From Escherichia coli (GTDB lineage: Bacteria > Pseudomonadota > Gammaproteobacteria > Enterobacterales > Enterobacteriaceae), in NCBI RefSeq assembly GCF_030013205.1, contig NZ_CP122648.1: a stretch of 64,000 nt of DNA; one strand, written 5' to 3'. Under the pieces are notes generated by a model that had not been told where the DNA came from, searched no databases, and saw only the letters and a program-made list of their open reading frames with translations. The translations under genes were made by a program, and so were the position numbers. Positions 1 through 64,000 of the stretch are shown in pieces. Positions within the stretch are counted from its first letter, which is position 1, and every line of letters starts with the position of its first letter.

Positions 1-273
1 AAAGATCTTCGGGTTGATAAGCGTGAAACCAGTAACCTTTTTCTTCTTCGGGAGTTTCTGGTCCGTCGGCGCGGAAAGTGGTTACGGGAGGGATTTGTAT
101 ATACCCATAATGACAACGTGCAAACTCAGATATATTTTTCCTGATTTGTTGATAGGTGGCATTAAAAGCATGAAGAATCGCTTCGCCAGGTTTTTTGGGG
201 GTGATGATTTCACATTGTGATTTCTGAACAGCAGTAAGAGATTTACGCTCAAGTGTTTGCCGTAGATGTTCTG
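1..273 (-). CDS. Partial gene of unknown function, truncated by the window edge and by IS1
   Basis: Hand translation of the minus strand shows one frame open across 1-273 (peptide ...PEHLRQTLERKSLTAVQKSQCEIITPKKPGEAILHAFNATYQQIRKNISEF...); the + strand 68-aa ORF here looks spurious. The reading frame runs into the first base of IS1. Confidence 0.3.
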
Positions 274-328
274 GGTGATGCTGCCAACTTACTGATTTAG
301 TGTATGATGGTGTTTTTGAGGTGCTCCA

Positions 329-604
329 GTGGCTTCTGTTTCTATCAGCTGTCCCTCCTGTTCAGCTACTGACGGGGTGGTGCGTAACGGCAAAAGCACC
401 GCCGGACATCAGCGCTATCTCTGCTCTCACTGCCGTAAAACATGGCAACTACAGTTCACTTACGCCGCCTCTCAGCCCGGTACGCACCAGAAAATCATTG
501 ATATGGCCATGAATGGCGTCGGATGTCGCGCCAGTGCACGCATTATTGGCGTTGGCCTCAACACGATTTTCCGCCACTTAAAAAACTCAGGCCGCAGTCG
601 GTAA
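329..604 (+). CDS. insA: IS1 InsA (transposition repressor / N-terminal part of InsAB' transposase)
   Basis: 91-aa [43 protein letters not shown]... (zinc finger plus HTH); A6C slippery motif near 580-586. Confidence 0.9.
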
Positions 605-1026
605 CCTCGCGCATACAACCGGGCAGTGATGTGATTGTCTGCGCTGAAATGGACGAACAGTGGGGCTACGTCGGTGCTAAATCACGTCAGCGCTGGCTGT
701 TTTACGCGTATGACAGGATGCGGAGGACGGTTGTGGCGCACGTCTTCGGTGAACGCACTCTGGCCACACTGGAGCGTCTTCTGAGCCTGCTGTCGGCCTT
801 TGAGGTCGTGGTATGGATGACGGATGGCTGGCCGCTGTATGAATCACGCCTGAAGGGAAAGCTGCACGTTATCAGCAAGCGTTATACTCAGCGCATTGAG
901 CGGCATAACCTGAATCTGAGACAACATCTGGCAAGGCTGGGACGGAAGTCACTGTCGTTCTCAAAATCGGTGGAGCTGCATGACAAGGTCATCGGGCATT
1001 ATCTGAACATAAAACACTATCAGTAA
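523..1026 (+). CDS. insB: IS1 InsB reading frame (expressed as the InsAB' fusion by -1 frameshift)
   Basis: 167-aa ORF overlapping the insA 3' end in the -1 frame; sequence ...[22 protein letters not shown]... Confidence 0.85.
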
Positions 1027-1036
1027 GTTGGAGTCA

Positions 1037-1648
1037 TTACCCAATTTTTGAACTGTCTTTAAGATGAATATTACGGATAAGAAAACGAATGTAGTTATCG
1101 TTTTTAGATTCCCAGTGCGTATATTTACCAACTATGCTATTATTTTCTGACTGCCAGTGATCGAATGCTGTCTGTCCACTTATATTTTTATGATTAATGT
1201 CGCAACCAGCCTCAATTAGTGCATCGTACACATATCCTTCAAATGGAATGAAAAGAAAGGAATTGCCATAGCTATCTTTGGTATGGATATCTAGTCCTGC
1301 TTTGATAAGATATTTTACTAACCCTGGTGAAACATCAATATGTTGAATCGCAAGGGTGCCTGACTTATTCCGGTGGTTAACATTAATACCATTGCTGACA
1401 AGAAGTTCCACTGTTTCAACATTTTGAGCATAGAATAATGCATTATTACCGTCATTATCCAAGTGGTGAATGTCAATGTCAGCGTCAATCATTGCCTGTA
1501 TAGCTTCAGGTACATTACAGGTAAAAAGAGCAGTTTGACCTTTACTATTGCACATATTTATATCCATGCCAGCCTTAAGGCAACGAAGGACACCATTTTT
1601 AGACTTTACACGGAATAGGTTATTTTTATTATTTTCTCTTGATATCAT
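1037..1648 (-). CDS. Ankyrin-repeat protein; its stop codon lies inside the IS1 terminal repeat, so the C-terminus may be truncated
   Basis: 203-aa ORF with repeated ankyrin-like units (GQTALFTC..., DGNNALFYAQ..., SGTLAIQH..., YGNSFLF..., SGQTAFDHW); stop codon at 1037-1039 is within the last 5 bp of IS1; AT-rich DNA. Confidence 0.7.
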   Translation of the reverse strand: MISRENNKNNLFRVKSKNGVLRCLKAGMDINMCNSKGQTALFTCNVPEAIQAMIDADIDIHHLDNDGNNALFYAQNVETVELLVSNGINVNHRNKSGTLAIQHIDVSPGLVKYLIKAGLDIHTKDSYGNSFLFIPFEGYVYDALIEAGCDINHKNISGQTAFDHWQSENNSIVGKYTHWESKNDNYIRFLIRNIHLKDSSKIG

Positions 1649-2167
1649 TGTTTATCTCCTTTTTTGTTGTTTTCAAGATATTAATGACACCAGATTTTAC
1701 GGTATTCAAATTTATTTTTGTTTTATTAGGGGGTATCTGATTTGGTTTGCTTAAGGTTATTCTTAACTTAATGGAACATAGGGACGTTAAGGTTATCCTA
1801 TGTGATGTGGATTAACCATTTTCACAAGAATATTTATCCATATTGGAACTAATCTGTATAAAGGAGATAATTAGAGGCTCAGATATTAATACTATAGAGA
1901 GTAATGCTATAGGATATGGAAAAGATCATGTAATATAATGGTGGTTATTAATGTTCATCTTAATTTTGGAAATTAAATGAGTAGTGTTTTTTATGAGGTT
2001 TTTTGCTGTTGATAATTCTTATTAAAATTTGAAGAGCATCCTTTAAGTTATTCGGCTTGAGGATGCTCATTTAAAATTTAAGCAGCGTAGTCTTTTTCAA
2101 CAGCCAGGAAGGGGTGATGCTGCCAACTTACTGATTTAGTGTATGATGGTGTTTTTGAGGTGCTCCA

Positions 2168-2569
2168 GTGGCTTCTGTTTATATCAGCTGTCCCTCCTGT
2201 TCAGCTACTGACGGGGTGGTGCGTAACGGTAAAAGTACTGCCGGACATCAGCGCTATCTCTGCTCTCACTGCCGTAAAACATGGCAACTGCAGTTCACTT
2301 ACACCGCTTCTCAACCCGGTACGCACCAGAAAATCATTGATATGGCCATGAATGGCGTTGGCCTCAACACGATTTTACGTCACTTAAAAAACTCAGGCCG
2401 CAGTCGGCAACCTCGCGCATACAGCCGGGCAGTGACATCATCGTCTGCGCGGAAATGGACGAACAGTGGGGCTACGTCGGGGCTAAATCGCGGCAGCGCT
2501 GGCTGTTTTACGCGTATGACAGGCTCTGGAAGACGGTTGTTGCGCACGTATTCGGTGAACGCACTATAG
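2168..2569 (+). CDS. insA: IS1 InsA variant (11-aa deletion, read-through)
   Basis: [19 protein letters not shown]...[16 protein letters not shown] lacks [11 protein letters not shown] and continues past the usual stop (TAA changed to CAA). Confidence 0.7.
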
Positions 2570-2832
2570 CGACGCTGGAGCGTCTTATGAGCCTGCTGTC
2601 ACCCTTTGACGTGGTGATATGGATGACGGATGGCTGGCCGCTGTATGAATCCCGCCTGAAGGGAAAGCTGCATGTAATCAGCAAGCGATATACGCAGCGA
2701 ATTGAGCGGCATAACCTGAATCTGAGGCAGCATCTGGCACGGCTGGGACGGAAGTCGCTGTCGTTCTCAAAATCGGTGGAGCTGCATGACAAAGTAATCG
2801 GGCATTATCTGAACATAAAACACTATCAATAA
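2455..2832 (+). CDS. insB: IS1 InsB frame of the variant copy
   Basis: 125-aa [30 protein letters not shown]..., near-identical to copy 1 InsB. Confidence 0.7.
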
Positions 2833-2877
2833 GTTGGGACCATTACCAAATAGTTTATATGCTAAAAATTTAGGGAA

Positions 2878-5800
2878 TCATTTTCCTAATTCTCCAGCTA
2901 AAAGTTCAGCCTGCTTCAAAACAGTCTCTGTGGCGAGCAATGACATATCAGGCGGATAACCATATTTTTTGAGCAGACGTTTTACCACCACGCGAATTTT
3001 TGCTCTTGCTGCTTCTTTCACTGTCCAGTCAAGACTGACATTGTTGCGGATAGCCTCCGTAAGTACGACTGCCAGTTCTCGTAGTTTTTCCTTTTCCATT
3101 AACTCGCGAGCACTGTCGTTATCTGCAACAGCAGAATAGAAGGCATATTCATAAGCGCTGAGGTTTAACTGGCTGGCAAGGCTGTCAGATTCCTGGATAG
3201 TCTTGGCAAGCTTGATTAGCTCATCAATTACCTCCGCTGCGGTCAGTACCTTGTTCTGGTAGCCATTGATTGCAGAGGTCAGCATATCAATCAGTTTTTT
3301 GCCTTGGGTGATACTTTGATTCGAGCGAACCTTGATCTCGTCAGAAAGCAGTTTTTTAAGCGTTTCCAAAGCAATATTTCTGTGTTGGTAATCCTTCATT
3401 TCCTGAAGGAATTCTTCAGAAAGAACGGAAATATCAGGTTTTTGTATCCCAGCAGCGTCAAAAATATCAACAACTTTATCGGTAACCAGAGCCTGATCGA
3501 TAGTCTGTTTTACCCGAACTTCGAGACTGTCATTGTGTTCTTCTTCTGATCCGTCTGAGTTTTCAGTAAATTTATTCAGTCTGGCTTTTACTGCCTGGAA
3601 GAATGCTACTTCGGGTGCCGCTTCCATTGCTTTATCGTGCGGTGTCGCCAATGCAAATGCCTGCGATAAGGCTGCAACCGCAGCGAGGAAACGCATTTTA
3701 CCTTTACCGTTATCCAGCCCTAAAATATGGTTTTCTGATTCAAGAATAATTGTCAGGCGTTGTGAGGTAGTTGCGGCAAAGTAAGCTTTGTAATCGTATC
3801 CATGCATCATGCCTTCCAGGATTTCCAGCTTTTCCTGCATGAGCGTTACGGCTTCTTCCTGAACCTCAGCAGGATCTCCACGTCCACCTGCATCAGAGTA
3901 AAAGGAGAGGGCTTCTTTTAAATCAGAGGCAATGCCCAGATAGTCAACAACCAGACCGCCTATCTTATCTTTATACACACGGTTCACACGGGCAATTGCC
4001 TGCATAAGGTTGTGGCCTTTCATTGGTTTGTCGATATACAGCGTATGCATGCTGGGAGCGTCGAAGCCGGTTAACCACATATCACGCACTATCACCAGTT
4101 TCAGCTTGTCGTCGTCATCCTTCATACGGTTAGCCAGAACCTGACGTTCTTTTTTTGTGGTGTGGTGTTTGGCAATTTCTGGCCCGTCAGCAGCAGAAGA
4201 GGTCATGACGACTTTTATTATACCGTCATTTAAATCATCGCTGTGCCATTCAGGTTTTAAGGCTATGATTTCTTTATATAGTTCAGCAGCAATACGGCGG
4301 GACATGGTAACAATCATGCCCTTACCATGATCGGCATTGGATTTTAAGCGCTGCTCAAAGTGCAGAACCATATCCGCCGCAATCGCTTTAATACGTTTTG
4401 AACTGCCAATCAAACCTTCGATTCTGGCCCATTTAGAACGTTCTTTTTGCGTGAGCGTCAGTTCGTCCTCGTTAAACTCATCATCAAAGTCTTCAATAAG
4501 CTGACGACCTTCATCACTGATGGCAATTTTGGCAAGACGGCTTTCATAAAAGATACGAACTGTTGCACCATCTTCAACGGCCTGCGAGATATCGTAGATA
4601 TCAACATAGTTACCAAAAACAGCAGGCGTGTTGACGTCCGTTTTTTCTATGGGGGTTCCGGTAAAGCCGAGATAGGTCGCATTAGGTAAGGCATCACGCA
4701 TATATTTGGCAAAGCCGTAAACGGTGCGTTTACCTGTTACGTTGCCTTCGCTGTCTTTCACGTCAACTTCTTTGGCGCTGAAACCGTACTGGGAACGGTG
4801 TGCTTCATCAGCGATAACGACAATATTGGTTCTGTCTGACAACAACTCATAGATATTGCTGCCATCATCAGGCTGGAATTTTTGAATAGTAGTAAACACC
4901 ACACCGCCAGAGGCGACACGCAAATATTCTTTGAGTTCTTCCCGGTTGTTGGCCTGTTTTGGTGTCTGACGAAGTAGCTGGGTCGCGGAAGAGAACGTAC
5001 CGAATAGCTGATCATCTAAGTCGTTACGGTCAGTAATCACAACAACTGTCGGATTATCCAGCGCCAGCACAATTTTCCCGGTATAAAACACCATCGAAAG
5101 CGATTTACCGGAACCCTGAGTATGCCAGACTACGCCCGCTTTGCGATCTCCGGTTTTTTGCGCATTAACAAGATCTTTACTGTTACGTCCCTGCTGGCGC
5201 AGTGCCACTTCGGCAGAGGGGGAGTCCGCATTCACCGCTGAGGCACGAATAGTGGAAAGAACTGCTGCATTGACCGCGTAGTACTGGTGATAAGCCGCCA
5301 TTTTTTAACAGTACGGATACTGATAATCCCTTTGCTGTCTTCATGTTTGCTGGCCTCAAACACGATAAAGTGGCGGATTATATCCAGCAGCGTTACAGGA
5401 TTAAGCAACCCCTGTAATAAAACTTCAAGCTGTGGTTGGGTACTGGTGGCTTGCGTTTTACCGTTAGCAGTTTTCCACGTCATATAACGACTGAAATCGG
5501 CAGAAACCGTCCCCGCTTTGGCTTCCAGCCCGTCAGATATCACATTAAAAGCATTGTAGTTAAACAGACCGGGGATTTGGTTCTGATAGGTTTTAATCTG
5601 ATTATAGGCACCTGTTACCGTTGCATTTTCGTCAGCGGCATTTTTAAGTTCGATAACGACTAATGGCAGGCCATTGATGAATAAAATAAGATCAGGTCGG
5701 CGGGTATGGTTGCCTTCTTTGATGGTGAGCTGATTAATGACCAGAAATGCATTATTAGTGGGATCGTTAAAGTCGATCAGGCTGGCCAGTTCTCCTTGTG

Positions 5801-6116
5801 TATTACCATCCTTGCTGACTTCGATATTGATTCCTTCGGTCAAAAGGCGATGAAAGGTTAGATTGTTTGCCATTAGGTCAGGTGAGCTGATCTGCATCAC
5901 CTGTTTTAGAGCTTCTTCACACTTCTGCTCACTAAGGTGCGGGTTAATTCGTTGCAATGCTGTACGCACTTTATCTTCAAGGATAACCTGCTGATAGCTA
6001 CGTAACGGATTGATTCCACTGGGTTCAATGTCCGGGCCGTAAACATACTCATAGCCCAGCCCTTGCAGGTGCTCAATTGCCATTACTTCAATATCGGATT
6101 CGGTCATCTTTGCCAT
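2878..6116 (-). pseudogene. hsdR: Type I restriction enzyme R subunit (HsdR), split by a -1 frameshift in a homopolymer tract
   Basis: Two overlapping ORFs: 5232-6116 (N-terminal 294 aa) and 2878-5301 (807 aa with Walker A TQGSGKS and DEAD-like VIADEAHR). The junction is a 6-nt T run at 5301-5306 (A6 on the coding strand); adding one A would join the frames as ...[15 protein letters not shown]... Confidence 0.85.
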
Positions 6117-6174
6117 GCGTACTGTCCTTATTGCCGCTTAACCAGAGAGCGGGCTGTACACCCGCATAATTATT

Positions 6175-7368
6175 TTATGCTACTGATGCGATTGCTTCTT
6201 CCGCATACTGAACCCGTACTTCGCCGCTCATCAGTTTGGGAAGGAGAGTGTCGCGCAGAGATTCTATGTTTTTAATTTGTGAGTTGTTAATACTTATTTT
6301 TTTCCAGAAGAAATCAATCTGTGTAGTGAATTCTTTCACCATACACTCCGGGGGGAGTTTGAATTCTGGGCGTTGTAATCCGTCAGCCGACAGCTGATTT
6401 ACAGTTGAACCGTTAGTTGCAGCAACAACTTGCTCATGCATATCTTTGGAGCAAAGTAAATAGTACAGAAAAGCATTGGTTAAGTAACTATCGTCATTGA
6501 TGCTGATTTTAAATAAATGATGCGTATATATGGATAATTCGCTTTCTGTTTTTGGAATTATAGCAGGATACCCTATGAGTCGATATTCATGGCCCTGTTC
6601 TGTATTGGCTACAATGATATCCCCAGGCTTTATAATATGCCTTTCTTTAAAATCACCATTGTAGTATTTTATACCTGCACTCTTATAACCACCGCCCTCA
6701 AGTACTGAGTTCAAACTAAAAAGTGGAATGCCGTTATCTGACGTGGTAAGGCCGGCTCCCTTGTAGCTTAATCCCTTAGCTACTGTAATATGACAATCAA
6801 GAGTCGTTATTTCCCAATCCGCATGCGTCTCTTCAATAAACCACTGTCTAAATAGGGTTTCTGCCATGGATTCCAGAGTTTTATTCTGGCGATGAAGCAG
6901 GTCTATTTTGTCTTTAAGAGAGGACAAAATAGAGGCGATGGCTTTTTGTTCAGATTCATCAATTGGTAAGTAAAGAGGAATCAAATTTAGCGATGCTTTA
7001 TTTAATTTTGGTTGAGCAGCACCTGTTAAATAAGGAGATAGATCAAGTTGTGAAAAATATTGGATTATCAATGCCGTTAAATGGGGCTTTTTAGCTTTAA
7101 GGACATGAGCGTGATTATTAACCCAAAATTTTCCAGTAGCTTCAAATGCTATAGGTGTTTTTCTGGACTTTAAGTTTTCTCCATCTTCAGAAATAAGGAT
7201 GTAGCTGCCATCAAAAATATAATTGTCGATATAATCGACAATTCCTGACGCTCCATAATATGGAAAATTTCCTTTCTTATGGGCTCGTTCCATAGCACTC
7301 AAAGGAATTCTTTGTGCGTTGCAAAAATCTGCTAATTCAGTTATACAAAAATTTCTCCACCTACTCAT
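6175..7368 (-). CDS. hsdS: Type I R-M specificity subunit (HsdS)
   Basis: 397-aa ORF between hsdM and hsdR; its start overlaps the hsdM stop (ATGA); two-target-recognition-domain architecture inferred from length and position. Confidence 0.8.
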
Positions 7369-8912
7369 AAAACCACCTTCGCCAGATTATCAACGATGGC
7401 TCTGTTCAGACGCGCCTCTTCTTCCAGTTGCGCTTCAAACTCAGCTTTAAGAGCCGTAAAGCGTTCTTTAAAGTCGAAATCGTCTTCTTCATCAGCAAGA
7501 CCAACATAACGGCCAGGTGTCAGCACATAATCGAGTTTAGCAACTTCAGCAATGTCTACTGACGCACAGAAACCAGCGACGTCTTCGTAGTCGCCACCTT
7601 TGTTACGCCAGTTATGATAGGTATCAGCGATGGTTTTTATATCGTCGTCAGAAAGTACTTTGGTACGACGATTAATTAAATGACCGAGATTACGGGCATC
7701 AATAAACAGAATTTCTTTACTACGATCACGATACTGGTTGCTGTTATGACGGTCACGGCGCATAAACCATAATGCAGCAGGGATCTGAGTATTCAGGAAC
7801 AGCTTTGCCGGTAAGTTGACGATACAGTCAATCACATTGGCATCTTTTACCAGTGCAGCACGAATATCACCTTCACCAGAGCTTTTAGAAGTTAATGCCC
7901 CTTTTGCCAGAACAACACCCGCTTGCCCTTTAGGAGACAAGTGATACAAAAAATGTTGCATCCATGCAAAGTTAGCGTTGCCAGCAGGTGGAATGCCATA
8001 TTGCCAGCGGGCATCACCACGAAGCTGCTCACCAGACCAGTCGGAAACGTTAAACGGTGGGTTAGCTATGATAAAATCAGATTTCAAATCTTTGTGAGCA
8101 TCGTTAAGAAATGAACCTTCATTATTCCAGCGAACGTGTTCAGAATTAATCCCACGAATTGCCAGGTTCATTTTTGCCAGACGCCAAGTGGTCTGGTTGG
8201 ACTCCTGCCCATAGATCGAAATATCGTCAATATTTCCCTGATGTGCTTCTACAAATTTTTCTGACTGAACGAACATACCACCAGAACCACAGCAGGGATC
8301 AAAGACACGGCCTTTATAGGGTTCCAGCATGTTAACCAGCAGGCTTACAATAGATTTTGGCGTATAGAACTGGCCGCCTTGTTTGCCTTCTGCCAGTGCA
8401 AATTCACCTAGGAAGTATTCGAATACGTGACCTAAAACGTCAGCAGAGCGTGCTTTGGCATCTCCTAGTGCAATGTTGCCAATCAGATCTATCAGCTCAC
8501 CCAGAACAGTGGCGTCGAGGTTTTGTCGGGCATAGACTTTCGGCAACACACCTTTTAACTGTGGATTGCCCGCTTCGATAAGCTCCATCGCATCATCAAC
8601 CATCTTACCGATTTCAGGAAGCTTGGCCTTAGAAATCAGATAGTTCCAACGTGCAAGCTCAGGGACAAAGAAAACGTTGTAAGCGGTGTACTCGTCTTTG
8701 TCTTCCGGATCAGCACCTGCGAACTCGCCTTTACCGGCTTTCAGCAACTCATAATGAGATTCAAAAGAATCAGAAATGTACTTAAGGAAAATGAGGCCTA
8801 GTACGACGTGCTTGTACTCGGCTGCATCAATGTTTTTACGCAGTTTGTCTGCCGCTTTCCACAGGATGACCTCTAACGGGTCTGTTTTGATTTCTTTAGG
8901 TTTTCTGGCCAT
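7365..8912 (-). CDS. hsdM: Type I R-M N6-adenine DNA methyltransferase subunit (HsdM)
   Basis: 515-aa ORF with SAM-binding [11 protein letters not shown] and catalytic NPPF motifs. Confidence 0.9.
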
Positions 8913-9075
8913 TAGCGTAACCTTATGAAGGGGGAAGATGGCCCTATTTTGCCTTAAAGTTCCGCTTGTTACGAGCTTATACAGCGATTAATTATTATCT
9001 GGTTTTAGTGTGTTCGTGTAGCTCAGCAAGTGCAATGACTCATGGAGTAAATGCTTTGTAGCGGGATTGTAGATG

Positions 9076-9393
9076 TCAGGTCATTGCCGTCAATGGAGCC
9101 AGTGTCATTGGCATAATTGCTGCACAGCCGATGCCACGCGCACATTCGCTAGTTCACTGTGGTTCATCGTGTGTACTACACCAGTACGCAGTCCGGGAAG
9201 TAACGGCATGGCAGAATCGTTTGTAAAGACGTTCAAGCGGGATTATGTGTACGTAGATGATCTGCTGGATGCAGTCTAAATGATGGAAACAATGGCAGAA
9301 TAGATAGAGGATTATAATAATCTGCATCCACACAAGGGGTTGAACATGAAATCGCCACGCGAATATCGTGATGCCATATTAGCAGTTAATTAG
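9076..9393 (+). pseudogene. IS2-like (IS3 family) transposase 3' remnant, truncated and interrupted by stop codons
   Basis: Translation ...VRSPGSNGMAESFVKTFKRDYV... then, after stops, ...IEDYNNLHPHKGLNMKSPREYRD... matches the C-terminus of IS2 InsD as I recall it ([20 protein letters not shown]...YNEWHPHSALGYRSPREY). Confidence 0.55.
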
Positions 9394-10508
9394 CCGTGTC
9401 CGTTTTAGCAGGGACAACTCCAGTATTCAAAAAAGCTTTCTTAGTGCATATGCATGAGGTGAATAGATGTACAGGCTATGACAAACCATAGTTGTAATTT
9501 TTAATGTTTAAAATTCTCCGTTACAGTAGGACATTCCTTGTACATTAAATTCCATCTAAGGTTGAATTTTTAATTTAATAAGGTCGCAATCTAAAATGAT
9601 GTGTATGGGGTTATTTGTAAGATGATTTTTTATTTTTGATAGTGGTGATTAAGGGAGCGGGTAATGTTTGTCTATTCAAAAATATAGAGATTCAAGGTTG
9701 GTAGCAGTTTGGCTTCTTTTATAACCGAAGGGCAGAAAAGCAAGGGGAACTCGAAGAAGCAAGCGCAGCGGCTTCGCAGAGTTAGCCCTTGCTTCTCTTA
9801 TAATTGGCATTATTCATTCAAGAACAATAGGATCTTCGCTTGTACAAGCGAAGCTATAATAAAAACAATCAATTAATAATTTTAAAAGTATTAAACAAGA
9901 ACCTATTGACATTCATAAAATACAAGTTATTTATAATGTATGCCATAAATAAAAAGTTTTATGTCATATGTATCCTGCACTATGTGCAGTTAATGTACCA
10001 CTTGTCCCATAGATGGGAATATTGGAAAGGTTACTTTGTTTTGAAGTAGCCTTTCGTCCTTCAATATTAACGATTACTTATTGCTATTACCAAGTCCAGT
10101 CGAATCGAAGAACATCTTTTATCTGAAACGACTCCTAATACCCGGTTAAAGCCACAATATCTCTCGCATACGTAGACCAAAGAAAAATTATGATATTAAC
10201 TATGTGATTTTTTTTAGTGTTAAGTTGAATAATTAAATACTGGAGAGTTTTCTGTGCACTACCAATTGCTGGTTCATCTGTTCTGCCGCTGATGTTTCTG
10301 ACGAATCTCCCGGTGACACAGAACTGTCCCTCTCTACCAGCCTTTATTCGACTCAATGTCCGGCTGCTGATACGCAGTTATCCCTTCGTATCAATGACTG
10401 ACACTTAAACGTAATGCTTTGGTTGCTGGCGTATCTGACAGCTTCTTCGGCGTGAAGGTCGTTGTGTAAGTATACTTCTTGGTTTATTTAGGCTATATAA
10501 AACCATGA

Positions 10509-11405
10509 CTATGACTTGCTGTTTTCAGTAAGAGTCTTATCATCCAAAGAATTTATTCTAGAAATTCTTTTTAACTCATTAAGATAATCAACCTCGTTTT
10601 CTAAGAACCAATGAAGAACTTTAGAATTGCCAAGTAATTTATTAATATATGACTGGATTATAACGAATTTCAACATATCTGAACCATACTCGGTTTGAAG
10701 CTTTTTCGTTTCTTCCGAAGTTGTTGCCATTTCTTGTTCCAGACGAAGTATGGTTTTTTTTATGTCCTTTTTATAGGGAGTGTTTTTCCCTTTATTTACT
10801 ATCATCGATGCCGGTGTTGCATCCAAGATGCTCATTGCAAATTTTTTACTATAATTATCAAAATTAATCATTGTACCGACTGCTTCAATTTGGCGAATTG
10901 GCTTCATTTTCCTCAAAACGTCAAATGTAGCCTTAGGTATAGGTTTATCAGAAAGTTTCGCAATTACACTTGGATCTATGCCGTTCATCACATTCGCTTT
11001 ATCTTTTATGGCATCAACAGATATGCCCAAAGCAGCACTAAGTTTTTCAATTGATACTTTTGCCAGAGACTTAATTATCATTCTATGTTCTTCAACTACA
11101 TTTATATGATTCACTTGTTTGTTAGGAGTGAAAGCATCATCTATGCTCGAAAGTATACATGGAGCTTTTTCTATACCTAAGTCTTTTAAAGCCTCAACCC
11201 TTAAATGGCCATCAAGTATCTTAGTGACATCTTTATCTTTGTCATAGAATACTATTATTGGTTCAATAATACCTAAGCTTTCGATAGAGGTAACTATTTG
11301 ATGATATTTATGGCTTCGCTTTACGTTTTCTAATAATTCCTTAGATGGAATTAACTTATTAGTTTCCAGGTAAATAAAATTATCGCCAAAACGTATCTGA
11401 ATCAT
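10509..11405 (-). CDS. ParB/Srx-family protein (second of two tandem paralogues)
   Basis: 298-aa ORF; N-terminal ParB-like motif ...KILDGHLRVEALKDLGIEKAPCIL...; K/N/I-rich; start overlaps the upstream gene stop. Confidence 0.6.
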   Translation of the reverse strand: MIQIRFGDNFIYLETNKLIPSKELLENVKRSHKYHQIVTSIESLGIIEPIIVFYDKDKDVTKILDGHLRVEALKDLGIEKAPCILSSIDDAFTPNKQVNHINVVEEHRMIIKSLAKVSIEKLSAALGISVDAIKDKANVMNGIDPSVIAKLSDKPIPKATFDVLRKMKPIRQIEAVGTMINFDNYSKKFAMSILDATPASMIVNKGKNTPYKKDIKKTILRLEQEMATTSEETKKLQTEYGSDMLKFVIIQSYINKLLGNSKVLHWFLENEVDYLNELKRISRINSLDDKTLTENSKS

Positions 11406-12298
11406 TTTAATACCTCTTTGTTTACTGGGGTTAATATCTGAGATGGTAGTTCTGAAAGATTCTCTTGTTCAAGTATATGTTGAAAGCTTTTATTTATCAT
11501 TATGATGTTAAAAATCTCATTTACTATTAGTAGGTTGGTTTTTATGAATTTTGAGTTGTTATAAACAGATTTATGTTCAGCGATACTATTTTCATAAAGC
11601 TCAATCAACTCCTCTGCAGTCATCCTTTTTGATGGTTTGTGATAATAAAATCCGGCTGCTTTTGCACCTTTATTCCCAACTGTTCTTTGATTTAGAATGT
11701 GTTTTATCTTTATAATGTCCCGACTTTTTATTAATTTTTTATCATATGCTTCGGTAAGAATATCTTGTGCTTCCTCAGTTTCACATCTTGCAAATTGCAC
11801 TGCGAGATACAGAGGCAAATTACCCCGTTCGACTGCTGAGAGAAGTTTATGCTCTCCCTTATCAAGTAGCATATTAATACTGCTCACCCAGTTCGATGAA
11901 TATCCAGTAATCTCACTTATTTCGGAGTCTGAAAGTCCTCTGATTTTCATGTCTTTAATCACCTGTAATAACTCATTAGAACGTGGTCTTCTCCTTGCAA
12001 TGTTTTCAACTAAACTCATAACGTAAGCATCTTCTTCTGATACATCTCTTATAATTGCTGGAATAATAGTTTCACCTAATGCAACGAGAGCCTCTATTCT
12101 CCCTTGACCACAAATTAAAGCATATTTGAAATCGCCTTCATCAATAGCTCTTACGCTTATTGGCTTGCTTAATCCTCTTTTTTTTATGCTTTCCTTTATT
12201 TCTTCATGCACTACCTTATTTCTTGTTCGTGGGTTAAGAAATTTTATTTTTGCAATCTCAATTTGAATTATTGGGAATTCATTTTTTTCAGGCAGCAT
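11402..12298 (-). CDS. ParB/Srx-family protein (first of two tandem paralogues)
   Basis: 298-aa ORF; ...KPISVRAIDEGDFKYALICGQGRIEALVALGETIIPAIIRDV...LVENIARR... resembles ParB box regions followed by an HTH-like segment; no ParA partner adjacent. Confidence 0.6.
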   Translation of the reverse strand: MLPEKNEFPIIQIEIAKIKFLNPRTRNKVVHEEIKESIKKRGLSKPISVRAIDEGDFKYALICGQGRIEALVALGETIIPAIIRDVSEEDAYVMSLVENIARRRPRSNELLQVIKDMKIRGLSDSEISEITGYSSNWVSSINMLLDKGEHKLLSAVERGNLPLYLAVQFARCETEEAQDILTEAYDKKLIKSRDIIKIKHILNQRTVGNKGAKAAGFYYHKPSKRMTAEELIELYENSIAEHKSVYNNSKFIKTNLLIVNEIFNIIMINKSFQHILEQENLSELPSQILTPVNKEVLK

Positions 12299-13844
12299 AT
12301 AGTTCCCTCACTTTCATGCGAGTAATAATTTGTAGAAGTTTATCAAGATTATCAAATCTATAGAGATCTAATCGAATGTTGTTTGTTTCCGTCATGCACA
12401 TTTTATTATATTCGTTTTCAATCTTTGGTATGATATAAAAATCAAGAGGTGAAATATTTTGTGAATTCATTCGTATAACAATTGTTATGTCTGCTTTCTG
12501 TGAGTTATCAAACCGGACTTTCCATCTAAGTTTACCTGATTTCATATGTATGCATTTAGTAACAAGGACGGAAATTAAAAACTCATCATTGATGTAAAGC
12601 ATTGGGGCATATTTATACTCGTCTATATGACAGTTACTTTTTAAAATTTCACCCTTAAAATCCTCAATTATCTCTGAGTAAAATGATCTTAGTGCTTCAT
12701 TTATTTTGAGATAGCTGTAATCATGTTCTGGCTTATAACCAATCAAAGTATATGCTCTTAAAAGACCACCAAATCGGGTTCTATAAACAGAAGATGAAGG
12801 GCCTGTATCATCTTCATCAATGATAAAGCCTGATAGTTTTCCATTAGATTCTAATTTTTGTTTTAGTTTTTCTAATAGATCTTCATTAGTCAAATGAATG
12901 GATCGGAGCTGAATTATTTCTTGAGCTTTATTGTATTTTTTCTTTGAAATAATAGGTTTATATGCCTTGTCACATCTAACCCATTCATGTTTGGGGTTTT
13001 TTACAAGCCTACTTTTTAATTTAGATGAGGTTTTGTTATATATGTTGTTTCCAATATATTTTTCATTTGTCAAAATTTGATGTATTTTTGCACGAGTCCA
13101 TAATGTTCCATTTTCTGCAGGTATGTTCTGTTCATTTAATCTCTCAGCAATAATGAATTCTGGGACGTTATTATCTATAAAGAGATCATATATTCTATTT
13201 ACAATTTTTATTTCATTTTTTGGTCCCGGAATTAATATTACCCTATCTGTTTGAATACTCTTTCTTTTGCGGAAACTCAATATTTCTTTAGCTATGCCAT
13301 TTTCGTCTACTAAAAGACGTCTCAGCCCATAACCAGCCATACCGCCTTGATGATAACCAAGCTTTATTAAATTTACTTGCCCTATAAATACCTTTTCAGA
13401 TAGATTCCTGCTGTGATATGCAGCACTAGATCTTTTTATATTCAGTATAACAGAGGACTCTAAAGGGAAATCTTTAGTGGGTATAGGTTCGGAACAATAT
13501 ATAAGATCTACACCATTTCTCTCAAATAGAAAGGAATAATATGCCGCTTCATCACTATTTTGAAAACGACCAAAACGGCTCACATCATAAAATAATACAG
13601 CCTGTATATCTATTTTCTTTTGTTCTACATCGCTAAGTAACTGCTGCAAAGAATGCCTGCCTACGATACTGACTCCGCTCTTACCTGCATCATCGTAGGT
13701 ATAAGCGATTTCCATATTGTTCTTTTCAGCATAATCTTTGATATATTCGGACTGATTATGTAAAGAATATTGCTGATGGTCGGTAGACATCCTCAAGTAC
13801 TGCGCGACCCTAACTCTATGATTTTTGTCATTTTCGCTAGCCAT
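12288..13844 (-). CDS. Large serine recombinase (resolvase/invertase catalytic domain plus C-terminal recombinase domain)
   Basis: 518-aa ORF; N-terminus VAQYLRMSTDHQQYSLHNQ... carries the catalytic-serine motif typical of serine recombinases; overlaps the downstream ParB-like gene by 11 nt. Confidence 0.7.
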   Translation of the reverse strand: MASENDKNHRVRVAQYLRMSTDHQQYSLHNQSEYIKDYAEKNNMEIAYTYDDAGKSGVSIVGRHSLQQLLSDVEQKKIDIQAVLFYDVSRFGRFQNSDEAAYYSFLFERNGVDLIYCSEPIPTKDFPLESSVILNIKRSSAAYHSRNLSEKVFIGQVNLIKLGYHQGGMAGYGLRRLLVDENGIAKEILSFRKRKSIQTDRVILIPGPKNEIKIVNRIYDLFIDNNVPEFIIAERLNEQNIPAENGTLWTRAKIHQILTNEKYIGNNIYNKTSSKLKSRLVKNPKHEWVRCDKAYKPIISKKKYNKAQEIIQLRSIHLTNEDLLEKLKQKLESNGKLSGFIIDEDDTGPSSSVYRTRFGGLLRAYTLIGYKPEHDYSYLKINEALRSFYSEIIEDFKGEILKSNCHIDEYKYAPMLYINDEFLISVLVTKCIHMKSGKLRWKVRFDNSQKADITIVIRMNSQNISPLDFYIIPKIENEYNKMCMTETNNIRLDLYRFDNLDKLLQIITRMKVRELYAA

Positions 13845-14014
13845 GCACGAAACCTCATGGATGATTCAATACAATGTAGTGGATAAAATTGATCAAATTT
13901 CAACCGAATTCAACTGTTTTATCATTGATTAGAGCGAATTTGGTAGATCTTCGAGGTGTATGATAATCGAGAAGAGATGTGAATTATTTAGCTGATATGA
14001 CCGACAGCTTTCGT

Positions 14015-14064
14015 TATGTGGACTCAATGTCCCCATTTGTAAATGGCTATGCTTAGTCCACATA
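14015..14064. repeat. Inverted repeat TATGTGGACT ... AGTCCACATA (10-bp arms, about 30-bp spacer) upstream of the serine recombinase gene
   Basis: Seen directly in the sequence (approximate coordinates); lies in the 282-bp gap between the serine recombinase and the integrase. Confidence 0.5.
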
Positions 14065-14126
14065 GGTTAATGGTGTGATTATTAATTCTTTAACTAAATC
14101 AAGATAGTTAATCCATCATGGGAGAG

Positions 14127-15356
14127 TTATGCGGCCATAACTTTGCATTTTTGAGACGAAACATAGTCACTCCACCATTGCATGAGAACCACCCGTTCAG
14201 TGAGATACTCTGCACGATTGTAGGCTGCAATTATTTCATCTTTCTTCGAGTGGGCAAGGGCGGCTTCTAAGACATCAGTCCTAAACTTGCCAGACTCCTC
14301 AGCAGCCGTTCTAGCAATGGATCGCATACCGTGAGCTACAAGCTCACCTCCGAAACCCATACGGATTATGGCCGCATTAGCTGTTTGTTCATGCATGTGA
14401 TTGAGTGGAGCTTTGATACTGGGGAACACCCACTCTCTATGCCCGCTGATGACTTTCATTAAATCCAAAACTCGCAAAGCTTCTTTGCTCAGTGGAACTT
14501 TGTGAGGCTTCTTCATTTTCATAAACTCCGCCGGGATGTTCCACATGCCAGTTTCAATATCAATATCTGACCATCTTGTGCGAACAGCTTCACCTGGGCG
14601 AACCCATGTGAGAAGTTGCCACTCAATCAGTAGCCTTGTTTCCAAACGGATAGAAGCATTGTTTAGAGCAACCAAGAAGCGAGGGAGTTCGGAAGGGGGT
14701 AATGCTGGCATATTCTGTTTTTTTGGCTTGCTGAACCGTTGCCCCAGGTTGTCTGCCGGGTTGAATTCTATGAGTTCTTCTGTTGCTGCATAGCGGAAAA
14801 TTTCATTCAGGCGGGATATGATGCGGCGAAGTGTTTCAAGGACACCTCGTTTTTCTATGGGTTCTAAATGCTGTTTAAGCATTTTAGGGCGAATCTCCTT
14901 AATTGGGGTATCACCCAATGTGGAAAAGATATTTCTCTCTAGGCTTCGCCAGATGTCGTTAGCATGATCTTGGGAGATGCCTGACGTTTTGACTTTCTCA
15001 TCAAGCCACTTCTTGGCTACTGCTTGAAATGTATGTTCCGTGGCATCTTTCAGTGCATTGGCTTTTTGGTTGTTATGAACTTGGGGGTCTATACCATTTG
15101 TAAGCAACGACAAGTATTCATCACGTAAAGCTCGTGCCTTCGCAAGTGTAAGGTGAGGATAGGTTCCTAAGCTCACCTTAGTTCGCTTTTTGGTCACAGG
15201 CACTGCATATCTGAAATACCAATTTTTCTTCCCTCCCTTCGCCAGGGGAGCGATTCGCAACAGCAAACCATCGCCGTCAAAAAGGTTAACCTCTTTTTCG
15301 GCAGGTTTGGTGCTTTTGATTTCAGTGTCAGTGAGCTTCTTAGCGATTTTGGCCAT
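14127..15356 (-). CDS. intA: P4-type tyrosine integrase (IntA-like) at the 3' end of ssrA
   Basis: ORF 14127-15437 (GTG start in the track); probable start at 15356 (MAKIAKKLTDTEIK...), matching the N-terminus of CP4-57 IntA as recalled; conserved ...HGMRSIARTAA... region. Confidence 0.85.
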   Translation of the reverse strand: MAKIAKKLTDTEIKSTKPAEKEVNLFDGDGLLLRIAPLAKGGKKNWYFRYAVPVTKKRTKVSLGTYPHLTLAKARALRDEYLSLLTNGIDPQVHNNQKANALKDATEHTFQAVAKKWLDEKVKTSGISQDHANDIWRSLERNIFSTLGDTPIKEIRPKMLKQHLEPIEKRGVLETLRRIISRLNEIFRYAATEELIEFNPADNLGQRFSKPKKQNMPALPPSELPRFLVALNNASIRLETRLLIEWQLLTWVRPGEAVRTRWSDIDIETGMWNIPAEFMKMKKPHKVPLSKEALRVLDLMKVISGHREWVFPSIKAPLNHMHEQTANAAIIRMGFGGELVAHGMRSIARTAAEESGKFRTDVLEAALAHSKKDEIIAAYNRAEYLTERVVLMQWWSDYVSSQKCKVMAA

Positions 15357-15522
15357 GTTTGGGACCCTCGATTTTAGGACCCATCTTCGTGGGTCCCATT
15401 CAGGGTGCCATAACTCGTAGTTCTCAGCAATTCTCACTAGACTACAATAGACGTAAAAAAGCCCGCAGAGCTTGTGCTGTGCGGGCTTAGTAGACTTTAC
15501 TGAACTTCAGTACATCAATATT

Positions 15523-15885
15523 TGGTGGAGCTGGCGGGAGTTGAACCCGCGTCCGAAATTCCTACGTCCTCGGTACTACATGCTTAGTCAGTCTTTACAT
15601 TCGCTTGCCAGCTGCGGACGGACACGCCACTAACAAACTAGCCTGATTAAGTTTTAACGCTTCAACCCCAGGCAGGGCTTCCACGCGATCTCTTTTGGGT
15701 TTGACCTCTCTTGATCCCCGTCCTAAGAGCGGAGGCTAGGGAGAGAGGGCTCTAAGCAGGTTATTAAGCTGCTAAAGCGTAGTTTTCGTCGTTTGCGACT
15801 ATTTTTTGCGGCTTTTTACGAGGCCAACCGCCCCTCGGCATGCACCTTGGGTTTCGCAAATCCCGTCGAATCCAGAATCAGCCCC
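15523..15885 (-). ncRNA. ssrA: tmRNA (SsrA), 363 nt
   Basis: Reverse complement begins GGGGCTGATTCTGGATTCGACGGG and ends ...GGGTTCAACTCCCGCCAGCTCCACCA; the tag-template region is present. Confidence 0.95.
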
Positions 15886-16099
15886 AATGTGTAACGGCAA
15901 GTATACCAGATTTATGAGCGCCATGACCAGCCTCAATGGCGTTATCGTTAAAGATTTAGCACCCATGTAGCCTGATTTTTATTCGATTAAGCAATGGGAT
16001 GGCAACATTTGTGTCGGATGTGATAGCCAATAAGATGTTCATTCGCGCCGCCGGAGAGGGAGGCGCGGTGAGGAACTGGTCAATAATTGGAGTGCAGGT

Positions 16100-16582
16100 T
16101 TAACGGTGGGCGTTTTTCATGATACGCGCTTTATCCACCTGCCATTCGCGCTCTTTGATATCTGAACGTTTATCGTGCTGTTTCTTACCTTTGGCGACGC
16201 CGATTTTCACTTTGCACCAGGCATTTTTCCAGTACAGGGAGAGCGCCACTACGGTATAGCCTTCTCGATTGACGCGACCGTACAATGAGTCCAGTTCGCG
16301 CTGGTTGAGAAGTAACTTGCGGGTACGGGTAGGATCGCACACCACATGCGTGGAGGCCACGGCCATTGGCGTGATGTTAGCGCCAAACAGAAATGCCTCT
16401 CCGTCACGCAGAAGGACGTAGCTGTCGCTGATATTGGCTTTTCCTGCGCGCAGGGATTTAACCTCCCAGCCTTGCAGGGCAAGTCCCGCTTCGAACTCTT
16501 CTTCGATAAAGTATTCGTGACGGGCGCGCTTGTTAAGCGCGATGGTCGCTGAACCAGGTTTATGTGCTTTTTTCTTCGTCAT
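16100..16582 (-). CDS. smpB: SsrA-binding protein SmpB
   Basis: 160-aa [48 protein letters not shown]... Confidence 0.95.
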
Positions 16583-16713
16583 AAGCGTCGTGAATCATCG
16601 GTAATCTGAAATCGAAAACACCCCATATCAATCCTGCGGGGGACAAGGCTCTATCTTAGCATGAACCCGATGTTACCCAGCGCCGGGATAGCGTTTTTTT
16701 TACAGCAGGATAA

Positions 16714-17190
16714 ATGATATTATTTGTTGGATTTTTGTTGATGGAAATTGTTATGCCTCAGATTAGCCGGACCGCACTGGTACCCTACAGCGCGGAGCAA
16801 ATGTATCAGTTAGTGAATGACGTTCAGTCTTATCCTCAGTTTTTGCCGGGTTGTACCGGAAGTCGGATTCTGGAGTCCACTCCTGGGCAGATGACTGCGG
16901 CGGTAGATGTCTCTAAGGCTGGGATCAGCAAAACGTTTACTACCCGCAACCAGTTGACCAGTAACCAAAGTATTCTTATGAATCTGGTGGATGGGCCGTT
17001 CAAGAAATTGATCGGTGGCTGGAAGTTTACGCCGCTGAGTCAGGAGGCGTGCCGTATCGAGTTTCATCTCGATTTTGAGTTTACCAATAAGTTGATTGAA
17101 CTCGCCTTTGGCCGCGTGTTTAAAGAGCTGGCGGCTAATATGGTCCAGGCTTTTACGGTTCGTGCGAAAGAGGTTTACAGTGCCAGGTAA
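16714..17190 (+). CDS. ratA: Ribosome association toxin RatA (YfjG)
   Basis: 158-aa ORF ...[34 protein letters not shown]...; the true start may be the internal Met. Confidence 0.85.
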
Positions 17191-17470
17191 AATTGCCGTT
17201 GAGGTGGCTTATGCGCTACCTGAGAAGCAGTACCTGCAGCGCGTGACGCTGCAGGAGGGTGCGACGGTTGAAGAAGCTATTCGCGCCAGTGGCTTGCTGG
17301 AATTGCGTACCGATATCGATTTAACTAAAAACAAAGTCGGCATTTATAGCCGTCCGGCAAAACTGAGCGATAGTGTGCATGATGGCGATCGGGTGGAGAT
17401 TTATCGCCCTCTCATTGCCGATCCGAAAGAGCTGCGCAGGCAACGAGCAGAAAAATCAGCGAATAAATAA
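17180..17470 (+). CDS. ratB: RatB (YfjF, UPF0125 family)
   Basis: GTG start overlapping the ratA 3' end; ...[40 protein letters not shown]... Confidence 0.8.
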
Positions 17471-17476
17471 CAGACA

Positions 17477-17506
17477 GAAAAAAGGTGCTCATTGAGCACC
17501 TTTTTT
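17477..17506. terminator. Bidirectional rho-independent terminator between ratB and bamE
   Basis: AAAAAAGGTGCTCATTGAGCACCTTTTTT: perfect hairpin flanked by an A run and a T run (approximate coordinates). Confidence 0.8.
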
Positions 17507-17531
17507 AACGTCTTTGAGAGCAACTTTATTA

Positions 17532-17873
17532 TTAGTTACCACTCAGCGCAGGTTTGTTATCAATGTTGGTCAACACACCGCTACTGTTAAAGGTCAGCGT
17601 CAGCGTTTGCTGCGTTACACCTTCATGACCTGGTTGCTGGCGGAAGACATAGAACCAGGTATTCGTACCAAATGGATCGGACATCAACGGTGTACCCAAT
17701 GCGTACGCAACTTGTTGTTGCGTCATGCCAACGCGTATTTTGGATACGTCGTTAGCGGTCAGATAATTCCCCTGGTTGATGTCAGGACGGTAAACCACTC
17801 GCTCCAGAGTGGAACAGCCTGCGGTCAACATCAATAGTACTGCTGCTGCAGCAGTCAGCGTTTTACAGCGCAT
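17532..17873 (-). CDS. bamE: Outer membrane protein assembly factor BamE (SmpA)
   Basis: 113-aa lipoprotein [41 protein letters not shown]... Confidence 0.95.
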
Positions 17874-18021
17874 AGTGATTTGATTCCTTTTCGGGCCCGA
17901 GCAGTACGTGGCTCATCTGTAATATGCCGATGATAATAGACCTTTCGTCACTTTAAAACCTTTTGCTTTCCGGTCTTACGGCGTTTTGCTGTTTACTCTG
18001 ACCGTGAAGCAGGAAAAAAGT

Positions 18022-19683
18022 TTACGCCGCAAGCAGTTCTTTCGCATTCGCCAGTGTGTTACGTGTGACTTCACTGCCACCAAGCAGGCGCGCCAGCTCT
18101 TGTAACCGCGCTTTTTTATCCAGGGATTGCATATGCGTTTCTGTCATCGCACCATCGGTTTCTTTGCTGACAAAATAGTGTTGATGACCACATCCCGCGA
18201 CTTGTGGCAAGTGGGTAACACACATCACCTGAGTTGATTCGCCAAGTTGACGCAGCAGTTTGCCGACAACTGCCGCTGTTGGACCGCTAATCCCTACATC
18301 CACTTCATCAAAAATCAGTGCCGGGGTTTCCATTTTACGCGCCGTGATGACCTGAATTGCCAATGCGATGCGGGACAATTCACCACCGGATGCAACTTTG
18401 GCAATAGGCTGCATTGGCTGACCTGGGTTGGTGGTTACCCGAAACTCAATACGATCAGCGCCGTCAGCGCCCAGGTGATGCTCGTCAAATTTAATATCGA
18501 TCGTAAACTGCCCATGTGGCATAGAGAGCGCATGCATACTTTTGGTGATCAGCTGTGCCAACTCATTTGCATAATGCTGGCGTTGCAGGTGTAATGCGTG
18601 CGCGGTTTCCAGTGCCTGCTGATGATGTTTCGTTACCGCCAGCGCGAGCGTTTCTTGTGAGTCGGCCTGATCGTCCAGTTGCTGCTGTTCTTCCAGTAGC
18701 GACTGGTAATACTGTGGCAATGCCTCAGGGCTGACGTGATGTTTACGTGCCAGCGAAATCTGTTTTGAGATGCGCTGTTCAAGTTCAAACAGTCGGTTGG
18801 GATCGAGATCCAGACGATCGCAGTAGTGGCGCAGTTCATCGCTGGCTTCAGTAATCTGGATGGTAGCTTCTTCCAGCATATCAAGTACGCCGGACAGTTT
18901 GCTGTCCATGCCAATCAATTCGCTCACCAGTTGTTTAGCCGTGTAAAGCTGACTTTGCAGGTTTGCGTCTTCACCGTCGGCCATTACTGCCAATGCATTC
19001 TGGCTGGTAGTCAGCAATTGACCGCTGTTCGCCAGACGTTTGTACTCTTCGTCGATTTGCTCAAACTCTCCGGGCTGCGGATTAAATTCGTTAAGTTCTT
19101 TTAATTGGTATTGCAGCAGTTCTGCACGGGCGGCGCGTTCCTGACTTAACTGTTGATGATGCGCGAGGTCACGGCAGCTTTGATGCCACAACTGATAACG
19201 TGCGGTCATTTCCTGGAGTAGAGAGGTTTCATTGGCATAGCCATCAAGCAGGAATTTTTGGTGCTCGGGTTTGGTGAGTAACTGATGAGCGTGCTGACCA
19301 TGGATCTGAATCAGCAACTGACCCAGTTCGCGCAGTTGTGAAAGAGGAACCGCTGTACCGTTGATAAAACCACGGGAGCGACCATCGCTGCTGATTACGC
19401 GACGAAGCAAACATTCATGCCCGTCTTCAAGCTGGTTTTCTTCCAGCCAGCGCAGGGCCGCTGGCGTATCTTTCAGAGAAAAACGGGCGCACAGGTCGGC
19501 ACGAGCAGCGCCGGTACGCACCATGTCGGCTTCAGCGCGACCACCGAGACAAAGGCCGAGGGCATCTATTGCAATAGATTTACCCGCGCCGGTCTCGCCA
19601 GTTATTACGGTCATGCCGCTATGAAAATCAATCTCAAGCTCACGAACGATAGCAAAGTTGCTGATGGTCAGTTGTGCCAACAT
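18022..19683 (-). CDS. recN: DNA repair protein RecN
   Basis: 553-aa [54 protein letters not shown]... Confidence 0.95.
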
Positions 19684-19711
19684 AGTTGTTTTCCTGTATG
19701 AAAAACCATTA

Positions 19712-19749
19712 CTGTTATTGTGTACAGTATAAACTGGTTTTATATACAG
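19712..19749. promoter_or_regulatory. recN promoter region with LexA (SOS) boxes
   Basis: CTGTTATTGTGTACAG and CTGGTTTTATATACAG (CTGT-N8-ACAG type) directly upstream of the recN start (approximate coordinates). Confidence 0.65.
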
Positions 19750-19768
19750 TAAAGAGGCTGGCGTAAAA

Positions 19769-20647
19769 TTAGAATAATTTTTTTGACCAGCCGAGCTTGG
19801 TGCTTAATGTATTGAAATAACTGTAATCTTTCGGATGAATCAGATTCAGATGGTAATCACAGCGACGAATCAGGACATCTTCACCTTCCTGAATCGGCAG
19901 TGCTATCTGGCTGTCGCAACTGATTTCCAGGTCGTTACGGCGATGCGAAAAACGCAGACGGATCGTGCTGCTGCTGTTTATCACCAGCGGTCGCGCTGAC
20001 AACGTATGCGGGAACATGGGCACCAGGGTAATCGCATCCAGAGAGGGTGTCAGAATAGGACCGCCCGCAGAGAGGGAATAGGCGGTGGAGCCTGTTGGCG
20101 TCGAAATAATCAGGCCATCAGAACGCTGAGAAAACGCAAAGATCTCGTCGATATACACTTCGAACTCAATCATATGCGCCACTTTGCCAGGATGAAGTAC
20201 CACTTCGTTAATCGCCGTGCTGATGCGTTTCTGGCAATCTTGCTGACAAACTTGCGCTTCCAGCAAAAAACGTTTCTCGCTGATGTAGTGGCCTTCCAGC
20301 ACATCGGCTAATTGTTGCTGGGCGTTATCGGGATCAAGGTCGGTCAGGAAACCCAGGTTGCCACGGTTGATTCCAATAACTTTAATATCGTAACGGGCGA
20401 GTGTGCGTGCCGCGCCCAGCATATTACCGTCGCCACCAACGACTACCGCGAGATCAGCCAGTTGTCCAATCTCCGCGAGCGTGCCAGTTTTCACATTCTT
20501 CAGTTGCAGTTCGTGAGCGATTTGCTGCTCAACGATGACCTCGTAACCTTTTGTGCACAGCCAGCGGTAGAGCATTTCATGTGTTGTCAGTGCAGTGGGG
20601 TGCCGTGGGTGTCCCACAATGCCAATACACTTGAAATGATTATTCAT
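19769..20647 (-). CDS. nadK: NAD kinase
   Basis: 292-aa ORF with [11 protein letters not shown] motif. Confidence 0.95.
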
Positions 20648-20695
20648 TTTTCCGAGGTCCTTGTTGCGAAGATTGATGACAATGTGAGTGCTTCC

Positions 20696-20725
20696 CTTGA
20701 AACCCTGAAACTGATCCCCATAATA
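20696..20725 (+). promoter_or_regulatory. grpE heat-shock (sigma-32) promoter
   Basis: CTTGAAA -35 element and CCCCATAAT -10 element with appropriate spacing upstream of grpE (approximate coordinates). Confidence 0.6.
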
Positions 20726-20736
20726 AGCGAAGTTAG

Positions 20737-21363
<627 letters not shown>

Positions 21364-21385
21364 TTTCTGCTTTCGTAATAAATCA

Positions 21386-21416
21386 CGGCCCAGCATGCGA
21401 ATGCCGGGCCGTTTTC
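21386..21416. terminator. Bidirectional terminator between grpE and yfjD
   Basis: ACGGCCCAGCATGCGAATGCCGGGCCGTTTTCG: GC-rich hairpin followed by a T run (approximate coordinates). Confidence 0.7.
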
Positions 21417-21417
21417 G

Positions 21418-33830: not shown

Positions 33831-33878
33831 TCAGGGGAAGGTAAAAAAGAATGCGAAGAAAAACGGTGTGTGTTTCAT
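33831..33878 (-). CDS. pheL: pheA leader peptide PheL (15 aa, Phe-rich)
   Basis: Reverse complement reads ATGAAACACACACCGTTTTTCTTCGCATTCTTTTTTACCTTCCCCTGA (MKHTPFFFAFFFTFP). Confidence 0.9.
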   Translation of the reverse strand: MKHTPFFFAFFFTFP

Positions 33879-33935
33879 GTTTGTTTCCTTAAGTGACTTT
33901 AGTACAGTACCCGTACTGTTTTCACGCTGTCAACA

Positions 33936-33960
33936 AAAAACGCGCCCGAAGGTGCGTTGT
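33936..33960 (-). terminator. Terminator of the upstream backbone gene (raiA-type), now directly abutting the prophage end
   Basis: Minus strand ACGCACCTTCGGGCGCGTTTTTTG immediately before the pheL promoter TTGACA (approximate coordinates). Confidence 0.6.
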
Positions 33961-34046
33961 AAAACCCACTGAATTCAATGTTTTCCCTTTGTTTTCAGTG
34001 GGTTTTGTTATTGGTGGGGGTTACTGATTACCCTATAAAACCCACT
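33961..34046. repeat. Putative prophage attL / integrase arm-site region with AAAACCCACT repeats
   Basis: AAAACCCACTGAA and its reverse complement TTCAGTGGGTTTT form a 13-bp inverted repeat; a third direct copy AAAACCCACT overlaps the int stop codon (approximate coordinates). Confidence 0.5.
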
Positions 34047-35035
34047 TATGTGGATGAAATGTGGATGCCTCCTTTTAATGGATTAAGTGAAATTGCATCC
34101 TGGAGGAAATCAGGAGCGAGGTGCGCATAGGTCATAGTTTGCTGGATCGTGGCGTGCCCCATAATTCGCTGGAGCGTAAGTATATTTCCTCCATTAATCA
34201 TAAAGTGAGCAGCAAAGGTATGGCGTAGAACATGTACAGCCTGTCCTTTTGGTAGGTCTGGCTTAACACTGCGAAGCACCTTGCGATATTCTTCATAATT
34301 GACGTCAAACAAAAGGCCGGATTTCTTTGTTTTGATCTCACTAACAACTTCATCAGAGACAGGAATAATTCGAACTTTTCCGTTTTTAGTTTTGTTAAAC
34401 GTCACGCGATTATTGATGATGTGTTCCGCGCGCAGATTTTTCGCTTCTCCCCATCTCGCCCCAGTACTGAGACAAAGTAGCGTAATCCGCCGAGCATCAC
34501 CGCTTACTGCATCCAGCAATTTGGCGATTTCTTCCGTAGTGAGGTACGTCATTTCGGGTGATTTTCGTTTCAAAGAGGGGAGGGCGCGGAGTGGATTTTC
34601 TCCGTGAAATTCTCCGGCATTTGCCAGGAGTGTAAACATTCCTCCGAGATCCGACTCATCACGCCGAACAGTAGACTCTTTTACTCCCAAGGATAAACGG
34701 GAGCTTCGATAAGCTGCCATGAAACGAGCATTAATCTGGCTAACCCTTGGATCATTCATTTCTTTGATGATTTTTTTCAATCTGGTTAGAACGCCGTTAG
34801 CATATGGCTTATTGCGTCCACCCAATTCCCACCATAACGGAAGCAGATCTGAGAGATGACGTTGCTCTGTTGGCTTTTCAAGCCATTCCTTATCGTGCAT
34901 GTGGCTGAGAACATAGCGCTCAAAGGCCACTGCATCTGCCTTTTTCTTAAAAATCCGCTGGATCCGACGTCCACTTCGGCCACGCGGTCTAACATCCACT
35001 TTATACCGTCCACCATCGAGTGCTTTAATTGCCAT
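34046..35035 (-). CDS. int: P2-type prophage integrase (tyrosine recombinase)
   Basis: Probable start MAIKALDGGRYKVDVRPRGRSGRRIQ...; C-terminus ...HVLRHTFAAHFMINGGNILTLQRIMGHATIQQTMTYAHLAPDFLQDAISLNPL matches P2 Int as recalled. Confidence 0.9.
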   Translation of the reverse strand: MAIKALDGGRYKVDVRPRGRSGRRIQRIFKKKADAVAFERYVLSHMHDKEWLEKPTEQRHLSDLLPLWWELGGRNKPYANGVLTRLKKIIKEMNDPRVSQINARFMAAYRSSRLSLGVKESTVRRDESDLGGMFTLLANAGEFHGENPLRALPSLKRKSPEMTYLTTEEIAKLLDAVSGDARRITLLCLSTGARWGEAKNLRAEHIINNRVTFNKTKNGKVRIIPVSDEVVSEIKTKKSGLLFDVNYEEYRKVLRSVKPDLPKGQAVHVLRHTFAAHFMINGGNILTLQRIMGHATIQQTMTYAHLAPDFLQDAISLNPLKGGIHISST

Positions 35036-35101
35036 TGGCAAGCCCTCCGGTGAAACGAGGAAAGACATTTCCAGTTTGTAAAACGTAAGAATAATAAAGG
35101 G

Positions 35102-35404
35102 TTAACCAATTTTCCTTTCGGATGGGGGTAAATCCGTTGGTTCTTGCCCATAGTGTGCGAGAGCCGGAGCTATCTGCCCGGATTCAGGCGCAATTTTTCC
35201 AGTCATAAACCACAACGCATATTTCTCAAATCTGGGGTTGTTTAGTATTTGCTCAATTACTTCAGCATTAGGGATAGTTTTACCGCTTTCATATCTCCAC
35301 AGAGCATCACGGTTTAAACCAAGCATTTTTGCTGTATCCGGGAGGCTAGTAAGTCTCTCGCTTTCACGCATGATTTTTATGCGCTCTCCAATAGTCATAC
35401 GCAT
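35102..35404 (-). CDS. C: P2 C-type immunity repressor
   Basis: ...MTIGERIKIMRESERLTSLPDTAKMLGLNRDALWRYESGKTIPNAEVIEQILNNPRFEKYALWFMTGKIAPESGQIAPALAHYGQ... resembles P2 C; start codon choice uncertain (35404 or 35397). Confidence 0.8.
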   Translation of the reverse strand: MRMTIGERIKIMRESERLTSLPDTAKMLGLNRDALWRYESGKTIPNAEVIEQILNNPRFEKYALWFMTGKIAPESGQIAPALAHYGQEPTDLPPSERKIG

Positions 35405-35499
35405 GTTGCAATTCTCCAACGTCTGTATTAATGTTTATACAAATGAGTTTGATTTGGGGCATCCGTCGCAAGAAATACCCCAAACAGGGAGATTATCAC

Positions 35500-35826
35500 A
35501 TGAATGAAGAACTATTGAGGGCATTGTTTAAGATCCCGGACCCCATCACCGTCGATGAGTTTTCCCGCCGCACAGGTAAGACCGAATCAGCCGTAAGAAA
35601 GTTGGTAGAGCGTCGACTCATCCCTCTAACTACTGAGCGCGAGGTTTTAGGCGAGGAAGGGAGTTCGCGCCGTCTTCTCATCCTTTGGAATGAGTGGCTC
35701 GAAATGGTCTATGACGCAACGAAACAGCTTCCTCCTGAGCGTAAAGATTGGCGCAATCACTGGCTTAAGAAAGCCAAGAAGCTGGCGGAAGATTTGGGAT
35801 TAGGCTTCCTTAATTTTGCTGCATGA
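35500..35826 (+). CDS. cox: Cox-like excisionase / transcriptional regulator
   Basis: Divergent from C; MNEELLRALFKIPDPITVDEFSRRTGKTESAVRKLVERRLIPL... resembles P2 Cox; Shine-Dalgarno AGGGAG upstream. Confidence 0.65.
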   Translation: MNEELLRALFKIPDPITVDEFSRRTGKTESAVRKLVERRLIPLTTEREVLGEEGSSRRLLILWNEWLEMVYDATKQLPPERKDWRNHWLKKAKKLAEDLGLGFLNFAA

Positions 35827-35844
35827 GATGCAGGGAGTTTTGAT

Positions 35845-36186
35845 ATGAAACAGCAACGTAATTCACGCTTTCGTAATGGTGCTGAACGCCACGCTAACCG
35901 TTTCGCTACCAGTGCATCACGCAGCAACATCCGCTACAGCCTGAGCGAAACACACGCAACGCCGGATGGCTACCCAGTAAAACAAATCGGCGAGCACGCC
36001 TGGTTGATTGAGAAAGCTGGAATCGTGGTCCACAAATGCCCACACAATCCGTTTACCGGAAACCGCATTTTTGCACTAAGCAGCGGCGACAATCAGTTCG
36101 GACAGGATTTCACATTGTACGAAGCACTTCGTACAGTTGATCGTCTGCTTCGCGGACAAAGTTTTATTAAACAGGCTGATTTATAA
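35845..36186 (+). CDS. Hypothetical prophage early protein
   Basis: 113-aa ORF in the early operon; no family recognised. Confidence 0.45.
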   Translation: MKQQRNSRFRNGAERHANRFATSASRSNIRYSLSETHATPDGYPVKQIGEHAWLIEKAGIVVHKCPHNPFTGNRIFALSSGDNQFGQDFTLYEALRTVDRLLRGQSFIKQADL

Positions 36187-36196
36187 CAGGTGCTTT

Positions 36197-36475
36197 ATGA
36201 CCAAAGAGCATGCACAAGGTGTATTTATCCGTTTTATTGATTTTCGCGGTGAACTGTTATTACGCGCATCGGCTATTGATGCTGTAGTTCCGGCAGAAAA
36301 AGATGTGGCCACTTACCTTTATCTGAACGGCACGCGATTGTTTGTGGAACTTCCGTACCAGACCGTACGCGAAATCATTAACGAAGCTGAAAAGGCACGT
36401 CAGGTTAATGGCGATGAACCATATATCGAAATTATCTGCATGGATTCAGAAACTGAAATTCAGAAAGCAGATTAA
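36197..36475 (+). CDS. Hypothetical prophage early protein
   Basis: MTKEHAQGVFIRFIDFRGELLLRASAIDAVVPAEKD...; no family recognised. Confidence 0.45.
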   Translation: MTKEHAQGVFIRFIDFRGELLLRASAIDAVVPAEKDVATYLYLNGTRLFVELPYQTVREIINEAEKARQVNGDEPYIEIICMDSETEIQKAD

Positions 36476-36486
36476 AGGGCGTTGCG

Positions 36487-36729
36487 ATGGGCAAAGAATA
36501 TAAAACTCTCATTAACAAAGCACTTGAGCGTTTTTATTTTCGCTTAAGTGCATCAGGCGCTCATGCTGAACGTGCAGCCCGCGACTCATTGACCAGGGCA
36601 ATTCGGAGTCTGTATGACGTGGCTTTTTACGCTGATGATCTGGATGCACTTAACGAACTTTCCGAGCTGATCTGTGCCGCAGAATGCGGGGAACATATTG
36701 AACCGTATAAGCTGGGGAATATTGCATGA
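36487..36729 (+). CDS. Hypothetical prophage early protein
   Basis: 80-aa ORF MGKEYKTLINKALERFYFRLSASGAHAERAARDSL... Confidence 0.4.
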   Translation: MGKEYKTLINKALERFYFRLSASGAHAERAARDSLTRAIRSLYDVAFYADDLDALNELSELICAAECGEHIEPYKLGNIA

Positions 36730-36839
36730 GTATATTTATCTCATGGCTTGTTCTGATTATTTCGGTGGCCTGCGCCATTGGGATTATGCGAATTATTAAT
36801 TCAGTAAAAAAGATTGAACGCTTTTTCACTGGTGAATAA
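36726..36839 (+). CDS. Small hydrophobic peptide (37 aa), possible membrane-active protein
   Basis: Not in the ORF track (under 60 aa); ATG overlaps the previous stop; MSIFISWLVLIISVACAIGIMRIINSVKKIERFFTGE is one predicted transmembrane helix with a charged tail. Confidence 0.3.
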   Translation: MSIFISWLVLIISVACAIGIMRIINSVKKIERFFTGE

Positions 36840-36925
36840 CAGCGCAAATAAAACCACAGGTTAAATAAGAAAATGTAAAAACAATCCGCATTCGCGGAGG
36901 TATTCGCACACGCCAAGGAGGCGCA

Positions 36926-37129
36926 ATGGCAATTAAGCATTTTCCCGTCGTTCGTTTCACTTCCAGAGGACGTGAATACGAGGTCGACGAACGCCTGATT
37001 ACCACAATCGACAAACACCGTTCAGAACAGGATGCACATCACATCTATCTCACTGACGGCACTTACTTCTGCGCCACGAATGTGGTGCGGGTGAACCTTA
37101 TCCGACAGGTACAGGAGTCACGCAGATGA
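36926..37129 (+). CDS. Hypothetical prophage early protein
   Basis: 67-aa ORF; stop overlaps the next gene start. Confidence 0.4.
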   Translation: MAIKHFPVVRFTSRGREYEVDERLITTIDKHRSEQDAHHIYLTDGTYFCATNVVRVNLIRQVQESRR

Positions 37130-37371
37130 CCATTCTGGACTACATCGCCGCCAATCCGGGTTGTAGCGGTGGAGAAATCGCCGCAGCACTGAATACCCCA
37201 ACCACAGCCATTAATGCGGAGTTACGCCGACTCTGGCGCAGCGGTTCAGTCATAAGAAAAGAGCGCAAAACAGGCGGTCGCTTTTCTTACCAGATAAACC
37301 CGATGCCGTTCGGGTGCGGCAATCCACTTACCAACATGTTTAACCAGCTACTGAAGGAAGCCAGAGCATGA
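37126..37371 (+). CDS. Small winged-helix-like DNA-binding protein
   Basis: MTILDYIAANPGCSGGEIAAALNTPTTAINAELRRLWRSGSVIRKERK... (HTH-like). Confidence 0.45.
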   Translation: MTILDYIAANPGCSGGEIAAALNTPTTAINAELRRLWRSGSVIRKERKTGGRFSYQINPMPFGCGNPLTNMFNQLLKEARA

Positions 37372-37667
37372 GCGCCATCAACCACCAGGAATTACGCGAA
37401 CTGGCGACTGACCTGCAACGAATGGCAACGCCTCAAAAATTACTGGCGTTTCGCGCAATGCTCTCGCCGTCTGCTGTGCTGGCGCTGCTGGATGAGCTGG
37501 AGCACGCCAGAACCACACCTCTCGCCATTCGCCTGACGCTCCATCATGAAATCGCTGATTTCTGCGCGACATTGGAGGCGCCAGGCGAACCGGAAACGCC
37601 GGAAGCAATACAGCAAGAGCTGCTGCAACGCATTGACAAGGTTTTTGATTTTTTTCTGAACCACTAA
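37368..37667 (+). CDS. Hypothetical prophage early protein
   Basis: 99-aa ORF translationally coupled to the previous gene. Confidence 0.4.
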   Translation: MSAINHQELRELATDLQRMATPQKLLAFRAMLSPSAVLALLDELEHARTTPLAIRLTLHHEIADFCATLEAPGEPETPEAIQQELLQRIDKVFDFFLNH

Positions 37668-37989
37668 GAAACCAGAACATGCACACACAAAAAAACCGCT
37701 TGCCATGCCGTAATCAGTCAGGTTACATTTCCGCTGCACCTCATAAAACGGGTGCCGGGATTCTCAACCCGATACAGAGCAAAGCGCATAACCGCGCCAG
37801 CGGTTTTTTTGTGCGTACTGTATTGCCACGTCTTTTTCGCGTCAGAATTATGGCGGGGCGTACGGGGCCGACTTCGGTCGGGCCGGATTCTTTGCTCTCC
37901 GGTGTTGAGAACCCTGTACGTCTCGCCACCCCGAGATTCTCAACTCTGGATGGTGAGTTATTTCTATCACCGAGCAAAGAGGCCACACC

Positions 37990-38220
37990 ATGGCAAACCG
38001 CAAACAGCACCGCGCATACGCTGCGCGTCGTCACATCCAGACTGAAATCAACCGCAGACTTTCCCGCGCATTCCGCGTCGCTAAAATCATGCACATCAAT
38101 ATGCTGCATGAGCGTAGCTGCGAACTTTCAAACCTCTATTCATCCGCTGTTTTCAGCTATCTGGCGGATGATCTGCGCGAGCTTCAGCAGCTCTTCCAGC
38201 AGCAAAACAAACCCCATTAA
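37990..38220 (+). CDS. Hypothetical small basic protein
   Basis: 76-aa ORF MANRKQHRAYAARRHIQTEINRRLSRAF...; preferred over the overlapping Ser-rich 205-aa ORF. Confidence 0.35.
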   Translation: MANRKQHRAYAARRHIQTEINRRLSRAFRVAKIMHINMLHERSCELSNLYSSAVFSYLADDLRELQQLFQQQNKPH

Positions 38221-38292
38221 TTCCTGTTCCGGGCCTTTCCTGCACCTTGCGGCGGGAGGCCTTCGCACATCTGTAGTAAAGAGAATTGCAGC

Positions 38293-38682
38293 ATGATTGA
38301 CGCTCATGACTTCACAAGATGGGTGCGCACACAGGACACCCGTCTGGCTCCCGTTCTTCAGGGATTATTTGATCTCTACATCCGTGGTCGTGACAACAGA
38401 GCACGCACCACAAAACCGGAGAATGCAGACACCCTTTATTTCACAGTAGACGACTGCTACCGCGTGGACTTCACACCACACGGGCTGGCGTTGCACTGCC
38501 TGACACCACACGGCGAATCACTACTGGCGTATTACGACTCCCCGGCCTCCGTATTTGCGGCAATGCTGGCGCATCGCACTGCTGGCGGGTGTGCCTCGCT
38601 GAGTGAATACACCGCTGAATTTGACCGCCTTTCCGCCATCTTCTCGCAGGAGTGGCAGCGCGTGACGGGATACCAGCCATGA
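38293..38682 (+). CDS. Hypothetical protein immediately upstream of gpA (P2 gpB position)
   Basis: 129-aa ORF; stop overlaps the gpA start. Confidence 0.45.
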   Translation: MIDAHDFTRWVRTQDTRLAPVLQGLFDLYIRGRDNRARTTKPENADTLYFTVDDCYRVDFTPHGLALHCLTPHGESLLAYYDSPASVFAAMLAHRTAGGCASLSEYTAEFDRLSAIFSQEWQRVTGYQP

Positions 38683-41504
38683 GTGAGTTTGCATGGAGCT
38701 GGAATGAACCACGACCAGCCATTGATCCGGCCAGATTTACGGAGCGCAGGCAGGAAACTGAAACCGACTTGCAACGCGCCATCCGTTACTACCTTGAGGC
38801 GGACAAAAAGGCCCGGGAAGAACAGGAAGCGAAGGAGGAAGCCTTTTTCGCACAATCCGCCATGGGTAAAAAACTCATGGCATCCCTTGAGGAAGCCGGA
38901 CAGCGTGAAAAGCTGGCACAGAGCATCATCAGTAAGCGCCGGGCAACAGAACAAGACCCAGTAGCCCGTGCCTTTGCCACACTAAAGGCACTACCTGTTT
39001 ATCTGCGTGAACCACTGAGCCGCCACCTCTCTTTCCTGCGCAAAAAACAGGAAGCCGATCGCCAGAAAGGCAAAAAGAGCTGGCAGGCGGAACGCTATGC
39101 ACGCGGAACCCTGCGCAAAATATTCGAACGTCTAGATCGCACTGACGGACGCTGGCTGACACCGGGTTATCGCTCCCTTGCCGGGCGCGAACGCCTGGAC
39201 GATTTGCTTTACCTGCCGCAGCTCAACAAGCACCAGATACAGACGCTGGCCACCATGACCGCGGCGATGTTCAGCAGCACCTTCGAAACACTCTGCGATG
39301 GCTTTGGTGCCAGAGATGGCGAGCTGACCATGGATGTAATGTTGAAGGCTTACCGGATGCTGGCTCGTATCGCATTACGCCTGCACATCATGCCGCCACA
39401 TTACGAAGCCCTGAACAAGAGCGAACCGGATACGGAACTGCTGCCGGGCGCAATCCTTCGCCTGACCTGTGCGGACTGGTGGAAACGCAAACTGTGGCTG
39501 TTACGTTGCGAGTGGAGAGAAGAACAACTCCGCGCCGCCTGTCTGGTTTCCAGAAAAACATCACCCTATCTGAGCCAGGACGCGTTAAGCGAGTTTCGCG
39601 CACAGCGCGAGAAAACACGCGATTTCCTGAAAAGTTTCATGCTGGAAAATGAAGACGGGTTCACGATTGATCTCGAGACGGTGTATTACGCGGGAGTAAG
39701 TAACCCGGTTCACCGTAAGGCAGAAATGATGGCCACCATGAAGGGACTGGAACTTCTGGCCGAAGCCCGTGGCGACAGAGCGGTGTTTCTGACTGTCACC
39801 TGCCCGTCAAAATACCACGCAACAACGGAGAACGGTCATCCGAATCCCAAATGGAACGGGGCCACCATGCGCGACTCCAGCGATTACCTGGTTAACACGT
39901 TTTTTGCGGCGGTCCGCAAGAAACTGAACCGCGACGGCCTGCGCTGGTATGGCATCCGCACGGTGGAGCCTCACCATGACGGCACCGTGCACTGGCATAT
40001 GATGGTCTTTGCCCATCCGGAAGAAATCGACACCATTGTGTCCCACACCCGCGATATTGCCATTCAGGAAGATCGTCACGAGCTGGGCGATGATATTACT
40101 CCGCGCTTTAAGGCGGAGTATGTAGACGGCTCAAAAGGCACGCCAACCAGCTACATCGCCACCTACATCGGAAAGAACCTGGACAGCCGCGCCGTGGATG
40201 GCATCGACCCGAAAACAGGCAAACCACGCGTTGACCACGAAACCGGAAAATCAATGGCCGAGAGCGTGGAGCGCGCCATCGGCTGGGCGCGCCTTCACCG
40301 GGTCCGCCAGTTCCAGTTCTTTGGCATCCCATCCCGTCAGGTGTGGCGTGAACTGCGCCGCCTTGCCAGCCAGATGGCACGCAACCCGGAAGGCCCGCAA
40401 CGGCTGAAGGATGACGCAATGGACGCGGTTCTTGCTGCCGCTGATGCCGGATGTTTTGCCACCTACATTGAGAAACAGGGCGGCGTACTTGTTCCACGCA
40501 AAGACTACCTGATTCGCACCGCCTACGACCTCGCAGATGAGCTGAACGATTACGGCGAACAGAGCGTACAGATTTACGGGATCTGGTCACCACTCATCGG
40601 GGAATCCTCCCGTGTGTGCACGCACCCGGATAACTGGAAGCTGGTAAGACGTAAACCGGAAGCGGAAGACAGCACCCGCGAAAATGGTTTTGACCTTCAG
40701 GGCGGCCCTGCCGCCCCTTGGACTCGTGGCAATAACTGTCCCCGTGTACAGGAAGCAGGCAACAGCGGGACAGAACTGTCGGAAGAGCAACCAACACCGT
40801 GGCCGCAGATCCCTGACGGCGTTGATGTGGATGAATGGATGCGCTCACTGAAACGGCACGAACGCCGGGCGCTGATGCGTTCGCTGCGTGACAAACAGGC
40901 AAAAAACAGCAGTGATGAAATGCAGAGCTGGACACAGAGCCGCAAACAGCAGCGGCCTTTGCCTGATAACCACGAATTACTCGCTAAAGAATGGCGGGAG
41001 TCTGCCGAATCTCTCGGCCTGCATATCGGTGAACAGCAGATGCAGCACCTGTTACGGGGCGGCAGCCTGTACGTTGACGGCAGCATCATTGCACCGCAGG
41101 GATTTGAAATTGTACGCAAACCGGATACCCGCCCGGACAGCCGAATCACGCAGCTCTGGCAGCGCCTGAGCCGTAATCATGGCGTAAGCAGCACGGAGAT
41201 CCGCCATAACCCGGTCGCCAGCTATCTGACACAGCTGGGGGCATCAGACCCTGAAGCCGCCGCACGCCTGGCATCCACACTTCAGCAGGACCAGAACACC
41301 ATGAAAACCCCCGTTACCGTGCTTTCTGACATGCTGCGCGCCATCCGTGACGCAGAGCACGCACAGAGAATCAGTGAAACAACTGAACGCGCCCGCCGCA
41401 AAGCAGACCTGCTGCGGGGTGGCCTGATCAGTGGAAACAAAAAACAGACAGAAACGGGATTCACAAATCCCGTAAATGAGCAAAAAACGTGCCGCGATGT
41501 ATGA
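38679..41504 (+). CDS. A: Rolling-circle replication initiator (P2 gpA-like endonuclease)
   Basis: HUH-type motif ...GTVHWHMMVF... and catalytic-tyrosine region ...SYIATYIGKN...; about 940 aa. Confidence 0.8.
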   Translation: MSEFAWSWNEPRPAIDPARFTERRQETETDLQRAIRYYLEADKKAREEQEAKEEAFFAQSAMGKKLMASLEEAGQREKLAQSIISKRRATEQDPVARAFATLKALPVYLREPLSRHLSFLRKKQEADRQKGKKSWQAERYARGTLRKIFERLDRTDGRWLTPGYRSLAGRERLDDLLYLPQLNKHQIQTLATMTAAMFSSTFETLCDGFGARDGELTMDVMLKAYRMLARIALRLHIMPPHYEALNKSEPDTELLPGAILRLTCADWWKRKLWLLRCEWREEQLRAACLVSRKTSPYLSQDALSEFRAQREKTRDFLKSFMLENEDGFTIDLETVYYAGVSNPVHRKAEMMATMKGLELLAEARGDRAVFLTVTCPSKYHATTENGHPNPKWNGATMRDSSDYLVNTFFAAVRKKLNRDGLRWYGIRTVEPHHDGTVHWHMMVFAHPEEIDTIVSHTRDIAIQEDRHELGDDITPRFKAEYVDGSKGTPTSYIATYIGKNLDSRAVDGIDPKTGKPRVDHETGKSMAESVERAIGWARLHRVRQFQFFGIPSRQVWRELRRLASQMARNPEGPQRLKDDAMDAVLAAADAGCFATYIEKQGGVLVPRKDYLIRTAYDLADELNDYGEQSVQIYGIWSPLIGESSRVCTHPDNWKLVRRKPEAEDSTRENGFDLQGGPAAPWTRGNNCPRVQEAGNSGTELSEEQPTPWPQIPDGVDVDEWMRSLKRHERRALMRSLRDKQAKNSSDEMQSWTQSRKQQRPLPDNHELLAKEWRESAESLGLHIGEQQMQHLLRGGSLYVDGSIIAPQGFEIVRKPDTRPDSRITQLWQRLSRNHGVSSTEIRHNPVASYLTQLGASDPEAAARLASTLQQDQNTMKTPVTVLSDMLRAIRDAEHAQRISETTERARRKADLLRGGLISGNKKQTETGFTNPVNEQKTCRDV

Positions 41505-41549
41505 AGCGCGCACAAAACAGGCAAAAGCGGGATTCCAGAATCCCGTAAA
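41454..41549. repeat. Two palindromic repeats (GGGATT-N-AATCCCGTAAA) about 73 bp apart, spanning the gpA 3' end and the parM upstream region
   Basis: ACGGGATTCACAAATCCCGTAAA and GCGGGATTCCAGAATCCCGTAAA seen directly (approximate coordinates). Confidence 0.5.
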
Positions 41550-41580
41550 CGGTTAATTAATCAACATAAGGAAAATCGAC

Positions 41581-42540
41581 ATGAAAATTTGTATCGACGA
41601 CGGCTCCACCAACATCAAGCTGGCATGGACTGAGAACGGCGAACGCCGCAACGCCATCAGCCCGAACAGCTTCAAGTCGGAATGGTCTGCGCCGTTCGGT
41701 GGCTCGCAGCCTGCGAACTACATGCTTGATGGCGTGCGCTATGGTTTTGATCCGGTCAGCGATCGCTTTGTCCAGACGACCGACACGCAATACCAGTACA
41801 GCGATGTGAATGTCATTGCCATTCATCACGCGCTGGTCAAATCAGGCATCACGCCTCAGGAGGTGGATGTGGTTGTCACCCTGCCACTGAGCGAGTATTT
41901 CGACACAAACGCACAGCCAGACATGGCCAACATCAACCGCAAAAAAGCGAACGTTATGCGCCCGGTGGAGTACCAGAACGGCGAAGCATTCACTATCCGT
42001 AACGTGCGGGTTATGCCTGAATCCATTCCGGCTGGTTTTAAGGCACTGGCTGACATGAGTCCGTTTGAATCCCTGCTGATTGTGGATTTGGGCGGAACCA
42101 CGCTGGATGTGGCAAAGGTTCAGGGGCAACTGGCAGGTATCAGCCAGGTGTTTTGCGATCCACACGTAGGCGTTTCTCTGATGGCTGATGCCGTGCTGTC
42201 GGTGATGGCCACTAACGGTATGCGTACCAGTCACCACATCGCCAATACCATTATTGAGCACCGTCACGATGAAGCCTGGCTACGCCAGCACATTCACAAT
42301 GACGCGCATTACAACAGCCTGATGGCGGTTATTCGTGAAAAGGAGGAAACACTGAAACAACGCGTGATCCGCGCGCTGGCGGGTTTTTCGGGTTACGGGC
42401 GGGTGATGGTTGTAGGTGGAGGAGCGGAGATTGTGGCACCCGCTATCCGCGAAGCCTGCGGAGTTAATGCGACTTTCATCGCGGACGGGGTGCCACAGTT
42501 TGCTCTGGTTAATGGGCTGTACGCAATGGACAAGGAGTAA
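41581..42540 (+). CDS. parM: ParM/StbA-type actin-like segregation ATPase
   Basis: MKICIDDGSTNIKLAWTENG...YSDVNVIAIHHAL...IVDLGGTTLDV...VMVVGGGAEI...; close to plasmid R1 ParM as recalled. Confidence 0.8.
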   Translation: MKICIDDGSTNIKLAWTENGERRNAISPNSFKSEWSAPFGGSQPANYMLDGVRYGFDPVSDRFVQTTDTQYQYSDVNVIAIHHALVKSGITPQEVDVVVTLPLSEYFDTNAQPDMANINRKKANVMRPVEYQNGEAFTIRNVRVMPESIPAGFKALADMSPFESLLIVDLGGTTLDVAKVQGQLAGISQVFCDPHVGVSLMADAVLSVMATNGMRTSHHIANTIIEHRHDEAWLRQHIHNDAHYNSLMAVIREKEETLKQRVIRALAGFSGYGRVMVVGGGAEIVAPAIREACGVNATFIADGVPQFALVNGLYAMDKE

Positions 42541-42544
42541 ATCA

Positions 42545-42859
42545 ATGACGACACCAACCAGACGGATAAGTTTCTATCTGAAGCCCGCCGTCGTCAAGAG
42601 CGAACGGGAGGCGTGCAGTTACCTCGACAGCCTGCCAGCCTCCGAACGCAGCCGCGCACAACGCGCGGCTTTTCTGGCCGGACTGGCTCTTATAAAACGC
42701 ATCCCCGCGTTGGCGTATTCGCTGGCAGAATGGTCAGAAGACGAAATAAGGATGCCACCGCTACCAGTACAGCCTGAAAAACCGGCGAAACCAGCAGCAG
42801 ACAGCGCCCCCCATATGCAGCAGGTGAAGAAGAATATTCAGGCGTTTTTTCCGAAGTGA
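42545..42859 (+). CDS. parR: ParR-type centromere-binding adaptor
   Basis: MTTPTRRISFYLKPAVVKSEREACSYLDSLPASERSRAQRAAFLAGLAL... resembles R1 ParR (ribbon-helix-helix N-terminus). Confidence 0.7.
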   Translation: MTTPTRRISFYLKPAVVKSEREACSYLDSLPASERSRAQRAAFLAGLALIKRIPALAYSLAEWSEDEIRMPPLPVQPEKPAKPAADSAPHMQQVKKNIQAFFPK

Positions 42860-42873
42860 AAACAGGAGTAACT

Positions 42874-43161
42874 ATGTCCACCATTACCAAAGAATGGTTA
42901 CAACGTAAAATCACAGAGTTTAAATCGTGGCGCGAAGACATCCCGTTCGGTCTTGATGAAGACGATCACAATATGTTAATCGCACTGGAAATCGCACTTG
43001 CATCACTGGAAGCAGAGCCAGTGGCATGGATGCACGCAAATAATCCTATTGGAATACCGGCGATAACAAGAAGTAAAGATGTTGCAGACAGCTGGCGCTC
43101 TAAGGGATGGAATGTATTGCCTCTTTATTCACTGACCCGCTCCATCAATTTATGCCATTAA
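42874..43161 (+). CDS. Hypothetical protein (cargo region)
   Basis: MSTITKEWLQRKITEFKSWREDIPFGLDEDDHNMLIALEIALA...; good Shine-Dalgarno (AGGAG). Confidence 0.4.
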   Translation: MSTITKEWLQRKITEFKSWREDIPFGLDEDDHNMLIALEIALASLEAEPVAWMHANNPIGIPAITRSKDVADSWRSKGWNVLPLYSLTRSINLCH

Positions 43162-43172
43162 TGGAAGTAATC

Positions 43173-43532
43173 ATGATGAAAGATAATTCCGGAAGCCAGC
43201 GTGCATCAGTTGCAGTTATGGTAATGATTAAATTTGTGAAACAGTACACCGGAAAGCCAATCTCGCTCCGGCAATTAAGCAAAGAAACCGTTTCACTGTC
43301 ATATCTGGAGCAAATATTCAGATATTTACGGGAAAGTAGCCTGGTAAAAGCCACACGCGGCCCGGGTGGTGGATATATCCCAACAAAAGAAAATTACAGT
43401 GTTGGTGATATTGTCCGGGCAATGAAATGTTCCGGATTATATACACAGCACGTTATTCTGGCTGCACTGGATAATATTTCTTTAACCAGCCTGCAGGAAG
43501 ACACAAATTATCAGTTGTCTGCCATTGAATAA
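43173..43532 (+). CDS. Rrf2-family (IscR/NsrR-like) transcriptional regulator, short form without a C-terminal Cys cluster
   Basis: ...ISLRQLSKETVSLSYLEQIFRYLRESSLVKATRGPGGGYIPTKENYSVGDIVRAM... (typical Rrf2 wing/HTH signature). Confidence 0.65.
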   Translation: MMKDNSGSQRASVAVMVMIKFVKQYTGKPISLRQLSKETVSLSYLEQIFRYLRESSLVKATRGPGGGYIPTKENYSVGDIVRAMKCSGLYTQHVILAALDNISLTSLQEDTNYQLSAIE

Positions 43533-43533
43533 G

Positions 43534-43580
43534 AAAACCCGGAACGGGTGCGCAAATTCTTTGTGCGCCCGTTCCGGGTT
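43534..43580 (-). terminator. Long stem-loop terminator (19-bp stem, two G-U wobbles) downstream of the ogr-like gene
   Basis: AACCCGGAACGGGTGCGCAAA-TTC-TTTGTGCGCCCGTTCCGGGTT; a U-rich tract follows on the minus-strand transcript (approximate coordinates). Confidence 0.6.
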
Positions 43581-43600
43581 GGACAAGCGAAGCGCGTCAG

Positions 43601-43858
43601 CTATCCGGCCTGCAACAACTCCAGAGCCATTTGTTTTTCTTCCGGACGCATCCGCTCAATCAACAGCTTTAACACACCATTCTCCAGCCCGCTGGGCACC
43701 AGTGTGTGCGAGTAGGTCAGATTCATCACCCAGGTATGTCCGCACTCGAGACGGGTGCAACGGTAATACACATCAGCAAACTGATCGGTTTTCCAGGCTG
43801 TTTTCTCAATCACTGCATGTGCACCGCAGCAATGACATCGCGCTTTCTGTCTGCGCAT
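43601..43858 (-). CDS. ogr: Ogr/Delta-family zinc-finger late-gene activator
   Basis: MRRQKARCHCCGAHAVIEK...YYRCTRLECGHTW... (C-x2-C ... C-x4-C). Confidence 0.7.
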   Translation of the reverse strand: MRRQKARCHCCGAHAVIEKTAWKTDQFADVYYRCTRLECGHTWVMNLTYSHTLVPSGLENGVLKLLIERMRPEEKQMALELLQAG

Positions 43859-43923
43859 TTTCCACCTCCCGGAACAGCGTTTTACTGCCACCGATTTTAC
43901 CCGCTCTTTCCCCATACCGCACA

Positions 43924-44958
43924 TCACTCCGTGGATTCGTTAAATTCAAGAATAAATTCCACCTGCCCCAGCCGTCTGATATCCGGATCGCTGTTGATCC
44001 CCTCCATAATCAGACGGCGCATCGGAATAACCTCATCTCTGTAATATGCCTCGCGGGATTTCAGTGGGTCACCAAGCCCGGCCGTATTTGCGGGAATGAT
44101 GCCGGCAAGTCCGGGTGGAAAACGGTGCGCAACGAGCTGATCCTGGGCACTGATGGTTTTTATATTCAGGAACTCATCTTTTGTGCCTGAATCCCCGATA
44201 GGGATCACCTTAACGCCTTCTTTGTCTCCGCCCGGTATATTGATAAACATGGATTTAAAATTGCCCGCCCCTTTTGACGCCTCTATCTTTTTACGGAATT
44301 CCGCCTCGAGCTCGGGATCCATGTCCGGGTCAGTGGAATACAGGATATAACCAAGATGTGCGCCGTTCTTGTAATACTTGCGGCGAAAGCGGGTGGCATC
44401 CACATTCAGCATGGCGGATTCCATCCCGTGAATATAATCCGGGACACCGTAAACCTGCTGTTGCGGGTCATAAATGGCCACGAACACCACTTCGCCTGGC
44501 GGGTAAACGAGATCTTCCAGTGCTGCCTGCACAATCACCGTGCCACCCTCGTTGTTACGCCGCAGGTACAGAGAAGGTAACGTATGCAGGCGCACCACGC
44601 GACCGAAGCCATTGCGCACTTTAAGCAACCCCATATCCCCGAATATCAGCAGATTGGTTACTGCTGCCGCCATGGCGGCGTGTGTCATACCACCACCACC
44701 CCGAAAACCCTGCATGATCATATTGACGCGCGCACGCAATACCGCGCCGTGATACGGTGCGATATTGGACAACATGGCGAGATCCATGCGCTCAATTGGC
44801 GGCGTGTACCAGCCGTTATAGCCATCCCAGAGCGAGCCGTAATAACAGCCCCATGCAGCGACCGGTTCCGGGTCACCAAATTCAATAAACGTCATTTTGC
44901 TGGCTGTTTTTTTTGCCACGCCATCGTGTAACACGGGGTATTTTTTCTTTTTACTCAT
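43924..44958 (-). CDS. Q: Portal protein (P2 gpQ-like)
   Basis: 344-aa ORF MSKKKKYPVLHDGVAKKTASKMTFIEFGDPEPVAAWGCYYG...; size and position as in P2. Confidence 0.85.
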   Translation of the reverse strand: MSKKKKYPVLHDGVAKKTASKMTFIEFGDPEPVAAWGCYYGSLWDGYNGWYTPPIERMDLAMLSNIAPYHGAVLRARVNMIMQGFRGGGGMTHAAMAAAVTNLLIFGDMGLLKVRNGFGRVVRLHTLPSLYLRRNNEGGTVIVQAALEDLVYPPGEVVFVAIYDPQQQVYGVPDYIHGMESAMLNVDATRFRRKYYKNGAHLGYILYSTDPDMDPELEAEFRKKIEASKGAGNFKSMFINIPGGDKEGVKVIPIGDSGTKDEFLNIKTISAQDQLVAHRFPPGLAGIIPANTAGLGDPLKSREAYYRDEVIPMRRLIMEGINSDPDIRRLGQVEFILEFNESTE

Positions 44959-46738
44959 CTGACAGGATCCATGTTGATTTGCGCTTGTGCTTATAGTTCA
45001 GGGGTTCATTACTTGCGGCATGAGCTATGGCAAAGAAGATGTCAGCGTGCCCGGTTTCTTCGCTACGTTCGGCGGTGAAAGTGACTTTATTGCCGCTGTT
45101 GGTGGATTCCTGACGAATGGCCAGGAACGATGCCGGAATATCCGTGGCTTCTTCATCCCACTCAATACGGTTGGCGTAAATCAGATCCAGCATCTTCATC
45201 ACCAGGCGGTTTTTGGATTCCACGCTGTAATGAATGGCCACTGTTTCACGGCGGGCAAATCCCTGAACCAGCTCAAAGACACCGTAGCCAAGACCGGTGA
45301 CGTCAATGCCGATAAATGTCATGTTATAGCGCGCCTTAATGCTGCGGATACGCTCTGCCATAAACTGGAATGACATGCTGCGCCAGTGGTGTTTTTCCAG
45401 CACGCGGAATCGTTCTGCCGCAACCAGCGGCGGTGCCAGCACAACAAATGTGGCGTTATCGCCGGAGCGCGCAGGGTCAAAGCCGCCCCACACTTCACGG
45501 TTACCAAATGGCATGGGCTCTTCCGGGTGAAAATCCTCCCACGTACTGACATCAACACCACAACGCACAAGATCATCGAATTTAAAGACGCTCTCTTTGT
45601 CATCCACAAACACACACATAAACAGCATATTGAACGCTGTTTCGTTGTATCGCTCGCGCAGCTCGTTGATGTCAGCAAGGTTAAAGCCGCCGGCAATGGC
45701 ATCTTCCAGCGTAACCACATAGCGCCACTGACCATCCGGACATTCACGCCCACCATCGCGCAGCTCATCAAAGGACGGAAACTCAACCCCTTTTCGTTTC
45801 GGATCGCCTTTGCGCCATTCATCGCCAGACCAGAACGGGTAACCCTGGTGTGTTTTGGATGACGGCGTGGAGAAATAGGTAATGCGCCAGTGTTTATGGG
45901 TGGCCATCCCTGATGCCACTTCATTGAGACGGCGAAAACCGGGGATCCACAGGTATTCATCAATATACAGGTGGCCGCTGTTTGACTGCGCTGTGTTACT
46001 GTTGGTCGCCAGAAAATACAGTTCAGCCAGATTACTTAACTTAACCGGATTGCCTTTAATGGGAATGCCAAACTCTGTTTGTGCAATTTTTACAATATAA
46101 GTACGGAACACTTCGGCCTGACGTTTTGATGCCGATAAAAATATCTGTGTGTCGCCGGTTAATACTGCATCTTCAAATGCCTCAAACGCGAAGTAATACG
46201 TCGCCCCAATCTGGCGGGATTTAAGCAGGTTGCGTACACGGCGGAATTTGTTTTCACGCAGATGCAACTGATAAGCAAACAACTTTTTCGTAAACGGCTC
46301 AAAACTTTCAGCAGTCAGTCCGGAAACGTCATTAGTTTTGCGGGGACGCTCTTTCTTACCTGCACCTTTTTCTCCGCGTTCTTCTTTTCCATAACGGCCA
46401 GGCTGGGGGATGTCCACTCCCATTCGCGCAATCTCAGCCATTCGTTCTGTATGCTTGTTTCTGACCGACATCAGTTTGACGTGATGACCAATCAGGCGAT
46501 CAAGCTCATCGTGTTCTTCCTGGGTCTTATGGTCACGTTCCGCCAGTACAGCGAGACGCCGGGCGATAACATCCTCCACGCCTTCCGTATTGAGCTGCGT
46601 GTACCACTCAAACTTTGTCGCCCAGTAATAAACAATTCGCGGACTGTTCAGTCCGAGTTTCTTTTGTATTTCTTTTGGTGTGTGCCTTTTCAGATAGAGT
46701 GATTTTGCTGCGGCAATCACCTCATCAGAATACGCCAT
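44951..46738 (-). CDS. P: Terminase large (ATPase) subunit (P2 gpP-like)
   Basis: 595-aa ORF with Walker-like KSRQIGATYYFAFEA and a nuclease domain. Confidence 0.85.
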   Translation of the reverse strand: MAYSDEVIAAAKSLYLKRHTPKEIQKKLGLNSPRIVYYWATKFEWYTQLNTEGVEDVIARRLAVLAERDHKTQEEHDELDRLIGHHVKLMSVRNKHTERMAEIARMGVDIPQPGRYGKEERGEKGAGKKERPRKTNDVSGLTAESFEPFTKKLFAYQLHLRENKFRRVRNLLKSRQIGATYYFAFEAFEDAVLTGDTQIFLSASKRQAEVFRTYIVKIAQTEFGIPIKGNPVKLSNLAELYFLATNSNTAQSNSGHLYIDEYLWIPGFRRLNEVASGMATHKHWRITYFSTPSSKTHQGYPFWSGDEWRKGDPKRKGVEFPSFDELRDGGRECPDGQWRYVVTLEDAIAGGFNLADINELRERYNETAFNMLFMCVFVDDKESVFKFDDLVRCGVDVSTWEDFHPEEPMPFGNREVWGGFDPARSGDNATFVVLAPPLVAAERFRVLEKHHWRSMSFQFMAERIRSIKARYNMTFIGIDVTGLGYGVFELVQGFARRETVAIHYSVESKNRLVMKMLDLIYANRIEWDEEATDIPASFLAIRQESTNSGNKVTFTAERSEETGHADIFFAIAHAASNEPLNYKHKRKSTWILSDE

Positions 46739-46822
46739 AAATAAACCTCACCTGCTGATGCAATTTTAATTTATGCATTTTCAGCAAAGGCTTTTTTAAA
46801 AACGAATATCGCTTTTCGGTAT

Positions 46823-46850
46823 TTTTCGGATATATGCGCATATCCGAAAG
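46823..46850. promoter_or_regulatory. Dyad-symmetry element in the divergent P/O late promoter region (candidate Ogr operator)
   Basis: TTTCGGATATATGCGCATATCCGAAA between the divergent terminase and scaffold genes (approximate coordinates). Confidence 0.35.
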
Positions 46851-46932
46851 TACCGGAAATTAATCAGATGACGACGTTTTCATTTCTCCGTTAAATAACG
46901 CCAGTTTAATTTTTATCAGCGGATTAATTCAG

Positions 46933-47829
46933 ATGACGAAGCAGAAAACAGACTGGGTTGTGGTTGCCACATCAGGCCCCACCATCGACGGTCGGGAAAT
47001 TGATCCGAAGTGGCTGACGGATGCCGCCGAGGTTTACAACCCGGACGAGCGAGCCGCCATGCTCTGGCCATATCACGCCGATTCCGGATGGCGTGCCTTC
47101 ACCAATAACTACGGCATTGTTGATGCCCTGAAAGTCGAAAAATTTGGTGAAAAGGTGCAGCTTAAAGCACGCCTGATCCCAAATCGCTTCCTGATTGAAG
47201 CCAATAAGGCCGGGCAGAAACTTTTTACCTCCATTGAAGTGCGGGAAAACTATCTGGGCACGGGCAAATTCTTTGTGTCCGGTATCGCCGTGACGGATAC
47301 CCCAGCCAGCATTAACACTACACGCCTGCAGTTTTCCATGGGGGAAGCCATCCATATGGGCAACGCAGAGGCGCTGAATTTTACGCTGCAGCCTGATGAT
47401 GAGCAGGCCAAGCGCAACTTCTTCTCCCGCTTCTTCTCATCTGACAATCACCAACAGGGAATTTACCAAGCCATGAACGAAGAACAGTTCAGCCAGTTAA
47501 TGGGTGCCATTAATAAAACCAGTGAACGCCTGGACGAGCTGGAAAAAAACGTCGCGCAGTTCAGCGCGAAGGATGCCCCGAAAGATACCGGTGATAACAA
47601 GCCGGAAGGCAGCACCGGCGATCAGGGGCAGGACAACGCAGAACAGAACAACAAGGACGACAAAACCTTCACGCTGACCACCGAGCAGGGCGAAAAGCTG
47701 TTCTCCACAGTGAACGCCATCGCGGAGAAGGTTACCAGTATGGAAACCGCATTTGCTGAACTCAGCAAGGACGCCACGAAGCTGCCGGGCAACAATCCGG
47801 CCGGTGGCGAAACTTTTAACCTGGTGTAA
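46933..47829 (+). CDS. O: Capsid scaffold protein (P2 gpO-like)
   Basis: 298-aa ORF; position and similarity to gpO. Confidence 0.8.
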   Translation: MTKQKTDWVVVATSGPTIDGREIDPKWLTDAAEVYNPDERAAMLWPYHADSGWRAFTNNYGIVDALKVEKFGEKVQLKARLIPNRFLIEANKAGQKLFTSIEVRENYLGTGKFFVSGIAVTDTPASINTTRLQFSMGEAIHMGNAEALNFTLQPDDEQAKRNFFSRFFSSDNHQQGIYQAMNEEQFSQLMGAINKTSERLDELEKNVAQFSAKDAPKDTGDNKPEGSTGDQGQDNAEQNNKDDKTFTLTTEQGEKLFSTVNAIAEKVTSMETAFAELSKDATKLPGNNPAGGETFNLV

Positions 47830-47843
47830 CCGGAGAGAACACA

Positions 47844-48857
47844 ATGAACATGACACCAGAAGCACAAAAGCTGGTTAATCAGTACATCAGCGAACTGCAA
47901 AAAACATTCAGCGACTGCGGAAAATCAAGCGATCGTTTCTTTTCGCTGACCGAACCACGCAGTATTGCTCTGCGTAAAGCCCTGCTGGAAAGCACGGAGT
48001 TTCTGAGTTTCATCACCTGCATGGACGTTCCGCACCCGCAGGGGCAGGTCGTCACCGTGGGCGAATCCACGCTGCGCACCGGTCGCGTGAAAAGCGGTCG
48101 TTTCGCTAAAGGTTCGGGCATCAAAGGCAACGAATTTAAACTCGTTGAAACTGATTCCTGCTGCGTGATCACCTGGGAACAACTCGCCATCTGGGCGAAT
48201 GCCGGTAGCCCGCAGGAATTTTTCAACCTGATGAACTCCGCCGCCGTCACCAACTTTGCGCTGGATATGCTGCGCATTGGCTTTAACGGTAAAACAGCAG
48301 CGGAAAACTCTGACCCGGAAAGTCACCCGAACGGCGAAGACGTCAACATCGGCTGGCATGAAATCGCCAAAAAGTGGGGAGAACAGCCCGGCAATACCTC
48401 CCGTATTCTGACGGACGCCGTTACCCTGGGCGAAGGCGGTGATTATGTCAGCCTTGATGCCATGGCCTCAGACCTGATCCGCACTTATATCCCGGCGCAA
48501 TATCACAACGATCCTCGCCTTACTGTACTGGTTGGCGCAGACCTTGTGGCTGCTGAAGAACTACGCCTCTACAACAAAGAGGACAAGCCCACCGAAAAAG
48601 TGGCCGCACAGTTGCTGACGAAGAACATCGCAGGCCGCAAGGCCATCATTCCGCCGTTTATGCCGGGTAAGCGTATGGTGGTGACCATGCTGCCAAACCT
48701 GCAGATCCTGACGCTGAAGGGTTCCCGCCGTCGTAAAGCGGAAGATGTGGGCGATCGCAAACAGTTCGAAAACTCATACTGGCGTTACGAGGGGTACGCC
48801 CTGGGCGATCCGGATTTATATGCTGCCGTGGATGAGTCTGCGGTCACCATCGCCTGA
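47844..48857 (+). CDS. N: Major capsid protein (P2 gpN-like)
   Basis: 337-aa ORF MNMTPEAQKLVNQYISELQKTFSDCGKSSDRFFSL... Confidence 0.85.
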   Translation: MNMTPEAQKLVNQYISELQKTFSDCGKSSDRFFSLTEPRSIALRKALLESTEFLSFITCMDVPHPQGQVVTVGESTLRTGRVKSGRFAKGSGIKGNEFKLVETDSCCVITWEQLAIWANAGSPQEFFNLMNSAAVTNFALDMLRIGFNGKTAAENSDPESHPNGEDVNIGWHEIAKKWGEQPGNTSRILTDAVTLGEGGDYVSLDAMASDLIRTYIPAQYHNDPRLTVLVGADLVAAEELRLYNKEDKPTEKVAAQLLTKNIAGRKAIIPPFMPGKRMVVTMLPNLQILTLKGSRRRKAEDVGDRKQFENSYWRYEGYALGDPDLYAAVDESAVTIA

Positions 48858-48874
48858 TAAACGGAGCGCACGGT

Positions 48875-49585
48875 ATGCCAACGCCAATGCAGCGACAACG
48901 TGCCCGACAGATGGATGAGCGCCGTGCGGCGCTCATGACCAGAACGGACGGGCGCGCCGTCAGCACAGAGAGTCAGCACATTAAGCTGCTGGCACTGGAT
49001 AACGATGTCAGACAACTGCACAACATGGAGCTGCTGTCTGACAAGCTGGAATTCAAACGGAACACGCTGCTGCCCCGCTGGCTGCCACACGCACAGGCTT
49101 ATCTGGAGGGGGAACGCGTCTATCAGAATCCCATTCTGGTGTACTGCATCATCTGGCTGTTCGATACCGGGCAGTTTGAGATGGCGCTGCGGTGGGCTGA
49201 CATTGCCATTGAGCAGGGACAAAAGACGCCGGAGAACTTCAAAAGCGAGCTGCCAACGTTTGTGGCCCATTTCATTCTTGAATGGGCAGAAACCGAAGCT
49301 GAACGCGGGAACAGTATCGCGCCATATTTTCAGCAGGTGTTTGAAAAAATCCGCGACAAATGGCGCGTGAATGAACGCCTTGCTGCCCGCTACTGGCGCT
49401 TTGCAGGCATCCTGCTGCTGCGCGGCGATGACGGCAAGCCACAGGCCAGCGCAATTAACGATCCGGAGAGACTGCAACAGGCCGACCAGTGCCTGGAACG
49501 GGCTGCCTGGCTGCATCCCAAAATTCAGGTGAAAACCCTGCGCCAGCGCATTGCCGCAAGACTGCGCGCGTTGCAGGGCACGTAA
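48875..49585 (+). CDS. M: Terminase small/endonuclease subunit (P2 gpM-like)
   Basis: 236-aa ORF following the capsid gene. Confidence 0.8.
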   Translation: MPTPMQRQRARQMDERRAALMTRTDGRAVSTESQHIKLLALDNDVRQLHNMELLSDKLEFKRNTLLPRWLPHAQAYLEGERVYQNPILVYCIIWLFDTGQFEMALRWADIAIEQGQKTPENFKSELPTFVAHFILEWAETEAERGNSIAPYFQQVFEKIRDKWRVNERLAARYWRFAGILLLRGDDGKPQASAINDPERLQQADQCLERAAWLHPKIQVKTLRQRIAARLRALQGT

Positions 49586-49683
49586 ACGACTCCCAACAAC
49601 CGGGCGGGCGCGGTGGAGGTGTGCCGGCAAAAGCCATCAGCACACTGCGGAAACCGGTCAGCCCGCCTTTCCCCGGAGTGAGC

Positions 49684-50178
49684 ATGTTTGACGGGAAAAG
49701 CATTCACTATCAGCAGGCCATTATTCAGAACGATGGATTCTGGCCGGATATTGATGCCGGCGATTTTGAAAAGAGCCGCAGTATCCCCGCCGTCACGTCA
49801 CACGAAACGGTGCTGACGGCTCTGCTTTGCGCAGTAACAGAGATTAACACTGAACTGGCTGCACGCCGTGAATACTGGCAGGAACAGGGCCACACCCGAG
49901 CCGCAGATATTCCGGGTTACACCGTGTTGCAACCAGAGCCACGCAATACGGATGCACAACCTGAACGGATGCAGAACCACATTACAGCACTGTACACCAA
50001 GGCTGTGTATGCACGCGCAAAGGCCGATCTTTTGCCGGAATCTGCCAGCGTGGGGCGGCGCGAGGCGCAGCCATCATCAGAAGCCAGCGAGAGCCGCCGG
50101 TCGTTGCTGGCTGAAGCGGCCATGGCGGTGCGGGCGCTGCTGGGCCGACCGCGTGCATCCATCGCACTGATTGATTAA
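49684..50178 (+). CDS. L: Head completion/stabilisation protein (P2 gpL-like)
   Basis: Start MFDGKSIHYQQAIIQNDGFWPDIDAGDFEKS...; internal to the track ORF. Confidence 0.7.
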   Translation: MFDGKSIHYQQAIIQNDGFWPDIDAGDFEKSRSIPAVTSHETVLTALLCAVTEINTELAARREYWQEQGHTRAADIPGYTVLQPEPRNTDAQPERMQNHITALYTKAVYARAKADLLPESASVGRREAQPSSEASESRRSLLAEAAMAVRALLGRPRASIALID

Positions 50179-50187
50179 GGAAATGGT

Positions 50188-50661
50188 ATGACGCAACTCG
50201 CCAGCCTGACGGCATTCATTGAAAACAATCTGCCGGCACGCGCACGCATTCCGTTCACCAGTGACATGGATGACATCACACTCGTTCCGTTTACGAAGTC
50301 GCTGGGGCACGGGCAGTTATGCACGCAGGTCCGAAAATATACGGCTTTTCTGCGATGGGACGCATGGCCCTATCGTCAGCTCAATCCGGATTTGGTGTTT
50401 TCTCTGGTTGAGGCCTGGCTGGCAGACAACGGCGGCGACCTGCGCCAGCGCCTGGCACCGGATGCGCCAGCCGTTGACGTCGAAGTGGATGATGAAAATG
50501 AAGTGGCATGGCTGGAAATCAGTCTGCCGCTGGTTGATCCCATCACCCTGGTTGAGGACGAAAACGGCCCCATCCCCAGAGGCGGGAAACGTTACCAGCT
50601 GGAAAAGCCTGAAATCTGGGTGGCCCAGACGCATCAGCTCCATTGCCAGGTAACGTCATGA
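50188..50661 (+). CDS. Hypothetical virion protein
   Basis: 157-aa ORF between the head-completion and morphogenesis genes. Confidence 0.45.
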   Translation: MTQLASLTAFIENNLPARARIPFTSDMDDITLVPFTKSLGHGQLCTQVRKYTAFLRWDAWPYRQLNPDLVFSLVEAWLADNGGDLRQRLAPDAPAVDVEVDDENEVAWLEISLPLVDPITLVEDENGPIPRGGKRYQLEKPEIWVAQTHQLHCQVTS

Positions 50662-51380
50662 TTCATTTTAACCTTAATCAGCCACATCTCAGGGATGTGC
50701 TGCGTGCCATTAACGAGGCGGAGTTATCACCGGCAAAGGCCAGGAAACTACTGGTTCGTATTGCGAAATACGGTTTGATCCCCGCAGCAAAGCGTAATGT
50801 GAAGAACCAGCGGACACCGGAGGGCGTCGCCTGGGCACCACGAAAAAGGCCGGATAAAGCCAGCGGCAAATATAAAAACAAAATGCTGCTGGGACTGCCG
50901 AAATTGATGGCCATCAGGGCTGACAATGACGGAAAAACGGTTCGCATCTATTTCAAAAAAGGGGATTACGCAACCCGCGTGCACGCAGGGGCAATTGCTC
51001 AGATACAGCAGAACGGAACCCGTATCACCCACAGAGGAAGCAGAAAGTGGAGTGCCGGCGTAATGGAAACCATGCGCGAACAACCGGCCACACGACGGCA
51101 GGCTCACCGCTTACTCTCGCTGGGATTTCTCGCCCCAACAGGAGCGGTCAACAAAAAAACCGGCCGCAGAAATTCTCGGAAACCATCCCTGAAATGGATT
51201 ATGGAAAACATGAGCAGACTACAGGCAGGTACGGTGATCAACATTCTTAAAGCTGAAGAAGCAAGGAATACCTGGGAAATCACCATTCCGGCCAGGACAT
51301 TCCTCGGAGCCAGCGGCGAAGAGTTTACCCGCATGCTGGAGGCGCAGCTGCGCAGCCTGCATCACGGCGGCACGAGATAA
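50658..51380 (+). CDS. Virion morphogenesis / tail completion-like protein
   Basis: MIHFNLNQPHLRDVLRAINEAELSPAKARKLL...; family call is tentative. Confidence 0.5.
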   Translation: MIHFNLNQPHLRDVLRAINEAELSPAKARKLLVRIAKYGLIPAAKRNVKNQRTPEGVAWAPRKRPDKASGKYKNKMLLGLPKLMAIRADNDGKTVRIYFKKGDYATRVHAGAIAQIQQNGTRITHRGSRKWSAGVMETMREQPATRRQAHRLLSLGFLAPTGAVNKKTGRRNSRKPSLKWIMENMSRLQAGTVINILKAEEARNTWEITIPARTFLGASGEEFTRMLEAQLRSLHHGGTR

Positions 51381-51398
51381 CAAAATCAGGAGACAACC

Positions 51399-52547
51399 AT
51401 GACTTGGCCATCTGTCACGATTGAACAGTACAACACATTCAGCAGTTCACCGGACGGCGTGGAAAATACACTGCTGTTTGTGGGCAACGCACAAAACAAC
51501 AAAGGTAAGGTTCTGCCGGTTAACGCTAACAGCGATCTGGATGAACTGCTGGGAACAAACGCCAGCCCACTGAAGAATTTCCTTCAGTCCGCACTGACCA
51601 ATGCCGGACAAAATGCCTTTTTCTATGTTGCCATTCTGCCGGAAGCAGGCAAAGGCAAAGAAGCGACGCCAGCCTGCCAGGCATGGCAGAACGCCATACT
51701 GGCCGCTCAGGAAACTGTTTCAGTGGAAGGCGTGGTGATCACCGAACCGGTCAGCACGAAGGATGACATCAACGCCATACAGGCGTTACGTCAGACCATC
51801 ATCAATAAATATCAGCGCCGCATCTGGTTCATCCTGACCATCGCCGCCAACGACGGCAGTAAAACCTGGGCGGACTACGTTGCCGAACTGACCACGCTAC
51901 AGAAAGGTATTGCAGCCCCGCAAATCATGCTGGTTCCGGAAATTTTTGGCTTTGAACCGGGCGTTCTCGCCGGCCGTCTGTGTAACAGCGCCGTCACCAT
52001 TGCTGACAGTCCGGCGCGTGTGGCAACCGGGGCGCTGTCCGCACTGAAAACCACAGAGCGCCCGAAGGACAGCGCAGGGCAGGCAATTGATCTCGCCACC
52101 CTGCAGGCGCTGGCAACCGCCCGCTACAGCGTGCCCATGTGGTATGCCGACTATGACGGCCTTTACTGGGCCGATGGTGTGACACTTGAGGTGGAAGGCG
52201 GGGACTACAACGTCATTGAGCATGTCCGCATTGCTGACAAGGTGGCACGCCGCGTGCGGCTGATGGCCATCCCCAAAATTGCCGACCGCTCGCTGAACAG
52301 CACGCCGGGTAGCATTGCCGCACATGAAACGCTGTTTGCCCGCCCACTGCGTGCCATGGCGAAATCCACGCAAATTAACGGCATCACGTTTCCGGGCGAA
52401 GTGAAATCCCCCCAGAAAGGCGACGTGGTTATCACCTGGCAGGACGAAAAGACGGTCAGCATCAGCATTGTCGTCCGCCCTTACGCCTGCCCCAAAACCA
52501 TTAAGGTGGGCATTCAGCTGGATAAATCTCTGGAGGAGAACGCATGA
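51399..52547 (+). CDS. Major tail structural protein, sheath-like (putative)
   Basis: 382-aa ORF immediately upstream of a 151-aa tube-like gene; not similar to P2 FI. Confidence 0.45.
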   Translation: MTWPSVTIEQYNTFSSSPDGVENTLLFVGNAQNNKGKVLPVNANSDLDELLGTNASPLKNFLQSALTNAGQNAFFYVAILPEAGKGKEATPACQAWQNAILAAQETVSVEGVVITEPVSTKDDINAIQALRQTIINKYQRRIWFILTIAANDGSKTWADYVAELTTLQKGIAAPQIMLVPEIFGFEPGVLAGRLCNSAVTIADSPARVATGALSALKTTERPKDSAGQAIDLATLQALATARYSVPMWYADYDGLYWADGVTLEVEGGDYNVIEHVRIADKVARRVRLMAIPKIADRSLNSTPGSIAAHETLFARPLRAMAKSTQINGITFPGEVKSPQKGDVVITWQDEKTVSISIVVRPYACPKTIKVGIQLDKSLEENA

Positions 52548-62397: not shown

Positions 62398-62969
62398 TGC
62401 AGATTAAAGATATTAAAAACCCTCGTTACCTGGAATCTGGCGCGATTGACTGCGAGGTGCTTTTGGAAGGGATGGATGAAGCCGTTCCCTACACAGCCAC
62501 GCCAGAAGACACAGCAACAACAGGCCAGAAAATTTGGCAGGAGCTGCAAAGCGGCAAATGGGGCGAAATCGCCCCGTTCACCGTCACGCCGGAACTTATC
62601 GCTGCGGCAAAAGATGCCAAAAAGCGGGAAATCGAGGCGTGGCGTACAGAACAGGAAGCACTGCCGTTCACGTTCGAATGGAACGGTCGCACCTGGAACG
62701 CTGGCCCCGACTCAATGGCCCGTCTTTATCCGGTAGTAATGGCGGCGAAATCTGACACGGCGCGGGACGTTATGGCGTGGGGTGACGTCGATAATCAACA
62801 GGTGAGACTGTCAATGCCGGAACTGGAAGAACTGGCGACAGCAATGGCGCAGGCACAGGTCGATCGCAATGACGAGATTTATCGCCGTCAGCGACAGATG
62901 AAGGACGTGCTGGATAGCCTTAATAATCTTGCCGACATCCGCGCTTTTCAGGCTGGAGAGTCAGAATGA
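62394..62969 (+). CDS. Tail fibre assembly chaperone 2
   Basis: 191-aa ORF translationally coupled to tail fibre 2; acidic, Tfa-like. Confidence 0.6.
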   Translation: MMQIKDIKNPRYLESGAIDCEVLLEGMDEAVPYTATPEDTATTGQKIWQELQSGKWGEIAPFTVTPELIAAAKDAKKREIEAWRTEQEALPFTFEWNGRTWNAGPDSMARLYPVVMAAKSDTARDVMAWGDVDNQQVRLSMPELEELATAMAQAQVDRNDEIYRRQRQMKDVLDSLNNLADIRAFQAGESE

Positions 62970-63679
62970 AATGGGAAAAGGCAATTCTGCGCCCGTCAGC
63001 CATGAACATTAAATGCTCTGTGGTTTGCCTTCATCCATGGTCAGAAAATACCGGAAACATCAAACCATCGGGGCGTTATCTCAGCCCCGAAAATGCTGTA
63101 TCTGCACTTTTACCCTATCTGAAAGAAAGCACAGAAAAAGACATTGTGGCGCTGTTGTTTTGCGCTCCTTCTGCTGGCGAGTTTTTATCACTCACCAGAC
63201 AATTTTCATGTGCATTTCCGTTGCCAGAGGTGGGACGAATGTCCCGCATGATATCCAGTCAGCTTTCGCTGGCCATCAGCAAAATGCAAATCCCCGCCAG
63301 ACCGGTAACAGCACTTCCGGAACCAATAACGCTGTCGACACAGACCACTCGCAGCATGTCACTGGCGGCAACCATTGCGCAGGCAGCCACTCCTGCCGCC
63401 ATATCACCGGAAACACTGTCATCATCACTGCGCCAGTTCATGAATGCGAGAGATAAAGCACTACAGGAAATCGCCGATCAGCAGGCCGCGCTCCGGCAGA
63501 AATTTTGCCCGGTGTGGCGTTTTTGCTGCAAAGGAGCCCTGAGCCAGGCCGCCGCGCTGATACAAAAAAACATTCCACACCCGGAGTGGGTTTTTACAGC
63601 TGTGATGCTGTTCGTCGGCGATGATCTCTCATCACTAAGGGAAGCACTACATGACCCAGATGATTGTCCTTGCGCTTGA
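62966..63679 (+). CDS. Hypothetical protein downstream of the tail-fibre cassette
   Basis: 237-aa ORF with ATGA overlap to the upstream gene; Cys-containing, Ser/Ala/Leu-rich; no family recognised. Confidence 0.35.
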   Translation: MKWEKAILRPSAMNIKCSVVCLHPWSENTGNIKPSGRYLSPENAVSALLPYLKESTEKDIVALLFCAPSAGEFLSLTRQFSCAFPLPEVGRMSRMISSQLSLAISKMQIPARPVTALPEPITLSTQTTRSMSLAATIAQAATPAAISPETLSSSLRQFMNARDKALQEIADQQAALRQKFCPVWRFCCKGALSQAAALIQKNIPHPEWVFTAVMLFVGDDLSSLREALHDPDDCPCA

Positions 63680-64000
63680 CGGGGAAGCCATTCTGCTGCG
63701 CAACATCACCGTCAGCGCCACCATGCAACTACCGGACAAAGATATGTCCGGACAGTCAACCAGCACCACGAGCGCCCAGCAGGGAAACAAGGCTAAAGAG
63801 CTGCGCGTTTCGGGGGTTATTGATTTTAACGATGAAGCCATTCTGACCCGTATTTTTCAGCTTGCGGAAGCAACAGAAAGCAACGGCGCTAAAAAAACAT
63901 ATCGCATTGCTAACGCTACCGCGAAGGCAATCAATATGCGACAGGGGATATTTTCTGGTGGCATTGATGCCACGGAACAACAGGGAAAAATGCACTGGCA
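63650..64000 (+). CDS. Hypothetical phage protein, 3'-truncated by the window end
   Basis: Open frame from ATG at about 63650 to the window end (MTQMIVLALDGEAILLRNITVSATMQ...). Confidence 0.35.

Follow-up and report, generated by a model that had tools for sequence, protein, structure and literature searches.

A small predicted membrane-peptide gene under purifying selection in the early operon of a P88-like prophage of Escherichia coli

Here, we report that a 37-codon open reading frame (ORF) in the early operon of an Escherichia coli prophage is clearly, to judge from its pattern of variation across related prophages, protein coding and under purifying selection at the amino acid level, and that it very probably represents a genuine gene for a small, single-pass membrane peptide. 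Conservation of the reading frame, the presence of translation signals and a predicted hydrophobic helix all lend support to the original prediction of a single-pass membrane peptide encoded within a prophage early operon. That prediction had also likened the product to phage host-takeover peptides, and this remains our best guess, a reasonable one drawn by analogy from the position of the gene in its operon, which recalls that of fil and dhr in phage 186, and from the architecture of the peptide. The gene is already annotated in public resources, making this a sound yet ordinary finding.

Within the window (the whole 64,000-nucleotide stretch of DNA that was analysed), the ATG-started, 37-codon ORF lies exactly where it had been placed, and its translation is identical to the one originally quoted (Table 1). 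The description of the ORF as unannotated, on the other hand, does not hold. An identical 114-nt coding sequence (CDS) in E. coli ETEC4079 is RefSeq WP_000021661.1, a "hypothetical protein"; the homologue in phage P88, gp07 (YP_009113050.1; 97% identity), which is the same gene, occupies the same position and likewise overlaps a DUF4754 gene by 4 nt, is labelled "membrane protein"; and the UniRef name of the peptide is "Prophage membrane protein". These are annotation-level records only, with nothing to set them apart from the peptide described here. E. coli, Shigella, E. albertii and Salmonella together supply at least 1000 contigs with an exact copy of the peptide, and the small CDS is called by PGAP or other gene callers in every diverged context that we fetched. 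Literature searches returned no paper containing DUF4754, the peptide sequence or the peptide accessions, and the P88 paper, which describes an inducible phage that forms plaques, does not discuss its early genes (PMC5285337).

Table 1. Features of the peptide gene and its surroundings, in window coordinates
Feature	Position	Strand	Basis or remark
Integrase	34046..35035/35068	-	Operon map
C-type HTH repressor	35102..35404	-	RefSeq annotation of identical sequence
Lysis-lysogeny switch controlling the operon	35102..35826	.	C repressor and Cox-family gene, with the early promoter between them
Cox-family gene	35500..35826	+	RefSeq annotation of identical sequence
DUF4761	35845..36186	+	Operon map
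92-aa hypothetical	36197..36475	+	Operon map
80-aa DUF4754 (PF15946) gene	36487..36729	+	Pfam E=2.8e-54; stop overlaps peptide start
SD-like GGGGAA	36714..36719	+	6-11 nt before ATG, within DUF4754 coding sequence
ATGA start/stop overlap, putative coupling site	36726..36729	+	Direct reading of sequence
37-aa peptide CDS, MSIFISWLVLIISVACAIGIMRIINSVKKIERFFTGE	36726..36839	+	Sequence and ORF; TAA stop at 36837..36839
Predicted transmembrane helix, residues 3-21	36732..36788	+	Hydrophobicity; hydrophobic run reaches I24 at 36797
Homopolymer runs A6 (36806..36811) and T5 (36822..36826)	36806..36826	+	1-nt slips give 45-aa tail variants
Conserved predicted cytoplasmic tail, K28-x-I30-E31-x-x-F34-[TS]-G-[DE]	36807..36836	+	Variant alignment
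Hairpin TCCGC-ATTC-GCGGA	36885..36898	+	Intergenic, 45 nt after peptide stop
67-aa hypothetical	36926..37129	+	Next gene after peptide
MarR-type winged-helix, Ead/Ea22-like, "ash family" CDS, 129-aa hypothetical		+	In this order after the 67-aa gene
gpA-type replication endonuclease	38679..41504	+	Operon map

The window holds E. coli pheA and pheL, followed by the prophage. As this element matches P88 and other Xuanwuvirus phages (Peduoviridae, P2-like) at 95-96% identity over 801 nt, "prophage early operon" is a correct description of the location, and the element that carries the ORF is a P88-like prophage (Xuanwuvirus, P2 family) integrated next to pheA-pheL. Annotation was transferred from identical sequence in RefSeq, with an offset of +33399 from locus to window, and a syntenic locus at the same pheA-pheL site (L095) gives Pfam HTH_3 and Phage_Cox matches. 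The gene order runs int, C repressor, cox, DUF4761 (then the 92-aa hypothetical), DUF4754, the peptide, variable genes and gpA, with the ORF thus falling between cox and the replication endonuclease gene of a P2-family prophage. No internal promoter above chance was detected in the stretch from cox to the peptide, with five promoter-like sites found in the operon vs 4.4 expected. Beyond the peptide gene lies a hairpin in which 98.8% of cells are paired, and two of its five pairs have undergone compensatory changes from CG to UA. Wherever the hairpin occurs, down to the most diverged lineages, L098 and L099, its stem is kept and its loop varies. The 3' arm contains GGAGG. The hairpin marks the end of a conserved DUF4761-DUF4754-peptide block, past which variable cargo genes are found.

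To examine the coding capacity of the ORF across related prophages, we used DUF4754 as an anchor and gathered 106 loci from IMG/VR, RefSeq, GenBank assemblies and Logan. The ORF is intact in 96 of them, as a 37-aa form in 83 and a 41-aa form in 13. In a further eight loci, a frameshifted tail gives a 45-aa form, and the last two loci are disrupted, one of these being a record with indels in both the DUF4754 and peptide genes. A "57%-identical" copy in phage 503458 was rejected as an instance of true divergence because its record has indels in both genes. Pooled over 37-40 distinct haplotypes, pN/pS in the annotated frame is 0.21-0.22 vs 1.4-1.6 in the shifted frames, the two shifted sense frames giving 1.44-1.51, and variable sites number 14, 7 and 25 at codon positions 1, 2 and 3. 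When the ORF is compared pairwise with loci of increasing divergence, omega is 0.05-0.25, a range shared by the flanking DUF4754 gene. The original prediction was to be given up if homologues did not conserve the reading frame and no translation signal was seen; the 96 intact frames and the pN/pS of 0.22 contradict the former.

The translation signals contradict the latter. Overlapping stop/start pairs are an established basis for reading termination-reinitiation coupling, and the ATGA at the junction of the DUF4754 and peptide genes is kept in 104 of the 106 loci, including lineages in which DUF4754 is at just 35-41% identity. A purine-rich, SD-like motif precedes the start by 6-11 nt in all nine lineages that we compared, although the DUF4754 C-terminal residues encoded there differ (LGNIA, TGVAA, IEGET, IEELA). 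The anti-SD duplex energy is -5.5 kcal/mol for the peptide gene and -4.2 to -8.5 kcal/mol over the nine lineages; values for other genes of the operon range from -3.8 to -11.4 kcal/mol, the last being that of the next gene. Taken together, the SD-like motif and the conserved ATGA suggest that translation of the peptide is coupled to that of DUF4754 by termination and reinitiation. Of the "overlapping start and stop coupling" previously proposed, then, the start half stands, with the peptide ATG lying on the upstream TGA, and the stop half does not: with an intergenic gap of 87 nt between the peptide stop and the gene that follows, the 3' end of the ORF is uncoupled. We also considered a programmed frameshift fusing DUF4754 to the peptide, which was rejected given a peptide-frame TAA at 36708..36710, six codons before the ATG, and the lack of a slippery heptamer in the last five DUF4754 codons. 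Proteins of 103-128 aa named "DUF4754" were likewise rejected as natural fusions of the two products, these being frameshifted reads, mostly from Logan and ENA assemblies.

The single hydrophobic segment originally described is borne out, with residues 3-21 giving a Kyte-Doolittle 19-residue mean of 2.68 and forming the best 19-residue window in all nine lineages. The summed Hessa-scale dG for these residues, calculated with the scale values of Hessa et al. 2005, is about -2.9 kcal/mol here and -2.9 to -4.1 kcal/mol across the nine lineages. Lysine and arginine are absent before the helix in every lineage and number four to six after it and, because these residues lie only on the C-terminal side, the positive-inside rule predicts an N-out/C-in orientation. 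The predicted topology is therefore one helix, N-out/C-in, with a cytoplasmic tail of 13-17 residues and with R22 sitting near the predicted cytoplasmic interface; in the AlphaFold model, the peptide is one continuous long helix. The tail, which had been called basic, is so only weakly, with four K/R vs two E (net +2, counting R22) and a net charge of +1 to +3 in the nine lineages.

Across variants, the residues invariant overall are M1, S6, W7, L10, G19, I23, I24, K28, I30, E31 and F34, the last four of which belong to the tail motif and are invariant in ten diverse variants. The 41-aa sister forms extend the tail with KRRK, ERRK, KHHK or KRHK. The moment of conservation is highest at 90-110 degrees per residue, defining a stripe of S6, L10, S13, A17, I20, I24, K28 and E31; as the permutation P value of 0.06-0.09 is not significant, alpha-helical periodicity of conservation, and with it a conserved helix face, is suggestive only. 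In the eight loci with frameshifted tails, the sequence reads ...ERFSL(V/A/M)NN..., and two separate 45-aa forms (P0064 and P0066) read ...KRLNAFSL.... Because the frameshift removes the F-[TS]-G-[DE] motif in these 8 of 106 loci, the tail may be dispensable, or the frameshifted copies may be decaying or mis-sequenced.

The peptide belongs to a tiny family, essentially confined to P88-like prophages of Escherichia. A profile built from 13 variants and run against 1.84 billion representative proteins returned 18 matches, all of them the same peptide or its fragments (among them P0063-P0069, with E values of 1e-19 to 7e-10), and a degenerate DNA pattern for the core was found in only 1 of 100,044 species-representative genomes, that of E. 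albertii. The range of DUF4754 is equally narrow. This distribution suggests that the family is young and lineage restricted. Within E. coli, the region is present in about 1387 of 5426 complete genomes, and the most diverged copy (L099) adjoins glsA. The peptide has no match in Pfam, PHROGs, NCBIfam or PADLOC (Pfam and NCBIfam at E<=0.1), and its profile found no PDB sequence at E<=10.

The adjacent DUF4754 gene lies directly upstream with the 4-nt overlap in every lineage. We ran AlphaFold on a DUF4754-linker-peptide fusion with a paired alignment and read the secondary structure from the model, in which DUF4754 forms a three-helix bundle (pLDDT about 85-90); DUF4754 is thus predicted to be a small, soluble helical bundle without a membrane segment of its own. 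A Foldseek search of the PDB with the fusion model gave nothing below E=0.8, returning generic helical bundles only. DUF4754 identity between the nine lineages falls to 26-45%, and in 29 of the 36 pairwise lineage comparisons the peptide is the better conserved of the two, with a mean identity of 67% vs 52%. For example, between the window and locus L084 the peptide is 70% identical and DUF4754 41% (dN of 0.228 vs 0.724). This slower evolution of the peptide indicates that selection acts on the peptide product itself, beyond the act of translation. One mosaic locus (L104) pairs one DUF4754 type with the peptide type of another lineage, implying that the two genes are not strictly co-evolving; together with the very different evolutionary rates, this mosaic argues against a tight physical pairing of DUF4754 and the peptide.

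How does the peptide compare with characterised small membrane proteins? Type I toxins are peptides of fewer than 60 aa that target the inner membrane, consist of a single hydrophobic helix followed by a short, charged C-terminal stretch, and are often prophage borne (PMC12648545). With 37 aa and a single hydrophobic helix, the peptide is like Hok/Gef, Ldr, TisB, Ibs, DinQ and Fst in size, helix number and charged C-terminus, and the original prediction had noted a resemblance to small membrane toxins. No type I toxin family (Hok/Gef, Ldr, TisB, Ibs, ShoB, Fst and others) was matched in Pfam or NCBIfam at E<=0.1, and Rfam searches at or antisense to the ORF gave no plausible antitoxin family at the gathering threshold or at E<=5, the noise around the ORF consisting of eukaryotic snoRNA and miRNA families with E>1. 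Unlike these toxin genes, the ORF overlaps an upstream gene within a lytic operon and, because of that 4-nt overlap, is without a transcription unit or 5' UTR of its own; the same prophage also carries a separate, genuine Hok/Gef gene, located towards the far end of the element and beyond the window. Holins resemble the peptide in being small membrane proteins of phages that end in a charged tail. Known holin classes are about 60-220 aa in length and usually have two or more transmembrane segments, unlike the 37-aa peptide with its one segment, early-operon position and lack of an adjoining endolysin. The prophage has its own 98-aa holin-family gene and an M15 endolysin (peptidase) in its late region, some 16.7 kb downstream. 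On these membership tests, the peptide appears to be neither a type I toxin nor the phage holin.

The closest positional parallel comes from phage 186, a member of the same family (Peduoviridae), where fil and dhr occupy the same stretch of the operon, with the cox/apl-cII switch genes on one side and, on the other, the non-essential genes that precede replication gene A. Fil (75 aa) is an inhibitor of cell division and Dhr (66 aa) an inhibitor of host replication. Like these takeover genes, the peptide gene belongs to the early operon and sits after the switch genes and before the replication gene, and the 186 stretch is followed by the terminator tR1 much as the peptide stretch is followed by a hairpin. 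The analogy is one of position: neither the peptide nor DUF4754 matched 186 Fil or Dhr by BLASTP (word size 2, E<=10), neither of those two proteins is predicted to be a single-pass membrane peptide, unlike the product described here, and a scan of the plus strand of the 186 early region for ORFs of 20-71 aa found none with a strongly hydrophobic window. In architecture, the peptide is instead comparable to small membrane-protein regulators, being single-pass and within 50 aa. Caulobacter SidA and SPO1 gp56, the latter the product of a phage early host-takeover gene, are small membrane inhibitors of division that, together with the MgrB-type set, have a single transmembrane helix and fewer than about 50-80 aa; they share these general properties with the peptide, to which they show no homology. 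MgrB, AcrZ, MgtS and SgrT are likewise small and single-pass without homology to the peptide, and small membrane regulators use a single helix to bind a larger membrane protein (PMC12648545).

We tentatively favour, at somewhat below an even chance, the explanation that the peptide is a small-membrane-protein modulator of the host during early lytic growth. As the distal cistron of a coupled DUF4754-peptide pair in a repressor-controlled early lytic operon, it would be expressed only once the C repressor is lifted, that is, upon induction or infection. The peptide would then insert in the inner membrane by its one helix (residues about 3-24), leaving a two-residue periplasmic N-terminus. The conserved small and polar residues of this helix (S6, S/A13, A17, G19) may pack against a membrane-protein target, and the tail motif may dock a cytoplasmic partner, for which the co-translated DUF4754 is a plausible candidate. 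Docking would alter host envelope or membrane function early in lytic growth, with 186 fil/dhr as the positional analogue. Because the polar and small residues of the helix and the tail motif are invariant and conservation suggests a stripe, such a specific interaction is likelier than bulk membrane damage. Searches of family libraries and the PDB, and BLASTP against Fil and Dhr, gave no similarity of the peptide to any characterised takeover protein. A bolder form of this idea, which we consider unlikely, is that DUF4754 and the peptide make up a host-takeover module of two components, not recognised before, in P88-like phages, in which the helix would sit on a specific host inner-membrane machine (e.g. 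for division or envelope synthesis), the tail would recruit DUF4754 to reprogram the host transiently, and the hairpin would form the 3' end of the early transcript unit.

Several other explanations merit consideration. The peptide might serve as a membrane anchor or obligate subunit, produced in fixed stoichiometry with DUF4754 through translational coupling, its tail binding the DUF4754 three-helix bundle and keeping it at the inner membrane, and DUF4754 carrying the activity. The conserved cytoplasmic tail motif, the modelled solubility of DUF4754 and the persistence of the ATGA-linked pair in 104 of 106 loci and nine lineages despite differing flanking genes are all consistent with this; however, far stronger conservation of the peptide would be unusual if its partner carried the function, the L104 locus shows independent recombination of both genes, and variants with a frameshifted tail persist, leaving this an improbable account overall. 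We are more doubtful still that the peptide is a non-specific depolarising toxin of the Hok, TisB or Ldr kind, or a mini-holin, that oligomerises to shut down the host early. Its size and single helix with a short charged C-terminus do fit type I toxins, and its small-xxx-small spacing (S13-A17, A15-G19) could allow self-association, but the missing toxin and antisense RNA families, the lack of its own promoter or 5' UTR, and the presence of both a late holin with endolysin and a real Hok/Gef elsewhere in the phage all weigh against it. Depolarisation before DNA replication and morphogenesis would moreover hurt the phage, and the position-specific conservation, including that of the tail, exceeds what bulk hydrophobicity needs.

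HK97 gp15 and T4 Imm are small phage membrane proteins that act in superinfection exclusion or immunity, and a comparable factor directed against DNA entry or a receptor-associated membrane protein might be expected of a small predicted inner-membrane protein from a temperate phage in so widespread a region. We think this very unlikely: PADLOC gave no match, the prevalence simply follows that of the prophage, and the peptide should be silent in lysogens because its lytic operon is repressor controlled with no internal promoter above chance, which counts against a role in exclusion. There is also only a slight probability that the ORF matters just by being translated, whether as an arrest peptide of the MifM/SecM kind or as a leader or coupling ORF with control over polarity, the hairpin or mRNA structure. 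Such a role could account for the conserved block closing with a short ORF and for the conserved, GGAGG-containing hairpin 45 nt on; against it stand the amino acid-level purifying selection along the whole peptide, an extreme C-terminus that is not fixed (37-aa and 41-aa forms) and the strong SD that the next gene has of its own. As the stop is 45 nt away, a terminating ribosome cannot melt the hairpin, and this distance together with the variable C-terminus led us to reject an arrest peptide. Finally, we give almost no credence to a chance ORF, or to the real gene being an overlapping ORF of 122 aa on the minus strand (36650..37018). In the window this antisense frame is open, and its pN/pS is 0.31, a value that reflects a mirror effect because its wobble positions are common to the sense frame; it would, however, overlap two other conserved plus-strand genes, and it was rejected on finding stops in 26 of 40 haplotypes vs a sense frame open in all 40.

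In conclusion, the peptide is a well-supported case of a small phage gene hidden by length cut-offs, though PGAP already calls it, and the finding opens no long-standing question. It is among the most conserved products of the early operon and occurs in about a quarter of complete E. coli genomes. As such, it is useful for cataloguing functional small membrane proteins, and it offers a cheap and reasonable target for studying early host manipulation by P2-family phages.

The 87-nt spacer that follows the 37-codon membrane-peptide ORF (P88 gp07) is highly conserved, with a mean column identity of 87%, and its conservation persists where unrelated cassettes substitute for the downstream gene. 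Within it lies a hairpin, TCCGC-NNNN-GCGGA(GG), whose stem is retained in every lineage having the block, including the most diverged, with a loop that varies freely. Pairing holds in 98.8% of cells, and compensatory CG to UA changes occur at two of the five pairs. Read on the minus strand, the hairpin has a T-rich, terminator-like run after it, and minus-strand RNA of this region folds with a z of -2.8; on the plus strand of the hairpin, a U-tract is absent. In the P2-family phage 186, the terminator tR1 occupies the equivalent operon position.

The hairpin block is missing from L084, a diverged E. coli prophage, where a second hydrophobic and unannotated ORF begins 12 nt past the peptide. 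In another related locus, L104, a DUF4754 gene of the L091-L094 type stands beside a peptide gene of the L103 type, which places recombination breakpoints at or near the 4-nt junction between the two genes. The tail of the peptide varies as well: 1-nt slips in two homopolymer runs of its ORF give a recurrent 45-aa form with an altered tail, ending in ...ERFSLVNNDTNKTSN or ...KRLNAFSLANN.... This form was found in 8 of the 106 loci, spread over several distinct haplotypes, and also stands as separate protein clusters (P0064 and P0066); the 45-aa forms may be real alleles, products of decay or sequencing errors.

Coordinates of features in the window and in prophage locus L084
Feature	Position	Strand	Remarks
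tmRNA gene (ssrA)	15523..15885	-	about 18 kb upstream of prophage
A6 run in peptide ORF	36806..36811		source of 1-nt slips
T5 run in peptide ORF	36822..36826		source of 1-nt slips
Spacer after peptide	36840..36925		87 nt
Hairpin	36885..36898		within spacer
'ash family protein' CDS	37679..38296	+	205 aa; RefSeq name
isrK	37736..37810	+	Rfam, 62.8 bits
C4 antisense RNA	37846..37933	+	Rfam, 78.5 bits
ParM-type segregation ATPase and 'plasmid partitioning/stability' gene	about 41581..42859	+	mapped from NZ_CP122643.1 1257306..1258584
Second hydrophobic ORF, 33 codons	L084 2641..2742	+	MKNVKVILTIATAWVIFQVSALIWLALKNLGII

The P88 GenBank record KP063541.1 names the DUF4754 gene 'DNA modification methyltransferase', a label without Pfam support, and in the record of phage 503458 (NC_049341.1) indels disrupt the DUF4754 gene as well as the peptide. 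Among the 'DUF4754' proteins of 103-128 aa in Logan and ENA, many are frameshift read-throughs.

The ParM-type ATPase and partitioning genes lie directly 3' of the prophage replication endonuclease; such segregation genes are unusual cargo in an integrated P2-like phage. Because ssrA is a common integration site, the DNA flanking it may hold another element.

Finally, the isrK and C4 antisense RNA matches both fall inside the 'ash family' CDS, the N-terminal half of which is probably not protein-coding and consists instead of RNA genes. These probably form an anti-repressor control region of the P1/P7 c4 type or the Gifsy-1 IsrK type.

Follow-up and report, generated by a model that had tools for sequence, protein, structure and literature searches.

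The window analysed in this study, that is, the whole stretch of 64,000 nucleotides of Escherichia coli DNA, contains a P2-family prophage that adjoins pheL. The interval of interest is a gap of 322 nt (37668-37989) in the early operon of this prophage, between the TAA of a 99-aa Ead/Ea22-like ORF, which ends at 37667, and the ATG of a 76-aa ORF at 37990. The preliminary description of this DNA had reported a gap of about 320 bp among the early genes, in good agreement with the measured length. The following features define the genomic context:

33754-33879: Phe leader at pheL, identified by the Rfam scan
34046-35068, minus strand: integrase gene of the prophage
35102-35419, minus strand: HTH repressor-like gene of the prophage
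35431 onwards, plus strand: early operon, ending with the gpA-type replication endonuclease gene
37679-38296, plus strand: 205-aa eta-like ORF, designated 'ash family protein' by PGAP
37990-38220, plus strand: gene for a 76-aa P4-epsilon-like 'derepression' protein of antirepressor type, predicted to be under the control of the RNAs
38293-38682, plus strand: 129-aa ORF of unknown function (phrog_3237), followed by the gpA-type gene in the same operon
38652-41504, plus strand: P2 gpA-type replication endonuclease gene (gene A; Pfam Phage_GPA, 434 bits)

The region 37300-38700 is 100% identical to strain ETEC4079. The closest named phages are P88 and other Xuanwuvirus members, which share 86-89% identity across the interval. 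A 563-bp stretch was matched in 1,932 of 5,426 complete E. coli genomes, about a third. Searching NCBIfam with all four ORFs yielded zero matches, and no similarity of the 129-aa ORF to P4 orf151 was found by direct comparison.

The 76-aa ORF matched the Pfam family PF25738 (Derepression) with 29.4 bits at a cut-off of 27, compared to 170 bits for P4 epsilon itself, and phrog_3688 over its full length (1.5e-44). BLASTP aligned it to P4 epsilon with 33% identity over 51 aa (E = 5e-9). Among relatives, variable columns in this frame were distributed 15/13/27 over the three codon positions, and 26 synonymous were found versus 31 non-synonymous changes. The same overlap read in the 205-aa frame gave 13 synonymous versus 44 non-synonymous changes, with the variation concentrated at the second codon positions of that ORF. 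Both types of counts, compared between the two frames, argue that the 76-aa frame is under protein-level constraint. No protein-level constraint on the sequence of the 205-aa ORF was seen in this overlap among the relatives.

Two regulatory RNA families and their target sites

The preliminary description had proposed a structured RNA in the gap and had named a covariance-model search, folding of both strands and comparison with related prophages as suitable checks. An Rfam scan of the whole window identified two families above their gathering scores in the interval. Together with terminator and promoter consensus scans, this resulted in the following features:

37700-37728, plus strand: promoter-like site (-35 TTGCCA at 37700-37705, 17-nt spacer, -10 TTACAT at 37723-37728)
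37736-37810, plus strand: IsrK/seqA-like RNA (Rfam RF01394, isrK; 62.8 bits, gathering score 50)
37736-37755, plus strand: hairpin 1 of IsrK
37756-37771, plus strand: hairpin 2 of IsrK, whose loop carries b1
37761-37768, plus strand: b1 site TTCTCAAC in the loop of IsrK hairpin 2
37776-37784, plus strand: a1 site AGAGCAAAG, single-stranded, within IsrK
37790-37805, plus strand: intrinsic terminator of IsrK, followed by T7 (run of U)
37846-37933, plus strand: C4/CI-like antisense RNA (Rfam RF01695; 78.5 bits, gathering score 45)
37851-37867 paired with 37912-37928: outer stem of C4
37868-37881: UUCG hairpin (helix 2) of C4
37882-37903: hairpin 2 of C4, whose loop holds a'
37890-37898: a' segment CUUUGCUCU in the loop of C4 hairpin 2
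37904-37911: b' segment GUUGAGAA in a bulge of C4
37937-37944, plus strand: b2 target TTCTCAAC, complementary to b'
37972-37981, plus strand: a2 target GAGCAAAGAG, complementary to a'

The isrK match is full length (model positions 1-77 of 77), and the C4 match likewise covers positions 1-87 of 87 (E = 1e-13). Folding supported the plus strand in both cases. For 37736-37810, the z-score against shuffles was -3.1 on the plus strand and -1.2 on the reverse strand, and for 37846-37933 the minimum free energy (MFE) fold gave -4.9 and -2.6, respectively. The MFE structure of C4 is identical to the consensus fold of the family. A UUCG-type hairpin, GGCCGAC-TTCG-GTCGGGCC at 37866-37884, had been pointed out previously. 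It is present and corresponds to helix 2 of C4, but its helix comprises only 5 bp (CCGAC 37868-37872 with GUCGG 37877-37881), with the flanking G and C residing in neighbouring helices. Further Rfam matches stayed below threshold. CRISPR-DR33 (21.7 bits), STnc410 (18 bits) and a weak match to c4-a1b1 (15.9 bits, E = 0.35) were taken as chance or partial matches.

Covariation of the C4 structure was analysed in an alignment of nine divergent modules, derived from the window, P4, Gifsy-1, two lambdoid phages, two lambdoid prophages, an N15-like plasmid prophage, and a P4-like island. Compensatory changes on both sides were found in 14 out of 28 base pairs. In this alignment 98.8% of the cells were paired, compared to 35-47% when the partners were slid, and none of 500 shuffles reached the observed values. 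The tandem of isrK and C4 scored above threshold in all eight comparison elements (P4, Gifsy-1, and the six lambdoid, N15-like or P4-like ones).

Transcription of the IsrK-like RNA is predicted to start at about 37736, and the isrK match begins 7 nt past the -10 box of the promoter-like site. In the relative STEC17-183 the sequence of the spacer differs, with both hexamers and their spacing retained. By position, this site would be the counterpart of P4 PLE. With respect to membership in the isrK family, both a promoter directly upstream and a 3' intrinsic terminator were thus found in silico. A second promoter-like site, TTGCCA-17-AATTAT at 37823-37851, was treated as non-functional or minor. 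Its -35 box varies among relatives (TCGCCA or TCGCCG), and its predicted start would lie within the outer stem of C4.

A repeated motif noted in the preliminary description could be assigned to the target sites of C4. GATTCTCAAC occurs at 37759-37768 and at 37935-37944, two matches versus 0.16 expected. The first copy is the b1 target in the loop of IsrK hairpin 2 and the second is b2, located just past C4; both are complementary to b'. Similarly, a1 and a2 are both complementary to a'. The a2 site extends into the Shine-Dalgarno sequence of the 76-aa gene (AAGAGG, 37977-37982), 8 nt before its ATG.

A scan with the 76-aa protein provided eighty viral contigs, from which 52 distinct sequences of the interval were derived. 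Within these 52 relatives, the a and b sites change blockwise and always in concert with the C4 segments. The regularly aligned relatives represent 12 a-types and 5 b-types, and a sixth b-type was found in one further sequence (L070). Cognate pairing of the a sites amounted to 8-9 of 9 positions in 12 out of 12 a-types, whereas non-cognate combinations reached a mean of 5.9 of 9. For the b sites, 7-8 of 8 positions were paired in 5 out of 5 b-types, versus a non-cognate mean of 4.45 of 8. This complementarity holds at the upstream and the downstream site alike. Furthermore, a- and b-types have been reassorted into at least 15 combinations. In the MFE structure of 37736-38000 (z = -5.1), cis pairing is seen between the loops of C4 and the a2/b2 leader. 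The three-way covariation of the a and b sites is the strongest evidence for pairing of the C4-like RNA with both of its putative targets. The many co-varying types suggest that P2-family prophages are under diversifying selection for heteroimmunity.

We therefore consider it highly probable that the interval is an IsrK(seqA)-C4(CI) RNA immunity module of the type found in P4, P1/P7, N15, and Gifsy-1, carried by a P88-like (Xuanwuvirus, P2-family) prophage within its early operon and acting by the mechanism proposed below. In all features that were tested, the locus qualifies as belonging to both RNA families. Most likely, the two RNAs shut off the 76-aa gene. This is a system of known kind that comprises two catalogued phage regulatory RNAs, and the observation is real but ordinary. 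We rate the module as already known because existing models detect it easily. Our literature search found no paper on an IsrK-C4 module in P88-like or Xuanwuvirus phages.

The location directly upstream of replication genes and the inverted repeat flanking the structured segment could also point to a replication origin or a protein-binding DNA element, as considered in the preliminary description, or to a retron-like msr/msd locus. This is extremely improbable, since neither tandem repeats nor iterons are present in the interval, its GC content of 0.475-0.545 shows no AT-rich dip, and the two RNA families together with their target sites account for every feature. In P2-type phages the origin lies inside gene A. 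A retron with msr/msd and flanking repeats was rejected, as a reverse transcriptase gene is absent nearby and the structure is explained by Rfam families.

The spanning reading frame and the inverted repeat

The 205-aa ORF spans IsrK, its terminator, C4, and the entire 76-aa gene, the latter in the +1 frame. Its ATG at 37679 is located upstream of the internal promoter-like site, the -35 box of which starts at 37700, and its end (ATGA) overlaps the start codon of the 129-aa ORF. According to the preliminary description, this ORF looks non-coding. The low Pfam score and the overlap analysed above agree with this view insofar as the ORF stays below the Pfam threshold and lacks protein-level constraint in the overlap, but the conservation of the open frame as well as its phase and position relative to P4 eta speak against it.

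If the ORF encoded a genuine regulatory protein of the 'Ash family', the RNA-like features would be incidental. The PGAP label, weak matches to Pfam Phage_ASH and to a PHROG 'transcriptional regulator' family, and a frame that is open in most relatives are consistent with this. However, all Pfam and PHROG family matches of the ORF are confined to aa 4-121, a stretch that coincides exactly with the RNA module. The match to PF10554 (Phage_ASH) covers aa 16-111, i.e. the RNA region only, and its 19.8 bits are under the cut-off of 26. P4 immunity is carried by RNA, and the historical 137-aa 'cI' ORF of P4, a strong Phage_ASH match (59.7 bits), overlaps the CI/C4 RNA gene. Hence, this Pfam family largely models the translation of an RNA gene. 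Moreover, the concerted changes of a and b as RNA partners rewrite several codons at once, the excess of non-synonymous changes in the overlap with the 76-aa gene is not that of a constrained protein, and nearly identical prophages carry differing annotations. An Ash protein as the actual gene product is thus very unlikely.

The frame itself is well conserved. It is open in 49 out of 52 distinct relatives, including some with indels that net a multiple of three. Stop triplets in 37690-37989 numbered 4/11/15 in phases 0/1/2. Neither these counts nor the number of open frames are independent, since the relatives are closely related (87-97% identical). The four stops in phase 0 are singletons, found in two frameshifted sequences and one point mutant. 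The frame is also open in divergent relatives that are 74-75% identical over the epsilon-like gene. In this part, selection on the +1 frame was not significant. It may be open by chance, because synonymous-codon shuffles often stay open (74% of shuffles for the window, 22% and 29% for the relatives L091 and L092).

Over the IsrK part, the phase of the ORF is the same as that of P4 eta (AGILNP vs AGRENP). When read in the frame of the AUG that is conserved at the 5' edge of C4, 9 out of 9 distant modules contain no stop within C4; in either of the two remaining frames, 6 out of 9 do. Exactly six modules have an isrK-to-C4 spacing divisible by three, and these are the ones in which one ORF spans both RNAs. 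A kil-type cistron in frame with the long ORF and with a Shine-Dalgarno sequence at a2 was not found, as this Shine-Dalgarno sequence serves the 76-aa ORF in the other frame.

Two ORFs that overlap such RNA genes, P4 eta and Gifsy-1 orf45, have been shown experimentally to be translated (PMC10111431; PMC4825925). According to PMC10111431, which refers to Forti et al. 1999, the start of the eta ORF precedes the constitutive promoter PLE, and the ORF extends over seqA and CI. Its translation depends on transcripts from an upstream promoter and prevents termination, and Kil is the C-terminal part of eta. Judged by its arrangement in the sequence, the 205-aa ORF is the positional counterpart of P4 eta and Gifsy-1 orf45. 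By analogy, it is probably translated to permit read-through. This assumption is based on the P4 precedent, the conservation of the frame, the distant modules, and the logic of the operon. An intrinsic terminator is located amid an essential early operon, and translation across it would be a simple way to let lytic transcripts pass.

The preliminary description had also mentioned an inverted repeat with arms about 100 bp apart, which was borne out by our analysis. AAAAAAACCGCT at 37689-37700 (plus strand) recurs as its exact reverse complement at 37799-37810, with 98 nt in between. These were the only two matches of the 12-nt sequence in the 64-kb window, versus 0.01 expected from shuffles. 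The repeat extends to 21 nt with 90% complementarity (37683-37703 and 37796-37816), and its arms coincide with other elements:

37683-37703: 5' arm, containing an A7 tract and CCGC, which reaches from just upstream into the -35 box and corresponds to codons 2-9 of the eta-like ORF
37796-37816: 3' arm, consisting of the 3' half of the IsrK terminator and the U-tract

The repeat is statistically real, and one possible role is that of an RNA switch: in transcripts from the early promoter Pe, AAAAAAACCGCU would block termination at the IsrK terminator by pairing with its 3' half, or the 3' end of IsrK would pair in trans with codons 2-9 of the eta-like ORF. Besides the improbability of a chance repeat, this idea is favored by the MFE structure of 37683-37816 (z = -5.0), in which the arms pair and the resulting helix displaces the terminator hairpin. 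Only Pe transcripts would contain the 5' arm, as it precedes the internal transcription start. In one relative (L068), both runs are one base shorter. On the other hand, both arms are essentially invariant among the relatives, so that covariation cannot be assessed, and changes in the length of the A- and T-runs are not consistently matched (A5 vs T7 in STEC17-183, T5 vs A7 in L043). The 5' arm would probably be a kinetically poor antiterminator because it duplicates the 5' half of the terminator instead of sequestering it and thus competes for the 3' half. Overlap with the -35 box and a UP-element-like A-tract would explain the conservation of the 5' arm without any RNA role, and the 21-nt repeat is absent from P4 and Gifsy-1. 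Overall, we regard a switch of this type as unlikely.

Proposed regulation and comparison with known systems

For the IsrK-C4 module we propose the following mechanism. Transcripts would start at about 37736 from the promoter internal to the eta-like ORF. Most of them would end at the intrinsic terminator, giving rise to an IsrK-like RNA of about 75 nt that carries b1 and a1. Termination is presumed to be leaky, and the read-through transcripts would contain the C4-like RNA. In analogy to P1 and P4, this may be excised as a stable RNA of about 80 nt, with RNase P generating the 5' end. The a' and b' segments of C4 would then pair with a2 and b2 in the leader of the epsilon-like gene. Because a2 covers the Shine-Dalgarno sequence, we propose that translation of this gene is blocked. 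Expression of the 129-aa ORF and of replication gene A would probably be lowered as well, through polarity. Since a' and b' can also pair with a1 and b1, the short IsrK RNA may serve as a decoy that competes for C4, as in Gifsy-1. Once the early promoter Pe becomes active, translation of the eta-like ORF would carry ribosomes across both the terminator and the RNA structures, and lytic Pe transcripts would thereby read through regardless of C4, as with P4 eta. The mechanistic details for P4 were drawn in part from secondary summaries (PMC10111431, PMC3632133, PMC4825925). IsrK and STnc1160, the homologue of C4, are both highly expressed in Gifsy-1 lysogens, in which the lytic genes are silent (PMC7067206).

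The layout of P4 comprises isrK (8615-8692) and C4 (8420-8507), followed by kil, epsilon, and alpha. The locus described here shares with P4 the same two RNA families in the same order (seqA/isrK, CI/C4), a putative promoter inside a long ORF that spans both RNAs, a downstream target site that overlaps a Shine-Dalgarno sequence, and an epsilon-family gene followed by a replication gene. In contrast to the satellite P4, the element found here is a complete P2-family phage, and its replication gene encodes a gpA-type HUH endonuclease instead of the alpha primase. The first gene past a2 is epsilon-like and out of frame with the long ORF, without an in-frame kil, and the long ORF overlaps this whole gene and ends on the ATG of the next one. 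The spacer between isrK and C4 measures 35 nt compared to 107 nt in P4, and the 21-nt inverted repeat has no equivalent there.

In the immI region of P1 and P7 (a1 b1 - c4 - a2 b2 - icd - ant), specificity types reportedly differ between heteroimmune relatives, comparable to the a- and b-types found here. Our module resembles immI in having a C4 family RNA with two recognition segments, each of which has one upstream and one downstream site, and in a downstream site that would occlude the ribosome-binding site of a small first gene. It differs in the regulated gene, which is epsilon-like rather than icd/ant. P1 is not known to carry an eta-type spanning ORF. The N15-like plasmid prophage, with Icd-like and BRO-N genes downstream, represents a closer P1-type layout.

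Similarities were also found to the isrK - orf45 (STnc1160) - anrP region of Gifsy-1, where both Rfam families occur in tandem and the downstream gene is of antirepressor type as well. Gifsy-1 IsrK has its own promoter and a leaky terminator, which are predicted in our case. The first AUG of orf45, at which this ORF starts, is the one conserved at the 5' edge of C4, and translation of orf45 has been demonstrated (PMC4825925). Unlike here, C4 in Gifsy-1 is covered by a separate ORF of 45 aa, the distance from isrK to C4 is not divisible by three, and the target is the Rha/Bro-type AnrP. Furthermore, Gifsy-1 IsrK was shown to be an activator in trans.

A more far-reaching idea is that a P4-epsilon-type derepressor is controlled in P88-like P2-family phages by an RNA immunity code of combinatorial nature (at least 12 a-types, at least 6 b-types, and at least 15 combinations), and that the 21-nt repeat, which is specific to this group, links initiation of translation of the eta-like ORF to the IsrK terminator. 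We give this combined proposal a small chance of being correct. If it were true, RNA immunity in the style of satellites would allow complete helper-type phages to determine which P2-like prophages or satellites in the same cell, or which superinfecting relatives, can be derepressed, and the coupling of terminator and translation by the repeat would constitute a regulatory layer not described for P4. The more general notion of diversification for heteroimmunity extends known P1/P7 and P4 biology and opens no new question. The main value of our analysis is in annotation, as consistent labels would follow once the two RNAs (IsrK and C4), the epsilon-like gene, and the eta-like ORF for read-through are recognized.

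RefSeq labels assigned to the same DNA range from 'ash family protein', 'derepression protein', and 'hypothetical protein' to the N-terminus of a 'Rha family' protein. In prophages that are 95% identical, PGAP calls the 76-aa ORF as 'derepression protein' instead of the long ORF. In lambdoid relatives, the RNA region has been absorbed into a 'Rha family' gene.

Distribution, annotation and left border of the RNA module

The 563-bp stretch at 37668-38230 of the window has matches in 1,932 of the 5,426 complete E. coli genomes in RefSeq. Its PGAP labels vary, comprising 'ash family protein', 'derepression protein', 'hypothetical protein' and part of 'Rha family' proteins. For the most part, the Pfam Phage_ASH profile represents translated IsrK-C4 RNA genes.

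In many P88-like relatives, the Ead/Ea22-like ORF is separated from the RNA module by cargo of about 1.1 kb, located in the comparison loci as follows.

Position of the cargo in the comparison loci
L006, L008, L010 and others: about 590-1697
L090: 632-1192
L091: 313-1137

The cargo content in these relatives includes a gene for a DNA-binding protein or for an SPFH-domain protein. When the interval 37668-37686 was compared, homology to the window was found to pick up again past the cargo at about 37678-37686. This position is the module's left border as well as a variable insertion hotspot.

Variants and neighbors of isrK-C4

In the comparison locus L062 (IMGVR_UViG_2582580934_000004) the hairpin-2 loop of the C4 antisense RNA, aligned to window 37887-37900, contains a 17-nt internal duplication. 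This duplication brings together two differing specificities of the recognition segment a', ATTCTTTGCTCT and CTTGTGTAG. The L062 C4 RNA looks like a recombinant or hybrid with two recognition loops. In L086, a lambdoid E. coli prophage, a DicF RNA match (1226-1276, 54.7 bits) was found; the isrK-C4 pair lies approximately 230 nt downstream of it and is followed by kilR and recE.

Downstream of the module in the window, a 72-nt spacer (38221-38292) separates the 76-aa gene from the 129-aa ORF and contains a GC-rich hairpin, GGCCUUUCCUGC...GCGGGAGGCC. This hairpin is devoid of a U-tract, its fold z-score is only -1.35, and it is kept in relatives.

Attachment site and cargo after gene A

Two further RNA features were identified in the window.

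Other RNA features of the window
15523-15885, minus strand: tmRNA gene (292.8 bits)
33754-33879, minus strand: pheA leader (132.2 bits)

Since the prophage integrase gene directly adjoins pheL, the attachment site is located in the pheL-proximal intergenic region and not at ssrA.

The region 3' of gene A in this P2-type prophage (41581-43500) harbors genes for ParM-like segregation, for partition/stability and for an Rrf2-family regulator. These genes could constitute a partition system, as in a phage-plasmid lifestyle, or accessory cargo; variable cargo is situated at the same position in P2.

Follow-up and report, generated by a model that had tools for sequence, protein, structure and literature searches.

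A putative type II DNA segregation module in the replication region of P88-like prophages

Why would a phage that integrates into the bacterial chromosome maintain genes for an actin-like ATPase and its adaptor, the kind of machinery with which low-copy plasmids move their DNA? A P2-like prophage of Escherichia coli raises this question, and we analyzed it in a stretch of 64,000 nucleotides that harbors the prophage, hereafter the window. A preliminary description of this DNA had placed a plasmid-type ParMRC partition cassette, together with an Rrf2 regulator, in the cargo slot of the prophage, and had suggested either a phage-plasmid lifestyle or a co-opted cytoskeletal or defense function.

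The presence of parM and parR in P2-like phages is an already published observation and adds little as such. Rousset et al. (2022) reported a putative partitioning system in about a fourth of P2-like phages, counted its genes among the systems found between gpA and the portal gene, speculated that it might serve maintenance as a plasmid, and listed in their Table S5A the exact parMR-orf95-rrf2 arrangement of the window, with the same protein accessions (PMC9122126). The NCBI annotation pipeline, too, already names the genes, in over 1,300 complete genomes of E. coli. A search of the literature for functional studies of a ParM module in P2-like phages yielded passing mentions only. The remaining interest thus lies in the role of an actin-like DNA-moving machine fixed beside a replication gene, for which these phages offer a tractable model. 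Our analysis sharpens this question, in that the module is core, old and under strong purifying selection, forms the left edge of a defense hotspot, and is accompanied by a conserved pair of candidate binding sites.

An actin-like ATPase and its adaptor next to the phage replication gene

The prophage is of the P88-like type (Xuanwuvirus) and adjoins pheA. Host genes and the Phe leader lie directly left of the integrase gene in the window, in keeping with the earlier view of an integrated P2-like prophage. The gpA-type gene (38682-41504, + strand) encodes a rolling-circle initiator of 940 residues. The annotation as a replication endonuclease comes from a genome that is 100% identical to the window over the 2.2-kb par region (41400-43600); the Phage_GPA Pfam domain is present in orthologues of gpA. 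The gene is followed on the same strand by parM, parR, orf95 and rrf2, and a terminator scan detected no + strand terminator between gpA and parM. To the right of rrf2 is a long inverted repeat of approximately 19 pairs, read from the sequence (43538-43578), where the scan called a terminator-like site on the minus strand (43549-43537). This repeat is likely a terminator at which both the rightward unit and that of ogr, which runs leftward, are closed. An ogr/Delta-like zinc-finger gene (43601-43798, minus strand), identified from the annotation of the genome with the identical par region, forms the right-hand limit of the variable slot and lies next to the portal gene (43924-44958, minus strand). 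The Plesiomonas and Hafnia prophages likewise have an Ogr_Delta gene beside that for the portal protein. No LexA box (CTGT-N8-ACAG) was found upstream of the gpA unit.

The parM gene (41581-42540, + strand) codes for a protein of 319 residues that matches the StbA_N (E = 2.9e-82) and ParM C-terminal (E = 2.1e-68) Pfam domains as well as the structures of ParM from plasmid R1 (E = 7e-93), and that is 47% identical to R1 ParM over its full length by BLASTP. In the alignment of the two proteins, the segments DDGSTNIK, MPESIPAG, DLGGTTLD and GGGAE of the phage protein are made up of the same residues in R1 ParM. Phage ParM is thus assigned to the ParM/StbA family of actin-fold ATPases, and its nucleotide-binding motifs are intact. 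The homology proposed in the preliminary description was thereby borne out for ParM, and it holds for ParR as well.

The parR gene (42545-42859, + strand) begins 5 nucleotides past the stop codon of parM and encodes a putative centromere-binding adaptor of the ParR/StbB type, 104 residues long. The protein matches Plasmid_stab_B (PF10784, E = 1e-23), and a profile built from five phage ParRs matches the structure of pB171 ParR (2jd3, E = 4e-11). These matches place the product of the gene directly 3' of parM among the small ParR-type adaptors. Its N-terminal domain and C-terminal tail are conserved, and the linker between them is hypervariable. E. coli and Plesiomonas share the N-terminal segment RRISFYLKP, which in Hafnia reads RRVSFYLKP. 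Unlike the linker, the tail, N-x4-F-P, is invariant across five genera; it resembles the end of R1 ParR, KKNAMKLIN, although a multiple alignment left the two apart.

The dN/dS ratio of parM is 0.055 (67 distinct alleles), showing that the gene is under strong purifying selection, and a full-length parM open reading frame is kept in 82 of 83 related loci. Between genera, ParM is at least as conserved as the portal protein, the terminase and gpA. ParR falls into two allelic classes and evolves faster than ParM, with a dN/dS of 0.28. As no plasmid ParM is more than approximately 52% identical to phage ParM, the latter represents an old phage lineage rather than a recent acquisition from a plasmid.

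Core module and variable cargo

All 14 sequenced P88-like phage records contain parMR. Among 5,426 complete E. coli genomes, the module is present in 1,302, about a quarter, almost always on the chromosome. When coverage of at least 80% is required, parMR is found in 1,278 genomes and this type of gpA in 1,319, a ratio of about 97%. In P2-like prophages of Plesiomonas, Hafnia, Serratia and Enterobacter, in which ParM is 54 to 63% identical, the genes again follow the order gpA-parM-parR-cargo-portal. The G+C content of parMR (0.53 to 0.58) resembles that of gpA (0.55 to 0.62), unlike that of orf95 and rrf2 (0.42 to 0.46); in composition, the module therefore matches the phage backbone and not the cargo. 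The sequence following parR is variable, with 26 cargo types in 52 loci, and the full arrangement with orf95 and rrf2 occurs in 36 genomes only. The variable slot thus starts after parR. Because parMR is invariant in the lineage, has a backbone-like composition and is conserved across genera, it constitutes the left boundary of the hotspot rather than part of its content. The assignment to the cargo slot made in the preliminary description accordingly applies to orf95 and rrf2 and has to be withdrawn for parMR. That description had also taken a module standard in all close relatives, with a known non-partition role, as grounds for abandoning its reading; the module is indeed standard, and no such role came to light.

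The same distribution bears on whether P88-like phages are facultative phage-plasmids. They would then switch between an episomal and an integrated state, and the low-copy circles generated by gpA after infection or excision would be segregated by ParMRC, so that the phage could persist for many generations as a partitioned episome as an alternative to integration. The homology of the module to a plasmid stabilization system fits this idea, which was also proposed by Rousset et al. (PMC9122126), and a complete P88-like phage makes up a 34,461-bp circular record labeled "plasmid" (NZ_CP148288.1), in which the integrase end is joined to the methylase end. However, this single record could be an induced or excised replicative form caught in the assembly. 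In the complete E. coli genomes, parMR occupies 1,441 places, of which only 2 are on plasmids and 1,439 on the chromosome, which argues against a stable episomal form, and none of the 5,426 genomes has an intact attP junction within a single place, by a test that is blind to circular records split at that point. Furthermore, an integrase gene is found in all examined elements (the window, pZ1323PEC0009-2 and the Plesiomonas prophage), frameshifted in K_EC180, and the annotation lists the gpA rolling-circle initiator as the sole replication protein, with no plasmid-type theta replicon. We therefore regard facultative plasmid life as unlikely. If it did occur, such switching would be a lifestyle new to P2-like phages, of which the 34.5-kb circle would be an example.

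The two genes that do behave as cargo have little in common with the module. The product of orf95 (42874-43161, + strand) is a small phage protein that matches only PHROGs 660 and 60, both of them without an assigned function, and has no Pfam, NCBIfam or PADLOC match. The rrf2 gene (43173-43532, + strand) codes for a truncated Rrf2-like winged-helix protein of 119 residues that matches phrog_24072. Residues 8 to 88 align with positions 2 to 85 of the 132 positions of PF02082 (E = 6e-13), that is, with the winged-helix part only. The protein thus possesses the N-terminal winged helix-turn-helix of the Rrf2 type but lacks the full-length architecture of the family, with its C-terminal dimerization helix and cysteine ligands: it has a single cysteine, compared with the three cysteine ligands of Fe-S members, and it scores 53.5 bits against the NCBIfam Rrf2 superfamily, short of the cut-off of 73.3. 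Both a Rrf2 regulator and a 95-residue protein had been announced downstream of parR, and both are there, although orf95 comes first. Homologues of the Rrf2-like protein are rare, amounting to approximately 211 near-identical sequences and one relative with 51% identity, encoded next to a DnaC/IstB-like gene and without an orf95 partner. Because of this rarity, and because the sole relative lacks orf95, there is no evidence that orf95 and rrf2 form one system.

The proximity of the defense hotspot invites another explanation, in which the integrated prophage expresses ParR and ParM, and these act either in trans or on the chromosome. They might interfere with related phages or plasmids by incompatibility or exclusion, provide some other defense, or assist segregation of the host chromosome. 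The two ParR classes and their dN/dS of 0.28 could reflect diversifying pressure, and a conserved box 5' of parM, described below, could be part of a promoter of the module's own. Nevertheless, a PADLOC search with E values up to 0.1 gave no match for any of the four proteins, which leaves the defense function suggested earlier without support. The backbone-like composition and fixed presence of parMR differ from those of hotspot cargo, and the extreme conservation of ParM is less in line with an arms race than with a mechanical role. Cross-talk with plasmid ParMs is also unlikely given that these are at most approximately 52% identical to phage ParM. Exclusion between co-resident prophages received no support, since pairs from single genomes include identical and same-class ParRs, in a data set of only five informative pairs. 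A lysogen-expressed accessory role thus appears decidedly improbable.

Candidate ParR sites upstream of parM

The two palindromes noticed at the outset upstream of parM are real and not a product of chance. They form the cores of two 39-nucleotide direct repeats, 82% identical and 73 bp apart. Candidate site 1 (41438-41476) lies inside the 3' end of gpA, whose last codons it occupies, and its dyad core (41454-41473) reads ACGGGATT-N4-AATCCCGT. Candidate site 2 (41511-41549) is located approximately 35 bp upstream of the parM start, with the dyad core CGGGATTC-N2-GAATCCCG (41528-41545). Both contain a CGGGA-N9-TCCCG dyad. The sequence GGGATTNNNNAATCCC has just two exact occurrences in the 64 kb, both of them within the candidate sites, as against approximately 0.004 exact matches expected from base frequencies by our own calculation.

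The GGGA...CCC core of site 1 is kept in the Plesiomonas and Hafnia prophages, where the reading frame and the encoded residues differ. The spacing of the two sites is likewise kept, at 72 to 73 bp in Plesiomonas and approximately 71 to 72 bp, as read from the sequence, in Hafnia. Since core and spacing are preserved while the flanks, the coding frame and the potential to form hairpins change, we argue that the sites represent a protein-binding DNA element.

This conservation also bears on a quite different reading of the repeats, namely that they are no centromere but tandem intrinsic terminators of leftward transcription, shielding gene A from antisense read-through. In E. coli the reading holds, as both repeats fold on the minus strand (-10.2 kcal/mol), have T-rich tails and are called terminator-like by the scan. 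It is not conserved in the other genera. The stems of Plesiomonas and Hafnia have only approximately 4 to 7 pairs, mostly with loops of approximately 10 nucleotides, and shuffled sequence folds at least as well; the GGGA/CCC half-sites nonetheless persist despite the shrunken hairpins, as does their spacing. In addition, there is no leftward gene upstream of the repeats before the terminator at 43538-43578, and in many E. coli variants the palindrome is no longer symmetric and no second change compensates for this. We thus ranked this reading low, as highly improbable.

Which protein might bind the candidate sites was approached through the allelic classes of ParR. In 82 loci, the dyad sequence did not covary with class (A, B1 or B2); covariation thus lends no support to binding of the dyads by ParR, and their assignment to this protein is therefore indirect. 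Both ParR classes have the segment RRISFYLKP, which would fit a core site that has not changed. To the eye, the A-rich tracts around the dyads resembled the iterons of R1 parC, but an R1-like iteron array was rejected: scored with a weight matrix derived from the ten R1 iterons, 41420-41570 had only one or two matches, and this region is not among the densest bins of the window.

Between site 2 and parM, a ATTAATCAA box (41556-41564, + strand) lies just 5' of the Shine-Dalgarno sequence AAGGAA (41568-41573). It is invariant in the alignment of E. coli, Plesiomonas and Hafnia, and its flanks diverge. The box might serve as a -10-like element or bind a protein. The consensus promoter scan called no promoter at the box and found no clear sigma-70 promoter for parMR.

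Proposed role and comparison with known systems

With moderate confidence, we favor the view that the module is a genuine type II (ParMRC-type) DNA segregation system, fixed and vertically inherited in the replication region of P88-like phages. We infer how it may bind DNA, when it may be expressed, how ParR may contact ParM and what the phage may gain. parM and parR would probably be cotranscribed with gene A while the phage genome is extrachromosomal, after infection or upon induction and excision. ParR dimers would bind both dyads, which are located across the end of gene A and the leader of parM; site 2 may in addition be an autoregulatory operator. The conserved C-terminal tail of ParR would capture filaments of ATP-bound ParM, and the growing filaments would push apart the circular phage genomes produced by gpA-driven rolling-circle replication. 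The pay-off might reside in replication, in distribution of phage genomes to daughter cells before integration, or in retention of the excised circle, for which the AlpAC system of prophage CGP3 and SrpMRC of the SXT/R391 integrative and conjugative elements (ICEs) provide precedents. As P2, 186 and other P2-like phages do well without the module, its benefit may be small.

The known occupants of this part of P2-like genomes are old, tin and other defense genes of the gpA-gpQ hotspot, which share the interval from gpA to the portal gene with parMR. Unlike that cargo, parMR is invariant in the lineage, whereas orf95 and rrf2 do behave like it.

In organization, the module resembles ParMRC (StbA/StbB) of plasmids R1 and NR1, in which cis-site, parM and parR come in the same order. 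Phage and R1 ParR belong to the same Pfam family, are approximately 37% identical in their N-terminal domains, and both end in a short conserved tail beyond a variable linker, although the phage protein has 104 residues and that of R1 has 117. The carriers differ, as R1 is a low-copy theta plasmid and the phage module follows a rolling-circle initiator gene on an integrating P2-like phage. The sites differ as well: the phage has two dyads, or four half-sites, one dyad being intragenic, in contrast with the ten 11-bp direct iterons of R1 parC, which flank the promoter.

SrpMRC of the SXT/R391 ICEs is expressed only upon activation of the ICE and stabilizes its excised form, and four short repeats, direct and inverted, make up its centromere (PMC4489591). 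Like the phage module, it is a type II system on a normally integrated element whose circular form replicates by the rolling-circle mode, and its four repeats are comparable to the four half-sites of the phage. Its carrier is conjugative and not viral, however, and SrpM and SrpR are distant from R1 ParM and ParR, of which the phage proteins are close homologues.

The best functional analogue of the role proposed for parMR appears to be AlpAC, with its site alpS, of the Corynebacterium glutamicum prophage CGP3. Induced early upon excision, AlpAC couples circular phage DNA with filaments, and CGP3 requires it in order to replicate efficiently (PMC4446434). Both systems pair an actin-like prophage protein with a DNA-binding adaptor that has its sites, putative ones for parMR, in the upstream region. 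They differ in actin-like subfamily, host phylum and phage type, and the role of AlpAC was established by experiment, whereas we infer that of parMR. If the module does organize the replication or carry-over of phage DNA in E. coli, the precedents of AlpAC and SrpMRC would extend to a common enterobacterial phage.

The gene unit downstream of gpA

This integrated element is a P88-like prophage of the genus Xuanwuvirus (family Peduoviridae); its insertion site adjoins pheA and pheL, and the Phe leader lies at 33754-33879. Its replication gene, gpA (38682-41504, + strand), is followed by four co-oriented genes. The first, parM (41581-42540, +), codes for a full-length ParM with the Pfam domains StbA_N (E 2.9e-82) and ParM C-terminal (E 2.1e-68). 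Experimentally determined structures of R1 ParM were matched at E 7e-93, and the protein is 47% identical to StbA/ParM of an IncF plasmid, from which it does not differ in the nucleotide-binding stretches DDGSTNIK, MPESIPAG, DLGGTTLD and GGGAE. The second gene, parR (42545-42859, +), encodes a ParR/StbB-type adaptor (Pfam Plasmid_stab_B, E 1e-23), and a five-sequence ParR profile matched the pB171 ParR structure 2jd3 at E 4e-11. The product of orf95 (42874-43161, +) matched only PHROGs of unknown function and had no match in Pfam, NCBIfam or PADLOC. The last gene, rrf2 (43173-43532, +), encodes a 119-residue protein that comprises only the winged-helix part of Rrf2, has a single cysteine and scores under the NCBIfam superfamily cut-off. 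The unit ends at a long inverted repeat (43538-43578), after which the opposite strand carries an ogr-like gene and then the portal and terminase genes.

The actin-like ParM and its adaptor had been correctly recognized in the preliminary description; they are already catalogued and ordinary for the P88-like lineage. The observation is not new. The genes are named as such in PGAP annotation, and the partitioning protein figures among the fitness factors in the PhiSM paper. Rousset et al. 2022 (PMC9122126) noted a putative partitioning system in roughly one-fourth of P2-like phages and speculated on plasmid maintenance; their Table S5A includes the present gene arrangement with identical protein accessions. 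The literature searched contained no functional study of parMR in P2-like phages.

Neither a + strand terminator nor a convincing sigma-70 promoter was detected in the gpA-parM interval, and it is simplest to assume that parMR is co-transcribed with gene A. Ahead of the gpA unit, Rfam matches to isrK (37736-37810, +; 62.8 bits) and C4 antisense RNA (37846-37933, +; 78.5 bits) and a terminator-like site (37790-37805) were found, the two RNA matches lying just upstream of a gene for a 76-residue "derepression protein" (37990-38220). This arrangement suggests an anti-repressor unit controlled by antisense RNA in the manner of P1/P7, which may also be the head of the gpA-parMR transcript. The sole consensus-like sigma-70 site of the interval, TTACCA-16-TAAAAT (42884-42911, +), is located just within the start of orf95 and could drive rrf2 alone; such sites were no more frequent in the scan than expected by chance.

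The host flank of the prophage matches E. coli K_EC180 with a constant offset. That strain (NZ_CP062203.1, 11579-32482) harbors a degraded copy of the same prophage, with a frameshifted integrase gene, no head genes, and tail-fibre genes directly after the ogr-like gene; its parMR, orf95 and rrf2 are still 100% identical to those of the window. The position of the late activator gene ogr varies among close relatives: the ogr/Delta-like gene of the window (43601-43798, -) adjoins the portal gene, as in Plesiomonas and Hafnia prophages, that of pZ1323PEC0009-2 is at the opposite genome end near hok and com, and P88 has none annotated next to its portal gene.

Phage backbone and variable cargo

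The preliminary description placed all four genes in the cargo slot, the accessory interval between gpA and the ogr/portal genes. This framing suits orf95 and rrf2, which have a G+C content of 0.42-0.46 and occur in the full arrangement in 36 genomes only, but it does not apply to parMR, which directly follows gpA in 14 of 14 P88-like phage records and has a G+C content (0.53-0.58) similar to that of gpA. We found parM in 1,302 of 5,426 complete E. coli genomes, at 1,439 chromosomal and 2 plasmid places. At 80% coverage or more, the gpA segment of this type was present in 1,319 genomes and parM in 1,278, showing that the two almost always occur together. The full parM ORF was kept in 82 of 83 loci, with a dN/dS of 0.055 over 67 distinct alleles. 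The phage collection yielded matches only to P88-like records and to the P1-like phage D6; P2, 186 and other classical members of the P2-like group lack parMR.

No plasmid ParM exceeded about 52% identity. The next relatives, at 54-63%, come from Plesiomonas, Hafnia, Serratia and Enterobacter. The P2-like prophages that encode them share the order gpA-parM-parR-cargo-(ogr)-portal, and across this set the conservation of ParM equals or exceeds that of gpA, portal and terminase. Distribution, composition, constraint and synteny thus indicate that parMR is an old, vertically inherited part of the P88-like branch and that the variable hotspot starts after parR. Where related loci extended as far as the portal gene (52 loci), the interval from parR to portal was of 26 unrelated types, 1.0 to 2.9 kb in length. 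A Serratia prophage (locus L087, 9450-10084) has HicA/HicB in the slot that follows parR, and an Enterobacter prophage (locus L090, 9411-10757) has a KAP-family NTPase there, which fits a toxin-antitoxin or defence hotspot beginning right after parR.

ParR changes faster than ParM; over the first 66 codons of parR, dN/dS is 0.28. Among related loci L004-L083, in which ParM is 98-100% identical, ParR falls into two allelic classes; its linker (residues about 67-90) is hypervariable and its tail conserved. The ParR of the window belongs to the minority class and is only ~52% identical to that of P88, whereas ParM is 99% identical. The N-terminal sequence RRISFYLKP is the same in E. coli and Plesiomonas and reads RRVSFYLKP in Hafnia. 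The megablast match to most relatives stops inside parR (query position 1305-1343), and therefore the recombination boundary of the hotspot seems to lie within that gene.

Paired dyads upstream of parM

The two palindromes that had been proposed as a centromere are real. Each is the core of a 39-nt unit, and the two units (41438-41476 and 41511-41549) are direct repeats with a spacing of 73 bp. Nowhere else in the window does GGGATT-N4-AATCCC match exactly. When the sequences preceding parM in E. coli, Plesiomonas and Hafnia were aligned, few features proved invariant, namely the two GGGA...CCC cores, some A-rich positions between the sites, an ATTAATCAA box and the ribosome-binding site. The E. 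coli and Plesiomonas sites are 72-73 bp apart; the Hafnia spacing, as read from the sequence by eye, is about 71-72 bp. Site 1, the upstream dyad, falls within the last gpA codons in E. coli and Plesiomonas, where the encoded residues differ, and is in another reading frame in Hafnia, arguing that the constraint acts on the DNA.

In E. coli the repeats fold well into hairpins (-10 to -11.5 kcal/mol), a capacity that is lost in the other genera. This speaks for a protein-binding dyad rather than an RNA hairpin, and a terminator role is highly improbable. The cis element is a conserved pair of dyads to which ParR may bind. The dyad sequences did not covary with ParR class, and the Serratia branch has repeats of a different kind. 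A search for an R1 parC-like iteron array with an R1-iteron weight matrix found none.

Proposed role and comparison with known systems

On balance, we lean toward a working ParMRC machine that would act while the phage genome is circular and extrachromosomal, its action being coupled to replication by gpA. That parMR instead supports a stable plasmid life of the phage appears unlikely, given the presence of an integrase and the overwhelmingly chromosomal distribution, even though one 34,461-bp circular record (NZ_CP148288.1) comprises a complete P88-like phage, its int and methylase ends joined. Deposited for E. coli Z1323PEC0009 as a non-mobilizable circular "plasmid", this record (1-34461, integrase included) may represent an actual episome or a replicative form produced on induction. 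A role in defence, or another one exerted by expression from the lysogen, is very unlikely: PADLOC gave it no positive support, and identical ParR proteins can occur in co-resident prophages.

By homology, parMR is grouped with the R1-type ParMRC systems, as it comprises both the ATPase and the adaptor of a type II partition system; the dyad pair is a candidate centromere, and the conserved ParR tail a candidate contact to ParM. Type II partition genes were also observed on another integrating element, on a Dickeya chromosome (locus L091, 8001-9373), where ParR and a 49% identical ParM accompany TraG_N and TraU genes in an integrated conjugative element. For the favored role in the excised, replicating phage, there are two experimentally tested precedents. 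AlpAC of prophage CGP3 connects circular phage DNA with actin-like filaments, and efficient replication depends on it (PMC4446434). SrpMRC of the SXT/R391 ICEs is expressed on activation only and stabilizes the excised circle (PMC4489591); its srpC site contains four repeats, a layout nearer to the phage dyad pair than R1 parC.

Follow-up and report, generated by a model that had tools for sequence, protein, structure and literature searches.

A probable phiX174-type primosome assembly site beside the cargo hotspot of a P2-like prophage in Escherichia coli

The gap between the last cargo gene and the late-activator gene of a P2-like Escherichia coli prophage holds a 67-bp module that is very probably homologous to the phiX174 F-G site. 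This module is likely to work in the phage as a phiX174-type primosome assembly site (PAS, also called n' site or phiX-type ssi). As judged from sequence comparison, its long hairpin and the conserved tail that follows belong to one conserved family, of which the phiX174 F-G complementary-strand origin is the founding member. According to a review, a PAS is a hairpin where PriA, PriB, PriC and DnaT load DnaB on SSB-coated phiX174 DNA. Sites of this kind are classical and known on plasmids, and a literature search retrieved no paper linking a primosome assembly site with P2-like phages. The features discussed below are collected in Table 1, with positions counted in the window, i.e. the whole 64-kb stretch of DNA that was analysed.

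Table 1. Position, strand and basis of the features in and around the 67-bp module
Feature	Position	Strand	Basis or remark
Gene A, P2-type rolling-circle replication endonuclease	38652-41504	+	Pfam Phage_GPA, E 4e-130
ori-like motif GCCCCTTGGACTCGTGGCAATAACTGT inside gene A	40713-40739	+	resembles the P2 nick region (P2 29880-29908)
Rrf2-family gene, last cargo gene of the gpA-gpQ hotspot	43173-43532	+	Pfam Rrf2, E 2e-13
Putative intrinsic terminator of the late P-Q-ogr operon	43525-43580	-	stem, then UUUUCUUAUUC
Complete module (A-run, 45-nt hairpin and 22-nt conserved tail)	43534-43600	+	covariance model
Long hairpin	43536-43580	+	45 nt, 21-bp stem, loop TTC
Conserved tail TTGGACAAGCGAAGCGCGTCAG	43579-43600	+	near-invariant in the family; can form a small hairpin
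Ogr/Delta-like zinc-finger late activator gene	43601-43858	-	Pfam Ogr_Delta, E 9e-13

The window contains an E. coli prophage which is integrated beside pheA/pheL. Reading rightward, the gene order is integrase, C, cox, early genes, gene A, ParM/ParR, a hypothetical gene and the Rrf2-family gene. The Ogr/Delta gene, a Q-like portal gene and a P-like large terminase gene run leftward, and beyond these P/Q-like genes lie P2-type head genes, then a Mu-like tail. P2-like phages are known to have a cargo hotspot near cos, which is the gpA-gpQ interval (PMC9122126). The prophage region is present in 44 of 5426 complete E. coli genomes; in relatives the Rrf2 gene is swapped for other cargo, with the module being retained. 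A near-identity BLAST of the 1.1-kb region against deposited phages and plasmids showed no close match, and the family was revealed only by distant-mode searches with short queries.

The first-pass annotation described a hairpin with a 19-bp stem and a 3-nt loop between the Rrf2 gene and the convergent ogr-like gene. Both the structure and its setting, the latter by annotation and Pfam, are confirmed, with 19 being the number of Watson-Crick pairs, to which two wobble pairs are added on the plus strand. There, the 5' arm (43536-43556, AACCCGGAACGGGTGCGCAAA) and the 3' arm (43560-43580, TTTGTGCGCCCGTTCCGGGTT) pair over 21 continuous positions (19 Watson-Crick and 2 G·T(U) pairs) around the TTC loop; on the minus strand, both wobble positions become A·C mismatches. 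The predicted RNA fold of the hairpin has an energy of -43.3 kcal/mol on the plus strand (z = -6.2) and of -36.0 kcal/mol on the minus strand (z = -5.5), and none of 200 shuffles matched its stability on either strand. In a repeat search over the whole window, the hairpin is the top-ranked inverted repeat; this search used a larger maximum distance, as the apical part of the hairpin is without an exact seed.

A feature missed by the first-pass annotation is that the hairpin is part of a 67-bp conserved unit, together with the 22-nt tail and a second, small hairpin. Within the tail, GAC (43582-84) pairs with GTC (43596-98) and GCG (43587-89) with CGC (43593-95). The module fills the entire Rrf2-ogr intergenic gap, with the ogr-like stop codon abutting its tail. 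With 16 other family members from plasmids and prophages, and without phiX174, a covariance model (R1) was constructed. It matches the window at 43532-43602 on the plus strand with 84.4 bits (E 1e-25), the sole significant full-length match in the 64 kb. Among the prophage variants, homology begins exactly at AAAACCCGG (43534) and stops exactly at GCGCGTCAG (43600). To the left of the module lie Rrf2 or unrelated cargo genes, and to the right the ogr stop codon, a 218-bp extra segment or a 208-aa gene. The position of the module is fixed among the prophage relatives while the cargo differs on both sides. One of these relatives (L017) has a compensatory GG/CC to AT/AT change in its stem and another (L021) has two compensatory pair swaps, while the stems of two more (L020 and L028) show changes to or from G·T.

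In the phiX174 F-G intergenic sequence (...TATAACGCCGAAGCGGTAAAAATTTTAATTTTTGCCGCTGAGGGGTTGACCAAGCGAAGCGCGGTAGGTTTTC...), positions 2304-2373 hold a 44-nt hairpin (AAC...GTT, 2308-2351) followed by GGTTGACCAAGCGAAGCGCGGTAG. In 1980, Shlomai and Kornberg reportedly described an n' effector fragment of 55 nt in this gap, which includes a hairpin of 44 nt. The counterpart of the window hairpin starts at nt 2308, and the counterpart of the tail is a short hairpin at 2353-2373. The 24-nt stretch GGTTGG...GTCAG of the window (GGTTGGACAAGCGAAGCGCGTCAG) is identical to phiX174 at 20 of the 24 positions. Although phiX174 was left out of model R1, this model finds the F-G site (2304-2373, plus strand) with 47.9 bits (E 1e-13), and no other site in phiX174. 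The stable hairpin of about 44 nt that characterizes a phiX-type PAS is thus represented by the 45-nt hairpin of the window, and the homology to the F-G sequence includes the short 3' hairpin. According to a 2026 saturation-mutagenesis preprint on phiX174, the hairpin with its 5' stem at nt 2308-2326 is the terminator T_F, which overlaps ori(-) and is a PriA binding site; the downstream short hairpin (2353-2373) was found to be mutationally sensitive.

Next to phiX174, R1 matches the F-G gap of microvirus ID18 (60.7 bits) and the coding strand of a gokushovirus-like 4.6-kb contig (49.4 bits). Among P2-like phages, it matches P88, where the site abuts the portal stop codon (53 bits), and a P2-like prophage (L011, 6905-6975, plus strand, 52 bits). 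In F-like plasmids, one site is found on each strand (44 and 31 bits). The match in phage 186 is weak (30344-30392, plus strand, 16.7 bits), its tail resembling the F variant, and phage P2 gives no match. In phage G4, the archetype of the primase-only origin, the model reaches 6.3 bits at best, outside F-G, and the G4 F-G sequence is unrelated. On these grounds, a G4-type (primase-only) single-strand origin was ruled out as the identity of the module.

Distant BLAST searches with the module yielded about 3000 matching positions among E. coli plasmids, and the PLSDB records with a match numbered at least 5000. Members of the family are carried by relatives of this prophage, by P88 and (weakly) 186, by F-like, ColE1-like, MOBQ and IncX3 plasmids and by microviruses. 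In F-like plasmids, the module lies between traT and traD, inside the tra operon; it has the same loop and apical stem as in the window, with three compensatory pair changes. On small plasmids, it is often located 3' of the last gene of an operon. When one genome per species was scanned for exact occurrences of the tail pattern, it was present in contigs of Escherichia albertii (with the same module as in the window), Dickeya, Rosenbergiella, Citrobacter, Serratia, Pantoea, Pseudocitrobacter and Xenorhabdus. It was also present in contigs of Moraxella, Ramlibacter, Rhodoferax, Gallionella and Nitrosovibrio, and several of the tail-positive contigs are small, high-coverage and plasmid-looking. 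The tail almost always stands directly 3' of a long hairpin, and the sequences of these hairpins are wholly different. Most of them are 43-45 nt long, begin with AAC (or AAT) and end with GTT. In all 16 aligned diverse members, the tail is invariant except for two loop positions, and it is retained from Enterobacterales to Betaproteobacteria and microviruses. The proposal that the structure exceeds an ordinary terminator and has a second conserved role is supported. An Rfam search returned no family, its sole match, to a miRNA model, being a generic long-hairpin match. A full-text literature search with the tail sequence gave unrelated primer matches only, and nothing of use was found by searching for the traT-traD terminator or for ssi sites of the F plasmid.

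Covariation was analysed in an alignment of the 16 diverse plasmid and prophage members. Here, 86.7% of the stem cells are paired, compared to 62% in shuffles and about 37% in slid-partner controls, and 16 of the 18 stem pairs change on both sides; the observed values were reached in none of 500 shuffles. The two strands were compared using the minimum-energy stems of about 30 sequence entries, corresponding to roughly two dozen distinct hairpins. Wobble (G·T/U) pairs amount to 73 on the plus strand, on which the hairpin lies 5' of the tail, versus 21 on the minus strand, and in nearly all entries it is the plus strand that folds more stably. Selection on the fold acts on the plus strand. This bias is kept in the IncX3, Pantoea and Serratia plasmids, where the plus strand is antisense to both flanking genes, which argues for single-stranded DNA and not mRNA as the folding molecule. 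The one-strand activity of a phiX-type PAS is indicated by proxy only, via the wobble and stability bias.

The single-stranded DNA needed by the module would presumably arise through the action of gene A. The ori-like motif inside this gene aligns with the annotated nick regions of P2 and 186, and the module lies about 2.8 kb downstream of it, on the gene A strand. A module on the gene A strand and past the ori is likewise found in P88, in L011 and, with its weak match, in 186, where the distance from the ori is 1.8 kb. According to the proposed model, A would nick the plus strand at the ori (around 40,720) and the 3' end would be extended rightward. The old plus strand would be displaced, so that the module emerges single-stranded some 2.8 kb downstream and folds. 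Host PriA (with PriB, DnaT and DnaC) would recognise the folded module, DnaB would be loaded and primase would start lagging-strand synthesis on the displaced strand. The model holds only if the plus strand is the displaced one, the strand nicked by A being presumed, and it fails if the minus strand is displaced. A third-codon-position G/T excess is present on the plus strand of P2 (R = +0.083) and 186 (R = +0.070). In the window prophage, such an excess, as expected of a displaced strand, is not seen on the plus strand (R = -0.038 ± 0.021).

P2 encodes gpB, which is annotated as being required for lagging-strand synthesis, and is without the module. A homolog search detected no gpB in the window phage or in 186, both of which carry the module; this anticorrelation between gpB and the module covers about five genomes. 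With no detectable gpB, the window phage would depend on a host route. Phage 186, unlike P2, is reported to need host dnaC. Several observations speak against the PAS reading, the missing G/T excess of the window prophage being one of them. P2 replicates without such a site, which is therefore not a universal requirement, and the match in 186 is weak. Moreover, the U-run lies on the minus strand, so a terminator alone could explain the position of the module, though not its tail or strand bias.

A broader reading, which we put forward tentatively and consider rather doubtful as a whole, is that P2-like temperate phages form two lagging-strand classes (gpB versus host PriA) and that a PAS is recognised partly by sequence. 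The first class may use its own helicase-loading protein gpB, as in P2. The second class may carry a phiX174-type origin beside the cargo hotspot and portal gene and borrow the host PriA restart primosome; this prophage, P88-like phages and 186 may be its members. As for recognition, a PAS is usually stated to be recognised by structure alone. The invariant tail beside hairpins of fixed length and arbitrary sequence suggests a sequence-specific component.

The hairpin may have a second function in termination. Directly after the stem, a U-run is found on the minus strand only (UUUUCUUAUUC), while the plus strand continues with UUGGAC (UUGGACAAG). The combination of a G+C-rich stem and a U-run, typical of an intrinsic terminator, is thus present on the minus and absent from the plus strand. 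A terminator consensus scan flags the basal sub-hairpin with the T-run, and the hairpin is the only one downstream of ogr. Given this U-run and the terminators of P2 and 186 at the same operon end, the hairpin on the minus strand probably also terminates the convergent late P-Q-ogr operon. Since the plus strand has no U-run, early and cargo transcripts are probably not terminated efficiently there.

That the module is only a strong bidirectional or leftward terminator and insulator, its phiX174 likeness reflecting a shared terminator cassette without a replication role in this phage, seems unlikely to us. Such a role would fit the position between convergent genes, with UUUUCUUAUUC after the minus-strand stem, and the frequent location of small-plasmid modules after the last gene of an operon. 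In P2 and 186, annotated terminators (tQ and tW) follow the portal operon, the distant relatives ESSI-2 and YenM324 carry ordinary short terminator hairpins at the same junction and the phiX174 homolog is itself annotated as T_F. However, the invariant 22-nt tail and the fixed hairpin length of about 44 nt are left unexplained by termination, and in F plasmids the module is located within the tra operon, through which transcription has to proceed. Family-wide, the pattern of wobbles and mismatches weakens the stem on the U-run strand and favours the other strand. This is opposite to the selection expected of a minus-strand terminator, so termination would not be the main function. A 3'UTR-derived small RNA on the minus strand was rejected as the main function as well, the fold being favoured on the other strand. 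Furthermore, one slot of microviruses, the F-G gap, looks to be taken either by the module or by the G4 primase origin, which points to priming, and not merely termination, as the conserved job.

Besides the primosome assembly site, a plus-strand RNA element was considered, i.e. a 3' stabilising stem-loop or RNase III site which controls the decay of early/cargo mRNA. The module directly follows the Rrf2 stop codon, the G·U wobbles are equally compatible with a plus-strand RNA fold, and a 21-bp stem is long enough for RNase III. Nevertheless, we regard this explanation as very improbable, because the IncX3, Pantoea and Serratia modules keep the plus-strand bias while being antisense to both flanking genes, the founding member in phiX174 is a proven single-stranded DNA signal and no Rfam family was matched.

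There is equally little to be expected of a recombination landmark or small mobile unit, such as a linker for cargo exchange or an attC-like cassette end. The homology breakpoints of the prophage variants fall exactly at both module edges, unrelated genes end at a TGA inside the tail and, as read from the sequence, GTTGGAC fits the attC core GTTRRRY. However, exact breakpoints are expected at any conserved island in a variable hotspot, and the conservation is one-sided, being limited to the tail. The hairpin lacks a complementary inverse core at its other end as well as extrahelical bases, and no integrase is associated with it. An integron attC was rejected specifically, with GTTGGAC fitting one side only of the two attC cores (RYYYAAC and GTTRRRY), the stem being continuous and the sole integrase being the P2-type phage integrase at attL. 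The resemblance to XerCD/dif sites is superficial only. An oriT, in which a hairpin stands 5' of a conserved nick region, was rejected too: the module co-occurs with MOBQ, ColE1-type and other relaxases, and it is also present in F, in IncX3 and in phages whose own origins lie at other places.

The packaging role suggested in the first-pass annotation found no support: although the cos of P2-like phages sits between the cargo hotspot and the portal gene (PMC9122126), the module is the only conserved non-coding block in that interval and the cos of this phage was not located, a part in the cos signal is extremely improbable, as no P2/186-type 19-nt cohesive-end sequence occurs near the module in the window or in P88-like loci (at ≤3 and then ≤5 mismatches), the homologous element of 186 stands apart from cos at a distance of about 190 bp, and the family is abundant in replicons without cos packaging, namely plasmids of about 100 kb and single-stranded DNA microviruses.

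With the primosome assembly site as the preferred reading, what was an anonymous 'big terminator' would be a replication signal of a specific kind: a temperate phage with double-stranded DNA would carry the classical PriA site of phiX174. If functional, the module would explain how the lagging strand is started after nicking by A in P2-like phages without gpB, and it would fit the reported need of 186 for host dnaC. Such prophages would then be predicted to be sensitive to priA, priB and dnaT defects. The 44-nt hairpin plus TTGGACAAGCNNAGCGCGTCAG also offers a searchable signature for phiX-type priming sites, and F-like, ColE1-like, MOBQ and IncX3 plasmids very often carry sites with this signature. 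The invariant tail raises the question which host factor reads it. Finally, the edge of the gpA-gpQ defence/cargo hotspot is marked by the module at a fixed position, and engineering of this hotspot should leave it intact.

Compared with known systems, the module is most like the phiX174 PAS. Both have an A-rich lead and a 44-45-nt AAC...GTT hairpin with an AT-rich loop, followed by GGTTG..CAAGCGAAGCGCG..AG forming a short second hairpin; both are on the strand of the gene for an HUH replication endonuclease and overlap a terminator, a putative one in the window, the phiX174 homolog likewise doubling as T_F. They differ in that phiX174 is a 5.4-kb single-stranded DNA phage and the present one a double-stranded temperate P2-like phage of 30-40 kb, and in that the stem sequences are unrelated except at the ends. 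In phiX174, moreover, the U-run follows the tail on the same strand, whereas in the window it is on the opposite strand.

The phiX-type ssi sites of plasmids (pas or rri of ColE1/pBR322; ssi of F, R100 and ColE2) form a second point of comparison, as the family occurs in F-like, ColE1-like, MOBQ and IncX3 plasmids. ColE1 has a tail-like motif (GACCGAGCGTAGCGAGTCAG) some 130 nt past ori; the unidirectional fork displaces the strand that carries this motif, which agrees with the model proposed for the prophage, but the ColE1 site matches only in the tail (11.9 bits). In the literature on small pHW126-type plasmids, a palindrome similar to ssi sites is described. The G4 origin occupies the same F-G slot in microviruses and does the same job, i.e. 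priming on single-stranded DNA, but it does so with three hairpins and direct recognition by DnaG, according to the record annotation and established knowledge.

Like the module, the terminators tQ of P2 and tW of 186 are situated 3'-terminally in the P-Q(-ogr) operon, with a G+C-rich stem that precedes a U-run on that strand. Their stems, however, have about 8-10 bp compared to 21 bp here. On the terminator strand, the stem of the module contains two A·C mismatches; the module also has a 22-nt flank that is conserved, and its homologs occur in unrelated replicons. With gpB of P2, the module would share the problem to be solved, which is how DnaB and primase get onto the strand that is displaced when A initiates rolling-circle replication. 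P2 has a phage protein and no PAS-like site for this, whereas the phage in the window has the site and no detectable gpB.

Each arm of the long hairpin in the module holds a small hairpin of its own (ACCCG-GAA-CGGGT, and ACCCG-TTC-CGGGT on the other strand), so a three-hairpin or cruciform alternative fold is possible. Among the window's spaced hairpins, the one ranked next has 18-nt arms that are 89% complementary and a 10-nt gap; it sits between pheL and the integrase gene, presumed to be the location of attL or of the pheA-side terminator.

Gene A contains an ori-like nick motif (…TTGGACTCGTGGCAATAACTGT), the core of which, CAATAACTGT, is common to the window, P2, 186, ESSI-2 and YenM324. 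Between gene A and the cargo lies a plasmid-type ParM/ParR partition cassette, a possible sign of a plasmid-like phase or of a role in stabilisation. More than 1200 complete E. coli genomes have P2-like prophages with related ParMR cassettes.

In some prophage variants, the module is separated from the ogr stop codon by roughly 218 bp of conserved non-coding DNA. The window lacks this segment, which might be home to cos or a small RNA. In Burkholderia phage FLC5 (P2-like), the tail recurs as an identical 20-nt sequence (GGACAAGCGAAGCGCGTCAG) close to the portal end, with no 44-nt hairpin adjoining it. Where the window has its cargo and module, the distant relatives ESSI-2 and YenM324 have a LexA box, then a small ORF resembling tum and a short terminator hairpin of the ordinary kind.

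In other replicons, the TGA inside CTGACGCGC, at the tail end, is the stop codon of several unrelated genes on the opposite strand, including the thermonuclease gene nuc, the entry-exclusion gene exc1 and a gene of 176 aa that follows a MOBQ relaxase. Genes seem to be packed tightly against the edge of the module. Two Dickeya ColE1-type plasmids encode a C4 antisense RNA approximately 130 nt downstream of it.

Features of the window and of comparison loci (L-numbers; from plasmids, phages and prophages)
Feature	Locus	Position (strand)	Rfam
Ori-like nick motif	Window	40713-40739
ParM/ParR cassette	Window	41581-42859
Small hairpins in arms	Window	43537-43549 and 43567-43579
Next-best hairpin	Window	33961-34006
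~218-bp segment	L003	4068-4285
~218-bp segment	L012, L028, L031
Tail copy, FLC5	L057	3501-3520
LexA box, tum-like ORF, terminator, ESSI-2	L008	3208-3525
LexA box, tum-like ORF, terminator, YenM324	L009	3346-3642
Gene stop in tail TGA	L007	1522
Gene stop in tail TGA	L004	1764
Gene stop in tail TGA	L005	2561
Gene stop in tail TGA	L034, L042, L048
C4 antisense RNA, Dickeya plasmid	L038	1724-1810	RF01695
C4 antisense RNA, Dickeya plasmid	L039	3287-3373	RF01695
F-G stretch, G4	L059	3884-4019
F-G stretch, ID18	L058	1501-1592
PAS-like modules, F-like plasmid	L006	2420-2495 (-) and 2509-2554 (+)
PAS-like modules, F-like plasmid	L002	2920-2995 (-) and 3005-3072 (+)

Different complementary-strand origins occupy the microvirus F-G intergenic region in phage G4 and the G4-clade phage ID18. 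Whereas ID18 has a phiX-type module there, scored at 60.7 bits by the covariance model, G4 has a primase-type oric without a match to this model.

Finally, the traT-traD intergenic region of F-like plasmids holds two modules resembling primosome assembly sites (PAS), back to back on opposite strands, the copy on the minus strand having the fuller tail. In pBR322, n' sites are paired on opposite strands as well, and the F-like plasmid pair is reminiscent of this arrangement.

Follow-up and report, generated by a model that had tools for sequence, protein, structure and literature searches.

In phage P2, late transcription starts from four promoters, and the activator sites of this type follow the consensus TGT-N12-ACA, as cited in PMC3931495. 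The P2 RefSeq record holds a single feature, 'activator binding site; pO, pP promoters' (3057-3087), placed halfway between the mapped starts of P (3016) and O (3127), from which terminase P and portal Q are controlled leftward and scaffold O rightward. The second system to be compared is K139, a Vibrio cholerae phage (Longwoodvirus) with a two-operon late organisation and a zinc-finger gene (Orf13) downstream of the portal gene; its record leaves a dyad in the orf16/orf17 intergenic region unannotated and places the putative promoter P16 over it. As for a late box of the K139/HP1 type, literature searches yielded only P2-centred statements on Ogr-type sites, the K139 and HP1 genome papers, in which an earlier mention is possible, having been beyond reach.

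The locus described here lies in the window, i.e. the whole 64-kb stretch of Escherichia coli DNA that was analysed, and separates two divergent operons, terminase/portal on the minus strand and scaffold on the plus strand, which form the late region of a prophage (Table 1). Judged by its sequence, it is probably the ordinary control region for the two divergent head-gene operons of a P2-family E. coli prophage, an expected temperate-phage control region, whose relevance lies mainly in late-gene activation by Ogr-family zinc-finger proteins. The same gene pair would be controlled as at P2 pP/pO, a single central symmetric site stands equidistant from two weak core promoters in both systems, and both genomes encode a zinc-finger protein of the Ogr/Delta family. 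The preliminary description of this DNA had spoken of a divergent late-promoter region with a dyad, and this is supported by the P2-like plan, by a conserved central site with hexamers at fixed distances on both sides, and by the encoded Ogr/Delta protein. As regards the comparison which it suggested with the late promoters of P2 and 186, the architecture agrees but the motif does not, since no TGT-N12-ACA is present between 46739 and 46932. The prophage half-sites are instead of the form TTCGG(A)TA (TTCGG-N14-CCGAA with outer copies), the predicted site-to-start distance is about 66.5 bp compared with 55-56 bp in P2, that is, about 11 bp further upstream, the ogr-like gene adjoins the portal gene while that of P2 lies at the far end of the genome, and one site per genome is found as against the four late promoters of P2.

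The explanation that we favour, and hold to be probable, is that one control region serves a pair of divergent late promoters, both dependent on an activator, in a P2-family (K139/HP1-lineage) prophage, where a phage regulator would bind a 47-bp element made of four half-sites. The three features by which the comparison defines the P/O region of K139/HP1-lineage Peduoviridae, namely the dyad, the mirrored hexamer geometry and an Orf13-type gene downstream of the portal gene and on its strand, are all found in this prophage.

Table 1. Coordinates of the genes, half-sites, predicted promoter elements and repeated segments in the window
Feature	Position	Strand	Remarks
Ogr/Delta-family zinc-finger protein gene, candidate activator	43601..43858	-	85 aa; Pfam PF04606
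Terminase large subunit gene (terL, gpP-like)	44951..46738	-	ORF list and RefSeq annotation of identical prophage
Control region between the divergent terL and scaffold genes	46739..46932	.	194-bp intergenic; ORF list and RefSeq annotation of identical prophage
Predicted terminase/portal-operon transcription start	46770	-	From geometry
-10-like hexamer GAAAAT, putative terminase/portal promoter	46777..46782	-	Mirror-position nAnAAT
Weak -35-position hexamer TCGTTT, putative terminase/portal promoter	46800..46805	-	Same geometry, opposite strand
Outer-left half-site TTTTCGGTA	46813..46821	.	10 bp from inner-left half-site; read from sequence
Central dyad TTTCGGATAT-ATGCGC-ATATCCGAAA	46824..46849	.	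Two inner half-sites; centre 46836.5
Outer-right half-site TACCGGAAA, mirror of TTTCCGGTA	46851..46859	.	Read from sequence
Upstream copy ATTAATCAGATGACGA	46859..46874	+	Opens mini-ORF; sequence reading, repeat search, shuffles
-35-like hexamer ATGACG, putative scaffold-operon promoter	46868..46873	+	nTGAnn; also mini-ORF start codon
Mini-ORF MTTFSFLR*	46868..46894	+	Judged a by-product of promoter elements
-10-like hexamer TTAAAT, putative scaffold-operon promoter	46891..46896	+	TAnnnT-type; contains mini-ORF stop TAA
Predicted scaffold-operon transcription start	46903	+	A, 7 nt past -10-like hexamer; from geometry
Downstream copy ATTAATTCAGATGACGA	46923..46939	+	Scaffold ribosome-binding region and ATG ACG A
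Capsid scaffolding protein gene (GPO family)	46933..47829	+	Start ATG 46933; ORF list, RefSeq annotation of identical prophage, relatives

The dyad and its half-sites

The dyad reported in the preliminary description between the divergent terminase and scaffold genes was found as described, with perfect 10-bp arms (46824-46833 and 46840-46849) on either side of a 6-bp spacer, and the core TTCGG-N14-CCGAA is matched exactly at 46825-46848. Together with the outer copies, four TTCGG(A)TA half-sites form a 47-bp symmetric element (46813-46859), with two direct half-sites per side, 10 bp apart. A dyad-anchored comparison of 14 lineages located a second CCGAA on the terL side, 5 nt past the inner arm, in 9-12 lineages, and C-GAA at the equivalent outer-right positions on the scaffold side in 10-13. 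Arms of at least 10 bp arose in 1.5% of 2000 dinucleotide-preserving shuffles of 46739-46950, and exact direct repeats of 11 nt or more, such as the one discussed below, in 2.8%. The dyad and the repeat are each unusual for a single region, and neither is beyond chance across the 64 kb scanned in the preliminary description; the dyad was accepted as valid because it is conserved in relatives, a validation which the repeat does not have.

These relatives were retrieved by protein searches, since a blastn search of sequenced phages with the intergenic region, in 'distant' mode, gave no match at DNA level. The arms are constant throughout the E. coli lineage, while the spacer occurs in six forms (ATGCGC, ATACGC, ATGCAC, ATGTGC, ATACAC and ATGCGT). 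Between the terL and scaffold genes, TTCGG-N14-CCGAA is also present in Edwardsiella (terL identity 75%), in lineages L049 and L050 (66-68%), in L058 and the Yersinia massiliensis group (terL identity 55%) and in phages K139, PV94 and phiO18P, with an N13 version in SMHB1, and the motif was likewise found between the terminase and scaffold genes of relatives from uncultured phages. The sequence flanking the dyad is not alignable among these relatives. In K139, the arms match those of the window over TTTCGGATAT-N6-ATATCCGAA despite a scaffold protein identity of 38%, the proteins compared between both phages ranging from 38 to 54%. Between lineages, variants occur in the half-site (GGATA, GGTTA, TTTGGAT) and in the spacing (N13, N14, N24), and the change from GGATA/TATCC to GGTTA/TAACC is symmetric. 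Because of this conservation, the dyad is very probably functional.

The SW3 phage shares with the prophage the portal/terminase/scaffold layout, a regulator gene adjoining the portal gene and, between P and O, half-sites of the CGG/CCG kind; it differs, as do lineages L055/L056, in having half-sites about one helical turn wider (N24) and AATACT as the -10-like hexamer.

A single copy of the dyad is present in the 64-kb window and a single one in the K139 genome, where no additional copies were detected. In the window, no further dyad was found upstream of other late genes at up to two mismatches, except for chance matches in coding sequence, scans with the half-site rose only marginally above background, and the motif was absent from the 34 kb of host DNA. 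One dyad per genome fits a late region arranged as two divergent operons, and this arrangement was preferred to a set of several late promoters like that of P2, no extra dyads having appeared in the window or in K139.

Predicted promoters on both sides of the dyad

The same dyad-anchored comparison was used to establish the promoter geometry. On the scaffold side, every one of the 14 lineages has an nTGAnn hexamer at a distance of 19 nt from the dyad (TG in 14/14), and a -10-like hexamer, the last T of which is kept in 13 of them, follows 17 nt past the -35-like one. On the opposite strand, the same 19-6-17-6 geometry leads through a weak hexamer at the -35 position to an nAnAAT at the mirror position in 11 lineages, the remaining three having TATGAT one nt further out. 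The dyad centre (46836.5) is equidistant (54.5 bp) from the -10-like hexamers on both strands, and each predicted start would lie about 66.5 bp downstream of this centre. Some strains carry an alternative terL-side allele, 36 bp longer in A1, in which TCGTTA, 17 bp and AATAAT are found at an unchanged distance from the dyad.

A leaderless arrangement, with the terL ATG exactly 6 nt past the -10-like hexamer, is found in K139, PV94, the Yersinia group and L051, and independently places the terL-side start there. While terL of K139 is apparently leaderless, the predicted leader of the E. coli prophage is of about 32 nt and contains a Shine-Dalgarno sequence. On the scaffold side of K139, the distance from the dyad to the -35-/-10-like hexamers is the same as in the prophage, and the putative P17 hexamers of the K139 record are no more than 2 nt off the corresponding positions.

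A consensus sigma-70 scan gave no strong promoter in the control region, as would be expected if the promoters were activator-dependent; the scan was blank because these weak hexamers fall short of the rule applied, by which the second position of the -10 element has to be an A. The inverted repeat I1 (GCTGATGCAATTTTAA / TTTAATTTTTATCAGC) was also considered as the two core promoters, and was rejected since the hexamers conserved in the 14 lineages lie 12-14 bp nearer the dyad; according to the dyad-anchored comparison, I1 is located in the two 5' leaders.

In the mechanism proposed, a phage regulator, likeliest the Ogr/Delta-family zinc-finger protein, would bind the 47-bp element and switch on two weak sigma-70 promoters that flank it symmetrically, that of the scaffold operon being formed by ATGACG, 17 bp and TTAAAT, with a start at about 46903, and that of the terminase/portal operon by TCGTTT, 17 bp and GAAAAT on the minus strand, with a start at about 46770. 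If P2 Ogr is taken as the model, the activation would probably be mediated by the alpha subunit of RNA polymerase. Several facts count against this model: the motif is not the P2/186/P4 consensus, its predicted position is -66.5 compared with -55/-56 in P2, and TTAAAT does not have the A that normally occupies the second position of a -10 element.

The candidate activator and other possible binders

The product of the ogr-like gene matches the Ogr_Delta family (PF04606) with an E value of 9.4e-13 and 48.3 bits, the cutoff being 26.3, and its translation contains cysteines, in keeping with a C4 zinc finger of the Ogr/Delta family. In every fetched relative with a terL identity of at least 54% and a locus extending as far as the ogr-like gene, this gene is syntenic, downstream of the portal gene. 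Homologs are present in K139 (orf13, 'zinc-finger protein'), HP1, HP2, F108, phiO18P and SMHB1, and the closest sequenced phages by this protein (46-52% identity) are Irrigatiovirus, Cronobacter phage ESSI-2 with the related Escherichia ESSI2_ev phages, and Yersinia phage vB_YenM_324. Moreover, five DNA-binding regulators are predicted for the prophage, and for this one alone could homologs be detected in K139, HP1 and phiO18P. With tblastn, no P2- or 186-type record was retrieved at E <= 1e-3, the protein being too diverged from P2 Ogr for such detection, so that extrapolation from P2 Ogr is confined to Pfam-level homology and synteny. On this basis, the Ogr/Delta-family protein is most likely the binder of the dyad, and would act as in P2. 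The literature searches, which missed several key papers, found no experimental binding data for this Ogr-like subfamily.

The dyad could also be a protein site for the divergent promoters with another binder, either a conserved gamma-proteobacterial host factor or a different phage regulator, e.g. a late-gene repressor, which we regard as rather unlikely. In favour of such a binder, the dyad arms are identical in Vibrio and Escherichia phages although the Ogr-like proteins of these phages share only about 46% identity, a fact which counts against our model and which a conserved host factor would also explain; in addition, the motif is unlike the known Ogr/B/Delta site, and binding by the Ogr-like protein is itself a prediction. 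Nevertheless, the C-like HTH, Cox-like, MarR-like and Rrf2-like regulators of the prophage, unlike the Ogr-like protein, have no detectable homolog in K139, HP1 or phiO18P, and the motif was not seen in the host DNA of the window. Furthermore, half-site and spacing shift between lineages, as described above, for which a co-evolving protein encoded by the phage is an easier explanation than a fixed host factor. No E. coli regulator with a site like this dyad is known to us.

A wider proposal can be made, in which our confidence is about evenly balanced. The K139/HP1 lineage, including this undescribed prophage group of E. coli and E. albertii, would have a 'late box' of its own, made of four TTCGGATA-type half-sites with 10-bp phasing and a TTCGG-N14-CCGAA core, read by a distinct Orf13-type subfamily of Ogr/Delta proteins at about -66, one helical turn upstream of the P2 TGT-N12-ACA box, one copy per genome driving all late transcription through a divergent promoter pair, one member of which would in several lineages yield a leaderless terminase mRNA. 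In this context, TTCGG-N14-CCGAA combined with -35-/-10-like hexamers at fixed spacing would provide a simple, portable annotation signature for finding late promoters in P2-family prophages of the K139/HP1 type, where a search with the P2 consensus TGT-N12-ACA would fail.

The repeated segment and the mini-ORF

The preliminary description had also noticed that a segment of some 20 bp with the start of the scaffold gene is repeated about 65 bp upstream, where it opens an 8-codon mini-ORF. Both elements are present: the exact 11-mer TCAGATGACGA occurs at 46864-46874 and 46929-46939, 65 bp apart from start to start, and when one indel is allowed the repeat grows to ATTAATCAGATGACGA and ATTAATTCAGATGACGA. 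Its absence from relatives had been named as an argument against it; the repeat is confined to the E. coli/E. albertii lineage, and no resemblance between the two segments is seen in Edwardsiella, L049/L050, Yersinia or K139. The two copies, moreover, change independently within the E. coli lineage. The local duplication that had been suggested is possible, and nothing supports a function for it; from these comparisons, the repeat is to be regarded as a lineage-specific accident or a small old duplication without detectable function.

The mini-ORF (ATG ACG ACG TTT TCA TTT CTC CGT TAA) comprises 8 codons and a stop, its ATG sitting in the -35-like hexamer and its TAA in the -10-like one. As it runs from one hexamer to the other, it lies upstream of the scaffold-operon start that the comparative promoter assignment predicts. 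According to the sequence comparison, what looks like a 'mini-gene' almost certainly consists of no more than the -35 and -10 elements of the promoter, translated as if they were coding, and in the proposed mechanism it would be a by-product of them.

The preliminary description had offered an upstream leader peptide as one reading. In this case, translation of the mini-ORF would control scaffold expression, for instance by melting a duplex of 46858-46871 with 46916-46929 in which the scaffold ribosome-binding site is masked. Like the leader peptides of bacterial operons of the attenuation type, e.g. pheL in the same window, the mini-ORF is very short, has a weak Shine-Dalgarno sequence and stands directly upstream of a gene; the reading frame is uninterrupted in all the E. 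coli-lineage variants that were compared, and likewise in Edwardsiella and L050, its weak GGA-type Shine-Dalgarno context is the same as that of the scaffold gene, and the two segments are linked by an imperfect inverted repeat (I2, 86% complementary). It is, however, predicted to be untranscribed, for it fills exactly the interval between the hexamers, and no gene or promoter precedes it on the same strand; its length is set automatically by ATGnnn-17 bp-TTAAAT, and neither regulatory codons nor alternative RNA structures were detected. The peptides of relatives differ past Met-Thr (MTTFSFLR, MTTFLFLR, MTAFLFPT with a GTG start, MTTYLFRF, MTPAIFTG and MTASLHRR), and the ORF is lost wherever hexamers or spacing differ, as in L049 (18-bp spacer), the Yersinia group, L051, SMHB1 and K139, where CTGAAA at the -35 position leaves a CTG in place of the ATG. 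As for RNA, 46855-46960 folds no better than shuffled sequence (z +0.78), its minimum free energy structure being without the proposed pairing, and 46903-46960 is not more stable either (z +1.37), so that the idea of an attenuator or RNA structure in leader and mini-ORF was rejected. With this evidence, a real leader peptide seems very unlikely.

Scarcely credible, finally, is a role of the dyad as a nucleic-acid structure, either a DNA cruciform or an RNA hairpin acting as terminator or processing site: the perfect 10-bp arms and the complementarity preserved by the symmetric change between lineages would suit it, but neither mRNA should contain the dyad, which is flanked by divergent genes and precedes both predicted starts, it has no T-run and is missed by a terminator scan, its arm sequence is itself conserved across genera beyond mere co-variation, and the flanking direct-repeat half-sites with 10-bp phasing suit protein binding and add nothing to a hairpin.

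Under the preferred reading, in which the mini-ORF is part of an activator-dependent late promoter, a caution for annotation follows, since any promoter of the form ATGnnn-17 bp-TTAAAT is automatically an 8-codon ORF, and calls of tiny ORFs in promoters should be treated with care.

The dyad between the divergent late genes

The stretch carries a P2-family prophage inserted beside pheA in the E. coli chromosome, of which strain ETEC4079 holds an identical, annotated copy. According to that annotation, the early and regulatory genes comprise an integrase, a C-like HTH repressor, a Cox-like gene, a MarR-like gene, a replication endonuclease, ParM/partition genes and an Rrf2-like gene; the minus-strand late genes are an 'ogr/Delta-like zinc finger' gene, then the portal, then the terminase large subunit (terL), and the plus-strand late genes are the scaffold (GPO family), capsid, small terminase and a long series of head-completion, tail and lysis genes. 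The prophage was found in 40 of 5426 complete E. coli genomes and also in E. albertii. A DNA-level search of sequenced phages with the prophage region gave no match, the nearest by scaffold protein being Peduoviridae of the K139, HP1 and phiO18P types (33–39% identity). ParM and partition/stability genes normally serve plasmid segregation; here, they occupy 41581–42859 of a chromosomally integrated prophage, as annotated in the ETEC4079 copy.

The dyad reported in the preliminary description, TTTCGGATAT-ATGCGC-ATATCCGAAA, was confirmed at 46824–46849, with arms perfect over 10 bp. Dyads of this length arose in 1.5% of 2000 dinucleotide-preserving shuffles of 46739–46950, and direct repeats as long as the one near the scaffold start in 2.8%; after a 64-kb scan, neither length is compelling alone. 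Relatives fetched via the terminase protein were compared. Across the E. coli lineage the arms do not change, and the 6-bp spacer has six variants (ATGCGC, ATACGC, ATGCAC, ATGTGC, ATACAC and ATGCGT). The form TTCGG-N14-CCGAA recurs between terL and scaffold in Edwardsiella ictaluri and Edwardsiella anguillarum (terL 75–76% identical; GGATAGTTTCGG-N14-CCGAAACTATCC), in the relative loci L049 and L050 (66–68%), and in L058 and the Yersinia massiliensis group (55%; TTCGGTTA-N8-TAACCGAA), the sequence around it being unalignable with the window. Among phages, K139 has TTTCGGATAT-aacccc-ATATCCGAA, with the same arms as the window, PV94 and phiO18P have TTCGG-N14-CCGAA, SMHB1 an N13 form, HP1 clustered GGATAT half-sites, and F108 ATAnCCG as direct repeats, while a half-site spacing of N24, one helical turn wider, occurs in loci L055 and L056 and in Salmonella phage SW3. 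The dyad is single in the window and in the K139 genome, which is consistent with a late region of two divergent operons only. In phiO18P (L107, 335–358) the conserved dyad contains the annotated scaffold start (locus 349). As the protein match sets in only some 100 bp further downstream, this start is probably placed too far upstream.

Additional half-sites stand 10 bp outside each arm (TTTTCGGTA at 46813–46821 and TACCGGAAA at 46851–46859) and are kept in most of 14 lineages. Since they are conserved at this distance, the functional unit is, judging from sequence, a symmetric element of 47 bp made up of four half-sites. Conserved arms, a free spacer and extra half-sites phased at 10 bp are typical of the site of a multimeric DNA-binding protein; an RNA or DNA hairpin does not fit these features.

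Promoter geometry

Fourteen distinct lineages were aligned with the dyad as anchor. On the scaffold side, the dyad is always followed by 19 nt and then by an nTGAnn hexamer (ATGACG, ATGACA, CTGAAA, ATGAAA, GTGAAA, ATGCAC and others), with TG in all 14. A -10-like hexamer (TTAAAT, TATGGT, TATGTT, TTTACT, TACACT, AATACT or TAGCCT) lies 17 nt beyond it, its final T kept in 13 of the 14; L049, the sole exception, has a spacer of 18 nt. The terminase side has the same 19-6-17-6 spacing, ending in GAAAAT, GAGAAT, AAAAAT, CAAAAT, CATAAT, TACACT, TACTAT or, 1 nt further, TATGAT. In K139 (L105, 3313–3330), PV94 (L111), the Yersinia group (L019, L062) and L051, the terL ATG lies exactly 6 nt past this hexamer, implying a terL mRNA that would be leaderless. 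A transcript without a leader, beginning at the A of AUG, needs just this gap, which is independent support for regarding the hexamer as the -10 element. Unlike these four lineages, the E. coli and Edwardsiella prophages have a terL leader of about 30–40 nt with a Shine-Dalgarno sequence. The putative P17 hexamers of the K139 record lie at most 2 nt from those assigned here. Thus, the conserved dyad and the fixed hexamer geometry in 14 lineages support the earlier interpretation of the region as promoters with a dyad.

Late-gene and predicted promoter features of the prophage
Feature	Coordinates	Strand	Basis
ogr-like gene	43601-43858	-	
portal	43924-44958	-	
terL	44951-46738	-	
scaffold	46933-47829	+	
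scaffold operon -35-like ATGACG	46868-46873	+	dyad-anchored geometry
scaffold operon -10-like TTAAAT	46891-46896	+	dyad-anchored geometry
scaffold operon predicted start, A	46903	+	predicted from geometry
terminase/portal operon -35-position TCGTTT	46805-46800	-	dyad-anchored geometry
terminase/portal operon -10-like GAAAAT	46782-46777	-	dyad-anchored geometry
terminase/portal operon predicted start	46770	-	predicted from geometry

On the terminase side, the leader (equivalent to about 46739–46805) exists as an alternative, mosaic allele in L003, L004, L005 and L029–L035, from E. coli strains FHI_NMBU_10, MB07081 and Z1324SEC0014 and IMG/VR contigs. Its sequence is different and 36 bp longer in alignment A1 (the L039 form is shorter), with TTACGGAACG present twice; its junction with the common sequence lies immediately to the left of the outer half-site, and it retains TCGTTA-17-AATAAT at an unchanged distance from the dyad. 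An imperfect inverted repeat, GCTGATGCAATTTTAA / TTTAATTTTTATCAGC (46754–46769 and 46905–46920), is also centred on the dyad. Under this promoter assignment it spans roughly +2 to +18 in each of the two predicted mRNAs, and therefore both late leaders would open with a similar A/T-rich TTWAAWTT..ATCAGC, of which Edwardsiella leaders share only AATCA(G/A).

The mini-ORF and the repeated segment

The eight-codon ORF of the preliminary description is present (ATG ACG ACG TTT TCA TTT CTC CGT TAA, 46868–46894). Its ATG forms bases 1–3 of the -35-like hexamer, and the -10-like one contains its TAA. A promoter of the form ATGnnn-17-TTAAAT always yields an ORF of exactly eight codons and a stop, which accounts for its presence or absence among relatives: it appears as MTPAIFTG in Edwardsiella, MTASLHRR in L050 and MTTYLFRF in L042; L049, the Yersinia group, L051 and SMHB1 have lost it, and K139 has CTG at the ATG position. 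A leader peptide, as formerly proposed, is unlikely, since the ORF precedes the predicted start of the scaffold operon, gene annotation and a promoter scan gave no same-strand gene or promoter upstream of it, and neither the predicted leader nor a longer hypothetical transcript including the ORF folds more stably than shuffled controls. Moreover, peptide conservation stops after Met-Thr.

The repeat was likewise found as an exact 11-mer, TCAGATGACGA, at 46864 and 46929, 65 bp apart, extending to ATTAAT(T)CAGATGACGA if one indel is allowed. No resemblance between the copies was seen in Edwardsiella, L049, L050, Yersinia or K139, and within the E. coli/E. albertii lineage they vary independently (CAGATGACGAC, CAGGTGACGGC and CCGGATGACGAC upstream; CAGATGACGAAG, CAGATGTCGAAA and CAGATGCCGAAA downstream), the exact 11-mer occurring, among the strains compared, only where the scaffold gene opens Met-Thr. 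The ATGAC part is dictated by the conserved -35-like hexamer, and the remaining ATTAAT(T)CAG may have arisen by chance or by an old duplication of small size. The suggested local duplication is incidental at best, with no sign of selection on repetition itself in the relatives compared.

The candidate activator and the relation to P2

A single activator site serving both divergent head-gene late promoters is a well-known feature of P2-family phages. The P2 reference record has one 'activator binding site; pO, pP promoters' (3057–3087), midway between the mapped starts of P (3016) and O (3127), at -56 and -55. P2 late promoters require the zinc-finger protein Ogr and have TGT-N12-ACA in common (PMC3931495). 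The likeness to P2 raised earlier holds for the central site and the divergent promoters; it fails for the motif, TGT-N12-ACA being absent from the terL/scaffold intergenic region of the window, and for the distance, the predicted centre at about -66.5 being roughly one helical turn further upstream. The window's site is the K139/HP1-lineage version of this element in an undescribed E. coli prophage group, and its conserved four-half-site box and fixed geometry may be previously undescribed.

The dyad binder is best explained as the Ogr-like protein, which would, as a multimer, bind the four half-sites and activate both weak divergent promoters. This protein is favoured because it scores above the Pfam Ogr_Delta threshold, its gene lies downstream of the portal in all fetched relatives whose terL is at least 54% identical and whose locus extends that far, and homologs exist in K139 (orf13, 'zinc-finger protein'), HP1, HP2, F108, phiO18P and SMHB1, although P2 Ogr is too diverged for tblastn to link the two. 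A host factor or another phage regulator is a serious, if rather improbable, rival; among the predicted DNA-binding regulators of the prophage, only the Ogr-like protein has a detectable homolog in K139, HP1 and phiO18P. In HP1 (L114; 10447–10650, minus strand) and HP2 the homolog is an unannotated ORF between the T31 terminator and the portal, 34–36% identical to the Ogr-like protein.

The 65-bp gap between portal and ogr-like genes (43859–43923) contains CGGTAT, CGGGTA and TCGGTG motifs resembling half-sites and a TAAAAT hexamer, and may be the regulator's own, possibly autoregulated, promoter. The convergent Rrf2-like and ogr-like genes have between them a long GC-rich inverted repeat, AACCCGGAACGGGTGCGCA...TGCGCCCGTTCCGGGTT (43533–43600), probably a terminator acting in both directions, of which a terminator scan caught only part. 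Within the long late operon, a strong terminator-like hairpin (53757–53788; 13-pair stem GCTTAATAAGCC..GGCTTATTAAGC, then a T-rich tail) lies between the M15 peptidase and tail-chaperone genes and is followed by TTGACT; it may mark an internal terminator/promoter boundary. Finally, the divergent C-like repressor and Cox-like genes are separated by 95 bp, and this gap holds TGTATTAATGTTTATACA (35424–35441), a perfect TGTAT-N8-ATACA dyad that fits TGT-N12-ACA as well; it is probably the immunity operator rather than a late promoter.
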